Below are positions 1 to 64,000 of a stretch of DNA of 64,000 nucleotides, in pieces (positions within the stretch are counted from its first letter, which is position 1; every line of letters starts with the position of its first letter). Where the stretch lies: the NCBI RefSeq assembly GCF_963921235.1, contig NC_086097.1, positions 35,714,001 through 35,778,000 of the forward strand, given 5' to 3'. Made by a program: the position numbers and the translations under genes. The stretch comes from Mobula hypostoma. Taxonomy: Eukaryota. The notes beneath the pieces are model-generated. The model saw only the letters and a program-made list of their open reading frames with translations. It did no database searches and was not told the origin of the DNA.

Positions 1-905
1 AGTCAGAATCAGATTTCATATCACTGGCGTATGTCGGGAAATTTTGTTGTTTTGTGTCAGCAGTACAGTGCAGTGCATAATGACAAAAAGGTTAAATAGT
101 AGTGCAAATAGAGAGCAGTAAAAGAGAAAAAAAAGTAGTCAGTTGGTGTGCATGGGTTCATTGGCTATTCAGGAATCTGGTGGAAGAGGGGAAGAAGCTG
201 TTCCTAAAATGTTGGGTGTGTGTCTTCATGCTCGTGTACCTCCTCCGTGATGGTAGCAGTGAGAAGAGGGCGTGTCCTGAGTGACGAGAATCCTTAATGA
301 CGGATGCAGTCTTTTGGGGCATCACCTTTTGAAGATCTCCTTGATGCTGGTGAGACTAAGTCCCATGATGAAGCTGGCTGAGTTTGCAACTTTCTAGAGC
401 TTTTACCAATCCTGTGCAGTGGTTCCTCCATATCAGATGGTGATGCAACCAGTTAGAGTGCTCTCCATGGTAGAAATTTGCTAGAGTCGATGGTGACAAA
501 CCAAATTTCCTCAAACACCTAATAAAATATAGCCATTGCCATGCCCCCTTTGTAATTGTATCTATATGCTGGATGCAAGATACAGTAGATCTTCAGAGAT
601 GTTGACACCCAGGAACTTGAAACTGCTTACACTTTCCACCTGATGAGGACTGGAGTGTGTTCCCTTGACTTTCCCTTCCTGAAGTCCACAATCAATTTCT
701 TGGTCATGCTACTATTGAGTGCAAGACTGTGCTTGTAACACCACTGAACCAGCTGATTTATCTCACTCTTTTATGTCTCCTCGTCATCAGCTGAAATTCT
801 GCCAACAATAGTTGTGTCACCAACAAATTTATAGATGGTGTTAGAGCTGTGCCTAGCCACACAGCCATGGGTGTAGAGAGAGTAGGCCAGTGGGTTAAGC
901 ACACG
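1..905 (-). mobile_element. Rex1/Babar-type LINE 3' fragment (decayed)
   Basis: ORF 771-956 reads LYTHGCVARHSSNTIYKFVGDTTIVGRIS, a degenerate KFADD RT motif; similar to the copies at 42138 and 43862. Confidence 0.75.
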
Positions 906-909
906 TCCT

Positions 910-1600
910 TCATCCCTATCAACTACTCTCCTTATTGTGCCACTTTTCCCAGGCAATCACAGGTAACGTAACACCTGAACTTTAACCATTTGTCATGTCA
1001 CACCAGGATTCAGGCGAAGCACCATTCATTTCTACTTCAACCATTTTAGTTTAGTCCATTCATAGGTCTCCTGAACAGAGAGAAGCCAAATGCCAACTGG
1101 GTATCCACTTTGCAGAATATATTCATTTAGTTTTCAAGGGTGATCATGAGCTTCCTATCACCTGTTACTTTAAATCTCTGGCCCATTTCTCTGCTAATCT
1201 GTCTCTCCATTGTTGCCCAATGTAAGTCTGAGGAAAAGCAACCCACTTTCCAATGGGACTTAACATTTTCAGGTAAATCTTCTATTTCCCAAAATATGGG
1301 TTTGGCTTTATTTCAATCTGTGTTTCAATTTGCTTCTTTATGATTTTATTCCAGCTGCTGGTTTTTAAAGTAGTGGTTACCTTGACAACCATGATCTGCA
1401 CACCTGTTATTTCCTCTGTTTTTTTCCACCTTCCCAGCTCCGCAACTTAAAACTCACCTGTCTTCTCACATTTCCAGTTTTGAGGGAGGATCCCTGATCC
1501 GAGATGTCAATCCTACTTATTTGCTCGCTGGTCCCGTTTGACCTGCAAAGCGTTTCCATAATTCTATTGTTATGTTTTGAATTTCCAACATGTGCAGCAT
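910..1600 (+). mobile_element. Highly decayed Penelope-like element (GIY-YIG region and tail)
   Basis: Resembles 39520-40258 (ccactttgcagaa, tgaggaaaagcaacccactttc); degenerate tail near 1475-1600. Confidence 0.5.
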
Positions 1601-2109
1601 TTTTCCCGCAATTCTGTCATAGATTGGCTCCATCTATGATGTAAATGGAATCAATCACCATTATTAATGTTAATTAACTGTTTTCAAAATATTGGCAGGA
1701 ATTTCATAGCATATAATGATTACATCTGAACAAATTATTGGATGATCCTTGTCAATTCATTTTGCATTTATTTAAGCCATTATTTCAACAACAATTGACA
1801 ACTTTATCAGAAGATTACAAGAATGCTTGTCATGGGAAATAGAAATAACTATAATGAAAACATTCAGCATCTTGATAATCTGGCAGATCACTTGATCTAA
1901 TGCTCCCATTTTGAAAGAAATGCCTTCCATTGAAGGGACGAAATCATTTAATGGGTTATATTGGTTTAAATTCAAAGCTGTGCAATATTCCACATGGAGA
2001 TGAGTTAAGGATTTATATGTGTGATCAACATTAATCAACATAAAAATATTTGTCATAGCATGAATTGCAGCTTGTGAACACCATTTTAAACATATACTTT
2101 GCAATGATT

Positions 2110-4410
2110 TTATTCAGGCAGGTAAAAGTCATGCCCTCTCACCCACAACCTCAGTCCGTACCTCCAACACCCTGCTCACACTCGGGCAAATGAGATCACC
2201 GGACTGCGCTCCTCCTCCCTGCAGACAAACGGGAGCTAAAACATGAGGATCCAGCATACAAAGTTGTTCAGTGCTAGCCTCAGTAAATAAACCAGCTTCT
2301 ACATTACTCTTTTGAGGCAGTAGACTTGTCTATGTTCAAAGCACCGGCAGCCAGCTTAGATGAGTATGTCACCATCATCACAGACTTTATCAGCAAGTGT
2401 GTTGAGGGCCGTGTACCAAAGAGAGCAATCTGAGTGTTCCCAAACTGGAAGCCATGAATGAACTGGGAGATCAACTCCATGCTGAAGTCTAGGTCTGCAG
2501 CATTCAAATCAGGTGATCATGAACTTTACAAGAAATCGAGATATGATCTCTGTAAACCTATCAGGGATGCCAAGAGATAATAACAGTCCAAAATGGAGTC
2601 CCGGATCAGCTGTCAGCAGTGGCAGGGTTTACATGCAGTAATGCACTGCAAGACAAAGCCAGGCAGCGTTGCTGACAACAGTCCATCACTTCCCAATAAA
2701 CTTAAAGCATTACCTGCATATTCTGAACAGAAGGGAATTGGTATGTCACCATCCACCCTGACAGCCTCCAATGCACCTGAAATGACAGTCACCGTTGTGG
2801 GCATAAGATCAATCTTCCACAGAGTCAACCCTCAGAAAGCAGCTGGCCATGACAGTGTCTCTGGCCATGTCCTTAGATTCTGCACAGTCACCAGATGGCA
2901 GGGGTATTTACATGTCATCCTGCTTCAATTTGAGGTTAGAAAGATAACTATCATCCTATTAAAAAAATTCACTTTCATAACTGTTGCCTGGCTTCTGACA
3001 TCCACCATCATGAAGTGCTTCAAGAGGCCAGTTATGGCATACATTCACTCCAGCCCCCCCACCCCCACCCCCCAAGAGAACTTTGACCCACTGCAATTTT
3101 TCCTATTGCCACAGCAGACACCATCTCCCTGGCCTTATACTCATGTTTGGAACATTTGGACAGTAAACACACCTTTGTCAAACTATTGTTTATTGACCAC
3201 AACTCTGCCTCCAATACAATAACTCATCTTCAAACTCCTAGACATGGAAGTGAATGCTTCCCTTTGCAACTGGGTCCTTGACTTTCTGACTAATAGACTA
3301 CATTCATTAAGGAGAGACAGCAACTAGAATTATTCTCAACACTGGTCCCCCACAAGGCTGCATCCTCAGTCCGCTGCTCTATACTCATATCTGCATGGCC
3401 AGATTCTTCTCTATCTCTATCTATAATTTTCAGATGATACCACTTTAGAGGGCCATATCTCAAATAGCAATTATGGTGATGAGTCAATGTACAGGAGGGA
3501 GATAGAGAGCTTAGTAACCTGGTGTCATGACAACAACCTTTTCCTCAGTCTCAGAAAAACAAAGGAGCTGGTCATGGACTTCAGGAAGGTGGCAGGGGGG
3601 AGTGCTGCACGTGCTCCTGTTAAAAGCGACAGTACTGAGGTCAAGAGGGTTCAGAGCTTCAAGTTCCTAGCAATGAACATCACCAGTAGTCTCTCCTGGA
3701 CTAACCACATAGAGGCAAAGGAACTTGATGGGATGCATAGCCTAACTCTGCTCTTATGTCTTATAGCTTTAAGCCAAGAAAGCTTGCCAGCGGCTTATCT
3801 TCCTCAAGAGGCTAAAGAAATCTGGCATGTCCCCTTTAAACTCTCCAGTTTTTTGTATTGATGCAGCACGGAAAGCATCCTATCCAGCTGCATCACAGCT
3901 TGGTACGGCAGCTGCTCTGCCTGCAACGGTAAGGAACTGCAGAGAGTTGTGGACACAGCTCAGTGCATCATGAAATCCAGCCTCCCCTCCCCAGCGTCTG
4001 TGTACACTTCTCAATGCCTTGGTAAAGCTGCCACCCTAATCAAAGATCCCACCCACAGCAAACATTCTTTCTTCCCTCCTCTGCCTTCAGGCAGGAGATA
4101 GAAAATCCTGAAAGTATGTACAACCAGGCTCAAGGTCAACTTCTAACCCACTGTTATAAGATTATTGAACAGTTCTCTAATACAATAAAATGAATACTTC
4201 ACCTCACCATCTACATTATTATGATCCTGCACCTTATTGTCTACCTGCACTGCCCTTTCTCTGTAACTGTAACAATTCTCCATTCTGCTATTGTTTTACT
4301 TTGTACTATCTCAGTGCACTGTTGTAATGAATCGATCTGTCTGAACAGTATGCAAAACAAGTTTTTCACTGTATCTTAGTACATATACGCAATGAACCAA
4401 TTTACTAACT
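2110..4410 (+). mobile_element. Rex1/Babar-type LINE, 5'-truncated and frameshifted
   Basis: ORF pieces VNPQKAAGHDSVSGHVLRFC, YRREIESLVTWCHDNNLFLSLRKTKELVMDFRK and VQSFKFLAMNITSSLSWTNHI. Confidence 0.85.
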
Positions 4411-4659
4411 TGTCTATTTCACCAGCCCCACGTTCCAGATAGAACCCCAAATCCCGTTCCTTCCTGAGCTCCCACTCAGACTACCACCTCTCGGCATCCT
4501 GTGATGCCGCAGTGCTGTAGTCATCTGAAGAGCCTGAATGGTGCAAGGAGGCTCCCTCTGAATCAGCTCCAAAGACCAAGAGTTTGGCAAGGGACTCTGA
4601 AATACCCAACTTCCACCCAAAGAGATTAAGTGCTACAGCACATTAATGGCCATAAGACC

Positions 4660-5045
4660 ATAAAACTGTCAAACGTAGGAGCAAAATTAAGCCCAACAAC
4701 CCATAGAGTCTGCTCCGCCATTCCATTATGGTTAAATAATTATCCCTCTCAAACAGATTCTCCTGCCTTCTCCCCACAGCCTTTGATGTCCTTACTAAAC
4801 AAGTCCCTTTTAGCCGTTGCTTTCAATATACCCAAATGTCTTGGCCCCCACAGCTGTCTGCAGCAATGAATTCCACAGATTCATCACCCTCTGGCTAAAG
4901 AAATTACTCCTCATTTCCTTTCTAAAGGGATATCCTTCTATTTCAAGGCTGTGCCCTCTGCTCCTAGACTCCTCCACTATAGGAAACATCCATTCCATGT
5001 CCATTCAATATTTGATAGCCTCAAAAATACTTCCCCCTCCCCATG
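4660..5045 (-). mobile_element. CR1 LINE 3' end
   Basis: ESRSRGHSLEIEGYPFRKEMRSNFFSQRVMNLWNSL is the typical CR1 ORF2 C-terminus. Confidence 0.85.
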
Positions 5046-5376
5046 AGCTATTCATTATATTTTCTCTTCGCTTTGAAGATCTTTTTGTTTCTAGTAAAGT
5101 TTAAAACAGACTTTTCTTTCACTCCATTGTTCCAATTTACAGTAAAAATGCACCTTGCTCAGAAATTGCTCAGAACGGTAATAGAGTATAAAGCAGAATA
5201 TTCCAGTCAATGGTGTTCAGTGGCGTGTATTTGTCTTACAGCAAGTTTAAATGCAAGCATTTTCAACCTTTAATAGAAAAAAATGTAATAGTAAAAGATG
5301 TCTGATTGCAATTAAGTAAGGGCTTGCTGAGATTTATTTTGCCTGTTAATGAACACAGTCTTACTTCTCTTTGGTG

Positions 5377-5510
5377 TTTAGGGTCTTGGCCCAAACCATC
5401 GACTGTACCTCTTCCTAGAGATGCTGCCTGGCCTGCTGCGTTCACCAGCAACTTTGATGTGTGTTGCTTGAATTTCCAGCATCTGAAGAATTCCTCGTGT
5501 TTGTGTTTAG
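5377..5510 (+). repeat. Penelope tail fragment
   Basis: gggtcttggcccaaaccatcgactgtacctcttcctagagatgctgcc is nearly identical to the right arm at 44416-44500. Confidence 0.7.
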
Positions 5511-5519
5511 ACTATTGAT

Positions 5520-7070
5520 TTCTGTTTTCAATGAACTCAGCTCCTGACCCTTCACTGTCCTCTGGTAGACTGATTCCAGAAATTCACCACCCGCTGCATG
5601 AAGAAATCTCTTCCCATCTCAGTCCTAAATCTAATTAGAACACAATGACTCATCAGGCAGGAGAAATATCCTCCCTGCATCCAATGTGTTGTGTCTAGAA
5701 GAATATAGTATCTGATCTTTTCTCACTCATCCAAATGTCAAGACCATGGGCCTGACCTACTCACTCGCTCCTCTGATATCAAAACCGCTATTTCAGGAAC
5801 CCGTACAATAAATTTTCACTACACTCCATCTGAGGCAAGTATACTCTTTATTAAGTCAGAAAGACACAACTGCATACTCCAGATGTGGGTTCCACAAGGC
5901 CCTTTATAACCGCAATAAAACACCTTTAGCCTCTGTATCCTAAACCTTTTCTATTAAGGTTCAAAGGTTCATTTATTACCAAAGCATATAACTCTAAAAT
6001 TCTTCTTCTCCGGGTAGCCATGAAACCAGGAAAGAAAAGTATGAACATCAAAACCCAAAGCCCACCCCCCGCACAAAAACAAAATGAACAAAATGGAACA
6101 GGCACATCAACCCCCAAATCCCCATCCCCACACAAAAAAATTGGAAAGATTGGGCGAGAGGCACAGAATATTAAAAACTATAGGACTGAAAAAAGTCTTA
6201 TCCAAAACACCGAAAAGCTGAGCAATGCTCTCTGGGCACAGTGGCAAGCTCTCCCCTCACCGGTACAGAGTGATCAAAAGACATGCAACCGGTGCTCACC
6301 CTCTGTTCTTGCCTCAATGTTTCAATCTCCCTTGTGGCTTTAATCAGCACAGAATGGAAGCTTTAATCAGCAAAATGGAGTTGAACATTGGCTTGCGCCC
6401 CATCCCAGAGCCTGTCCACTACGAGGTTCGCTCACACTGCCTTTGCCTCCCGGAATCCTCTCAGAGTCACTTTAACTGGTGAAAATGGAAGCTTTAATCA
6501 GTGAAATGGAATTGAACATCAGCTCACACCCACTGTGAGGTTTGCTCACTCTGCCCCTGCCTCCCGGAATCCATTCACGGACTGAGAGCACTGAAACACC
6601 CAAACAATCGCCAAACTGCAAATCCCAGGCTCCAGCAGTTCCAGAATAACATCCAAGATTAAAAACAAACATCGGAAACATAAAAGAAGTGAAATATATG
6701 GTTTCAAAATCTGTCCAGAAGATGTCCACTGAAATGGTGTTGTACACTGGCACTGTCTTGACCTCAAGGTCAACATATCATTTTCCTTCCTAATTCTTTG
6801 GTGTAACAGTCAGGCAGCTTTCAACGTCTAGTTTACAAGCAAATGTAGGTCCCTTTCAACATTGACAGTACCCATATTCTTCCTATTTAAATAATGTTAT
6901 TTTTCAGTTTTGTACACCGGAGATGGTAACTTTGCATATTACCACAGTATATTGCATCTGTCACATTCTTATCTGTCCCTCACTTGTCTACATCCTTTTA
7001 TATCTTCCTTATTACTCATAATCACACTTAGTTTTATATCATCAGCAAACCTGGAAATACAATATTCAAT
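5520..7070 (-). mobile_element. Decayed CR1 RT/3' region split by an insertion at about 5961-6765
   Basis: CR1-like sequence on both sides; rejoins as ctattaaggt|caacatatca. Confidence 0.55.
5961..6765 (-). mobile_element. Unclassified non-coding retroposon-like insertion with an internal duplication
   Basis: AAGGT flanks both ends; 3' end similar to 51395-51838 and 27740-27998; internal duplication at about 6350-6600. Confidence 0.55.
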
Positions 7071-8954
7071 ATTCAAACTTCAGGATTGAATTTTATCACA
7101 TGTACATTGAAACATACAGTGAAGTGCTTCCTTTGCATCAACAGCCAACATACATGAACATGTGCTGGAGGAAGCCTGCACGTGTTGTCACACAATCCAG
7201 AGCCAACATAACATGCCCGCAATGTTCAGCAGAATGCTGTCTGCCTATCAGGTTGATAGGTTCTTGATTAGTAAGGGTGTCAAAGGTTACAGGGAGAAAG
7301 CTTAATAATAAATCAACCATGATGGAATAGAGCAGACTCAATGGATCAAATAGCCCAATTCTGCTTCTATGTCTTATGTTCTAATCGATGATGTTCAAGC
7401 ACTGAGTCCCAATGTACTTAACGATTCACATGTTGCCATTCTGAGAAACATCTCTTTTTTCCCATTCTTTGCTTTTGGTCAGATAACCCAATTCTCAACC
7501 ATGTCAGTATATTACCACACCTTCATATGCCAACCTCCAGCAAGGGACCTTATCAAAAGTATGATGAAAATCCAGATACGCTATATCCATTGGTTGATCC
7601 TTATCTGCCCTTATTGAACTCCTAAAATATTGTCAAAGAACTCCTGTTGATTAGGCAAATATGATTTTTCTTTCCTGAATCCATGCTTAATTGACTCTGC
7701 TCAGTTGTAGAGTTTGCTCTGCTTAATGTTATTTTCAAAGTTTTTAGTTATTGAATCTTCCAATATAGATGATAAGATGACTTCCAATGTGTGGGACTCT
7801 GGAACTTTGAGGTGAGAATGAGGCTGATAATCTCAAAATTAAGGAATGACTATTTGAAACTGGAGATATTTTTTCTCAGTTGCTAGGTTGTTTATCTTTA
7901 CAATTTTGTATCCTCAAGGCTGTGGGTGCTCATGACTATATACTTAAGATAGTATTAATATAGTATTGGATGTTATGGGTTTGAAGAGATAGTGCTGGAA
8001 GCCAGAATTGCAAAGTTCATGAGCAAACTCAAATGTTTGAAAATGCTGCCTATGCTTTTGCTTCTAATGCTTCTACATAACAAGACACAATATTTCAGAT
8101 AAATGAAGAGATTCTGACTTTACAGCAGATTTCTCTCAGTCTCAACTTCTCATTCAGTATAAATGCTTCATTTTATATCAAGCAGGCTCAAAGGATGTTA
8201 TAAATCAGTAGAAGTGTACAGTAACATGAAACAATTTCTCCTACAACTTAGTTCACAGGCAGGTTGGAGCACAACCATCTTCTCCCAAACTCAAAGTCCC
8301 TGTCATTCCATACTGCTGTTATACTAACAGTTTCAAAACCAGCTTGCATTGCTATTTACTCCTAGAAAAGGCTCCACATAAACACTTCATAATAGGATGC
8401 ACTGCATTTCCCATAATGCAAAGGACTGAGTTGTTTAATCTGGCTTGTTTCAAAATAGAGAATATTGCTTAAGTTGCTAAGTTCAAAGAAGCCTGCAGAC
8501 CAAATTTAGCATATTAAAAATTGATCTAGTAATGTTGGAAATTTTATGTACTCAAGGAAGTTATCTTCCCAGCATTTAAGGTGGATAGCCTGGAACTATA
8601 ACTCCAAGAGGCTTTTAGGCTATTTGTGTAAAAAGCGGTTATGAGGGAATATCATACATGTATGAATTTACCAAGTGGCAAAGAAACTGTATAAATGTAG
8701 AAAGCAGTTCAAGCTTGTTAGGAATGGTTAAAGAACATCAAGAAGAATGAAAGAAACAGATATGTGAGAGAGAAATAGAGCTAAAACATTGAGTCAAGTG
8801 TCCTTCGTTAGAACTGGAAAAGTGAAAATATCAGCAAATTTTAAGTTGCAAAGATCAGGAGGAAGAGAGAACAGGGGAATATCTATGCTCAGATGCATAT
8901 GAAAGTTCTGCAGATCAGAGGAACAAGGGATTCTGCAGATACTTTAAGGTTCTC

Positions 8955-9090
8955 TGTCCCGATGAAGGATCTCAGCCCAAAACATCAACTGTTTACTCTT
9001 CTCCGTAAATGCAATCTAACCTGCTGAGTTCCTTCTGCATTTTGTGTGTGTTGTTCTGGATTTCCAGCATGTGCAGAATATCTTGTATTT
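8955..9090 (+). repeat. Penelope tail with a decayed hammerhead core
   Basis: ccgatgaaggatctcagcccaaaacatcaactg followed by cctgctgagttcc. Confidence 0.6.
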
Positions 9091-10699
9091 AAGTTCTCAA
9101 AATGTTTTTCTTTTCCAACATGCCTGTGTTAGAGTGATTTTTGGGTTTAGCACATTTACATTTAGCAAATAACTTTGGCTACCAGTCTTCAGGTCCGAGT
9201 ATAAGTTGTGGATTTAAATTGGGGTGCAGCTCTGAACAACGGGTTCCTAAAAGCTGCGAATCTCCAGACCAGAAGATGCTGAAATTGGGTTCCTAAAACT
9301 TATTTGGATGTCGGTGGTATGGGTGCAAACTGGGGGTGGGGGGGTGAAGTTTGTGTGTAGTTTCAAAGAAAACATTGGAGATACATTGTAAATATGAAAT
9401 TGTCCTTTGATGGTTAGAACATAAAATATTGAGTCCTACATTGGGCCAGCCAAACCTTTTGACCAAAAGTGTCTCCATATGATGTCTGCTGTATCTTATT
9501 TAGTTGAATAAAGAAGCTTCTTTTTCAGTACCAGTACTTTTTCATTCGCACAACAGCAGCCTGCTTATTTATTTTTCCAGCTTTGAAGAAGGGTTGCTAA
9601 CCTTTAATCTGAAGTTAAACTCTGTTTCTCTTTCCTCAGACACTGCCTGACCTATTCAATATTTATGGTGTTCTCTGTTTTTATCATAGTTAACACACAT
9701 AAACAAAACAAATTACTGTGAATAGTGGAGATCTTAAAATAATAACAGACAATGCCAGAAACACTCAACAGGTCAGGCAGAGGAGATCAAAAGAGTTGAT
9801 TTCCCAACACCAGTAACAACACTGTACAAGATTCCCTTCAGTAAGTGCAGATTGTCTGTGGGTTTTTAAATTCATCGATTATACTTCCACTTTAAAGTTC
9901 CCCAACCAATTTGCATTAATGGGCAGGAAGGCAGCTTTTAATGAGTCAGTTTCAAATCAAGTATTTGAAGAGAAACATGATTGCAACATGCAAATGCCAG
10001 AAAGAGGTCATGATTGTGGCTACACACAGCATCTTTCTACAGTAAATCTGCCATATCATTTAACCATAAGTATTATCTTTCCACCATCTCCCTGCTTTAG
10101 TCATTTTTGGCCAACAAATTTCCTTTCCACGTGATGAATAAACGGGAAGGCAATGGACTGTCTCCAAGCAGTGGAGGGACTGGGTAAGACAAGGTTGTAG
10201 GCTTACCTTGTATTGAGTAAACATTGGGTAAAATGGAGCTCTTTAGAAGGAGAAATAGGAGGCACCCAAACAAATCTCACTATAACAAGTCTCTTACGGA
10301 GCAATACCATGGCACTGTAATCAGAGGCAGTAGTATCAGTTCCAACATTTGGTGTTCATAGAACTGAAAGCTCTAAAAATGATCTGAAAGTGCAATATAT
10401 GTCAAGTTGGGAATGTGGTATTGTGCATTTATAGCATACATCTGTGGTCATTTCATCCCAAACTTTACATTTATTCTATCATTTCTGAACTCTCATCAGC
10501 CATAAACAGGCTTCTCTGCTTGATGCTCTCCCATACTTTGTTGAAAATACTGTTTTTAATATACAAAATTATTTCTTTATTTAAATATTTTGCAAATGAT
10601 ACTCAATCTCTTTGGAACAAAACAGAAAGGATAATGTCCTACCTCATTAAGTCAGTTCAGAAACCTTTCAGTCCAAAAAAATCTGTTATCTCAGCCTTT

Positions 10700-11180
10700 A
10701 ATATGTTCAGTGACTCAGTCTCCTCTGCTCTCCAAAGATTCATGTCTCCCTGTGAAGGAAGGTTTGCTTATCTTTGTCATCAACAGCAATCTTAATTCTG
10801 AAACTATGCCTGAATTTCTAGGTTCACCATGAGAGGAAACGTTCTCTCAGTATTCTGCCTGCTGAGCCCCTTCTGAACCTTATATTTTTTCAAATTGATC
10901 TCCTCTCAGTTTCTAAGCTTCAATGAGTGTAGATTCAACCTGCCCTGTTATTCCTCGTAAGATCAATACAATGTCCAAAGAATATACCTAATGGATCTTT
11001 AGTGAACTGGCTCCAAAACAAATATATCTCCTTCCATAGACAAGGGGAGCAGAACCGTATGTCAAGTCTCCAGGTTCAGAACAAAGCCTTGCATAGTTGT
11101 AGCAAGATTTTCCTTCTATTGCACTCTCTCCCTTACAATTATTTCTAACATACCACTTGCCTGTGAAATTACTTCCTATG
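10700..11180 (-). mobile_element. Old CR1 3' fragment
   Basis: Weak by-eye similarity to the CR1 3' ends at 19864 and 30305. Confidence 0.4.
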
Positions 11181-13288
11181 CCCTAATAAAACTGATTTGT
11201 AGTAGCACAGTCTTTTTTTTTCCTATTTCATTTTTCTGCCATTCAGTTCACAGTCATATACTGCACCCTACCCCTCAGAAAATTAAACACTGTTGAAAGT
11301 GAGGTATTGTCAGATGTTCTGGCAGACAATACCAATAAAAATAAAATTGGCATAAGGCTACCCTGATTATTATTTGCTAACAATGCATTTTTGACTCTGT
11401 CCGAATTTTATCCCAGTATCATGACAAGGGAAACAAATGATGGCAACATAAACATTTATAAATGAACAAATATATTTCATCAATTCATATTACCCTGTTG
11501 GAGCAAAAACATATGCATGGTTTCTTGCATTGTTCAAACCATAAAAAGAAAATATGATCAGGTTCACTGGAATTATGCTTTATGGAAAGAAACCTAGCTT
11601 CTGAATAATGCATTCTGCTGTCTGGGGAACTGTTCAAGACCATCTGACATTGCAATGTTAAATTCAATAGTAAAGGCAGAAAACATGCCAATGGCATGAA
11701 TATTTTCTTAAGTGTAGCCAGAAATAGCACATGAATTTAATTTTTCACTCACTCACGCCCTTCGCACTCAATATAAATACAGGGCTATGTTAAACAACTG
11801 CAGCAGTTGGTGAAGTGTCATTGCTGTGGTGAGGGAGGCAGTTCCGGATCATAGCTTTGTTATGGTTCTGCTACAACTCCCACCTGCATCAAGTGGTGCA
11901 GTCTATTAGATGATATTTTCAATCAAGGTACTTGAAGGTTAAGGCCATATTTGATATTTAAAATATTATAAATGCAAATCGGGCAATACTTAGAATTGTT
12001 TAAATTATTAATATTAAATTCAACAAGTGAATCATAAAAAGGGTGTTTAATTTCTTGCAGGCTGATTAATTTCCCCATATTCTTAAGTATCATAACCCAA
12101 GCTGAGGAGAAGATATATGAAATTGCATTACTTAATGTTGTTTAGTATAGAAGCTAGTGGAATCACTGTGTTCTTCGGAATGGATAACTAGATCAATGAA
12201 TAGTAGATCATAACAATAGAAATAAGCCTGAGCAATGGTGCAACTGCTCACTTTCTGAAATGTCTACCTTTGGAGTTGTGAACCACAGCAATTGTAAACT
12301 TACTTGCCTAGGTATCAGACTTTCTGCATTACTAAATGGATGATAATTATTGCACTAATGCCTTTAGTCGCTCCAACAAAAGAACAAGAAATTGGCCATA
12401 AATGTGTTTAAACATTTGCTATGGCATTTTGGATCTGGTGTAAAGCTGCATGAGGCTTGGTTGTGGTCCTGCCTCGTCCTTCACAGGCTCAGTGTCTCTG
12501 CCCTTGGCAACAGATACAGGAGAGGCAGTGCCTTGGGAAGGTAGTGTCAATTTTCAGGGATCCCCATTATCTGGGTCACGCTATCTTCTTAGAGCTACCA
12601 TCAGCTCGAGGTACAAAAGCCTGAAATTCCACACCATTCGGTTCTAGAATATCAACTTTCCTACAATGATCAGGTTCTTGAGCTGACCTGCAGAACCCGA
12701 ATCCTACCTCAGCAACTGAATACCAAGGACAACTTCTTGCACTACGGTGACTTACCTTTTTTTTAAAACAGTCTTTTTTTCCCATGGTATGGTATAATTT
12801 TATGTATAATTTATATCCTGTGCACTGTCTACCTATGTAATTGTGAAGCTGCTGCAAGCAAGATTTTCATTGTATCTGTACCTCACTGTACTTGTGCACG
12901 GGACAATAAACTTGACTGGACATGCAAAACAGCACTTGCATGATAACACGTATGATGTTCAAAAGTACCAGGCCTGATTCTGCACACGTACACGATCAAC
13001 TGAGCATCAATCCCTCAAGAATGACAGCCCTTAAAGGCACACACCCTATTACACACATAGTTGGTGACAAGGGATGAGAAGATTGAGGAGAAAAGAGGAG
13101 AGAGTCTACATTTCATAGAGGGGAACAATTGATGCTTGGTGTGAGACGTTGTTGTATCGTGTAATGGTAGTGGAGGTGGGGTAGTGGTGGTGATGCTGCT
13201 GGGATAGTGTGATGGTGGTGGAGTGGTGATGGGGGTGTGGTGTAATTTGGCTGGGGTGGTGATTGAGGTGAAGTGATAGTAGTAGGAA

Positions 13289-13901
13289 TGTTATGGAGTA
13301 TTCTAGAGTTACTATATGAATATAGTAGATATTAACTAAAGCAAGAACCAGACTTCAGTTCTTATAGTAAATTGCAAACAGTAATTGAAGTTAAAAGCAC
13401 AGGCTGTTCCGCCTACTAAGAGAAATGGTTTGCAAAATACTGACCTTGAGATATTTGCATATGCATCAACCAAATGTTAAGACATTGGAGGTGTGTTAAT
13501 TGGCCTGCATCAATCCAGGCGACTATGGGGTTAAGTAACTTGTACCATTATGACTTGAGTTAAAGGAAGCTTGCAGACCAGACTGATATTATTATGTTAA
13601 TTAGTTTCTTCCAGCTCAGGTATTTGAATATTCAGAAGTGTCCTCCACTGTAGAAATGCAATTTGAAGGAAGTATTGTCAACCAAAAGTATTGAAGTAAA
13701 CAATGTCATTGTAACTATTGAAAATATTTTGAATCACTTACTATTACCATTGATCTTATGAGCATAAAATGAGATGTATTTTCAAATTTGTGAGATTCTA
13801 ATATGAGTGTCTTGGAAGAATGTTTGCTTGTAGTAATGAATAAAGACATCTATATAACCAGCTTCAGTATCTCTCCAGTAACTTTGATTATAGTCACAAC
13901 A
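13289..13901 (+). mobile_element. Candidate LTR
   Basis: TG...ACAACA ends; AATAAA near 13839; followed by a PBS-like TGGCAGC; no TSD or partner LTR seen. Confidence 0.3.
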
Positions 13902-14559
13902 CTTGTTGGCAGCTCATCTGGAAAAGCTAAAACACAGCAATGGCTATCAGTAGGATCACAGCAAGGTGTTTTCAGGTTCACATTCCATGCCATGACAGTG
14001 GATTGTCAGAATAATCTGACAACAAATCTCTCAGTCCCCTTGATCAAGCTACAGGAGAGTTTGTGATGGTCTGTACTGGAATGGCTGCAAGGATCTCACC
14101 CTGGTGGCACCCTACCTGGACTGTCTCTTTGATCACTGGCCTAGTGCATTTGTATCCAGCCCATTCCAGGCTGCAATGTCTGCCTTTAAATGCTGTGTGC
14201 AATTTTTTCTCTTTCTTGGCCTGCCTTGCCATCAAGATTGTGTATCTTGATGATTCTGTTGTAGCTCAGATCTCTTTCCATCTATTTTCCCAACACGTTT
14301 CTACCCTGATCTATATATCTATCTACCTCACGGAACCAGCCTTCTTTACAAAGTACCATTATCGTTATATTTTAACATATTATTCACTACTTGCTGATAC
14401 ACTCTCATGTCCTCTGCATTTGTGTTCCCATTCTATTTATCTGCAGGTCTTTTTCCATCAGGAGAGGTCATATGTGAAGCAGCAGGCTAGTGTTGTTAAC
14501 TTGGATTGTCTCTAATGGCACTGTTAATGGGCGGTCTTGATCCCTTGTTCTGTCTGCGA

Positions 14560-15350
14560 GGATGACAAGAAGGTGAGTCATCTGTTTTAACCTGAGCCCA
14601 GTGTTCCCACTGTTTGCCTCGCGGGTCTGCACACAAACCAGGTGTCAGGTGTCAGGGGTCAGGGGCACTACCTGTGGTCCGATCCACCACAGAGCAAAAC
14701 CCTCCTCTTCAGGCACCTCCCTTACCATGACTCGGTCACCCGACTGTCTTCTCTCCATCTAGCTCTCTCAGATGAGCAATATGTTGCTCGGTTCCTCAAA
14801 TTTTACCCTGGTTGCAGTGCTTCTTCACATCTGCATAATGTAGCATTTGTAGCTTTTTTCTTCAGTTTGTCATCTCATATTCTTCTTTTGCTTTCTTTGT
14901 CCTGTGATCTGTACTCTTATTCCCTTTCTGCACCTTTCTCTCCCCTTTTTGGCAAGCCTTTACTTTAATTGCTGATACCTCTGCAGGCAGCCACATTGCT
15001 TCTACCAGTTCTTGTCTGTGTTTGGCCCCTACCTTTCAGAGCTCCAGACATGATTCACGAGCATTGCCCCTGCTTGGGACTGCTATTACTCTGTGGGCCA
15101 TGTTGTACGCTCTGTGGGTCACACAAGTTCGCTATCCCTGGGGTTGCCCATGTTATTTCTCCCTTCCCTGAATCTATGATAGTACCTGCTCTCTTCAGCA
15201 TATCTACCCCCAGGAAAGTTCCCGTATTTATTGGGCACACCAAAAAAAAACAGAGGAAGCTGCACTCCCTCAATCTCAAGTACCTGAGGCTCAGTGCTCT
15301 CGGCCCTCATTGTTTCACCCCCTGCCCTGGCAATGTCAACTGCCTCTTCA
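14560..15350 (-). mobile_element. Collapsed retrovirus-like (ERV) pro/RNase H/integrase remnant
   Basis: Minus-strand peptides: FFLVCPINTGTFLGVDMLKRAGTIID (protease C-terminus), VEAMWLPAEVSAIKVKACQKGERKVQKGN (RNase H C-terminus), GDRVMVREVPEEEGFALWWIGPQVV (integrase C-terminus). Confidence 0.55.
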
Positions 15351-15499
15351 GTAACAGCTAGGGGTAGATCTATACTGAATATCTTCTGTCCACTAACATA
15401 TCATATTGCTGCCCCCCTAATAAACCTCTTGTATGACCTGGATGACCATTACTGGTAATGGAGACTACCACCACCTGTTTGCCTGATCTGGATGCTGCC

Positions 15500-16969
15500 C
15501 TCATTAGCCCTATAATCATCCTTGTGAACCTCCCCTGAACCCTCTCCAATGCCAGCACATCTTTTCTTTGACGATGAGCCCAAAACTCTTCATAATACTC
15601 AAGGTGAGGCCTCACCAGTACCTTTTAAAGCCTCAGCATCACATCCCTGCTCTTGTATCCTAGACCTCTTGAAATGAATGCTCACCTTGCATTTGCCTTC
15701 CTCACCACTGACTCCACCTGCAAGTTAACCTTTAAGTTGTTCTGCACAAGGACTCCCAAGTTCGGTTGTATCTCAGGTTTTTGGATTTTCTCCCTGTTTG
15801 GAAAATAGTCCTACTACTAAAGTGTATGACCATGCATTTTCCAACATTGTATTTCACTTGCCACTTTCTTGCCCATTCTCCTAATCTGTCCAAGTCCTTC
15901 TGCAGCCTGTTTCCTCAAACGTACCTGCCTCTCCACCAATCTTCATATCATCTGAAAACTTGGCAAAAAAGTCATCTATTCCATCATCTAAATTACTGAT
16001 GTACAGCTTTAAAGAAGCAGTCCCAACACCGACCCCTGCTGAACACCACTAGTCACTGGCAATCAACCAGACAAGGATCCTTTTATTTCCACTCGCTGCC
16101 TCCTACCAATCAGCCAATGCTCTAACCTTGCCAATAACTTTCCTGTAATATCATGGGCTCTTAACTTGGTAAGAAGCCTCATGTATGGCACCTTGTCAAA
16201 GGCCTTCTGAAAGTCCAATATACAACACCCACTACATCCCCTTTATCTATCCTACTTGTAATCTCCTCAAGGAATTCCATCAGGTTCATCAGGCAAGATT
16301 TTCCCTTAAGGAAACCACGTTGACTTTGTCCTGTCTTGTCCTGTGTCACCAAGTACATCATATCCTCATCCTTAACGATTGACTCCAAAATATTCCCAAC
16401 CACAGAGGTCAGGCTAACTGGTCTATAATTTCCTTTCTTCTGCCTTCCTCCTTTCTTAAAGAGTGGAGTGACATTTGCAATTTTCCAGTCCCCTGGCACC
16501 ATGATTTTTGTAAGATCATTACTAGTGCCTCCATAATCTCTAACGCTACCTCTTTCAGAACCCTAGAGTGCAGTTCATCTGGTCTGAGTGACTCATGTAC
16601 CTTTAGATCTTTCAGCTTTTTGAGTACCTTCTCCCTTGTAGTAATAACTGCACTCACTTCTCCTCCTTCACACAGTACAACACCTGGTACACAGCTAGTG
16701 TCTTCCACAGTGAAGACTGATGTAAAATACTCATTTAATTCATCTGCCATCTCCTTGTTCTCCATTATTATTTCTCCAGCCTCATTTTCTGGTAGTCCTA
16801 TATCCACTCTCATCTCTCTTTTAGTTTTTATATTCTTGAAAAAGTTTTTACTGTCCATCTTGATATTGTTTGCTAGCTTGCTTTCATATTTCATCTTTTC
16901 CCTTCTAATGATTCTTTTGGTTACTCCCTGTAGGCTTTTAAAAGCTTCCCAATCCTCTATCTTCCCACT
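15500..16969 (-). mobile_element. CR1 LINE ORF2 fragment
   Basis: DWKIANVTPLFKKGGRQKKGNYRPVSLTSVVG and GFLKGKSCLMNLMEFLEE. Confidence 0.9.
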
Positions 16970-19863
16970 AAAGGATGCAACAGAACTACAGAAAAGGAGT
17001 TTAGAACGTGAAATGCACAAAATATCCCTGAATGGTGCAAAAAGCCAAAACTATTATCAACTTGGCAAATCCTCCCATGATGCAAATGACTGTTGTTTCA
17101 AAGAAAAAGTCTGCAGAAAGTGTCACAGACAAGCTCACATGGAGGGAGTGTGCAAGGCAGGCAAAAAGCATAACTGAGTGAAGAGTCTCAAACACAAAAA
17201 TTAGTGAATGCATAAAGTTATCAAATGTAAAGCAGAATCAAAGAACGCACAGTCTGTCAAAGGTGAACTGTCATGCCTAGAACTGCATAGTTTTACTGAA
17301 GCAGATCACAATATAATATGGATCACAATAAATGTGTCCGGTGTAAAACTGAAAAGGGAGCTGGATACAGTGTCAGCTTTGTCCATAATTCCAGAGGCTG
17401 ACTACAACACACTGTTTTGTAAGATACCATAACAGAAGACCTCAGTGATGCTAAAGACCTAGACAGGTGAAAATGTGTCCCCCGCAAAGCCAAACTGAAA
17501 GTAAATGTGAAATATGGCGGCCAAACACAACATTAGAAATGTGGAGGGCCAGTATTTTTCGGCCATGAATAGTTGCGAAAAACCCAACTAGATTGGCACT
17601 CAATCAAAGATCTCAGTGTGACATCAACAGGCAACTGCAGCACAAATGGTAGCACTAACTGTCACAGATTGTTAATACTAAGCAGAAGGTGTTTGAGAAA
17701 GGAATAGATGAACAGATTGAAAACTTGGTCAAAAGCTATTCTCGATGCCAAAAAGTTCAAAATGCACCCCCACAGGCATCGTTACGCATGGCAAAGAGTA
17801 CATATTGACTTTGTTGGGCCATTCATGTACTCCATGTTCCTGATTGTTGTGGATGCTCATTCGAAGTCGGCAGAGATCATACCAATGAAATCAACCACCT
17901 CAGCAAAGACTGCCTCTGCTTAGAGGACTATCTTAGCCAGAAATGGCTTACCAGAGTGACAACGGACCACAATACATGTCAGAAGCATTCTGACTGTTCA
18001 TAAAGAAGTATGGCATCAGACATTTTGAGTCAGCTCCTCACCATCCAGCAACGAGTGGACTAGCTGGAAGATTTATCCAAACCTTCAGCTGTGGAGAAGG
18101 AGGACATTTCTCTACACCAGAACTCTGTTCATGCGATGACAAATCAAACACCTGCAATGCTGTTTGTGAGCAGGAATCTGAAATCTCGCATAGACCTTCT
18201 GAAACCAGATCTACGAAAGGGAATACAGAATAAACAATTTAACCAGTTGCCAAGTGAAGCAGCAAGGAACTTCAACATTGGACAGGAAGTCCTAGTGTGT
18301 GATTACTGGGAAGATAAGTGAACACACCTGTAGGACAGCTACAAGAACTGGACCACTGATGTATACAGTGGACGCTGGAGATCAGACATGGAGAAATCAT
18401 GTGGACCAGATACAGGGTGTTCAACTGAAGAACACACCTGCGTTGATTGCATCCAACAAGATGGACACATTACAGTTACCAGACTTACCTCTCAGTGATG
18501 ATGTCACTGACAGCAACATGACACTGGAAACCGAGAACGTTGTCTTAGACGAGACACTTACTAAACCCAATGCCCCCCACAGGCCCAAAGGAGTGACTAG
18601 AATGTTATCGTTGACAAGACACCTACGAAACCTGATGCCACTCCACAGGTCCAGAGGCACTATCCTGAAAGAAACAGAGTGCCACCTGCGACAACAGACC
18701 AAGTTATCAGAAGATTGATGCCGATAAGAGGACAATGGGGGAACATTTAGAAATGTTAATGGGGGACGAGAGAGATTAACGAAAAGGAGACACAGTTCCG
18801 AGTATTGTCAAGACCAGTTGCTTTGAACCTGAACTGTTTGAAGTTTGATGGACAGGCGATATCCCAGCAGGGGGATAAAAGGAACAGGTTTGCTAAGGCA
18901 AAGGACACACCAAGACACACCACGACACCACGAGGTAACGAGACCTTGGAAGCGGTGTGTCCCCACAAGTTGGAGAGAGCTTAGGAGGTCTGGTCGCGGG
19001 ACCAACCATAGACGCACTGGGTGGAAAGGTACGGTCGGCGGGAACCCGGTGTGTGTGTCCGCCCTTGCCTGGGTGCCGGGTTCACCGCAGAAGAACAATC
19101 GTATCTGGAATGGAGGGGTCACAGTCGGTGACCTCAGAAAACACTACAAAGGGCTCGCCCGAAAGTTAACTGCAAGGAATATCGAAGGTCTGTTTGGAAT
19201 CCGATTTGCATATTCATTCGCTCTCTCTCCCTCCCCAACGGCACAACAGCGATTACTGCGAACTTAACTAAGTTGAACAAACTCTGTGTCACTTGAGACT
19301 GATCATTTTACCCCTAGACTGCGATAGAGCTTAATTGATCCTATTATCCTAGTTCTGTGTACATGTGTGTTTTATCATTGCTAACCTGTTGCATTTATAT
19401 CCTTATGATTAGAGTACTGTGTGCTTCTTTCTTTAATAAAACTTTCTTAGTTCCAGTAATCCAGACTCCAACTAAGTGGTCCATTTCTGCTGGTTTGGCA
19501 ACCCAGTTACGGGGTACGTAACACACCCAAAAGTCTGAATCTTTAGAACTGTGAATTTAGTTACTGTCAATGCATGTTTATTTGGAATAAGGGTTTATGA
19601 AAGGGAAATTGAATGTTTTCTACATATACAGTTTTATCTTGCATTAATCTAAAGGGAAAGAAGTATAAAGTATGGACCTATTTCTTTTAGAGCAATGACA
19701 CTCCCCTAAGCACTACGTATCAATTTGTTGTCTTCACATGTGCATTGCTCTCTCCCTCTTGTTGCAACATGAATACACCAGTTAAAGCCACACCCCACGT
19801 CCAGCCCGCCCTCCGTAAGTGTGCTTTTATTTAATTGATATGTAGTTGGGTGCAAACACAACA
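16970..19863 (+). mobile_element. Decayed Gypsy element (gag C-terminus, protease, integrase; RT/RNase H missing) with 3' LTR at about 19664-19863
   Basis: Knuckle CRKCHRQAHMEGVC; protease LDTVSALSII; integrase WQRVHIDFVGPF...VVDAHSK; PPT aaagggaaagaag at 19651-19663. Confidence 0.8.
18687..19523 (+). mobile_element. Solo LTR of the Gmr1-like family (variant U3)
   Basis: TG...CA ends; CACC TSD at 18683-18686 and 19524-19527; 3' part is the reverse complement of the 32762 LTR. Confidence 0.9.
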
Positions 19864-20335
19864 CTCCTCATCTCTCCTCAACACACCTAATTCACCATTC
19901 TCTGACTAAAGAAATCCCTCCTCATCTCCGTTCTAAAAGGACACCCCTCTATTCTGAGGCTGTGTCCTCTGGTCTTAGATTCTCCCACAAAAGGAAACAT
20001 CCATTCCACATCCACTGTATCAAGGCCTTTCACCATTCAATAGGTTTCAATTAGATTACTTCTCATTATTCTGAATTATACTGAATACAGGCAAAAAGCC
20101 ATCAAACACTCTTCATATGAAATCCTGGAATCATTTTCATGAGCGTCCTTTGAATCCTCTCCAGTTTCAGCACATCCTTTCTAAGATAAGGGGCACAAAA
20201 CTGTTCACAATACTCCAAGTGAGGCATCCCTGGTGTTTTAGAAAGTCCTACCATTACATTCGTGCTTTTATATTCTAGTTCTATTGAAATGAATGCTAAC
20301 TTTGCATTTGCCTTCTTCACTACAGACTCAACCTT
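19864..20335 (-). mobile_element. CR1 3' fragment
   Basis: PHLEYCEQFCAPYLRKDVLKLERIQR. Confidence 0.85.
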
Positions 20336-20801
20336 TCTCTGGTGTGGCCCATTACGGAGTGACAAATTCCCTTACTGGCTTTCAAAAAGGAAATCAGTCA
20401 TTGGCCTTGCAGTGGCAGTTTCCCTCCTACCTGCTAAAAGTGGATGATGCCAAATGTGTTTGTCAGGGGATTACTCACTCTGTGCCTTGTTCTCTCACCA
20501 GTATAGGCATCTGTTAGTCTCGTGAGAACATGGATTTTCGCCTTGGAAGGTTTCCAGGGTGCAGGCCTGGGCAAGGTTGTATGGAAGACTGGCAGTTGCC
20601 CATGCTGCAAGTCTTCCCTCTCCACACCACTGATGTTGTTCAAGGGAAGAGAACTAGGGCCGATATAGCTTGGCACTGGTGTCGTCACAGAGCAATGTGT
20701 GGTTAGGTGCTTTGCTCAAGGACACAACACGCTGCCTCAGCTGAGGCTTGAACTAGCGACCTTCAGATCACCAGACCGACGCCTTAACCACTTGGCCACC
20801 A
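20336..20801 (-). mobile_element. tRNA-derived SINE
   Basis: Minus strand starts TGGTGGCCAAGTGGTTAAGGCG (A box), then GTTCAAGCC (B box), then a GTGTCCTTGAGCAA-type SINE body. Confidence 0.7.
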
Positions 20802-20960
20802 GTGATCCTTCCTTTTTTTCTGGACCAATCTGCTGCATGCTTGTAGCAAACAGAAAAGTGAAGTCCTTGCACTGATTGGAGAACATAGTGGTATGCTCCG
20901 AATCTGGTGGAGACTTTGACTATATTTTGAGGTTAGCCTTGATGTTCTCTGCAGTGATTC

Positions 20961-23900
20961 TATCAGAAAATGTCGAAGAGGCTTAACCCAAAAGCAGAGC
21001 AGTGGAGACGATTTAGCAGTGAGTAGTAAATTTAATAATAAACTGCAAAATTTCAACCCAAGAGGGGTCATGAAACAAGAGCGAACAGGTACTAAACACC
21101 ATAGGCAACATGGTAACTGAAGGCTAGGAGTAATTGGTTGAGGCTGGCTGGATGGACGAGTAAACAAGGGCTGTAGATGAGGGCTGGGTTTAAATAGTCT
21201 TGAGTTGGAAATGAGTGGTTGGTGATTCCTGTTAGCTGGGTGGAGACTGACGTGCCTGCCTGTGCAAGCCTGATGGGACCCACAACCCCCATGTCTGGCA
21301 CCCAACTGCCCACAACGATCCAGGTAGGTCCAGTGGAACTCCTCGATGAGCAATGTATCCAAGAAGAAACTGGATGGCACACAAGATGTCTCCTCCGGGT
21401 CATACCCTTCTCAGTTTACCAGGTTCCAGCGAACCGTCTACACTGGACCACCTTCCACCATTCTAGGTTCTGGAGGCGCAGCCTCAGCTTGGTGGGTAGT
21501 CCACAGACAAAGGGGTTGAGGCAGGACACATGGAAGGAAGGTGTGATCATCAGGGCAGAGGCAGCTGGAGGGGGTAAGTGACTGGACGGATGCAAGGAGT
21601 AATCTTGAGGGGACAAACGAACTGGGGTGAGAGCTTACGGAAGTCGGTGCACATGGGGCAGATCTCAGGTGGACAGCCAGAAACTATCACCAGGCTCGAA
21701 TAGTCTGACTTGGTGATGCCAGCATTGGTCTGGTGGCAGTAGACACAGTTGGCAGCTAGGATGGCCCTCTGTACCCTCTTCCAAGCATTCTGGCAGCGGT
21801 AAACCAGGGACCTGGCTGATGGGACCTCCACCATTGGCTCCTCTGCAGGGAACAACTGGGGTGGTAGCCATGAAGCTCTGCAAAGGTTGAGATACGCATG
21901 GCAGAGGAGGTGTGTAAATTGTGGGACTACTTGGCCCAGAGCAGATACTTCTTCCATCTGGAAGGGTTAGAGGTGGTGAAGCATTGTAGACATTTCTCCA
22001 CTTTCTGATTGGCTCTTTCCAACTGACCGCTGGTCTGCAGAACACAAACTCACTGAGGTGTGGAGGAAGTGAGCAGAATGCTCACCAGAAGTGAGAGATG
22101 AATTGTGGGCCTCATCCTACCCAACGTCCTGAGGGAAGCAGTGGACGCAGAATACATTTTGGAAAACAAGGTCCAACTTATCAGTGGCTGATGGAAGTTT
22201 GAGGAGGGCAATGAAGTGGGCCACCTTGGATAACTGGTCCACCACTGTCATAATCACCGTGGTCCCAAAGGAAGGTGGCAAATTCCATGATGAAATCCAT
22301 CCTGATGTGGACAATGGGCACCAAGGAACCAATTGGGACCACAGGAGTCCATAGGGCCACTAGTTGGTGGAATTGGACCAGGCACATTGAGGGCAGGCAG
22401 TAACAAATGGACATACATCTGTGATTATGGTGGGCCATTAGAATCATAGATTCTCGTACGCCTGCATGGCCGGAAAGGGGTTAGGAGGGAGCCCACTGGA
22501 GTGCCTCATAACACACAGCGGCCAGCATGTAGATGCGGGTGTTAGGGGTGTTGACTGGAGCAGACTCGTGTTGTAGTGCCTGGCGGGTCCAGTTCTGAAG
22601 ACCCCAGATGATCAGGACAAGGATCTGGGAGGATGGAATGGTGGGCTGAGGGTTGAACTGTCATGACAGGGGTGACTGCCTTAATGTTCTTGGATCCGGG
22701 TCAGTAAGAGGTGATGATTGAATTGCTCAAAGAAGAGGGCCCAGCAAGCCGGGCGTGGGTTGAGTAGGTGGGTATGTTAAATCGATATGAGGCTCTTATG
22801 GTCAGTCCAGCTCAGGAAGGTTTGGTATTTTCCATCAGCCAATGTCTCCATTCCTCCAAGGCTCATTTAATGGTGAGTAGCTCCCTGTTTCCTACGCTAT
22901 AATAGCACTGTGTAGAATTGAACATGCATGAGAAGAAAGTGGAATCGTGTGTCTTCCCATGTGATCCTCGCTGGGAGAGGATTGACCACATCAGATGCGT
23001 GCACCTTTACCACAGAGTTCCAGCCTGAAACATTGACTCATCGTTTCCACAGATGCTGCCCAGCCTGCTGAGTTCCTCCAGCACATTGTGAGTGTTCCTT
23101 TACCACAGAAGGTCTGGATAGGCTCAGATGGCGGGGAACAGAGTGGTGGTGAAGTGTCTCGTAAGCTCCTCGAAAGTGTGGTCTGTGGCAGCAGACATGT
23201 TATCCATGAGGTAGGTGACTTGGTGAGGGAGGTGAAAGGAACAGCAAATTGGCTGTACTTATGGGTGAAATAGGGCTAGAGGTTGGAGTAGCTGTTTGAG
23301 GGAGTGTGGTCAGGGCCATTCAACAATGGGGCATACTTTCTCTGGGTCAATGGTTATGCCTTGGGGTGAAAGGATGTAACCCAGGAAGGGAATGACTGAA
23401 GTGTGGAACTGGTATTTTTCGAACTTGCAGTGCAGTTGGTTTTTGAGGAGATGCTGAAGGACTGAAGGAGTGTGGACTTGGACGTTCTTGGAGACAATGA
23501 GGATATCCTCAAGGTAGATGAACACATAGCTGTGTAACATGTCTTGGAGGATCTCATTAATAAGCATTTGGAAAATGGCTTTTCAGTTGGGAAGTCCAAA
23601 TGGCATCACCAGGTATCTGTAGTGACCAGTGGGTGTTATAAACACTATCTCCCACTCATCCCCTGGCAGTTGCACATCAGGTTGTACACGCTCCGTAGGT
23701 CCATTTTGGTGAAGATCCAGGCTTCCTGGAGTGTTTTCAATGCACTGTCTATCAAGGTGAGAGGACAGCAGTTCTAATGGTGATTCTGTTGAGTCCATGG
23801 TAGTGGAAGCAAGGACGAGGACCCCCATCTTTCCTTTTGACAAAGAAGAATCCTGCACTGGCTAGGGGCTAGGATGGTTGAATGAAGACATACTGTTGCG

Positions 23901-25763
23901 CTTCGGTGATGTAGTCATTCATGGCTTTGGTCTCAGGAGGTGAGGGGGAAAACAGATGACCTCAAGGAGGGGTGGTGCCCAGAGGAGGTCAAATGAGCAA
24001 TCGCGTGTTCTATAAGATGGCAGGGTACCGGCATCCCCCTTCCTGAAGTCATGGTATTCCTGTGGGAGTTTGCTGAAGTTAAGGGTTTCCTGCGTCTCCA
24101 TAGATTTAAAGGGTGAAGTCGAATGAGGTTGCAAGCAGGTGGCCCAGCAGGTGAGTCCCCAAATTAACAGTGAACTGGATGACTTGGTGGAGTCAGGATT
24201 ATGAATGGAAAACAAGGGGTAATCCAAGATGAGAGGAGTGTTGTGTGAGCTGATCATGAGGAAGTAGAAAGGCTGGCGGTACCCCCTGATGCTCCTGCGT
24301 ACAGGACTCGTACGTGCTCTGACCACCACAGACCCCAAAGGATGTCCGCCCCTGGCTGTGATGCAGAAGGGGTGAGAGATGGGCTCAGTAGGAAGTCCAG
24401 GCCTGCACACTCAGAGTCCAGTCCGGAAAGTTGTCTGCTGCACCGGAATCTGCCAGAGCCTCCTGTGCGCACAGAGCCATCAGGATGTGAAGGACCAGAG
24501 AGGGTGTGAGTTGGGCTACAGGGCTGCAAAGAGGGTAGGGGGGAGATTAGCAGACAGAAGGCCCCTCATCTCTACCTGGTTGTGCAGCTTCCTGGATGCA
24601 GTTAGCATTTGAATGATTGGTGGTCAGCTGCACCGCGGTAGGGTCACAAGTTATCTGTTACCGATGTTCCCACTCTTAGGGCACGAAGGGAGTGCTCCCT
24701 AGCTGTCTGGGTTCTGCAGACATTGCTGGGATGTTTCTGAGAATGGAACTGGGGGTCAGGCTGATGACCTGGAGGGCCGTTCCATAAGCCACTTGTCAAT
24801 TCGGAGGGCCGGAGTGATGAGTCTTGAGGTCGGCTGACACCTCCCGGGTACACAGCTCATCTTTCAAGCACTATGAGAGACCGTGATGGTAATGGGTCAG
24901 CAGCGCGTCTACGTTCCAGCCGCACTCTCCCATGAGGGTCCTGAATTTCATGGTGTAATTCAACACTGAGCATGAGTGTTGACACAGGCAAAGTGTCTGA
25001 TCCTCTGCTTCCTTTCCATTTCCCAGATGGCCAAAAACCTGGCACTTCTTAGTAGTGAAATTCTCATATCTGTTGCAAATGTGGATTCTTACTGTCCCAG
25101 TTAACGGCAGCCCAGATCAAATCTTGAACAGTCAAGAGAGAGATAATGAAGGCAATCTTGGCTTTGTCTGGAGCTTGAAGTGCAAGATGCACTGGGACAG
25201 AAAGTTGCCGCTTTGGGTTGGGAAGCCATTGAAGCATTCAAGCACTGGAATTTGGGGCTTCAAGGGGGGGGGGGGAGGCTGACTGGCGCAGGGTTGCTGC
25301 ATTGAGGCAGAGAGTTGGTTGAGAGTGGTGAGCAGATGGTCAATGGTTTCCTGTTGCTCCTGGATCGTCTGCTCATGTCAGCAGACGAGGCCCTTTCGGC
25401 AAGCAAACTCTGCTGGGTCAATCGCGGGTTCACTCATCTTGTGGGGAAATGTAAAGGATGCTTGCTACAAAAGTGGTGTAGCAGAAATGATTTAGCAGTA
25501 AGCGACAACTTTAAGAATAAACTGCAAAATAATAAGCCACAAGGTTCCATTAGCCAGAGAGAACAGATACTAATCACCACAAGCAACAAGATAACTGAAA
25601 GCCAGGAGCTACTGTTTAAGGCTGGCCGGCCTGATGAGTAAAGAAGGACTGTGGTTGGGAGCTGGGTTTAAATAGGCTGCAGGTTATGAGTTGGAAAGGA
25701 GTGGCAGGTGATTCCTGTTAGCTGGGTGGAGACTGGGAGGCGCCTGCTTGTTCAACCTTGACA
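20961..25763 (-). mobile_element. Full-length decayed chromodomain-bearing Gypsy (Sushi/chromovirus-like)
   Basis: Diverged LTRs at about 20961-21275 and 25440-25763; GATTC TSD at 20956-20960 and 25764-25768; RT YLVMPFGLPN and VFIYLEDILI; integrase VVDQLSKVAHFIAL; chromodomain YLVN*EGYDPEETSCVP. Confidence 0.85.
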
Positions 25764-26589
25764 GATTCAGATTTTCAGGCAACATTCATTATAGCAGTGC
25801 ACTGCAGCAGTGTGAGCGAAACCATGTGAGAGCTAGGCAAAGAGGGAGTGGCTATTCTCCCCAAACATCCACCCCAATCACCACAATATTAACTCCTTCA
25901 GTAACAGAAAGATTCCATTGGTGTGACAATTGAGATTCCACTTCAAAATATTCAGATTCAGATTTACTTATTGCATGTACTTTGAAATATACAGCGATTT
26001 GCATTAACAACCAAATAATGTAAGGATGTGCTGAGGACAGCTTTCATTGTCGCCATAGATTCCAACACCACTTCTGGGCTGTCCCCAGCATATTCCATCC
26101 CCATTCTCATTATTTACTACCCCTCTCCCTCATCCCTGTACCTGAACCCTAACCTGACCCACTACTCCACTCTCTGTCCCCAAAACCATCACTACAAACC
26201 TAAAGAGCAACTGAGTCTGAAGCATAACGTTGACAGACATCGCAGCTTAGCGCCACCTTGACTGGAATAAACCTCTTTATATTTGACTCGCTAAAGGTTC
26301 CTCACTGTAAGTTTTAGTATATGTTTTGAATGGTGTTTCAGTGGTCTACAGAGAGTGCAGTCAGATGTCGTGCCTCAGAAGTGTAAAGTTGCATGAAGTG
26401 CTCAAAGTGGATCTGTGAATGAATGACACAAGTGATAATTTGCAACCAAAACGTCCCAATTTATCCCATTAAAGACGGAGACCAAATGCATTAATGAAGT
26501 GATTAAACTGCATGGTTGGGAAATCCTTTCTATGTGCAAGTTTCAAATAAATATTCCATGGAAGTGCCCAACAAATGTGTTTTCTGCTA

Positions 26590-27998
26590 AAAATGGGTGC
26601 AGAGTTGGCACCAGCGGTTTTTGCAGACCTTGGCGACTTCTTACAGCTCGTTGGTGAAGCAGCTTATTTATCCTTCTTTCCTCGTGTCCCTTTTTTCTCT
26701 TCTAGGTGGCTGGGGTGCTGTCAGAGTCTGTGATCTACAGCTGCAATTCAAACTACGCTCTCCGCGAGCGGGTTCTTGGACTAGCCGTGCAATCTGGCAT
26801 TTCGGCATCTCCAGGTGCGGCCTTGATGACATGTGCCTTCGTGGACTGTCCGGTTCTTCATCGGTGTTGCTGACTGAAATGTTGCGGGAGAATGAAACGG
26901 TGCGTGCTGCTGTCGGAAGAAGGCTCCTGCACTCGAGCGATCCTCTCTCTTTCTCTTTTGATGGTGAGGGAGAACCTGTCAGCTCTCGACTCAAGGGACT
27001 TGGAGAAACGACATGGATGACTGTAACACCAAAACAGCAAGCCGCTGCTAGACCCCTGCACTCATTTGTTGAGGAGCAACATTTATCTCCCTTGCCAGTG
27101 AGAGGGAGATGAGGTTGAGTACAGGGCTATGGTAGGAAACTTTGTCACATGGTGTGAGCAGAATTATCTGCAGCTTAATGTGAAAAAGACTGAGGAGCTG
27201 GTGGTAGACCTGAGGAGAACTAAGGTACCGGTGACCCCTGTTTCCATCCAGGGGGTCAGTGTGGACATGGTGGAGGATTACAAATACCTGGGGATACGAA
27301 TTGACAATAAACTGGACTGGTCAAAGAACACTGAGGCTGTCTACAAGAAGGGTCAGAGCCGTCTCTGTTTCCTGAGGAGACTGAGGTCCTTTAACATCTG
27401 CCAGACGATGCTGAGGATGTTCTACAAGTCTGTGGTGGCCAGTGCGATCATGTTTGCTGTTGTGTGCTGGGGCAGCAGGCTGAGGGTAGCAGACACCAAC
27501 AGAATCAACAAACTCATTCGTAAGGCCAGTGATGTTGTGGGGATGGAACTGGACTCTCTCACAGTGGTGTCTGAAAAGAGGATGCTGTCTAAGTTGCATG
27601 CCATCTTGGACAATGTCTCCCATCCATTGCATAATGTACTGAGTGGGCACAGGAGTACATTCAGCCAGAGACTCATTCCACCGAGATGCAGCACAGAGCA
27701 TCAAAGTATGACTATGACTATGACTATGACTATGACAGAGAGCCTGTCTGAGATACCGAAGTGTTGGGACAGACTGTAGATTTTTAATGGAATCTAGATC
27801 ATAGTCTCTTTGGGAGCTTTGCGTGGTGGGGTAAGGAGTCAGTTCTTTTGCTGGAACAAGTGGGGGGAAAGGGTCTTTGCGGTTCTGACATTTCTGTCAT
27901 TCATTCTTTGGGGTTTTTTTTCCTGTTTTGTGGATGTCTGCAAAGAATAAGACTTTCAGGTTGTACACTGTATACTTTCTCTGATACTAAATTGAACC
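26590..27998 (+). mobile_element. Unclassified non-coding retroposon-like element interrupted by a Rex1 copy
   Basis: 3' end (gaataagactttcaggttgtac...aaattgaacc) resembles the 3' ends of 5961-6765 and 51395-51838. Confidence 0.45.
27105..27736 (+). mobile_element. Young 5'-truncated Rex1/Babar LINE
   Basis: Open 216-aa ORF (WCEQNYLQLNVKKTEELVVDLRR...YKYLGIRIDNKLDWS) ending in an (ACTATG)n tail. Confidence 0.9.
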
Positions 27999-30900
27999 AC
28001 TCTCAAGAAATAATGCTTTAAATTACTTTCATCCACATAAATATTTGGCACACACAGGTCCAACTTCTAGGTAGCTGTATTCTATTCTATAAAGGAAAAA
28101 ATGTGTGTTAATGTAATCAATATGGATTTTCATAGCAAAGTTATCTCTGCTATATTGTGCAAAGCACATGACAAAATGAAGTTCTAGCTGCTTTTATAAA
28201 AGCTATGAAAAGGAGATTTCAAAATGTTAGAAATATTTTTTGAAAGTTCCTTTGAAATCTTTCCAAAGAGAAATTCCTGAAGATAGTACATTTGCATTAT
28301 AACAACAAGTTGATGACAGTATCACTGGGGAGACCAGTAATATAGCACAATAGAACGATTATTAATATCTTCCTCAGAAATGTCTGAATTGAGTAGTCAG
28401 GAATTGTGCTTTTTGTGTGTTGCTTTAGAGTACAGGACAGAGATGTACATCTGCAGTTCATCCTCTGTTACTCAGCTATAATATACAGTATGTGAATTGA
28501 CAATATGAGAAGGAATATTAACCAGCAAGCAGGTTGGATTTGCATTTAATCTTTTCTGACAGAATTATTTACAGTTTACTTTGTTATGCCTTCATCATAG
28601 GAAATAAAATGTAACATCACTCAAAAGTTCATTTGCTTTTGTCCAGGAGCCAATTATAAATGGGTCAGTTCAGAAATTTCTTCACTCCCATCCATTCCAT
28701 ATCACTTCACTCTGACTCATTGCATCTGTCAGGAAAGCCTCTTGGCCAGTGCGGTGCCAGGGTGTACGAGTACAATACACAGTAGGTACTCCACGCAGAG
28801 CCAGTAATTCCCAAAGCTTTAGAATGAGAGCCAGTGAAAGTGAAAAAGCAGCAGCAGTAGCTGGAGGCAAAGCAGCGACTGAAACTTTATTGTTTCCATC
28901 CCCACATGCATATTTTTCACTAATTATTTTTACCATTGTAGAACAAAGGTCACAGGATTCAAAGTGTAATCTGCACCAACTACGAGGAAGAGACAAACAG
29001 CTGTCTTTGAGGTGTAAATATCTCCTTGAAGCACTGGTTAAGATGCATTTGAAATTAGGACATGCATCATTTTAATATTCAATAAATAATTAATGATAGG
29101 GGAATGGGGGGAAAGTTCCACTTAATTGTGTTAAGTTCAAGCAGTCTTTGCCCACAGTCTTCATTGCCAAATCTCTTCTATTCTAATCATGACCTTGATC
29201 AAGTTTTCCCAACATTTTCTCATTCTGATCCAGGTCCCCTTCCTACCAAGTCACTGACATCATACAGATTTAGGCTAGCTCCTGATCTCCCCAAAGTCAG
29301 CTGCACTATTGATTGTGGCCAAACTGTATCAAACGCGGTTTATTTATTTATCATAATTGTCATTCTGCATAGATTACAAAGAACAGCACACAGAAAAGCT
29401 AGTGGCAGAAAACCAGCAGTGTACTGTATAATTTAAAGACCTGGTTTCTCTTTCTCCTTCAGCAAATTACCAGCAAAAAGCAAAATCCACCAGCACAGCC
29501 CGAAATTAAAGAACCAGCTTTCAGTTTGATGTATTCAGAAACAAAGTGCTGGAAATACTCGGCATGTCGAGCAGCATCTGCAAAGAGAAAGACAGAGGCC
29601 TTATATCGCATGTTGATTTCCCTTCTTTAGAACAGGAATCATTTTCAGATGCAGTAACAGGAAGCAGGGAGGACAGAGCCAAAGGGTGTATGCAGTAAGT
29701 TCTCTGTATATCCATGTATGAGAACACACTATGTTCCTTTTGGATAGGAGATGCATTCAGTATGTTTTATGCTAATATAATGATGTAGTGCCAACTGAAA
29801 ATCTCAACATACAAATGTTGGTGTTGCAAATAAACCCTCTTCTATCTTTTTGGATACATAACTTATACAATAATATATATGCACTGTAAGGCATTTACAG
29901 GGTGGGATACTGATTAAACAAACAGTATGCATAACTTGTGTTAATTTAAAAATTTTAAATCCAATTGGAAGCCATGCTTATACACAAAACGAGCCACATG
30001 CATGATTGACAATTAATTACCATGCATGTTTTTGTGAATTGCACCCCCTTGTGGTACATAGTAGGTTCTTAAAATCAAGTTATTAATAGCCGCAAGATTT
30101 TTTTAAAAATTAGGAATGGATATCAAACAGTATTTTGAAAACCTTTTACCTTTAAAATAAGATTACTCAGGCATGCTCTGGTAGTTCAAAACAATAAGGT
30201 TAGCTTGATGCAGAATATGTTGTCAGTTGTAGAGTTTTCAAAATGCATCATTGACACCATAGAATTAATGTAATAAATAGGTTGGTATCTTTCTCATTGA
30301 AGGACTGTAAGACATTGGAACAGAACTAGGCCCATTGAGTCTGCTCCACCAATCCAGCATTGCTAATTTATGACCCCTCTCAATCCCACTCTCCTGCCTT
30401 TGCCCTGTAAACTTTGATGCCGTGACTAATCAAGAACCTATCAACTTCTGCTTTAAACATACCCAATGACTTGGCCTTCACAGCTGTCAGTGACAATGAA
30501 TTCCACGGATTTGCTACCCTCTAGCTAAAGAAGTTCCTCTTCATCTCTGTTCTAAATGAACGGTCCTTTATTCTGAGGCTGTGTGTTCTGGTCCTAGACT
30601 CTCACACTACATGAAACATTCCTTTCATATCCACTCTGTCTAGACCTTTCAATATTTGACAGGCTTCAATGAGATCCCCCCTGATTCTTCCAAACTCCAG
30701 CAAGTACAGGCCCAGAGCTATCAAATGCTCCTCATATGTTAAGCCTTTCAATCATGAAATCATTCTTGTGCACCTCCTCTGGACCCTCTCCAGTGTTGGC
30801 ACTTCTTAGATGAGGGGCCCAAAATTGCTCACAATACTCCAACTGATGTCTGACCAAAGTCTTATAAAGCCTCAGCATCACATCCTTGCTTTTATATTCT

Positions 30901-31226
30901 AGTCCTCTTGAAATGAGTGCTAAAATTGCATATACCACTGAGTCAACCTGCAGGTTAACCTTTAGGGAATCCTGCGCAAGGACTCACAAGTCTCTTTGTA
31001 CCTCTGACTTTTGATTTTCTTCTACAAACGTATTTAGAAAATAGTCTAAGCCTTCATTCCTTCTACCAAAGTGCATGACCATACACTTCCCTACACTATC
31101 TTCCATCTAACACATCTTTACCCATTATTTTAGTCTAAGTTCTTCTATACTTCCTCAATACTACCTGCCCCTCCACCTATCCATATCGTCCACAAACATG
31201 ATCACTTTGCCATCAATGTTGACATT

Positions 31227-32590
31227 CAACACTCACAACACGCTGGAGGAACTCAGCAGGTCAGGCAGCATCCGTGGAATTGATGAGTCGACGTTTCGGG
31301 CTGGAACCCTTCATCAGGACTGTAGGGGGAAGGGACAGAGGCCCTATAAAGAAGGTGGAGGGAGGGTGGGAAGGAGAACGCTGGTAGGTGCCAGGTGAAA
31401 AACCAGTAAGGGGAAAGATAAAGGGGTGGGGGAGAGGAAGCAGGGAGGTGATAGGCAGGAAAGGTGAAGAAGGAATAGGGGAAAACACAATGGGTAGTAG
31501 AAGGAGGTGGAACCATGAGGGAGGTGATAGGCAGCTGGGGGGAGGGGGCAGAGAGACATAGGGATAGGGGAAGGGAGGGGGAGGGAATTACCGGAAGTTG
31601 GAGAATTCTATGTTCATACCAAGGGGCTGGAGGCTACCTAGACGGTATATGAGGTGTTGCTCCTCCAACCTGAGTTTAGCCTCATCATGGCTGTAGAAGA
31701 GGCCATGTATGGACATATCTGAATGGGAATGGGAAGCAGAGTTGAAGTGGATGGCTAGCGGGAGATCCTGTCTGTCTTGGCGGACGGAGCGGAGGTGCTC
31801 AATGAAGCAGTCCCCCAATCTGCGTCTGGTTTCACCGATGTATAGGAGGCCACACCGGGAGCACCGGATGCAATAGATGACCCCAACAGACTAACAAGTG
31901 AAGTGTTGCCTCACATGGAAGGATTGTTTGGGGGCCTGAATGTTGGCAAGAGAGGAGGTGTAGGGACAGGTGTAGCACTTACGCTTACAGGGATAAGTGC
32001 CACAACAGACAGGATCTCCCGGTAGCCACCCACTTCATCTCTGTTTCCCATTCCCATTCAGATATGTCCATACATGGCCTCCTCTACTGCCATGATGAGG
32101 CTAAACTCAGGTTGGAAGAGCAACACCTCATATACCATCTAGGTAGTCTCCAGCCCCTTGGTATGAACATAGAATTCTCCAACTTCTGGTAATTCCCTCC
32201 CCCTCCCTTCCTCTATCCCTTTTTCACTCTGCCCCCTCCCCCAGGTGCCTATCACCTCCCTCATGATTCTGCCTCCTTCTACTATCCATTGTGTTTTCCC
32301 CTATTCCTTCTTCACCTTTCCTGCCTATCACCTCCCTGCTTCCTCTCCCCCACTCCTTTATCTTTCCCCTTACTGGTTTTTCACCTGGAACCTACCAGCG
32401 TTCTCCTTCCCACCCTCCCCCCACCTTCTTTATAAGGCCTCTGCCCCTTCCCTCTACAGTCCTGACGAAGGGTTCCGGCCCGAAACATCAACTCATCGTT
32501 TCCACGGATGCTGCCCGACCTGCTGAGTTCTTCCAGCGTGTTGTGAGTGTTGCATTGACCCCAGCATCTGCAGATTGTTTTGTGTTTATA
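31227..32590. mobile_element. Penelope-like element arranged as an inverted repeat (GIY-YIG endonuclease end plus tails)
   Basis: Minus strand reads VIYCIRCSRCGLLYIGETRRRLGDCFIEHL...LGSLQPLGMN; arms 31227-31775 and 32005-32552 are near-identical reverse complements. Confidence 0.9.
31283..31322 (-). ncRNA. Minimal hammerhead ribozyme motif of a Penelope element
   Basis: AGTC-CTGATGA-A-GGG ttccag CCC-GAAAC-GTC-GACT: complete core, AGTC/GACT stem I, GGG/CCC stem II, palindromic ACGT in place of stem III. Confidence 0.7.
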
Positions 32591-32761
32591 ATTTAGTCAT
32601 TCAAATCATTGGCATATAACATGAAAAGAAGTGGTCTCAACACCAACCCTTGCGGAACACCACAAGTCAACTGGCAGACAAACAGAAAAGGCCCCTTTTA
32701 TTCCCACTTGTTTTCCTCCTGCCAGTCAGCCAATCTCCTGTCCATGCTAGTACCTTTCCTG

Positions 32762-33621
32762 TGTTACGTACCCCGTAACTGGGTTGCCAAACCAGCAGAA
32801 ATGGATCACTTAGTTGGAGTCTGGATTACTAGAACTAAGAAAGTTTTATTAAAAAAACAAGCAACACAGTAATCGAAAGGATAATGAATGCAACAGTTCA
32901 GCAATGTTAACCACACATGTGCACAGAATTAAGATAACAGCATCAATCAAGCTCTATCGTTGTCTAGGGGTAAATGACCAAATTTCAAAGTGACTCAAAG
33001 TTCAGTCCAGTTTAGTAGTTCAGTTCGCAGTAATCGTTGCCATGGATGGACAACGTGGGGGAAGAGAGAGATAGAACAGGAACAACTGATCATTCAGAAC
33101 GGCTTCACTCACAGACCGGCGAGATTGCTCACAAGCAGCTTTTGGGCGGGTCCTTGATGATGTCACCTGAGGTCACCGACTGTGACCCCTCCTTCAGATG
33201 TGGTCGATCCTCTGCAGTGAACCCGGCACCCAGGCAAGGGCGGACACACACCGGGTTCCCGCTGATCGTACCTTTCCACCCTGGTCGTTGTCTGATACCT
33301 CTCACCCACTCGTGAGAGGCGCACCGCTTCCAGGGTCTCGTTACCTCGGGTGGCGTGTGTCTCCTGCCTTAGCGAACCTGTCCCTTTTTATCCCCCTGCT
33401 GGGGTATCGCCTGTCCATCACTTCAAACAGTTCAAGGTTCAAAGGGGGGAGCCGCTCCAGACAGCTCTCTCTCCCCCGTCCCTTCATTACACATCTCCAG
33501 ACGCTGCTCCATTGTTCCTTATCTCTCCTTCCCCTGAGGGCAGGTGGCAGACCACTTGCTGATGTCACTGATGCTAACCCAGGCCAGCAAACATCTTAAT
33601 TTTATGTGTATTCTCGTCACA
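32762..33621 (-). repeat. 3' LTR
   Basis: Direct repeat of 36756-37615; minus-strand AATAAA at 32845-32850; TATA-like GATAAAAA near 33385-33392. Confidence 0.95.
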
Positions 33622-33637
33622 CTTCCCCCCTTTAAGG
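33622..33637 (-). promoter_or_regulatory. Polypurine tract
   Basis: Minus-strand CCTTAAAGGGGGGAAG abuts the 3' LTR. Confidence 0.85.
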
Positions 33638-33794
33638 ATTTTTACCGGGAGGTAAAAATTACAAACATGAATACATTATTTGATACATACACAAATATAC
33701 ATCTTTATCAGCTATTTGGCTAACACAGCGCGTTTGAAGCTGTCAACACCTTGACAGACAGTCATCGCATTTTCTGTTCCTTTTACACGTGTTA

Positions 33795-36656
33795 TTAATA
33801 ATCCCTTAGACCAGGCTCCAACTCAGCAAACTTCATAGTGGCCAAAAACACTGATGAATTGCGACCAATGTAACCTCTCATTTGGTTTTGTCCCGGACCA
33901 CAATAACAAGGGTCGTCCCATTCCGACTCAGTTTTCTCTCGCAAGGGCTTAGTAGGAGGGGGACGGGTATTGACCGCAGAGTTATTGCAAAACTTCCTGC
34001 AGTACCCCACCATCTCCAAGAGCCTTCTGAGGGCCCTCTTGTCTGTCGGGGTTGGGAGGTCAGCGATAGCCTGCACTGTAGCTTGCATCGCTGCCAGCTG
34101 CCCCTGTGTCACCACAATTCCCAGGTAAGTGACCCTCGTGTGGCTGAATTCATTTTTTCCAAGGTTCACTATCAGGCTGGCTTCAGACAGCCGTATTAAA
34201 TTGCCAATACACACCTCTGTGTTCATCAGCCCTTTAGTCACTGAATTACTCAAAAAATATGGGTGTTGTTTACTAGGCCACCCTATTGTAACAGACATCA
34301 CCCAACGTCCCAGTTCTTTGCATTTCCTCGGGACAATCAAACACACGGGTGCGAGTCGTTTAATTACTTCTAAAGATTCGCTTTGTTCGGGGATTAAGGG
34401 AGAGACCTTATCAGTAGACCTGGCCAAAACAATAGCCTTCTCCCATCTGACCGATCCCATCCTAATCTTTTCAAAATGGTTTTTTCCTCTTATCAGGGGG
34501 CCCCTAGCTTCTTTGATTTCCACGCTAACACCGACTAGGTTTGTTAGCATATCAAAAGCCGGTGACCGTCTCAGTTCGCATCGGTCATGATCAATAACAT
34601 TCTTCCCCCTGGGTAGCCGGTAAATCTCTTTCATGATTCCGCCAACTGTTTCCTCCAGCACCGCAAAATGTCCACTGGGGGGTACCTCGTGGGCCATGTT
34701 AAAAACCTCATCCCCATAACTCTTTTGCACCACCCCCCACTCCTCATCTGCGGATACTGTACTTGATTTCCCTTTCTTCCTTAGCACTTCCTCCTCCACA
34801 CAATAGCTTGTCAAGGCTGTGTCAGAGAGAGCGGTCTCTGCCAAAACCATCAGCCCCTCGTCTCGCTCCTGCGTCTGCACAAATTCTTTCCTGGCTACTG
34901 CTACGTCCGTCCCAGCTCCCTCACTACCTCTTATCTCACTACACCCTGTCTCATACAAGGTTGGCAGAAATGTTTCAACTAAATTCACTATCGTGGGCCC
35001 GTAATGAACCTGTGAGTCCATGGGCGGGGCCTCAATGCTGGCAGGCTGACCTGTCAATCTCACGACTGGGAACACGATTCCTCCGGCGATGTCATTACCG
35101 AGCAAGACTTCCACGTCTTTCATCGGTAATTCGGACCTAACCCCGATCGTGACTAGTCCAGAGACCAGGTTGCTCTGTAAGTGTATCTGGTGCAAAGGGA
35201 CTGACTCTGTCCCTTCCCCAACACCTTTGACCTCTACCTCCCCAGTCTGGGTCTCTGAGCTAAACTCTAATACACTCTTCAGTATTAGTGACTGACACGC
35301 TCCCGTGTCTCTCCAGATCCGCACTGGAACTGGTTCTAACCTCTCCTTCACTGACACCAGTCCGTCCGAGATAAACCTCTCACGCCCTTCCTGGACTTTT
35401 CCAGACCTGTCCTTCCCTAGCGGTTCGCTTAACAGCTCGATACAGCCATTCAAAATTTCCGCTTTTCCTTTCCCCGTCTCCTTCCTTGGGGCAAAGCACC
35501 TGGACGCAAAGTGTCCGGCTTTCCCACAATTATAACAGACGACCCCAGGAGACTTCCTACCAGACTGCTCCCGGTCTACCTTATCCTTTTCACTAGTCCC
35601 CGGCTTACTTTCTGACTTTTCCGGCGGACTCTCCCCGCTGTCCTGACGACCCTTTTGGTAGCCTTTACTCGGGGCAAACTTCATTTTATGCGTCAACGCA
35701 TACTCATCCGCTAACTTAGCAGTTGCGGCTAACGTGGCTGCCTCTTTCTCCTCGAGGTAGGGTCTCATACCCTCAGGGACACAACCTTTAAACTGCTCAA
35801 TCAGGATCAGTTGTAGCAGTCTGTCATAATCCCCCTCTACCCCCTTCGAGGCGCCCCAACGCTCACAATATGTCTGCATCTCACGGGCAAACTCCAAATA
35901 CGTGCGGTCCCACCGCTTCCTCGCATTCCGGAACCTCTGCCGGTATGCCTCCAGGACCAACTCATAAATCCTGAGGATGGCCTCTTTCACCACCTCATAC
36001 CTCTGGGCATCTTCCGCGGACAAAGCGGAGTAAGCTTCTTGGGCCTTCCCTTTCAGTACACTCTGAAGTAAAACAACCCACTTATCCCTCGGCCAGTCCT
36101 GACTTATAGCCACTTTTTCGAAGTGGAGAAAGTACCGATCCACGTCGGTATCGTCAAATGGGGGAACCAGCCTAACCTCCTGGGTCGCCCGGAACCCTCC
36201 ACCTTGGTTCGGCACGAGCCCCTGCTCGGCCCTTATCTTTAACTTCTCCAGCTCAAATTCCCTTTCCCTCTGTTTCCCTCTCTCTTCTCGCTCCCATTGC
36301 CTCTCTTTCTCCTCTCTCTCTAACTGTCTCTCTCTCTCTTCCCTCTCCCTTTCTAACTGCTTCTCTTTGTGTTCTAACTGCCGTACCCGGAACTCGTGCT
36401 CGAGTCTCAGTTTTTCAAGCTGTACCTGTACCGCTTCTCCAGCAGGTTTTTCAATAGACACCACCCCCAGCTCACCTTGGGGAAACACACCTTTAGATAC
36501 ATAGTGCTCTACAATAGCTCTGTGTATCTCCTCTCTCCTCATTGTCGACTTCACCTTAGCAAGATTCAACCGTTTGGCCACAGCTACCAATTCCGATTTC
36601 CTGGCATCCTCTAATGCCTCCAAGGTCGGCGCCTTTATAAATTCCTCAGCCTCCAT
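33795..36656 (-). CDS. 953-aa Gag(SCAN-type capsid)-CCHC-protease polyprotein fused to catalytically dead integrase/RT remnants
   Basis: LVPPFDDTDVDRYFLHFE...EAYRQRFR...LILIEQF (capsid/SCAN-like); CYNCGKAGHFASRC; RDTGA and LLGND (protease); AHEVPPSGH (integrase zinc-finger HH); KQHPY; VTYLGIVVTQGQ...GYCRKFC (RT C-terminal part). Confidence 0.9.
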   Translation of the reverse strand: MEAEEFIKAPTLEALEDARKSELVAVAKRLNLAKVKSTMRREEIHRAIVEHYVSKGVFPQGELGVVSIEKPAGEAVQVQLEKLRLEHEFRVRQLEHKEKQLEREREERERQLEREEKERQWEREERGKQREREFELEKLKIRAEQGLVPNQGGGFRATQEVRLVPPFDDTDVDRYFLHFEKVAISQDWPRDKWVVLLQSVLKGKAQEAYSALSAEDAQRYEVVKEAILRIYELVLEAYRQRFRNARKRWDRTYLEFAREMQTYCERWGASKGVEGDYDRLLQLILIEQFKGCVPEGMRPYLEEKEAATLAATAKLADEYALTHKMKFAPSKGYQKGRQDSGESPPEKSESKPGTSEKDKVDREQSGRKSPGVVCYNCGKAGHFASRCFAPRKETGKGKAEILNGCIELLSEPLGKDRSGKVQEGRERFISDGLVSVKERLEPVPVRIWRDTGACQSLILKSVLEFSSETQTGEVEVKGVGEGTESVPLHQIHLQSNLVSGLVTIGVRSELPMKDVEVLLGNDIAGGIVFPVVRLTGQPASIEAPPMDSQVHYGPTIVNLVETFLPTLYETGCSEIRGSEGAGTDVAVARKEFVQTQERDEGLMVLAETALSDTALTSYCVEEEVLRKKGKSSTVSADEEWGVVQKSYGDEVFNMAHEVPPSGHFAVLEETVGGIMKEIYRLPRGKNVIDHDRCELRRSPAFDMLTNLVGVSVEIKEARGPLIRGKNHFEKIRMGSVRWEKAIVLARSTDKVSPLIPEQSESLEVIKRLAPVCLIVPRKCKELGRWVMSVTIGWPSKQHPYFLSNSVTKGLMNTEVCIGNLIRLSEASLIVNLGKNEFSHTRVTYLGIVVTQGQLAAMQATVQAIADLPTPTDKRALRRLLEMVGYCRKFCNNSAVNTRPPPTKPLREKTESEWDDPCYCGPGQNQMRGYIGRNSSVFLATMKFAELEPGLRDY

Positions 36657-36732
36657 TTCTGCTGTTTGTCTTTTCTTTCTTTCGGGAATTTTAACCCAAT
36701 CAATTTACTCCGTCCCAAATTTAGCATTCAAA

Positions 36733-36752
36733 ATCGCGGACGAGAACCCCAC
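36733..36752 (-). promoter_or_regulatory. Primer-binding site, tRNA-Pro-like
   Basis: TGGGGTTCTCGTCCGCGAT versus the canonical tRNA-Pro PBS TGGGGGCTCGTCCGGGAT; starts 4 nt after the 5' LTR. Confidence 0.75.
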
Positions 36753-36755
36753 TTA

Positions 36756-37615
36756 TGTTACGTACCCCGTAACTGGGTTGCCAAACCAGCAGAAATGGAT
36801 CACTCAGTTGGAGTCTGGATTACTAGAACTAAGAAAGTTTTATTAAAAAAACAAGCAACACAGTAATCGAAAGGATAATGAATGCAACAGTTCAGCAATG
36901 TTAACCACACATGTGCACAGAATTAAGATAACAGCATCAATCAAGCTCTATCGTTGTCTAGGGGTAAATGACCAAATTTCAAAGTGACTCAAAGTTCAGT
37001 CCAGTTTAGTAGTTCAGTTTGCAGTAATCGTTGCCATGGATGGACAACGTGGGGGAAGAGAGAGATAGAACAGGAACAACTGATCATTCAGAACGGCTTC
37101 ACTCACAGACCGGCGAGATTGCTCACAAGCAGCTTTTGGGCGGGTCCTTAGTGATGTCACCTGAGGTCACCGACTGTGACCCCTCCTCCAGATGCGGTCG
37201 ATCCTCTGCAGTGAACCCGGCACCCAGGCAAGGGCGGACACACACCGGGTTCCCGCTGATCGTACCTTTCCACCCTGGTCGTTGTCTGATACTTCTCACC
37301 CACTCGTGAGAGGCGCACCGCTTCCAGGGTCTCGTTACCTCGGGTGGCGTGTGTCTCCTGTCTTAGCGAACCTGTCCCTTTTTATCCCCCTGCTGGGGTA
37401 TCGCCTGTCCATCACTTCAAACAGTTCAAGGTTCAAAGGGGGGAGCCGCTCCAGACAGCTGTCTCTCCCCCGTCCCTTCATTACACATCTCCAGACACTG
37501 CTCCATTGTTCCTTATCTCTCCTTCCCCTGAGGGCAGGTGGCAGACCACTTGCTGATGTTACTGATGCTAACCCAGGCCAGCAAACATCTTAATTTTATG
37601 TGTATTCTCGTCACA
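36756..37615 (-). repeat. 5' LTR
   Basis: Direct repeat of 32762-33621; adjacent to the PBS. Confidence 0.95.
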
Positions 37616-39519
37616 CCTGCAATGTTATTGGCTCCAATCTTGTTAAGCAGCCTTAGGTGTGGCACCTTGTCAAAAGCCTTCTGAAAATCCAGTGGCTCTC
37701 CTTTATCTATCTTGCCTATTATTTCCTCAAAGAATTCCAAAAAATTTGACAGGCAAGACTTCCCCTTGAGGAAACTATGCTCCCTCTGGTCTACTTTATC
37801 ACGTCCCTCCAAGTAGACTGAATCCTCATCCTTATTAATGGTGTCCATTTTCCCAATCACTGAAGTCAGGCTAACTGGCCTTTAATTTCCTTTCTTCTGC
37901 CTCACTCCCTTCTTAAGAGTGGAGTGACATTTGCAATTTTCCAGACCTCCAGAACCATTCCAGAACTAGTAATTCTTGAAAGATCGTTATTAATGCCTCC
38001 ACAATCTCTTCACCTACTTCTTTCAGAAACTAGTCCATCTGGTCTAGCTGACTTAAGGAAGGAAAAGAGAAATGCCATTCTACTTGAAACATATTACATT
38101 TGTAAACTTTTGATTTTATAATTGTCATTTTGAGTCATTTAAAACCAGGTGTCTTACCAGTTAGACAGTAATTAAATGAGCTTATACTTGTGGTGGTGCT
38201 TCCTTCGCTAATAATTGAAACTGTTTAAATTTGCTACGTCTATCTGAAGGAACTGATTTTTAAATACAGCGAATAGTTTAAAAGTATGTTTGAGAAGGTT
38301 TCCAAATTCTATTGGTTCATGAACAGTTTTTATTTGGTGGCATAAAAATAAGTTTGAACAGAAAATTGCAGATAAACATCCTGCAGATTCACATCTGGAT
38401 TGTCGTTTGCTTCCAAAATGAGAAAAAGTTTCCTTGGTCACAAATTCAGTCACAGACGAGGCATTATTTAGTATTTTGAAGTATTTTAGTATCTTGAAGT
38501 TTTGAAAAGTCAATTCAGAACATTAAAACTAAGGAAAGACATTACTACAGAGGTGCAATTTCACTTAAACCTTTAAATCATTTTTATTTTACCCTATAAG
38601 AAGGCAATAAATTGGAAAGTTACTGAGACAGTGGGGAGAAAGAGAGAAACAGAATGTATGTATGGATCGTGGATCAATTTCTTTTACCTTAGCATTATTT
38701 TTGCAACTCCGCTGACTAAATTCACACATATTTTGCAACCCAGTATAACATTACACAAAAAAATACTTTAACCTTGGTCCTTAGCTTCACAAATTCAAAC
38801 TTATGTGCCAGTTCCATGCTGGAAAGGCACAAGGTAGACTATGTGAGGTTTGACTATAAAATTGAAAACTTCAAATAAAAATATTGGCCTTTTTATAATA
38901 AGAATAAAATTTCATATTTAGTGAGAGAAGCATAGACCAATACAGAGTCTTCTGACATCTACAAAGTAAATTACCAGGGCATCATTAGATCAACAATTCT
39001 CTTAAAGTGAGATCCTTTCTTCAGGATATGTTGGAATATTGATTCATTTTGCATTATGACTTCCATTTCTTTACAGGAAATAGGCCTCATATTTTAGAGT
39101 TGCAATTTAACAAAGAATTTGATGTCTTCAGGCTGTAGGTTTTAAAAAGCCATTGCTAACTGTAATAAAATTCATTAATACTCTAAACTTCAGACACCAG
39201 TTCTGCTAAGAGTCGGGTGGTAAGAGGAAGCATTTGTACCACATATTGTCACGGTGATCGCTAGTAGGGATGAACACCGGTGCAGGGGAACGACAGACTC
39301 TGTCACTGTAAGTGCTGGCAATGACTCAGCCCAAGAGCAGAGGAGGGGCAGGCCCTCATGCAGGGAAGGGAAAAGGAAGCTACACACAGGAACACCAACA
39401 GAGCATCGGAGGCACGACCAAGTGACAATCCAAGACAAATCATTCTCCACAAAAGGACTCCGCCTACAATGCTAAACGAGAGGACCATGAATGGTAGTGA
39501 GGTAGGAAACTTGACTTGT

Positions 39520-40258
39520 CAAACCCCCCTCACTACCATTCAAGCCCTAAACAGTCCTCCCAGGTGAGGCCACACTTCACCTGTGAGTCTCTTGGGGTCT
39601 TGTACTCTGTCCGGTGCTCCCGGTATGTCCTCCTGTTTATCGGTGAGATCCAACGTTGATTGGGAGACCACTTCACCGAGCACCTACACTCTGTCCGCCA
39701 GGAAAAGCAGGATCTCCCAGAGGCCACCCATTTTAATTCCACTTCCCATTCCAATATGTCTATCCATGACCTCCTCTGCTATCGTGATGAAGCCACACTT
39801 AGGTCGGAGAAACAACACCTTATATTCCATCTAGGTAGCCTCCAACCTAATGGCATGAACATTGATTTCTCAAATTTTCAATAATGCCCTCACACCCTGT
39901 CCTTTTCACCATTTTCCATCCCCTTTTCCCTCTCTCACCTTATATCCTTGCCTACCCATTGCCTCTCTCTGGTGCTCCTCCCCCCTTTTCTTTCTTCCAA
40001 GGGCTTCTAACCTCTTCTCTCAGACTCCTCCTTCCCCAGCCCTGTATCTCTTTCACCAAACTCTCCAGCTCTTTACTTCATCCCTCCCCCTTCAGGTTTC
40101 ACCAATCACCTTGTGTTTCTCTCTCCCCTCTCCCCATCTTTTAAATCTACTCCTCAGCTTGTTTTCTCCAGTCTGCTGAAGGGTCTTGGCTCAAAATGTC
40201 GACTGTACTCTTTCCTATAGATGCTGCTTGGCTGCCGAGTTCCTCCAGCATTTTGTGT
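39520..40258 (+). mobile_element. Penelope-like element 3' part (GIY-YIG region and tail)
   Basis: GDHFTEHLHSVRQEKQDLPEATHFNS...LGSLQPNGMNIDFSNF; tail with a decayed hammerhead near 40170-40210. Confidence 0.85.
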
Positions 40259-40689
40259 AAGTCAATTTATATGCACTGTTGTTGAAGCATGGAGCATGCG
40301 AGAAGATATAGATACGATCCGCTTTTTATTGATTCAGAGATGAGGAAAGAGTGGGGGTCTACCCATTGGAACAACAATTAGCTCTCTTAATCTAAAGCAA
40401 AAATCTGCAGAAGCTGAAAATATGAATTTAAGAAAAACAGAATATGTTTAAATACTCAACAGGTCAGGCAGCAAATGTGAAGAGAGAAAAATTGAGTTAA
40501 TATATCAGTGTGATATCAGTTAGACTAAGAAAACATTCAATTTTTTGATCATTTTAGCATAAGAAAAAATGACAATAAAGCACTATTTCAGCATATTACA
40601 GAATTATTAAAGAAATTTCATAATTCTCTGTATGTATCGTCAAAAGCAGTGCCATAATGTAAATGATGTCATTTTTATTCCTAAAGCAA

Positions 40690-41040
40690 GGATTTAGTTC
40701 TTTGGTGCTCATGTCATCCACCATCCAGTCATTCATTGTATTCAGGACATTCTTTATGCCATCTCTAAGCTCAATCTCCTACACAGAATCTAGTTGCTTG
40801 CAAGGATTAACTGCTTCTTTCCCCCCCTTCAGGAATCATAACTCCACCATGGATGGTCGCAAGCCCAGCTGTGAGAGGAGGAGGGTTGGGCTGGGGGCTA
40901 GCAAACCCATCCCATAAAACCCCTGAGAGAGGAGATGATCCCTGAGTGAGGAAAGGATGGCGCACGACAGAGGACTCTAACAAGCTGCTGTCAGTGACCT
41001 ATGCTCCAGCAGGGGTAATGGGCTTAAGCAAGTAAGTAAA
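40690..41040. mobile_element. RTE-derived short fragments
   Basis: gggttgggctgggggctagcaaacccatccc (RTE 5'-like) joined to gcacgacagagg...gacctatgctcc...taagtaa (RTE 3'-like tail). Confidence 0.45.
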
Positions 41041-41829
41041 CAAAGTTAATCCTGAGAAAACCCAGTAAGTATATTTAGTAATGAATCTACAGTTAAAATG
41101 AAAACTGGCAATCTCACTAAATGATTGACACACTTCCTATGAGTGATTTTATCACCCACCTTTTGTTTAGGGTATGTTAAACCTGGGAAGGATCACATTC
41201 AAGAGTGGTTTCGAGTCTGTGTGAAGGATGCTATCTGCAGTGGTTGGGTGTTTGTTTCAGAATTTTGCGTTTTTAAACTTTCATCTCAAAACAAAGTCAA
41301 ATTAAAGAGTGAGAATAGGTTCTATTTATAGCAGGAACAACGGTTAGAAAAAGAATTCACAAAGAATAAGTTATAACAGTAGGCTTCAAAGGATTCAGAA
41401 TGTGGGTTTATAATTAGAACAGACAGCAGTCAAGGATTTGAAGTTGCATTTCAGAGTTTAATAATTTTGGATTTGCTCTGTAAATACAATTTATAAAATA
41501 AATGGAGCATTATTCAATTACGATTGAGTTCATAGCGCAACTCAGAGCTGGCAGCAGAATTCAAGGCTGGCTATTACACTGGCTGCAGGTAGCACGTAAT
41601 ATCGTTGAATTACATTTTTTGATTTGGAAGTGAAGAATGCTTTAGTTCATAGAGTGGGTTTAAAGGATAAAACATCATTTTTGTTGCTATCTTTGAGTAA
41701 ACACTACAAGCAAAAAGTGATCAATTAACTCTTGAATATGTGAAGCTTCCAATTTAACCACACCTTTAGTAGCCATCTACAATCAATGCACAAACATATC
41801 CAGATACATGTGAGGCAAGCTGTACTTGA

Positions 41830-43600
41830 ATCATTGAGTGCAGTTCTGGTCACCACACAACAGGAAGAATGTGATTAAGCTAGAAAGAGTGCAGAAAAGA
41901 TTCACAAGGATGTCGGCCCGATTTGGAAGCTTTGGTTATCAGGAAGGACTGATTAGGCTAAGTCTGTTTGTCCTGAAGCAAAGAGGCTGAGAAATGTATA
42001 ATGACTTTGCAGAGGGATATACAATATGAGAGATATTGTTCAGGTAGATAGCCAGTTTCTGTTTTCCATGGTAGGGAGTGTGTGAATCTAGAGGGCATAG
42101 GTATAAGAGGGAAGAGCTTAAAAGGGTGTCTGAGGGGAATCTCTCTGGCCCTACGTTCCTCCTTAGAACACCTGGAGAATAAAGACGCATACATAAGGCT
42201 CCTTTTCATTGACTACAGCTCTGCCTTTAATACCATCTTTCCAAATAAACTGATTCCTAAGCTCCGGAACCTGGGCCTTAGCACTCAGATCTGCAGCTGG
42301 ATCAACTTCCTCACAGACAGGACCCAGGCTGTTAAAAATAGGGGACAAGCTCTCCTTTACAATCACTCTGAGCACCTGTGCCCCACAAGGCTGTGTACTC
42401 AGCCCCCTGCTGTACTCACTGTACACCCATGATTGTGTAGCCAAGTTTCCATCAAACTCAATATATAAGTTTGCTGATGACACAACAATTGTAGGCCGTA
42501 TCTCAGGTAATGATGAGTTTGAGTACAGAGAATTAAGAACCTGGTGGCATGGTGCGAAGACAATAACCTATCCCTCAACGTCAGCAAGACGAAGGAATTG
42601 GTTGTTATCTTCAGAAGGAGTAGCGGACCGCACGACCCAATTTACATCGGTGGTGCGCAAGTGGAACAGGTCAAAAGCTTTAAGTTCCTCGGGGTCAATA
42701 TCACAAATGACCTGACTTGGTCCAATCAAGCAGAGTTCACCGCCAAGAAGGCCCACCAGTGCCTTTACTTCCTGAGAAAACTAAAGAAATTTGGCCTGTC
42801 CCCTAAAACGCTCACTAATTTTTATAGATGCACCGTAGAAAGTATTCTTCTAGGGTACATCACAACCTGGTATGGAAGTTGTCCTGTCCAAGACCGAAAG
42901 AAGCTGCAGAAGATCGTGAACACGGCGCAGCACATCACACAAACTAATCTTCTGTCCGTGGACTCACTTTACACCGCACGCTGTCGGAGCAGTGCTGCCA
43001 GGATAATCAAGGACACAACCCACCCAGCCAACACACTTTTCGTCCCTCTTCCCTCTGGGAGAAGGCTCAGGAGCTTGAAGACTCGTACGGCCAGATTTGG
43101 GAACAGCTTCTTTCCAACTGTGATAAGACTGCTGAATGGATCCTGACCCGGATCTGGGCCGTACCCTCCAAAGATCCGGACCTGCTTCTTGGTTTTTTTT
43201 GCATTACTTTACTTTCCATTTTTCTATTTTCTATTTATGATTTTTAATATTTACTAATTTTTTACTATTTTTAATATTTAATATTTGTAATCCAGGGAGT
43301 GGGAAGCGCAGAATCAAATATCGCTGTGATGATTGTACTTTCTAGTGTCAATTGTTTGGCCACAATAAAGTATAAAGTATAAATTTTTCATACTACCAGG
43401 AGTTGGTATCTGGAATCAGTAGCCAGAAGTTGTAGAAGAAGGAACAGTGACAACACTTAAGAGGCATCTAGATAGGCACTTAAGTGAGTGGGGAAGAGGT
43501 AAAGAGAATTAATGCAGGCAAGTTGGATTAGTATAGATAGGTATAATGGCTGGCATAGAATCAATGGCTCCAACGGCGTTTTACTAAGCTGTACACTTCT
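41830..43600 (+). mobile_element. CR1 3' fragment interrupted by Rex1
   Basis: gtgcagttctggtcacc...ctagaaagagtgcagaaaagattcac; CR1-like sequence resumes after 43383. Confidence 0.7.
42138..43382 (+). mobile_element. Young Rex1/Babar LINE, 5'-truncated
   Basis: [15 protein letters not shown]; nucleotides encoding KFADD; 200-aa ORF 42544-43146; (TATAAAG)n tail. Confidence 0.9.
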
Positions 43601-43861
43601 ATAACATTATAAGTAGTAGAATGGTTTAGAATACAAAAGATAATATACAATATAACAAATACAAAAAAGAAAAACTTCAATTCCTATCTGCACTGCTGTT
43701 AATTTTGATATATTAATCCAATTCCTGCAGAAAAATTATTGTTTGCTTTTTATTTCTCTTTAACATACTATAGTTTAGCATGTCTGAGATGTTGGATATG
43801 GTAACAATGAAAGCAACCATTGCTCTACATTACCTGGCAGTGAATTTGTGTAACTATTCAG

Positions 43862-44600
43862 AACCATATTCAGGTTTAATATCACTGGCATATGTTGTGA
43901 AGTCTGTGGTTTTGTGGCAGAAGTACATTGCAATATATACCAACAGTAAAAATATATAAATTACAATAAGAAATATATATGAATAAACTAAATAAGTGGT
44001 GCAAAAGGAGTAATTTTTTTTTAAAGTGAGGCATTGGTAACTTGTTCATTGTCCATTCAGAAATCTGGTGGTGGAGAGGAAGGAGCTGTTCCTAAAATTT
44101 TGAGTGTGTGTCTTCAGGCTCCTGTACCTCCTCTTTGATCATAGCACTGAGAAGATGGCATGTCCTGGGGGAGATCGGGGTCCTTATGACAGATGCTGCC
44201 TTTTTGGGGCATCACCTTTTGTAGGTGCCCTTATGCTGGGGAGGCTAGTTCTCATGATGGAGCAGGCCGACTTTACAACTTCTTAAACAACAGGAATTCT
44301 GCAGATGCTGGAAATTCAAGCAACACACAAAGTTGCTGGTGAACGCAGCAGGCTAGGCAGCATCTCTAGGAAGAGGTACAGTCGACGTTTCAGGCCGAGA
44401 CCTGTCCGGACGAAGGGTCTTGGCCTGAAACGTCGACTGTACCTCTTCCTAGAGATGCTGCCTAGCCTGCTGCGTTCACCAGCAACTTTGATGTGTGTTG
44501 TTTATAACTTCCGGCAGCTTTTTCTGATCCTGTGCAGTGGCCCCTCCATGTCAGGCTGTGATGTAACCAGTTAGAGTGCTCTCCACAGTGCCTCTGTAGA
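43862..44600 (-). mobile_element. Rex1/Babar 3' fragment
   Basis: Similar to 1-480 and to the reverse complement of 62062-62580. Confidence 0.7.
44283..44500. repeat. Fold-back of two Penelope tails
   Basis: Arms at about 44321-44402 and 44416-44500; flanked by TTTACAACTTC and TTTATAACTTC. Confidence 0.8.
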
Positions 44601-45126
44601 AAAACATCATACATCATATTCCCATACACCATAAGTTTTCAGGTCATAATTTACATTGGCAACAAGAATCAACAAATTGAACATATGGACGCTGCCCTTT
44701 GGAAGATGTTGTGTACAAAAGGATTTGTTTGGATCTCTACTCCAGATGAAGGATCTCTTGCATGCTGTGTCAATCCTTGCCTGTAACACCACAGTGACTA
44801 ATGAGCCAATGAACTCTCACTCTTAATCTAGCTAATCAAAACCCATGCAAGCCAACATTTGTTAAAACTAGACCTTTCAATATATGATAAAACTCAGTAC
44901 GTTCGGCGCACAGGCACTGCATTCAGATGCTCCTAAGGCAGTGGGAGTCATGCTGAACCTCTCGCACATTTGAATTCATCCGTGGTCATATCCTGCTGGA
45001 AAATGACAGCATCAACAGGTTTTGGAATCACATGATAAACATACCAAGCACTCCAGTTTTTTTTAAATAGTGAGAAATCTCTACCAGTGTTTATAACATC
45101 TTATCACCTATAATTCTAATGACATA

Positions 45127-45131
45127 CAGTA

Positions 45132-45163
<32 letters not shown>

Positions 45164-45657
45164 CTAGGGCACCTAAGACTTTTGCAGCACTGTAGTAATT
45201 TTATGTATTGCACTGTACTGCCGTCGCAAAATTAAGCAAAATTTTATGATGTGTTTGAGTGATGATGAACCTAATTCTGATATGGGTCTCTATTGTGGAC
45301 AAGGGAAGGGGCAGGGAGAGGGGAATCATGGTTGGGAAAAGGGGAAAGGAGAAGAGAGGGAGTGGGAAGCATCAGAGAGACATTCTGTAATGATCAATAG
45401 ACCTATTGTTCGGAATCAAATGACTTTGCCTGGTGTCCCAGGGCTGGGTATGGCTGCTCCCATGCCATCGCCTGCCCCTGGCATGCCTTCTCTGCTACCT
45501 GTCCCGCACCCCCCCAACGGTGCTCCACCCTCACCATTCCCAACATCATTTGCTCCTGGCAGATTTACAAGCTCGCTCTCCGCTCCACGTTGACAAATAC
45601 AGTACTGTCTTAGGCACCCTAGCTATACATATGTACCAATACTTTTGCATAGTATCA
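45127..45657. repeat. Two short palindromic MITE-like units (CAGTACTG ends, TA-rich core) around a repeat fragment
   Basis: cagtactg(ta)n-gctagggcacctaagacttttgca at 45127; cagtactgtcttaggcaccctagcta at 45600. Confidence 0.45.
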
Positions 45658-46995
45658 TAGATGCTAAAAATGTACTGACTGAATATTTTCCGCCCAGCAA
45701 TCACAAAAGGAAAGTGAAAACACAATCGATCAATAAAGGATGTGTCTGAGGCGATTTGCTGCAAACTGTGATTTTTCTGATTTAGTGTGGGAGTTGTAAA
45801 TGCAAATTAGCAAGGATGCAACTCTAGCAACTTCAGTGGTAAACCTTTGAAATAAAATCCCAAACTGCTTGAGTTAGCAAGCACATTGTCACTTGAGAAT
45901 TAAGCAGTTGAGCAAGAAAGCAAACAAGACAATGCTGAACAGGGCAGTGGATAAAATAGACACCAGGACAAAATATTCACTTGAAACTTTCAAAGGAAAA
46001 CAATTGTCAGCATCATCCAAATGGACAGAACTCAAAACAATACATTTATTCTTCTGGCAGCTAAGCAAAATATCCTGCTAAGAGGAACACCATGTAAGTC
46101 ATATGGAAAACCCAAATGTTTTGTGAGAGCTTGTCATTAAGTGAACCTAGTGCATCAGAACTTGTCAGATCAAGTAATGACTTTTGAAGCCGATATAGAG
46201 GTGAACATCAATTCTGATGATCCTGGGGATATAGCTGTTAGCCACCACATTCCTCAGAGCTTTCAGTAATAGGTAGAAGTGAACATTTGTAACCCACAAA
46301 TCAATGTGCTGTTGATACAGGTACATCTGTCAACATGATAAGTGAATAAACTTTCAACAGCCTTCACTGTCACCTGATTGTAGCTCAGTGAAAAATTACC
46401 GGATATTTGCCTGCCGTAATACTGCATCATCGACAATTTGTGGAGCACTTTCACCTCAAACAACTTTCATACCTGAATACGTTAGCTTGACATTCTGTTG
46501 AAATGCAGGTACTGTAGTTGTGATAGTCTTGACACTGTGAAAGCTTCTCAGATAGGCAGTATCTGCAATCAACCAACTGGTCACAGTGCAAAGTCACAGA
46601 AAGGAATACCACTTACGCGAGTATGAACGGTGCTCAAAATAATAACACTAAGCAAAATCAAATTTGTAACTAATCCGGAATGTTTTCCTGCAAGTACAGT
46701 ACATAAAATGGATCAAGTTGTGAGGGTTCTCTGCAAGATCGATACAAATTTACCATGAATTTATGATTGCATCTACCATTCACCTTCTTCTGTGGACTAA
46801 ATGCATTACCATCACGCAAAAATTTTACATAATAAAATCAGAAAATGCTCAGTGAAGTAGGTAGAATCAGTGGAAGGAGAAACAGTTACTATTTCAGGTC
46901 AGAGACCCTTCATCAGAACATTACTTACAAAGGCTTTCAAGGAATCATGCTACAGTTCTCAGTGATAGATCAACTTGCTGAAAAAAACTACAGAA

Positions 46996-47205
46996 TGGCA
47001 CAGTAGTGTAGTGGTTAGTGTAAAGCTTTACAGTACCAGTGACGCGCATTCAATTCCACAACTGTCTATAGGAGCTTGGATGTTCTCCCTGTGACCGTGT
47101 GGGTCTCCTCCCACTTTCCAAAGATATATGGATTAGGGTTCATGACACAAACAATGCATTTCACAAATGTTTCGATGTACATGTTACAAATAAAGCTAAT
47201 CAATC
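46996..47205 (+). mobile_element. tRNA-derived V-SINE-like element
   Basis: A box TAGTGTAGTGG; B box ATTCAATTCC; V-domain-like GGAGCTTGGATGTTCTCCCTGTGACCGTGTGGG. Confidence 0.65.
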
Positions 47206-47652
47206 ATTATCGCTACTTTTACAAATGTCTAACATGTCAGGCAACCATAAAATAAAGATTACAGGAACCAATTTGAGTTTCTCAAATGTGTTCAGGAAAG
47301 TTTGCTTAATCAGTATATAGAACTTCCAACTAGAAAGTGTGTGAATCTAGATTTCTTTTTCGGGAGCGAGACAAGGCAAGTGACAGAAGTTAATGTAGGC
47401 GAATACTTTGCATATAGTGATCACAATGCCATTAGTTTCAAGGTAAGTATGGAAATGGATAGGCCTGGTCCTCAGGTTGAGATTCTGAATTGGAGAAAGG
47501 CCATTTTTGATGGTATCAGAAAGGATCTGGCAAGTGTGAACTGGTTGTTTTCTGGCAAAGGTGCACTTTATAACTGGGAAGCCTTCAAAAATGAAATTTT
47601 GAGAGTACAGAGTTTGTATGTTCATGTCAGAATAAAAGGCAAGGATAATGGG

Positions 47653-48720
47653 TGTAAAGCTCTGTTATATTGGCTCGTATATATCTAGGGGAAATCCCAC
47701 CCGGCGCCCGCCTGGACGCCACCAGCTGGGTCAGTGGCTGTACCACTGCCACCCAAATCAGTCCCAAACATCAATCATCAGCCAGCACACACAGTACGTT
47801 TTACCAAGTACACTTTATAGATATTACTAAGCCTATGAAATTAATATAAATTCGATACAGAAAAAGAAGGAATGGAAAAGAAGGCGCCAGACTTATCAAA
47901 GTTCACGTTCTTTGTGCGCAACCGTTGGAGCTCATTCGATTCCTGATGACCACCCAGGTCCTGTCAACTCGTGGCTCAGGACCACCCGGAGTGATCGACC
48001 GGAGCCTTTCGCACGTCCACCGTCCTCCCCGTCTCTCCTCCGACTCCCCGCCAAAAACCCCGTCCACCATCCTCCCCATCTCTCCTCCGACTCCCCCCCA
48101 AAACCCCGTCCACCGTCCTCCCCGTCTCTCCTCCGACTCCCCCCCAAAAACCCCCGTCCACCGTCCTCCCCGTCTCTCCTCCGACTCCCCGTCAAAAATC
48201 CCATCAACCATCCTCCCCGTCTCTCCTCCAACTCATCTCTCCTCCGACTCCCCGTCAAAACCCCGTCCGTCCTCCCCGGACTCCCCGTCTCTCCACCGTC
48301 CGCCCCGTCTCTCCACCGTCCGCCCCGTCTCTCCTCCGACTCCGTCAAAAACCCCCGCACGTCCACCGTCCTCCCCGTCTCCCTCCCAAAATCCCCCGCA
48401 CGTCCTCCAACTCCCCGTCTCTCCTCCGACTCCCCCCCAAAAACCTCGTCTACCGTCCTCCCAGTCTCTCCTCCGACTCCCCCCAAAAAACCCCCGTCCA
48501 CCGTCCTCCCTGTCTCTCCTCCGACTCCCCGTCAAAAACCCCGTCCACAGTCATATGAGACAGCATTATCAGCCGAAGAACGATACATGAACACCCATTG
48601 GCTAATGGCACCCTGCTGTCTGTATTAACCCAAGCAAATGTCTAGCTGGAGACTTTCTCAGCATTTAACATAACATAGAAGCCATTTGAAATTTAACATA
48701 CAATGAAGAAACCCCATACA
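47653..48720 (-). mobile_element. Solo LTR containing a minisatellite
   Basis: TG...CA ends; interrupts a CR1 cleanly; shares GAGCTCCAACGGTT...GCACAAAGA...TGAACTTTGATAAGT.TGGCGCCTT with the 53597 LTR; TSD imperfect (TGGG/CGCG). Confidence 0.7.
48014..48548. repeat. C-rich minisatellite, about 45-bp unit, about 12 copies
   Basis: ccgtccaccgtcctccccgtctctcctccgactcccc..caaaaaccc repeated. Confidence 0.9.
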
Positions 48721-49889
48721 CGCGTTTAGGGAACCTGGGTTTTCAAGAGATATGAGGCTCTGCTTAAGGACAAGAAGGAGTTGTACAGCAGGTAGAGACA
48801 GGTAGGAATAAATGAGGTACTTATAGATTATAAGAAATGCAAGAGAACACTTAAGAAATAAATCAGGAGCTCTAAAAGAAGACCTGAGGTTGCATGAGGA
48901 AGATCAGAGTGGTCATCCATTTGTGGAGATGAAAGAGAAGGGGGAGATCTTAAGTGGATTTTTTGCATTTGTATTTTCTAGGGAGATGGACAAAGAGTCT
49001 ATAGTTGTGAGACAATGCAGCAGCGAGCTTATGGACTCTACACAGATTACAGAGGAGAAGATGTTTGTTGTCTTGAAGCAAATACCCAATGTGTTCCTTT
49101 GGACTATGTAGGGGACTAATGCAGAAACTGCAAGGGGCCCTAACAGAGATATCGAAAACATTTTCAGCCATGAGTGAGGTGCTGAGGGATTGAAGGATAG
49201 GTAATGTTGTTCCATTGTTTAAGTAGTACTCTGAGAATAAGACAGGAAATTATAGGCTGGTGAGCCTGGCATCAGCAGTGGGAAAGTTATTGGAAGCTAA
49301 ACTAAGGAACCAGATATATAATTTGGATAGACAGCGACTGGTTAGGGATAGTCAACATGGCTCTGTGCACAGTAAGTCGTGTCTAACCAAACTTAGAGTT
49401 TTTCCAAGGAAGTTACCAAGAACGTTGATGTAGGCAAGGCAATAGATGTTATCTTACATGGACAAGGTCCCACATGGGAGGATGATCAAGTCGGTTCAGT
49501 TGCTTGGCATTCAAGATGAGGTAAATGATTCATAATTTCTTGAAACTGGCATTAGATAGGATCATAAAGAAACCTTTTGGCATATTCACCTTCATAAAGC
49601 AATGCATTGAGTACATGAATTGGCATGTTACATTGAAATTATAGAAAACACTGACAAGGCCTAATTCAGAGTATTGTGTCCAGTTTTGGTCACCAGGAAA
49701 GATACAAATAAGATTGAAGCAGTGCAGAGAAATTTTACAAGGACGTTGCCAGGGCTTGAGGACCTGAGTTTTAGGGAAAGGCTCAATAGGTGAGGACTTT
49801 ATTCCCAGGAACATAGAAGATTGAGGGGAGATTTGATAAAAGTACACAAATTTACGAGGGCCACTGGAAGGAGAAACTGATGTTCATGC

Positions 49890-50310
49890 CATCCACTCTC
49901 AGGATGAAGGAGCAAAACCTTATATTCTATCTAGGTGGCCCCCAACCCATGAACATCAATTTCTCTTTCCGTTACTTTTCCCCCCACTCAACCTTCCCTA
50001 TTCTTCTATGCCCCACTCTGGCCTGTCCATTACCTCCCCTTGGTGCCCCTCTTCCTTTCTGTGATAGCCCGCTCTCCTCTACTACCAGTTTCCTTCATCT
50101 CCAACCCTTTACCTTTCTCACCAACCTGGCTTCATCTATCACCTTCTAGCTAGTCTTCCTTCCCCTACCCCAACCTTTTTTATTCTGGCATCTTCCTCCT
50201 TCCTTTCTAGTGCTAAAGGCGGGTCTTCCCTGAAACACGATGGTTTATTTATTTCTATTAATGCTGCCTGACCTGTTGAGTTCCTCCACTATTTTGTGTG
50301 TGCTGCTCTG
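49890..50310 (+). mobile_element. Penelope 3' fragment
   Basis: TLRMKEQNLIFYLG..., pyrimidine-rich 3' region and tail. Confidence 0.7.
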
Positions 50311-51064
50311 GCATCAAGTCAATTGACTTTACAAGTGTTCAAAATATAAGATACTGAGAAGAACAATTTATGGATGTCATCAGACAGTGATGGCAGATTC
50401 ACAGAGAAACAAATCATGCTTTTTCTGGAGACTACCTGAAAGTGGGACAAGGAATTTGCATGCTGGCTTTCAAAGCCAAAATATTTTGTAATAACCAACA
50501 AAATGAACGAGCTCATTATAACACTGTTTGCACTGATAGGCATTGATACGTTTTGTAACTGCACAACATTAAGCTAATTGGAAAGAAAACACGGAGAGTC
50601 CAGAATATGAGTCAAACTTCTTATTATGTGGTGGTGTGACCTTACATAAACTTGTAATGAAGTACTTAAACAAATAATGCTTCATCAAGCAAAATATTTA
50701 CAATACTATTGAAGTATTAAATACACATTCCTCCCTGCTCAGCTATAAACTCCAACTCAATATAGAATGTACGGCAACATATATAGATAAATGCATATAT
50801 ACAGTGTATACTATATAATACACTACTATTTAGACATCCACAGAATAGTAAATTTTAAATTTGCCCATCCAGGCCCAAAGATTTAATGGCTGTGGAGGAT
50901 TTCTTACTTTCGTGGGGTAATTATCTTCTCTGACAAAGGAGGGCACTCTGCTTTGCAGGTGAGACTTTTGGCTGTGGTAAGTATCACAAGTTCTGGGGCC
51001 TCCTCTGTAGTGGTTGCAGGAGTGACTCAGACAGCAGGTAGTTGTTCTGACTGCTCCAGACATC

Positions 51065-52345
51065 TTTCTTTTCCTTTTTTCTCTGGATCTACTATGATCC
51101 TTATTTCTCTTGCAATCCTTATCAGTCTCATTCCCACTCTTTTCTTTCTCACATTCCTTCTCTTTGATGCCTTTCACTTCTTCACTCTTATTATTTCTAT
51201 CAGTTGTCTCCTTTTCAACTTCTTGCTTTTTCTCACCTTTTTTTTTCTTCTGGTTGCTTGCGTGTATCCCTGACTTTGCTAATTTCTCAAGAAATTAGGT
51301 CTCGTTCATCCTCTACCATTTCCATAGTAATTATGTCATTTTCCTTTCTTCTTCTTCCTAGGATGTGCGTCTTGAACTTGGGAAGGTGTATTTATGTGGT
51401 CTCCTTCAGCTTTTTGAGTTCTTCCTTGTTGCCATTTTCCGAGTGGGTGATATGTTTTTTTTGTGCGAGGCAGGGGTTGAGGATTGGGGTCTGACGTTCT
51501 TGGCGTTTTTACTCGTGGGCGATCTGTTACTTTTTTGCATGCAAGAGAGGGGGTTGGGGTTTGATGTTATTGTTGCTGCTGTTTTGTGAGGGAGGATGCT
51601 GGGGGTTAGGGATTTGATGTTCTAGCTACCATTTTCTGGGTGGGTGAACTGTTAGTTTTTGTGTGAGGGAGACATTAGAGGGTTTGGGGTCTGCGAGTTT
51701 TGTTTCTTTTTTGTGTGGGGAGGGGTCGATGTCTTTTGTTTTAACAGCTTCCATGGTTTTTCTGTATTTCATGGCTACCTGGAGAAGACGAGTTGTATTC
51801 TGCGTACATACTTTGATAATAAAATTAACTTTTGAATCTTTAGATCACTGGGGTATTCTCTTATTACTCCTTCTACTGCTTCCTTTATGATCTGATCTCT
51901 CCTCTTTGTTTCCTCATCCACAACATCATCTGATGAATCCGCTGATTTTGCTTCTCCAGTGGCTCATCTCTTTTTGCCTTCCATTCATCCAGCTGTCCTT
52001 GGATCTTTGCATCTAATTTTACAAGTAGCTTTTCATCTGCCACGTGAAGTTCACACAATAGTCTTAACGCGCACAGAGTGGACTCTGGTTCTTTATGTTC
52101 CTGAAAGCTGAATGATTGAACTTTCCCAAAGCTCCTTGAACTCTTTTCCTGTTTAAAACCAAGCACATTTCACAAGTAACTGCCTGGTTAACCTATCATT
52201 AGCTTCCTCAGCTATGTTGCCAAGAAAAACTATTACAGTCGGACCACTGCTTTCATCACTTTCATGAGTCCTCTGAGCAGCATGGTCCTTCCTTCCATAA
52301 TCGAGTATGCTTTCCAACCAGACGAAATAAGTTGGCACCAATACC
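51065..52345 (-). pseudogene. RBM25: Intronless, frameshifted RBM25 fragment (RRM through the RE/RD-rich region)
   Basis: VLVPT..VGKH..RKDH..GPTVIVFLGNIAEEANDRLTRQLLVKC; KEPESTLCALRLL..KLLVKLDAK..QLDEWKAK; DEETKRRDQIIKEAVEGVIREY; HPRKKKK; RDLIS*EISKVRDT; RNKDHSRSREK, collinear with vertebrate RBM25 as I recall it. Confidence 0.9.
51395..51838 (+). mobile_element. Retroposon-like insertion inside the RBM25 fragment
   Basis: TTTA duplicated at 51391-51394 and 51839-51842; removing it restores the reading SDLNTPSQ; tail shared with 5961-6765. Confidence 0.75.
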
Positions 52346-53596
52346 TGTTTGCACTCTGCTAGGCAGCAGTTCATGGTGTACAGCATGGAGACAGTGATAG
52401 TATCATCCAAAACCTTTCTTAGTTCACTTTCAGTTGATTCTATAGCAGGTAATGGAATGCAAATGGTGGATGGATCTCCAACCAAGTTGTAGTTATCTCA
52501 GCCAATCATGACCCCACAATCCTGGCCCTCCTGTTTTTACCACATACAAGTACAATGTGGCTTGTTGGTTGTTGTGCTTCACACTTACGAATGGCATTCC
52601 CACAGGAGTTAGCTTTTCTCTAGCTCTTAGTTATACTTCTGCAGGATTGTGAAGTGACTGAAACAGTCAAACTAGCACTGATTTCCATTTTAATTAATTT
52701 GTTATTCACTTCTAATGTAAGCCATACTGCCTGCCTGTTGTTAGTTTTCACACTGTATATCTCAAGACTACTCAGTCCTGTGTCACTCTAGTTATTACCA
52801 GATTTTATCAACAAAATGCATTAGTGCTCGGTTTGAGATTGCAGCTTCACTTTTTATCTTTACCTCTTCCCTGTGCAGTCCATTTTTTTGTCTGCCCGAC
52901 CTACTCTTTGTATGTTTCCTACTTTGTTGCATTTTCTTCAAGTTTCACATTTAAATTTGCTTTGTTCTCATGTAAGGGAGCCCCAGCCACATGGTAACAT
53001 TTTTTCAGCCAGGCATGTTTCTGTTTAAACGTTGCAATTTTGTTCATGCTAACTTTCATTCCTGACTGCAACTCAATTGCATCTGTCTGCTGTTTCTATT
53101 GATAGAGCTATCTCAACTGCTTTTAAATGTGACTTGTGCTTCAGTTAGGAGCCGTTTTTCAAAGCTTTTTTGCAATATTTCACAAACTTAATGATCAGTA
53201 CATCATTAAGCTCATTACCACACTGACAGTACTCAGACAACTTATTCCACTCAGCCACATATGCTGAAATGGACTCCTTCATTTTGATTCCCTTTATGAA
53301 ACCTAAAGTGTTTTACATTCAATAATTTTGGTTCCAAATATCCTTGCATTACTTTCACAATCTCAGCAAAGCTCATTTCGGCTGGTTTGGTTGGAGTAGC
53401 TAAACTTCTAAGCAAGCTGTATGCTTTACCATCCAATGCACTCAGCCATATTGGCAAGTGCTTTTCATTGACTACTTCATTTCCTTCAAAATATGGCTCC
53501 ATCCATTCAGTATACAAAATTCAGTGAACTCTTGTGTAATCAAAGGCATCAATATTTCTGATGTAGCCAACCATTTCTACTTATTTTAATGATTAA

Positions 53597-54289
53597 TGTA
53601 AGGGAGTTTCGACTTTTATGTTACTGCGGAGGCCAATTAAAATGGCATCTGTTATGTTAACCTGGGGAATGTGGCTTTGTTGTGTTAAATGCTGAGAAAG
53701 TTTGCACTAGCAGCTTGTTTTTCTTTTAGAGTATGATAAGAGGGTGCTATTAACCAATTGGGATAGTTGTTACGGTTTTGGTTTATTTGAAGATACTGTA
53801 TGCGTGGGGTTTTGGGGCAGAAGGCGGGAGAGCGAGACAGAGGATGGACGAGGTGCTGTGAGTCCGCTAACGGGGGTCGGACCCCGAGCGGGGCGTTCAG
53901 CGAGGAGACGGAGACGGACTCGTGTGGAGCGTCTGGTCGACCACCGTTGTTGGTCCCAGACGGCCGGTCGAGGTGGTCTGAGGGGTCGCAGGGTGAAGAA
54001 GAAGGTCCTTGAGCTCCAACGGTTTTTGTGCACAAAGAGATTGAACTTTGATAAGTGTGGCGCCTTTTATTTTCCTTTTATATTTTATTCTCTTTTAATT
54101 ATATAGTTCCAGTAATATCTATAAACTGTATATCATTTAATTGCATCTGATGTATTGTCTGTTATTTGGGCAGGGTGGGGTACCTCACACAACATCCACA
54201 CAAACGAATTACCCAGTTTGCCGGGGCCGAGGCTGTCTCCCTAGACGACAGCGAGCCGAGCGACCCTGAGGGTGGCCGGGGGGACTACA
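53597..54289 (+). mobile_element. Solo LTR in the leader of the RBM25-carrying Gypsy
   Basis: TGTA...TACA ends; TTAA TSD at 53593-53596 and 54290-54293; CCAAT box. Confidence 0.85.
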
Positions 54290-55829
54290 TTAATATCACC
54301 GATACTCACTGTTTATGAATCCTGAATTCTTCCATTTTCTGCCTTTTTAAAACTCAGTCATCATTCTTTTTATGAAAATGCGTTGCTCCAAAGAAAAAAA
54401 AAGTGCTGCATTTTTTTTTTTAAATCTCTACCTTTTTGTGCTGCACTTCAACGGGTGGGTAGTCGCCTTGGGTTTAATTAAAACTTCGTTGTTGCCACTG
54501 TTAAGTTTTGTGGTTTCAGAATACTAAACTAATTGAAAGGAAAGCATGGAGAGTCCACAATACAAGTCTAACTTCATGTTTTCATTTAAGTGAGGCATGC
54601 ACGTATCACAAGGTGGTGTGATGGTGTATGCCATTTATGTACTTTTACATATAACCCATAAAGTATTCAAACAAACAAGAATGCCTAATCAAACAATAAA
54701 TTTACAAATATTACTCAATTATTACTGAAATATGAAATACACAACAATGGGATTATTCAACAAAGCAGGGATTTAATATTTTGTATTAAAGACAAAGCGC
54801 TTTGAGCTTTTTCAGGTGTTCTTGCCCTGTGATGAGCTGGGAAATGCAGATCCTCCAGACACTGAGGTACAAGTGTAAACAAACTTTGCTAATGTGTTAA
54901 GAAGATTAAGCTGCTGATGTGTAATTGCAACATGACCTCAGAGGATTTGTACTGACTGTGAAATGACGGATATTTCCTGGTGCTTGCGTTGCTTCTGTAA
55001 CCTGAGGATAAGAACCAAGTTAATCTTCGTAAAAAGAAATCCACCTGCATTATATATTAGCTATTGTAGGTAAATGAGAAGATCAACTTAAAATCAGTTC
55101 ATTTAACTATAGAGCACATGTCAAAAGTATAATAGATGTCACTTCATTTGAGGAAAATCCTATTTTCATTGAAAATAAACTATGTCTTAGCTTTACTCAG
55201 TCATAGCAAAAAGAAACAAGATGCTCAGCAGGTTAGACAGCACCTGAGGAAAGAGAAACAGATAACTAAGCAGGTTGAAAATTATTTGTCAGAATTTGGA
55301 AAAAATGATAGAAGTTCGGTTCAGAATTGACAGGCAAGGTTCAAGCCCAACTCTGGAATTTATGTAAAGATCACCACTTCCTCAAAACTCAGTAGCATTT
55401 TCCTGCTGTCATAACAAACACTTATCCTTCAGTCATTCAAGTAAACAACAGGCAGAAGCAAGCTAGATGATCGTCACTCAGCTGTTTCCAGTTAAACTCA
55501 GACTGATCTGCTGCTAATATGGGACTTGTTGAGAGCAGAGCCTCATCATTCTGGGATCCTGTGCAATTACACTAAGTAATCTGTCTCATCTCCTTTCAGT
55601 ACTAAATAGTCTAACCCTCATTCTGGACTCCTTAGCCAAATTAATATCCTCACCTCCACCCTTTTAAGTTCTTTAAGAATTCTATACATTTCGATAAGAT
55701 CATCTCTCCTTCTTCTAAAGTAAAATAACAGATTTCTAGCCAACTCTGTCTCTCCTCATATGAAAACTAAAACCACCCTGGTGATTCAAAATCAGAATCA
55801 AGTCCATTGTCTCTGACATTTGTCATGAA

Positions 55830-58800
55830 TTGTATTCCAACTTTGCATTTGCCTTCTTTACTTCAGACTCAATCTTCGAATTAACCTTCTAGGAGTTTTT
55901 CCACCAGAACTCCTAAATCCCTCTGCACCTCTGATGTTTGAACCTTCTCCCCATTTAGATAATAGTCCACACTATTCCTTTTATCAAAATGCATTATTAT
56001 ATATTTCCCAACACTATTTCATCTGCCACTTTTTTGCCCATTCTTCTAATTTGTCCAAGTCTAACTTGTCAGTACTACCTATCTTTGGATCATCCACAAA
56101 CTTTGTCACAAAGCCATCAATTCCACTATCTAAATTATTGACAAACAATGTGAAAGATAGCAGTCCCAATACTGACCCCTGAGGAACACCACTAGACACT
56201 GGCAGCCAACCAAAGAAGGCCCCCTTTATTCCCACTCACTGCCTTCTGCCTGTCAGCCAATCCTCTATCCATGCTAGTATATGCCTTGTAACACCATAGG
56301 ATTTTATCTTGTTAAGCAGCCTCATGTCAGGCACCTTATCAAATGCCTTCTGAAAATCCAAGTAAATGACATTCACTGCCTCTCCTTTGTCCACCCTGCT
56401 TGTTGCTTCCTCAAAGAATTCTAACAGATTTGTCAGGCAAGATTTCCCTTTACAGAAACCATGCTGGCTGACTTGTTTATCATTAATCTCCAAGTACTCT
56501 GAATCCCTGTCCTTAATAATGGACTCCAACACTTCTCCAACCACTGATGTTAGGCTAACTGGTCTATAATTTCCTCTCTTTTGTCTTCCTCCTTAAAGAG
56601 TGGAGTGACATTTGCAATTTTCCAGCTTTCTTGGACCATGACAGAATCAAGTCATTCTTGAAAGTTCATGACCAATGCATCTGTTATCTCTTCAGCAACC
56701 TCTCTCAGGATCCTGGGATGTAGTCCATCTGGTTCAGGTGATTTATCGAGCTTAAGACCTTTCAGATGTGCCATCTGTTCAGGTGACTTATCCACTTTAA
56801 AACCTTTGAATTTGCCCTGCACTTTTTCCTTTGTAACAGCAATGGCACTCACTCCTGCTCCCTGATACTCACAGACCCGTGGCACACAGGTAGTATCTTC
56901 CACAGTAAAGAATGAAGCAAAGTACTTATTAAGTTCATCTGCCATTTCTTTGTCTGCCTTTACTACCTCACCAGCATCATTTTCCAGTGATCCAATATCA
57001 ACTCTCACCTCCCTTTCATTCTTTATATGACTGAAATGGCTTTTAGTGTCCTGCTTTATATAATCGGCTAATTTGCCCTCATATTTCATCTTTCCTCTTC
57101 TTATAGATTTAGTTGCCTTTTGTTGGATTTTAAAATCATCCAACTTCCCATTCACTTTTGCTATGTTATATGCGCTTTCCTTGGCTTTTATGCAGTCCTT
57201 TACTACCCTTGTCAGCCCTGGTTGCCTACCCCTGCCATTTGTCAACTCTTTTTCTGTGGCACATATCTATGCTGTGCATTGTGGACTATTCCCAGAAACT
57301 TCAGCCACCTCTGCTCTGCCGTCATTCCCATCATCCATGCCAGTATCCTCCTCCAATCCACCTGGGCAAGCTCCCCTTTCATGTCTTCGTAATTCCCTTT
57401 GTTCCATTGCGATACTGATACATGTGATTTATGCTTCTCCCTCTCAAATTGCAGTATGAATTCAATCATATTATGACTGCCTCCTAAGGGTTCCTCAAAC
57501 ATTAAGCTGACTAATAAGATCTGGGTTATTACGCAACACCCTATCTTCAAATAGCTTTTCCCCTAGTAGGCTCAATCACAAGCTGCTCTAAAAAGCCATC
57601 TCATAGGCATTCAACAAATTCCCTTTCTTGTAATCTGACACCAACCTTGTTTTCCCAATCCCCTTGCATATTGAAGTCTCCTATTACAATTGTGTCATTA
57701 CCATTATTATATGCTCTTTCCAGCTCCCTTTGCAATCTCAACCACATATCTTGATTACTATTTGAAGGCCTATATATGATTCCAAGTGTTTTGTTTTACC
57801 TTACAGTATCTTAATTCCACCCACAAAGATTCAATATTCTCTGACCCAATGTCACTTCTTTCTAAAGATACCATTCCATTCCTTACCAACAGAGCCACAT
57901 CACCGCCTATGCCTTCCTGCCTGTCCTTTCGATACAAAGTACATCTTTTGATGTTAAACTCCCAACTATGGCCTTTTTACAGCCACATCTCAGTGATGCC
58001 CATAACGTCATACTGACCAATCTCTAATTGCACCACAAGTTCATCCACCTTATTCCAAATGCTACGCGCATTTAAATACAGCACCTTCAGTCCTGCATTC
58101 TTTGCCCTTTTAAACTTTGCCTCTGTGGTGCAATTTAACTCTTTGCTCTGTCTGTAGTTGTACCCAATCATTGGCTTGTCCTTCCTTACATTCATATTAC
58201 TTTGTCTACTTGTAAACCCGCTAGCTCATCCTCAGCTCTATCATACTGGTTCCCAACTCCCTCCCATATCAGTTTAAATCACTCCCGACAGCTCCAGCAA
58301 ACCTGCCCGGAAGGGCATTGGTTCCCCTCTGATTCAAGTGCAACCCATTCCTTTTGTACAAGTCACACCTGCCCTAGAAAAGGTCTTAATGATCCAGAAA
58401 TCTGAATCCCTGCCCTCTGCTTCAATTCTTCAGCCACGCATTTATCCGTTATCTCATTCTTTTCCTATCCTCACTGTCGCGTGGCACAGGCAGTAATCCC
58501 GAGATTACTACCCTTGAGGTCCTGCTCCTCAGCTTCCTTCCTAACTCCCTGTATTCTGTTTTCAGGACCTCCACCCTTTTCCTACCTACGTTGTTGGTAC
58601 CAAAATGTACCATGACTTCTGGCTGCTCACCCTCCCTTTTCAGGATATTGTGGATGCTTTCAGAAACATCGTGGATCCTGGCTCCTGGGAGGCAAGCTAC
58701 CATCTGTGTTTCCTTCTTATGTCCACAGAATCGTCTATCTGTCTCCCTAACTATGGAGTCCCCCATTACTGTTGCCACCCTCTTCAATTTCCTGCCTTTC

Positions 58801-58890
58801 TGAGTCACAGGGCCAGAGTCAATTCTAGAGGCACGGCCACTGTTGCTTCCCCCAGGTAGGTCAAGAAATGGCCGGGTTGATGCCCAGCGC
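55830..58890 (-). mobile_element. Long CR1 LINE (ORF1 esterase, endonuclease, RT), decayed
   Basis: GDSIVR...CLPGARI...VHFGTNN (SGNH-type ORF1); LYLNARSI...GITEMWL (APE); SGVPQGSVLG...KFVDD (RT). Confidence 0.9.
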
Positions 58891-59177
58891 ACCCCAAGGC
58901 ACAGAGAGGATCTAACTCACTCTAACATCTAGAAACATTAAACAAACATTAGAAACAAAAACTAGTGAAAACTAACCAATGCATTCAAAATGTAAGCAAG
59001 TTAAATAAGAAATAAAAACAGAATCATTTAAAAATTGAATGGAAAATAGAAGAAATGTAAAGGAACTAAACCTTCTGTCCAGTTTCTTGGATAAAAATGG
59101 TTCAAGTACTTACTCGACAAATTTCATTCCATCATATCATGAAAGTTTGGGCCTCTCTGGGATATAAATCTGAGCAT

Positions 59178-59978
59178 TGTTACGTACCCCGTAACTGGGT
59201 TGCCAAACCAGCAGAAATGGATCACTCAGTTGGAGTCTGGATTACTAGAACTAAGAAAGTTTTATTAAAGAAACAAGCAACACAGTACTCTAATCAAAAG
59301 GATAATGAATGCAACAGTTCAGCAATGATAAACATACATGTACACAGAATTCAGATAACAGGATCAATCAAGCTCTATCGTTGTCTAGGGGTAAATGACC
59401 AGTTTCAAAGTGACGCAAAGTTCAGTTCAATTTAGTTCAGTTCGCAGTAATCGCTGCCGTGGCGATGGACAGTGGGGGGGAAGGAGAGAGAGAGCAAAAC
59501 GAATGAATATTCAAGGCTTCCACACAGACCTTCGCAGTCAGCTTTCAGGCGAGTCCTTTGTGATGTCATCTGAGGTCACCGACCGTGACCCCTCCGTTTC
59601 CAGATACGATCGTTTCCCTGCGGTGAACCTGGCACCCAGGCAAGGGTGGACACACACCAGGTTCCCGCCGATCGTGCCTTTCCACCCTGTGCGTCTGTGG
59701 CCCGGTACTTCCCACCAACTTGTGAGAGACGCACCGCTTCCAGGGTCTTGTTACCTCGGGTGTCGTGTGTGTCCTGCCTTAGCGAACCTGTCCCTTTTTA
59801 TCCCCCTGCTGGGGTATCGTCTGTCCATCACTTCAAACAGTTCAGGGTTCAAAAGGGGGAGCTCCATTGTTTTCCTTATCTCTCTCTCTCCCCTGAAGAC
59901 AGGTGGCAGACCAACTGCTGATTCCACTGGTGCCAGCCCAGGCCAGCTACATCTTAATCTATGTGTATTCTTGTCACA
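59178..59978 (-). mobile_element. Solo LTR of the Gmr1-like family
   Basis: Same TGTTACGTACC...GTCACA ends as the 32762 LTR; 801 bp; TSD GCAT/GCAC. Confidence 0.9.
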
Positions 59979-60629
59979 GCACCAACATCTGGTGATGAAA
60001 TTCATTCTGAATAGTTGTTCTGGTGGAAAAATAGAAAATATCAGTAAGACATTTAAAGGCTTCACAAGAAATGTTTCCAGAAATATTTCCAGAAAGAGCT
60101 CTGGAACGAACAAGCCAGGAATGGACAAATATTTCACCCTGTATCAAGCACATGACTCACCATCAACTGAAATGGCACTTGGCAAAATAGATTACCAAGA
60201 GCTCCTCAACTTCCCAAAACAATTCCAGTCAACATCTGAAGCCGAATTGACTTCAGACACCAGCAACTACAGTAAATTTATTTAGGCATTATGACTGGTT
60301 GTGCAGATATAAATTGAGTCCTTGATAATTGTTTGAATAACTAACTGCTATCTCAGTGGACTGGTTAATGCTGTAACCGCAGCTGTTAGTCAGTCATTTG
60401 ATTTATCATCTTCCAGTTCTTTTTCAGAAAGAAGCAGTTTGTCAATCTGACATCTGATTTCAAATAATGTGTGTTGGTGTCACATAACGTATTGAGACAA
60501 ATGGTGTGAAGGAGAGAAGTAATGGAGGAACTGACAAGAGCATACTCTGAGTGGTTTGTTAAAAAAATGACAAAATGTGAGAGGGAGTCAAAGGTACAGT
60601 GTGAGTGGAGAGAGAGACACACACACAGA

Positions 60630-60745
60630 CAGACAGAGACATACAGTCAGAGATAGGGCGAGAGACACAGACATACAGTCAGAGATAGGGCGAGAGACAC
60701 AGACATACAGTCAGAGATAGGGCGAGAAACACAGACATACAGATG
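60630..60745. repeat. Tandem repeat, about 30-bp unit, 3-4 copies
   Basis: gagacacagacatacagtcagagatagggc repeated. Confidence 0.85.
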
Positions 60746-60879
60746 GAGAGACAGAAAAAGACAGAAAGACAAGGGACGGAGATGGGAGTATTTTGTTACT
60801 TTACTCCTTTTCTCTCCCAGTCACAACTAGTTGTGTGAACTCATAAGGAATAAGTATTGCTTGCATAACAACAGCATGT

Positions 60880-61480
60880 CAGAGATTCCTACAGTTAAAT
60901 CAAAGATACGTACCTGAACTAGTCCCATTTGTTTGCGTTTGGCCCCCATCCTGCTAAACCTTTCCCATCCATGTACATCTCCAAATGTTATAATAGTATC
61001 CACATGTACCACTCCTTCTGGCAGTTCTTTCCATATACCCCTCACCCTTTGAGTGAAAGCCTTGCCCCTCGGGTCCCTTTTAAGTCTTTCTCCTCTCTCA
61101 TTAAACCTAAACCATCTAGTTTTCGATTCCCCTACCCAGGGGAAAATACTGAGTCCATCCACGTTAATTATGGCCCTCATGATCTTATAAGCCTCTATAA
61201 GGTCACACATCAGCCTCCTTCACCCCAGGGAAAACAGACTCATCCTATTTAGTCTTACCTCATAACTCAAGCTCTCCAGCCTCAGCAACATCCTTTTGCA
61301 CCCCACCAGCTGAATCACATCTTTCCTGTCACCTCGCAACCAGAACCACACACAAGGGTGGTCTCACCAATGTAAGAAACTACTACAACATTAATGTTCC
61401 AATGCTTGTACTCAATGCCTTGCCACCACTTTCAGGGAACAGCATTTGAACCCCTCAGTCTCTCTGTTCTGGAACATTCT
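60880..61480 (-). mobile_element. CR1 3' fragment
   Basis: DLIEAYKIMR...FTQRVRGIWKELPEGVV. Confidence 0.85.
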
Positions 61481-61544
61481 TCAAGTTCCTGCCCTCTTCT
61501 GGTTTAATTTCCTATCTGCCCCCACCCCCCAAAAAAGTACTGTA

Positions 61545-61952
61545 TGAATTAAGGGAGCTAGGGCTTTACTCTTTGGAGAGGAGGAGGATGAGAGGAGACA
61601 TGATAGAGGTGTACAAGATAATAAGAGGAATAGATAGAGTGGATAGCCAGTGCCTCTTCCCCAGGGCACCACTGGTCAATACAAGAGGACATGGCTTTAA
61701 GGTAAGGAGTGGGAAGTTCAAGGGGGATATTAAAGGAAGTTTTTTTTTTACTCAGAGAGTGGTTGGTGCATGGAATGCACTGCCTGAGTCAGTGGTGTTT
61801 GCAGATACACTAGTGAAGTTTAAGAGACTACTAGACGGGTATATGGAGGAATTTAAGGTGGGGGCTTATATGGGAGGCAGGGTTTGAGGGTCTGCACAAC
61901 ACTGTGGGCCGAAGGGCCTGTACTGTGCTGTACTTTCCTCTCTATGTTCTAT
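61545..61952 (+). mobile_element. CR1 3' fragment
   Basis: ERRRMRGDMIEVYKIIRGIDRVD...FTQRVVGAWNALPE. Confidence 0.9.
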
Positions 61953-62061
61953 GAATTGTTATCAATAATGCACTGCTGTATCTGTGTATCCTTATTAAAT
62001 GCTGGATTGTCCAGTCATCTAATTACAGCACAATTGATTCCTGGAGTTTCAAAGAAATTTT

Positions 62062-62580
62062 CCTCAGGATGCTATAGATGTATGATGGAGAGCATTCTGA
62101 CAGGCTGCATCACTGTCTGGTATGGAGGGAGGGGCTAATGCACAGGACCGAAAGAAGCTGCAGAGGGTCATAAATTTATTTGGCTCCATCTTGGGTTGTA
62201 GCCTACAAAGTACCCAGGATATCTTCAAGGAGTGGTTTCTCTGAAAGGCAGCATCCGTTATCAAGGTCCTCCAGCACCCAGGGCATGCCCTTTTTTCACA
62301 GTTACCATCAGGTAGGAGATACAGAAGCCTGAAGGCACACACTCAGCGATTCAGGAACAGCTTCTTCCCCTCTGCCATCCGATTCCTAAATGGACATTGA
62401 ACCCTTGAACATTACCTCACTTTTTTAATACATTGTTTTTGTACATTTTTTAAATCTATTCAAATGTACACTGTAATTGATCTACTTATTTTTTCTTTTG
62501 TATTATGTATTGCATTGAACTGCTGCTGCTAAGTTAACAAATTTCACATCACGTCAGTGATAATAAGCCTGATTCTGATT
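62062..62580 (+). mobile_element. Rex1/Babar 3' fragment
   Basis: YRCMMESILTGCITVWYG; tail taataagcctgattctgatt. Confidence 0.8.
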
Positions 62581-62714
62581 CCAGTACACTTCTATTTTAG
62601 TGTTACTGCATTTTACTTCTCCTACTCATATTTAATCACTATGAGATTACTTAGGCTCTTGTCACTTCTTATGAATGCTTCAGTGTCCCACACAAATATT
62701 GGATGAAAGCAGAG

Positions 62715-62910
62715 ATCTGAAGGTGCAGATGCTGGAAATCTTGAGCAACACACACAAAATGCAGGGGGAGCTCAGCAGCTCAGAGACCATAAACAGTTAA
62801 CATTTTGTGCTAAGGTCTGTCCTCAGTTACTGAAGAAGGGTCTTGTCCCAAAATGTCAACTGTTTACTTCTCTCTATAGATGCTGCCTGACCTGTTGCGT
62901 TCCTTGTGCG
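62715..62910. repeat. Decayed head-to-head Penelope tails
   Basis: ctgaagaagggtcttgtcccaaaatgtcaactgttt preceded by the reverse-complement-like aaacagttaacattttg. Confidence 0.55.
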
Positions 62911-64000
62911 TTTTTTTTTTGAGTACGTTTCTCAGAAGGTTCCTATATTTTTTCCTCATACATTACCGCTAAAAACTTCTGACTGAAGCAATTGCATGTT
63001 GTTCTGCTAAACAAGTCTTTGCTTGGAAGACAACTCAAAAAATATTGTCCAAAGCAATGCAGGATTGAAAGTCGCTCTGGAACCAATTTGACCTACAGAA
63101 TAAGAAAGTGCCCTACTTCTCCTCATTGTACTAAAGCCAGGCAGGGATGGTTAGAAGCTCATACTGCTAGCTAGAATTGAGTGATTGGTGATAATAACTG
63201 CATCTAAAATTTCAGCTGCATATTTAACATTCATATACATTACAATCAGTAAAATGATAACACGAGAAGTGGTTTCATAATATGGTTTCATGGAACTATA
63301 TGGATCCTTAAATGTCATGAGCAAATGTGAATGAGGTAATATAATTTGTACAAGACATATAGCTGGTTTTTCATATGCTCTGCAGTTACACAATGAAGCA
63401 GGATCACCATTCCATGAGTAATGATGTGTGCAATGAACCAATTCACTCAATTCATCAACTCTTTGCAATATGATCCTGCACCATCTGCCTTCAAATTTCA
63501 TTTAAAGATAATAGATTTCTACAACTACACCGATCGACTAAAACAAATTTGTTTTTTTTTCCCGTCAATATTTTCATGTTTTTTGCTAGGAAGCAGAGAA
63601 AGGGAAACAGAGTCAGCGGGTTAATAGGAAGCATTGACAATAAATGAACAGCATCCTTCAACACATTTCTGTTCCCCCCCCATATCAATATCACAGATCT
63701 CCATTTACCCATTGCACTCATCTATGTCGCCATTTCCTTTGTTTCACAGCTGATTGACATGGAAGCCCTTGATGACATCTTTCACCTGGGTCCTTTCAGG
63801 ATGTGAGGGGTCTTATGCCACTACTCCTACCCCAAACAGGGATGTAACTGAGAAACTGCATCAAGATTTCTACATCAGTCACTTAAGACAAAACAGGTTA
63901 AAAATATTTTTTAAATATTAGAGCCATTTTCTATCTACACGTGTTTGTCCAAACTAGCTTTGCGTTGTTGGCTAGGAATTTGGGGCAAACATTTATACTA

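Follow-up and report, generated by a model that had tools for sequence, protein, structure and literature searches.

Several systems are known in which host sequence has become part of an LTR element. In acute transforming retroviruses, spliced host exons replace the replication genes and are fused to Gag, and a helper is needed. The mouse ETn/MusD elements are a high-copy non-autonomous derivative that carries the LTRs of its parent, has its coding sequence replaced and is mobilised in trans. LTR-mediated retroposition has been described in flies, mosquito, zebrafish, chicken and mammals, according to the sections of Tan et al. that treat these chimeras (Tan et al. 2016, Genome Res, PMC5131818). 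In crocodilian endogenous retroviruses (ERVs), the uptake of host sequence cost a viral gene in one case, as stated in the part of Chong et al. that concerns these insertions (Chong et al. 2014, PMC4299795). Here, we describe an element found in the window, that is, the whole 64,000-nucleotide stretch of DNA analysed. This element is very probably a dead, ancient non-autonomous Ty3/Gypsy retrotransposon that gained a piece of the RBM25 gene via two template switches, and was then amplified and shortened stepwise.

Anatomy of the window copy

The element lies on the minus strand, as do all the features given below, and reads from 54746 to 50544 in the order LTR, PBS-like site, gag, protease, RBM25 piece, pol tail, polypurine tract and LTR. 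Every part named in the initial annotation is present, in the order given there. The 5′ LTR (248 bp, 54499..54746) can be aligned to the 3′ LTR (50544..50727), which bears deletions and measures 184 bp, and the alignments of other copies begin at 54746 ± 3. The LTRs start with TGT(TGT)GTATTT and finish with ..ACAAAAC.TA.CA. Two further signals were read from the sequence: a TGG-led PBS-like motif 1 nt past the 5′ LTR end (54484..54497) and a polypurine tract abutting the 3′ LTR (50728..50740). A TGG-led motif after the LTR end and a purine tract before the 3′ LTR recur in copies L005, L011 and L019. No target-site duplication of 4–6 bp is readable in these three copies or in the window copy (5′ flank ..CCCAT, 3′ flank ATGCC..). 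Loss of the duplication is likely, because decay amounts to about 12% per site. Hence, it is from the LTR termini only that we infer an integrase-made insertion.

Downstream of the leader, a decayed gag begins at the start codon at 53574 (52800..53574; tblastn with the Gypsy-type proteins P0242 and P0259) and retains remnants of CCHC knuckles near 52990-52890. It is followed by a decayed protease and the linker to the RT start (52403..52799; tblastn with P0242 residues 290-395), in which the D-T-G motif is lost. Together, gag and protease (53574-52451) match P0242 with an E value of 1e-32 and P0259 with an E value of 1e-40 (tblastn). D-T-G is preserved in copy L012 and CCHC is present in copy L020; a Pfam search of the ORFs of the window detected no domain. 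At the other end, what remains of pol is its last ~215 nt. The final section of the pol ORF, beyond the integrase core on the C-terminal side, occupies 50799..51063 together with a short 3′ untranslated stretch, with 76% identity to L072, an autonomous-type relative. The ending ..YPT.VRNPPQ.LNL matches the C-termini of the L072 pol ORF, P0242 and P0259.

Two secondary insertions interrupt the copy. A young dispersed repeat of 693 bp, foreign to the family, sits in the leader (53596..54288), and other copies join 54289 to 53595. This repeat, overlooked in the initial annotation, has at least 4754 first-look candidates in the genome and 39 further full-length matches at 94-95% identity. The second insertion, of 444 bp, lies within the RBM25 piece (51395..51838). 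It had been taken for a later arrival; indeed, other copies lack it and join 51839 to 51394, and it belongs, in full length, to an old dispersed repeat family of its own (at least 4028 first-look candidates, 72-79% identity). The window copy carries stops and frameshifts, and its two LTRs differ by p=0.255 (184 aligned columns), in agreement with the previous description of the copy as dead.

The RBM25 piece is a spliced, nine-exon segment of the host gene

The RBM25 piece (52395-51839 and 51394-~51064) is intron-free, and comparison with the exon map of the native gene shows that it covers nine exons from which the introns were removed, as expected from the multi-exon spliced source previously proposed. 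The first part (51839..52395) contains 3 nt of one exon, a 48-nt exon, exons B, C and D and most of E, including the RRM, as delimited by blastn to the native exons and by their AG/GT borders. The second part (51076..51394) contains the end of E, exon F, a shortened RE/RD exon G and the first ~20 nt of H (blastn to native exons; tblastn with gar RBM25 P0032). The initial annotation was right that the piece reaches the RE/RD region. However, its length is ~888 nt instead of 835 nt, and it starts before the RRM, with the 3 nt and the 48-nt exon.

The RBM25 part of the window copy diverges by 0.16 (16%) from the spliced native coding sequence. A better-preserved copy matches RBM25 from many fishes (E about 1e-57, 75-77% identity), and the RRM_1 domain is recognised in better-preserved copies alone (E=8.4e-7 for L003). 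A stop-free ORF of 114 aa (52153-52497) runs from the linker AIESTESELRKVLDD into RBM25, so that the open reading frame noted earlier across this boundary is confirmed. The native RBM25 gene is located on contig C1 at ~99.79-99.84 Mb, with canonical AG/GT exon borders and its PWI exons present. The idea that the window copy is a functional RBM25 paralogue was rejected, as it has no PWI part and bears stops and frameshifts, the true gene being elsewhere.

RBM25 replaces the core of pol and is joined to the Gypsy sequence at microhomologies

L072 keeps the pol domain order protease, RT, RNase H, integrase. Its sense positions 1212-2031 and 4581-4866 match the window with 76% identity, the former on the gag-protease side up to 52398 and the latter in the pol tail. 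The 2550 bp between the two blocks align to the RVT_1, RNase H, zinc-binding and rve domains of P0259. RBM25 took the place of this 2.55-kb stretch of RT, RNase H and integrase and did not simply insert within it, which bears out its earlier placement at the position of the missing pol core.

At the 5′ junction, the native mRNA reads ..CCTGCCACAACT/GTC and the parent copies read ..GATGCCACAGCAGTG. When the native mRNA was set against copies of the family and nine parent-type copies, the heptamer TGCCACA (52396..52402) proved to be common to family and parent; it is intact in 5/9 sampled parent copies, and GCCACA is intact in 6/9. At the 3′ junction (51064..51075), native exon H reads ..GGAGAAGAAAAGG and the parent copies ..AGAGAAGAAAGGTG. 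Here, comparison of exon H, the longest family copies (L form, see below) and seven parent-type copies revealed a 9-nt microhomology, GAGAAGAAA, followed by GG; it is intact in four of the seven parent copies. In random junction pairs, a run of at least 7 occurs with P=0.0006 and a run of at least 9 with P=0.00009. The motifs carry mutations in the window copy and in some of the parent copies that were sampled.

Both junctions are shared by the family. We fetched 57 copies, 29 seeded with the RRM and 28 with exon F. The 5′ site is covered in 47 of them, and all 47 read ..GATGATGCCACAACT then GTCTCCATG. The L-form copies have a common 3′ junction, with the first ~29 nt of exon H followed by GTGTCCAGAGC. 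In addition, the frame leading from the linker into RBM25 is open over at least 20 codons on each side of the 5′ junction in 25/46 copies, against 1/46 and 2/46 for the other frames, and the longest ORF across this junction encodes 281 aa (copy L004). This favours the Gag-protease-RBM25 chimera put forward in the initial annotation, the protein itself being predicted.

The 5′ junction bears on a different origin, similar to that of viral oncogenes, in which a Gypsy element upstream in RBM25 would have produced a read-through transcript spliced from a cryptic donor after the protease to an exon acceptor, leaving a template switch at the 3′ junction only. The acceptor of the 48-nt exon seemed to be the exact start of the homology between family and native gene, and GT comes next after the junction in 8/9 parent copies. 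However, the ACT that precedes the 48-nt exon in the family differs from the parent (GCA in most copies) and is the triplet with which the preceding native exon ends (..GCCACAACT/gtaagt). Therefore, the RBM25 piece crosses an exon-exon join, and the switch lies in the TGCCACA of the upstream exon. Moreover, the putative donor is weak and fits the consensus only at GT and +3. We thus regard this origin as very unlikely. A 5′ junction placed at the host splice acceptor was discarded, the junction being 3-10 nt inside the preceding exon.

The absence of introns in the RBM25 piece is also what a LINE-made processed pseudogene would show, had it landed in a Gypsy element and had the composite been duplicated later. 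Against this, the piece lacks a 3′ poly(A) and a flanking duplication, exon H passing directly into pol sequence; it stands in place of 2.55 kb of element sequence and is not a mere interruption; both of its ends fall within exons, at microhomologies; and the copies, on many contigs, end at LTR termini. Nor is the piece single-copy, and the left and right Gypsy parts stand together in every copy. Such a pseudogene is extremely improbable. Overall, the spliced piece and the microhomology at both junctions support the host-gene transduction by template switching that had been suggested.

An abundant family in three length forms

A search of the 3.48-Gb genome with the RBM25 segment gave at least 2720 first-look candidate loci, and 40/40 scored matches span the junction over nearly the whole 516-nt query with 78-81% identity. 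The protease-linker segment gave at least 2434 first-look candidates and the exon-F query at least 214. Copy numbers are thus first-look counts to be read as lower bounds, verified for 40 scored matches per search. The copies are spread over numerous contigs and, when aligned with the window, stop at the LTR termini. Hence, the mobile family with common Gypsy junctions anticipated from the single copy does exist, each copy ending at its own LTRs.

Three forms were distinguished. The L form, which includes the window copy, has the full capture; in the M form, exon F is missing together with the end of E and part of G; the S form, the commonest, is devoid of almost all of exons G and H. The RRM-seeded sample (n=29) contained 1 L, 6 M and 22 S or other copies, and all 28 exon-F-seeded copies were of the L form. 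When compared with a 615-nt spliced coding sequence, the copies align without gaps at the exon joins, with 85-89% identity for S and M and 74-87% for L. S copies differ from one another by a mean p-distance of 0.154, and L copies by 0.188; the distance to native RBM25 is 0.119 for S and 0.136 for L.

Contigs of two other organisms carry this same insertion and match it at about 92-95% identity (X6 records 25 and 27; X5 record 17). They bridge the border between the 3′ LTR of the window copy and its flank, as well as the 3′ junction, and X6 record 25 enters unique flank. The RBM25-carrying Gypsy family is old and common to at least three organisms. Copy L020 has a gag ORF with 7689 relatives, full Gypsy polyproteins among them; two of these, P0259 and P0355, show the Pfam order gag, protease, RVT_1, RT_RNaseH, Integrase_H2C2, rve.

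The RBM25 cargo decays without sign of selection

None of the 57 fetched copies is intact and all are decayed; the Gag-protease-RBM25 fusion protein is thus a predicted product. The between-copy dN/dS reaches 0.72 when the true frame is read, compared with 0.58 and 0.69 for the wrong frames, which is neutral decay. With these wrong-frame controls, no sign of selection on the RBM25 cargo was found. In addition, the net divergence between S and L is about 0, so that no master-lineage divergence is measurable.

These data bear on whether the RBM25 module was useful, either because a Gag-protease-RRM fusion or its RNA helped the chimera to out-replicate its parent, or because the host kept one copy as a gene. 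The in-frame fusion, the high abundance of the family and the retention of the RRM in L, M and S while the RE/RD tract was shed would all fit. However, one join in three would be in frame by chance, dN/dS between copies is no different from that of the wrong-frame controls, master-lineage divergence is too small to measure, 0/57 copies are intact, and cis signals suffice for non-autonomous LTR elements. A useful cargo is accordingly quite improbable. Most likely, RBM25 is a passenger, with no evidence of benefit to the element. More speculatively, the fused module may have given an edge to the RNA or the particle (RNA binding, packaging, nuclear-speckle targeting), thereby favouring it over the autonomous parent, or the burst, with thousands of nearly identical RBM25 copies, may have exposed the host gene, which encodes an essential splicing factor, to transposon-directed small-RNA silencing; we consider this unlikely. 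If true, the small-RNA reading would be a natural conflict between transposon and host gene over shared sequence.

Proposed origin and spread

We infer a two-switch LTR-mediated retroposition followed by non-autonomous amplification. Within a virus-like particle, reverse transcriptase copying Gypsy genomic RNA would have made a first switch at the 9-nt GAGAAGAAA, leaving the 3′ part of pol for a spliced RBM25 mRNA packaged alongside. After copying nine exons' worth of this mRNA, it would have switched a second time, at the 7-nt TGCCACA, back onto Gypsy RNA just past the protease. The product would have kept both LTRs, PBS, leader, gag, protease, pol tail and polypurine tract, and lost RT, RNase H and integrase. 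The two templates are in the same phase at the 5′ switch, and the founder would therefore have encoded Gag-protease fused in frame to the RRM and RE/RD regions of RBM25, whereas reading runs into the pol tail with a shift of one base. Since no cis signal was lost, transcripts of the chimera could still be made, packaged and copied, presumably by the enzymes of autonomous relatives, and the chimera would have multiplied to apparently thousands of copies. During this spread, the purine-rich RBM25 sequence would have been shed stepwise, L giving rise to M and M to S. This succession belongs to the model and not to the observations, as do the order in which the templates were switched and the mobilisation in trans.

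Comparison with known systems

The locus offers a fully resolved vertebrate case of exon pickup, in which the two switch points can be read and the same genome contains the donor gene as well as an autonomous-type relative. It shows that a captured-exon chimera can rank among the more abundant LTR-type families of a genome, rather than be a one-off retrocopy. The L, M, S series would be a record of a non-autonomous element trimming itself while spreading, and the insertion common to other organisms could serve as a dated phylogenetic marker. In practice, hundreds to thousands of decayed RBM25-like stretches will confuse annotation ("RBM25-like" models), orthology calls and read mapping.

As in acute transforming retroviruses, spliced exons replace replication genes and are fused to Gag, helper dependence being probable here. 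In contrast, their read-through/splice 5′ junction is not found here, and the present event is germ-line, ancient and non-oncogenic. Like ETn/MusD, the family is a high-copy non-autonomous derivative with replaced coding sequence and presumably the LTRs of its parent, probably mobilised in trans; unlike in ETn/MusD, the origin of the replacing sequence is exactly known, and gag and protease are retained.

In crocodilian ERVs with KIT-ligand or nectin3, spliced host mRNA was also taken up, and the elements then multiplied through retrotransposition. However, as far as the relevant part of that paper describes, these are ERV4-type retroviruses with whole host ORFs, reportedly under purifying selection, and six nectin3 insertions (Chong et al. 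2014, PMC4299795), whereas we observe a Gypsy element with a gene fragment, no detected selection and a far higher copy number. Maize Bs1, as outlined in Tan et al. (PMC5131818), is likewise an LTR retrotransposon whose interior was replaced by host exon fragments and whose copies share the switch points, but it is a plant element, built from three genes and present in one to five copies. The mechanism agrees with that of the chimeras of Tan et al. themselves. In the sections of that study devoted to them (PMC5131818), an intron-free internal retrocopy replaces part of the ORFs while both LTRs are kept, the mRNA is partly copied, microsimilarity is present at both fusion points (median 6 bp, compared with 7 and 9 here), and further rounds of retroposition are possible. 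There, secondary retroposition concerns single loci or few copies, whereas first-look counts here are in the thousands, the fusion is in frame with Gag-protease, and the family is old and present in at least three organisms; the host would be a cartilaginous fish, judging by the nearest named protein, that of Heptranchias perlo. Gene capture by LTR elements is already known; multiplication of a captured piece this heavy is unusual in a vertebrate.

An LTR element with RBM25 in place of the pol core

An LTR element lies at window 54746-50544 and is read, like each of its parts, on the minus strand. LTR alignment delimits a 5' LTR (54746-54499) and a 3' LTR (50727-50544), which start with TGT..GTATTT, end with ..ACAAAAC.TA.CA and have 47 mismatches in an alignment of 184 positions (p=0.255). 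A TGG-led motif one base past the 5' LTR and a 13-nt purine tract adjoining the 3' LTR have the same layout in three other copies. The gag and protease region (53574-52451) contains stops and frameshifts, and matches the Gypsy-type database proteins P0242 (E 1e-32) and P0259 (E 1e-40). An ORF at 52153-52497 starts in the linker AIESTESELRKVLDD and continues into RBM25-like sequence; the initial annotation had already noted such an open run. Pfam searches with ORF fragments from the window itself were uninformative, a word-indexed search returned no longer relatives of the protease ORF, and target-site duplications were sought and were not readable. The element described in the initial annotation is confirmed, and the window copy is a decayed relic.

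The Gypsy affiliation is supported by better-preserved copies. The gag ORF of one of them, L020, has 7689 relatives in a library of 1.84 billion proteins; long relatives such as P0259 and P0355 contain protease, RVT_1, RT_RNaseH, Integrase_H2C2 and rve, which is the Gypsy order. A query from the protease end to the RT start identified many full-span loci, and five of these are also the best DNA hits obtained with the protease-linker of the window. In one of these five, the autonomous-type relative L072, the window matches sense positions 1212-2031 and 4581-4866 with 76% identity, and the 2550 bp between the matched parts align to the RT, RNase H and integrase of P0259. Hence, what had been called a Gypsy integrase tail corresponds to the final ~215 nt of the pol ORF, with an ending, ..YPTRVRNPPQRLNL, that recurs at the C-termini of P0242 and P0259. 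Copies of the parent type are 83-86% identical to L072, and are thus about as old as the RBM25-bearing family.

The closest database relative of the family's gag (57% identity) is P0242, a hypothetical protein of the characiform teleost Metynnis hypsauchen, which indicates that this Gypsy lineage is widespread in fishes. P0242 resembles an internally deleted Gypsy, with gag, protease and RT start followed by the integrase C-terminus. Two database gene models, P0334 and P0349, begin with the same type of gag and continue into a host protein, an interferon-inducible GTPase (frog) and a CARD-LRR protein (goby), respectively; these could represent additional captures, or fusions made in annotation.

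An RBM25 cargo without introns

Among the copies, L003 is well preserved: it matches RBM25 from numerous fishes and amphibians (E about 1e-57, 75-77% identity), and RRM_1 is detected in it by Pfam. Using the PWI-containing C-terminus of gar RBM25, we located the native gene on the minus strand of contig C1, at about 99.79-99.84 Mb. The window copy aligns to it in blocks that begin with a 48-nt exon, continue through exons B to F and the RE/RD exon G, and end ~20-29 nt into exon H, and the introns between them are 1.3-6 kb long, with AG/GT borders on each. Aligned to the 615-nt spliced coding sequence, the copies have no breaks at the exon joins, with 85-89% identity for RRM-seeded copies and 74-87% for the long form. 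The cargo is therefore spliced RBM25.

The 48-nt cassette exon, VSMLYTMNRCPTEGKQ (G000:C1:99832586-99832633), is missing from gar and bichir RBM25 proteins and occurs in one Heptranchias perlo model as well as a transcript-like contig, there preceded by ..MIPVPMGLMAPATT. It may therefore be specific to cartilaginous fishes.

Two probable template switches at short shared sequences

The 5' junction is covered by 47 of the 57 fetched copies, and all 47 read ..GATGATGCCACAACT then GTCTCCATG. At the same site, the parent type has ..GATGATGCCACAGCAGTGTTC in nine copies, apart from scattered mutations. Capture by splicing, with the junction at the acceptor of the 48-nt exon, was considered and is ruled out by the native exon that precedes it: this exon ends with ..ACTCCTGCCACAACT|gtaagt, so that the bases ACT are RBM25 sequence and the switch took place inside the shared TGCCACA. 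At the 3' junction, L-form copies (those with the full cargo) read ..GAGAAAAGGAGAAGAAAGGTGTCCAGAGC, native exon H ..GAGAAAAGGAGAAGAAAAGGGATAGG and seven parent-type copies ..GTTAGAGAAGAAAGGTGTCCAGAGC; the run common to the junction partners is GAGAAGAAA. In 200,000 random pairings of the L072 interior with the native mRNA, runs of at least 7 occurred with P=0.0006 and runs of at least 9 with P=0.00009.

An ordinary retrocopy that landed in a Gypsy element would have left a poly(A) tail or a duplication flanking the RBM25 piece, a possibility raised at the outset; neither was found around it. The junctions are the signature of LTR-mediated retroposition with two microsimilarity-guided template switches, a process described for several animals by Tan et al. 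2016 (PMC5131818). The capture mechanism is ordinary, but its outcome is unusually successful.

A large dispersed family

Searched with 516 nt that span the join between linker and RBM25, the 3.48-Gb assembly yielded 2720 first-look candidates. The 40 hits that were scored all span nearly the entire query with 78-81% identity and lie on many contigs; a protease-linker query gave 2434 candidates. Alignments of 29 copies to the window element reach the 5' LTR start (54746 +/-3) and the 3' LTR end and go no further, which shows that the copies are separate insertions and not duplicated chromosome segments. These many dispersed copies with common junctions support the earlier interpretation of a host-gene transduction into a mobile Gypsy family. 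None of the 57 copies is intact. A family LTR (G000:C1:99876650-99876890), 72% identical to the 5' LTR of the window copy, lies antisense ~36 kb upstream of native RBM25; given the thousands of family copies, this position is probably due to chance.

In-frame fusion and three forms of the cargo

GCC ACA has the same codon phase in the parent and in the native mRNA, and the protease-linker is therefore fused in frame to RBM25. In 25 of 46 copies the fusion frame runs without a stop for 20 codons or more on both sides of the junction, as compared to 1 and 2 of 46 for the other frames. The longest junction-spanning ORF has 281 aa. A search with this protease-RBM25 ORF returned RBM25 proteins only (query coverage 67% in the best hit and at most 75%), without any annotated protease-RBM25 chimera of 154-492 aa. 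The codon phases that meet at the 3' junction are one base apart, which leaves the pol tail out of frame. A family-wide 1-nt insertion restoring the pol frame was considered and rejected: the tail has the parent's length in 15 of 32 copies and one additional nucleotide in 9 of 32.

Three forms were distinguished. The L form, to which the window copy belongs, contains the whole capture. In the M form, a truncated exon E is joined to the start of exon G, without exon F, and the S form has a further join, linking the beginning of exon G with the end of the exon-H piece. An RRM-seeded sample of 29 copies contained 1 L, 6 M and 22 S or other, and all 28 exon-F-seeded copies were L; with exon F as query, 214 first-look candidates were obtained. 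Since exons F and G are not easily regained, the forms would have arisen in the order L, M, S.

Mean p-distances are 0.154 within S, 0.188 within L and 0.174 between S and L, and those to the native gene are 0.119 for S and 0.136 for L. L copies are older on average. The net S-L divergence is about zero, indicating that the forms arose in quick succession and leaving no power in a selection test between subfamilies. When copies are compared with one another, the true frame has a dN/dS of 0.72, against 0.58 and 0.69 for the wrong frames, which is neutral decay after insertion. When copies are compared with the native gene, the true frame has 0.34, against 0.82 and 0.89 for the wrong ones, the low value being due to constraint on the native gene. 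Overall, the data fit either presence or absence of selection on the cargo during the family's active period. No RNA run was listed among the sequencing runs with this stretch. Contigs matching the element with 80% or more likeness occur in two source-organism runs, whose status as RNA is a guess.

Secondary insertions and age of the window copy

Two stretches of the window copy have no counterpart in the 29 copies aligned to it. The 444-bp insertion (51838-51395) is a full-length member of an old dispersed repeat family, ~440 bp long and containing internal ~100-bp repeats, for which 4028 first-look candidates were obtained at 72-79% identity; a native RBM25 intron (G000:C1:99827102-99827183) also contains a fragment from this family. 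The 693-bp insertion (54288-53596) is a full-length member of a young dispersed repeat (4754 first-look candidates, other copies 94-95% identical). Its termini, TTAATGTA.. and ..TACATTAA, suggest a small DNA transposon inserted at TTAA. In addition, the left flank of the element (window 50200-50360) is a very high-copy repeat, with a summed contig depth of 10^4-10^5 in all four runs.

A word index indicated small shares of this stretch in runs of other coded organisms. At 80% likeness, 18,564 contigs from organism B runs and 34,199 from organism C runs were placed on the element, and some of these pieces are far nearer to the window copy than the family members are. Record 25 of run X6 covers window 50265-50746 with about 92% identity and extends across the end of the 3' LTR into low-depth flank; record 17 of run X5 (50935-51197, 94%) and record 27 of X6 (50950-51299, 93%) bridge the 3' junction. 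The window insertion is therefore older than the split of those organisms. Joints without the 444-bp and 693-bp insertions possibly derive from other family copies, and so do not date these two insertions.

Comparison with known captures

In literature searches we found no report of this family or of an RBM25 capture; transposon libraries such as Repbase may already have a name for the family. Host-gene capture of this kind is known from Ty chimeras in yeast, Bs1 in maize and chimeric animal retrocopies (cited in PMC5131818), and crocodilian endogenous retroviruses with KIT-ligand and nectin3 represent the same kind of event (PMC4299795). What is outstanding here is the scale of secondary retroposition and the in-frame Gag-protease-RRM fusion, together with a donor gene, a parent element and both switch points that are all readable in one genome.
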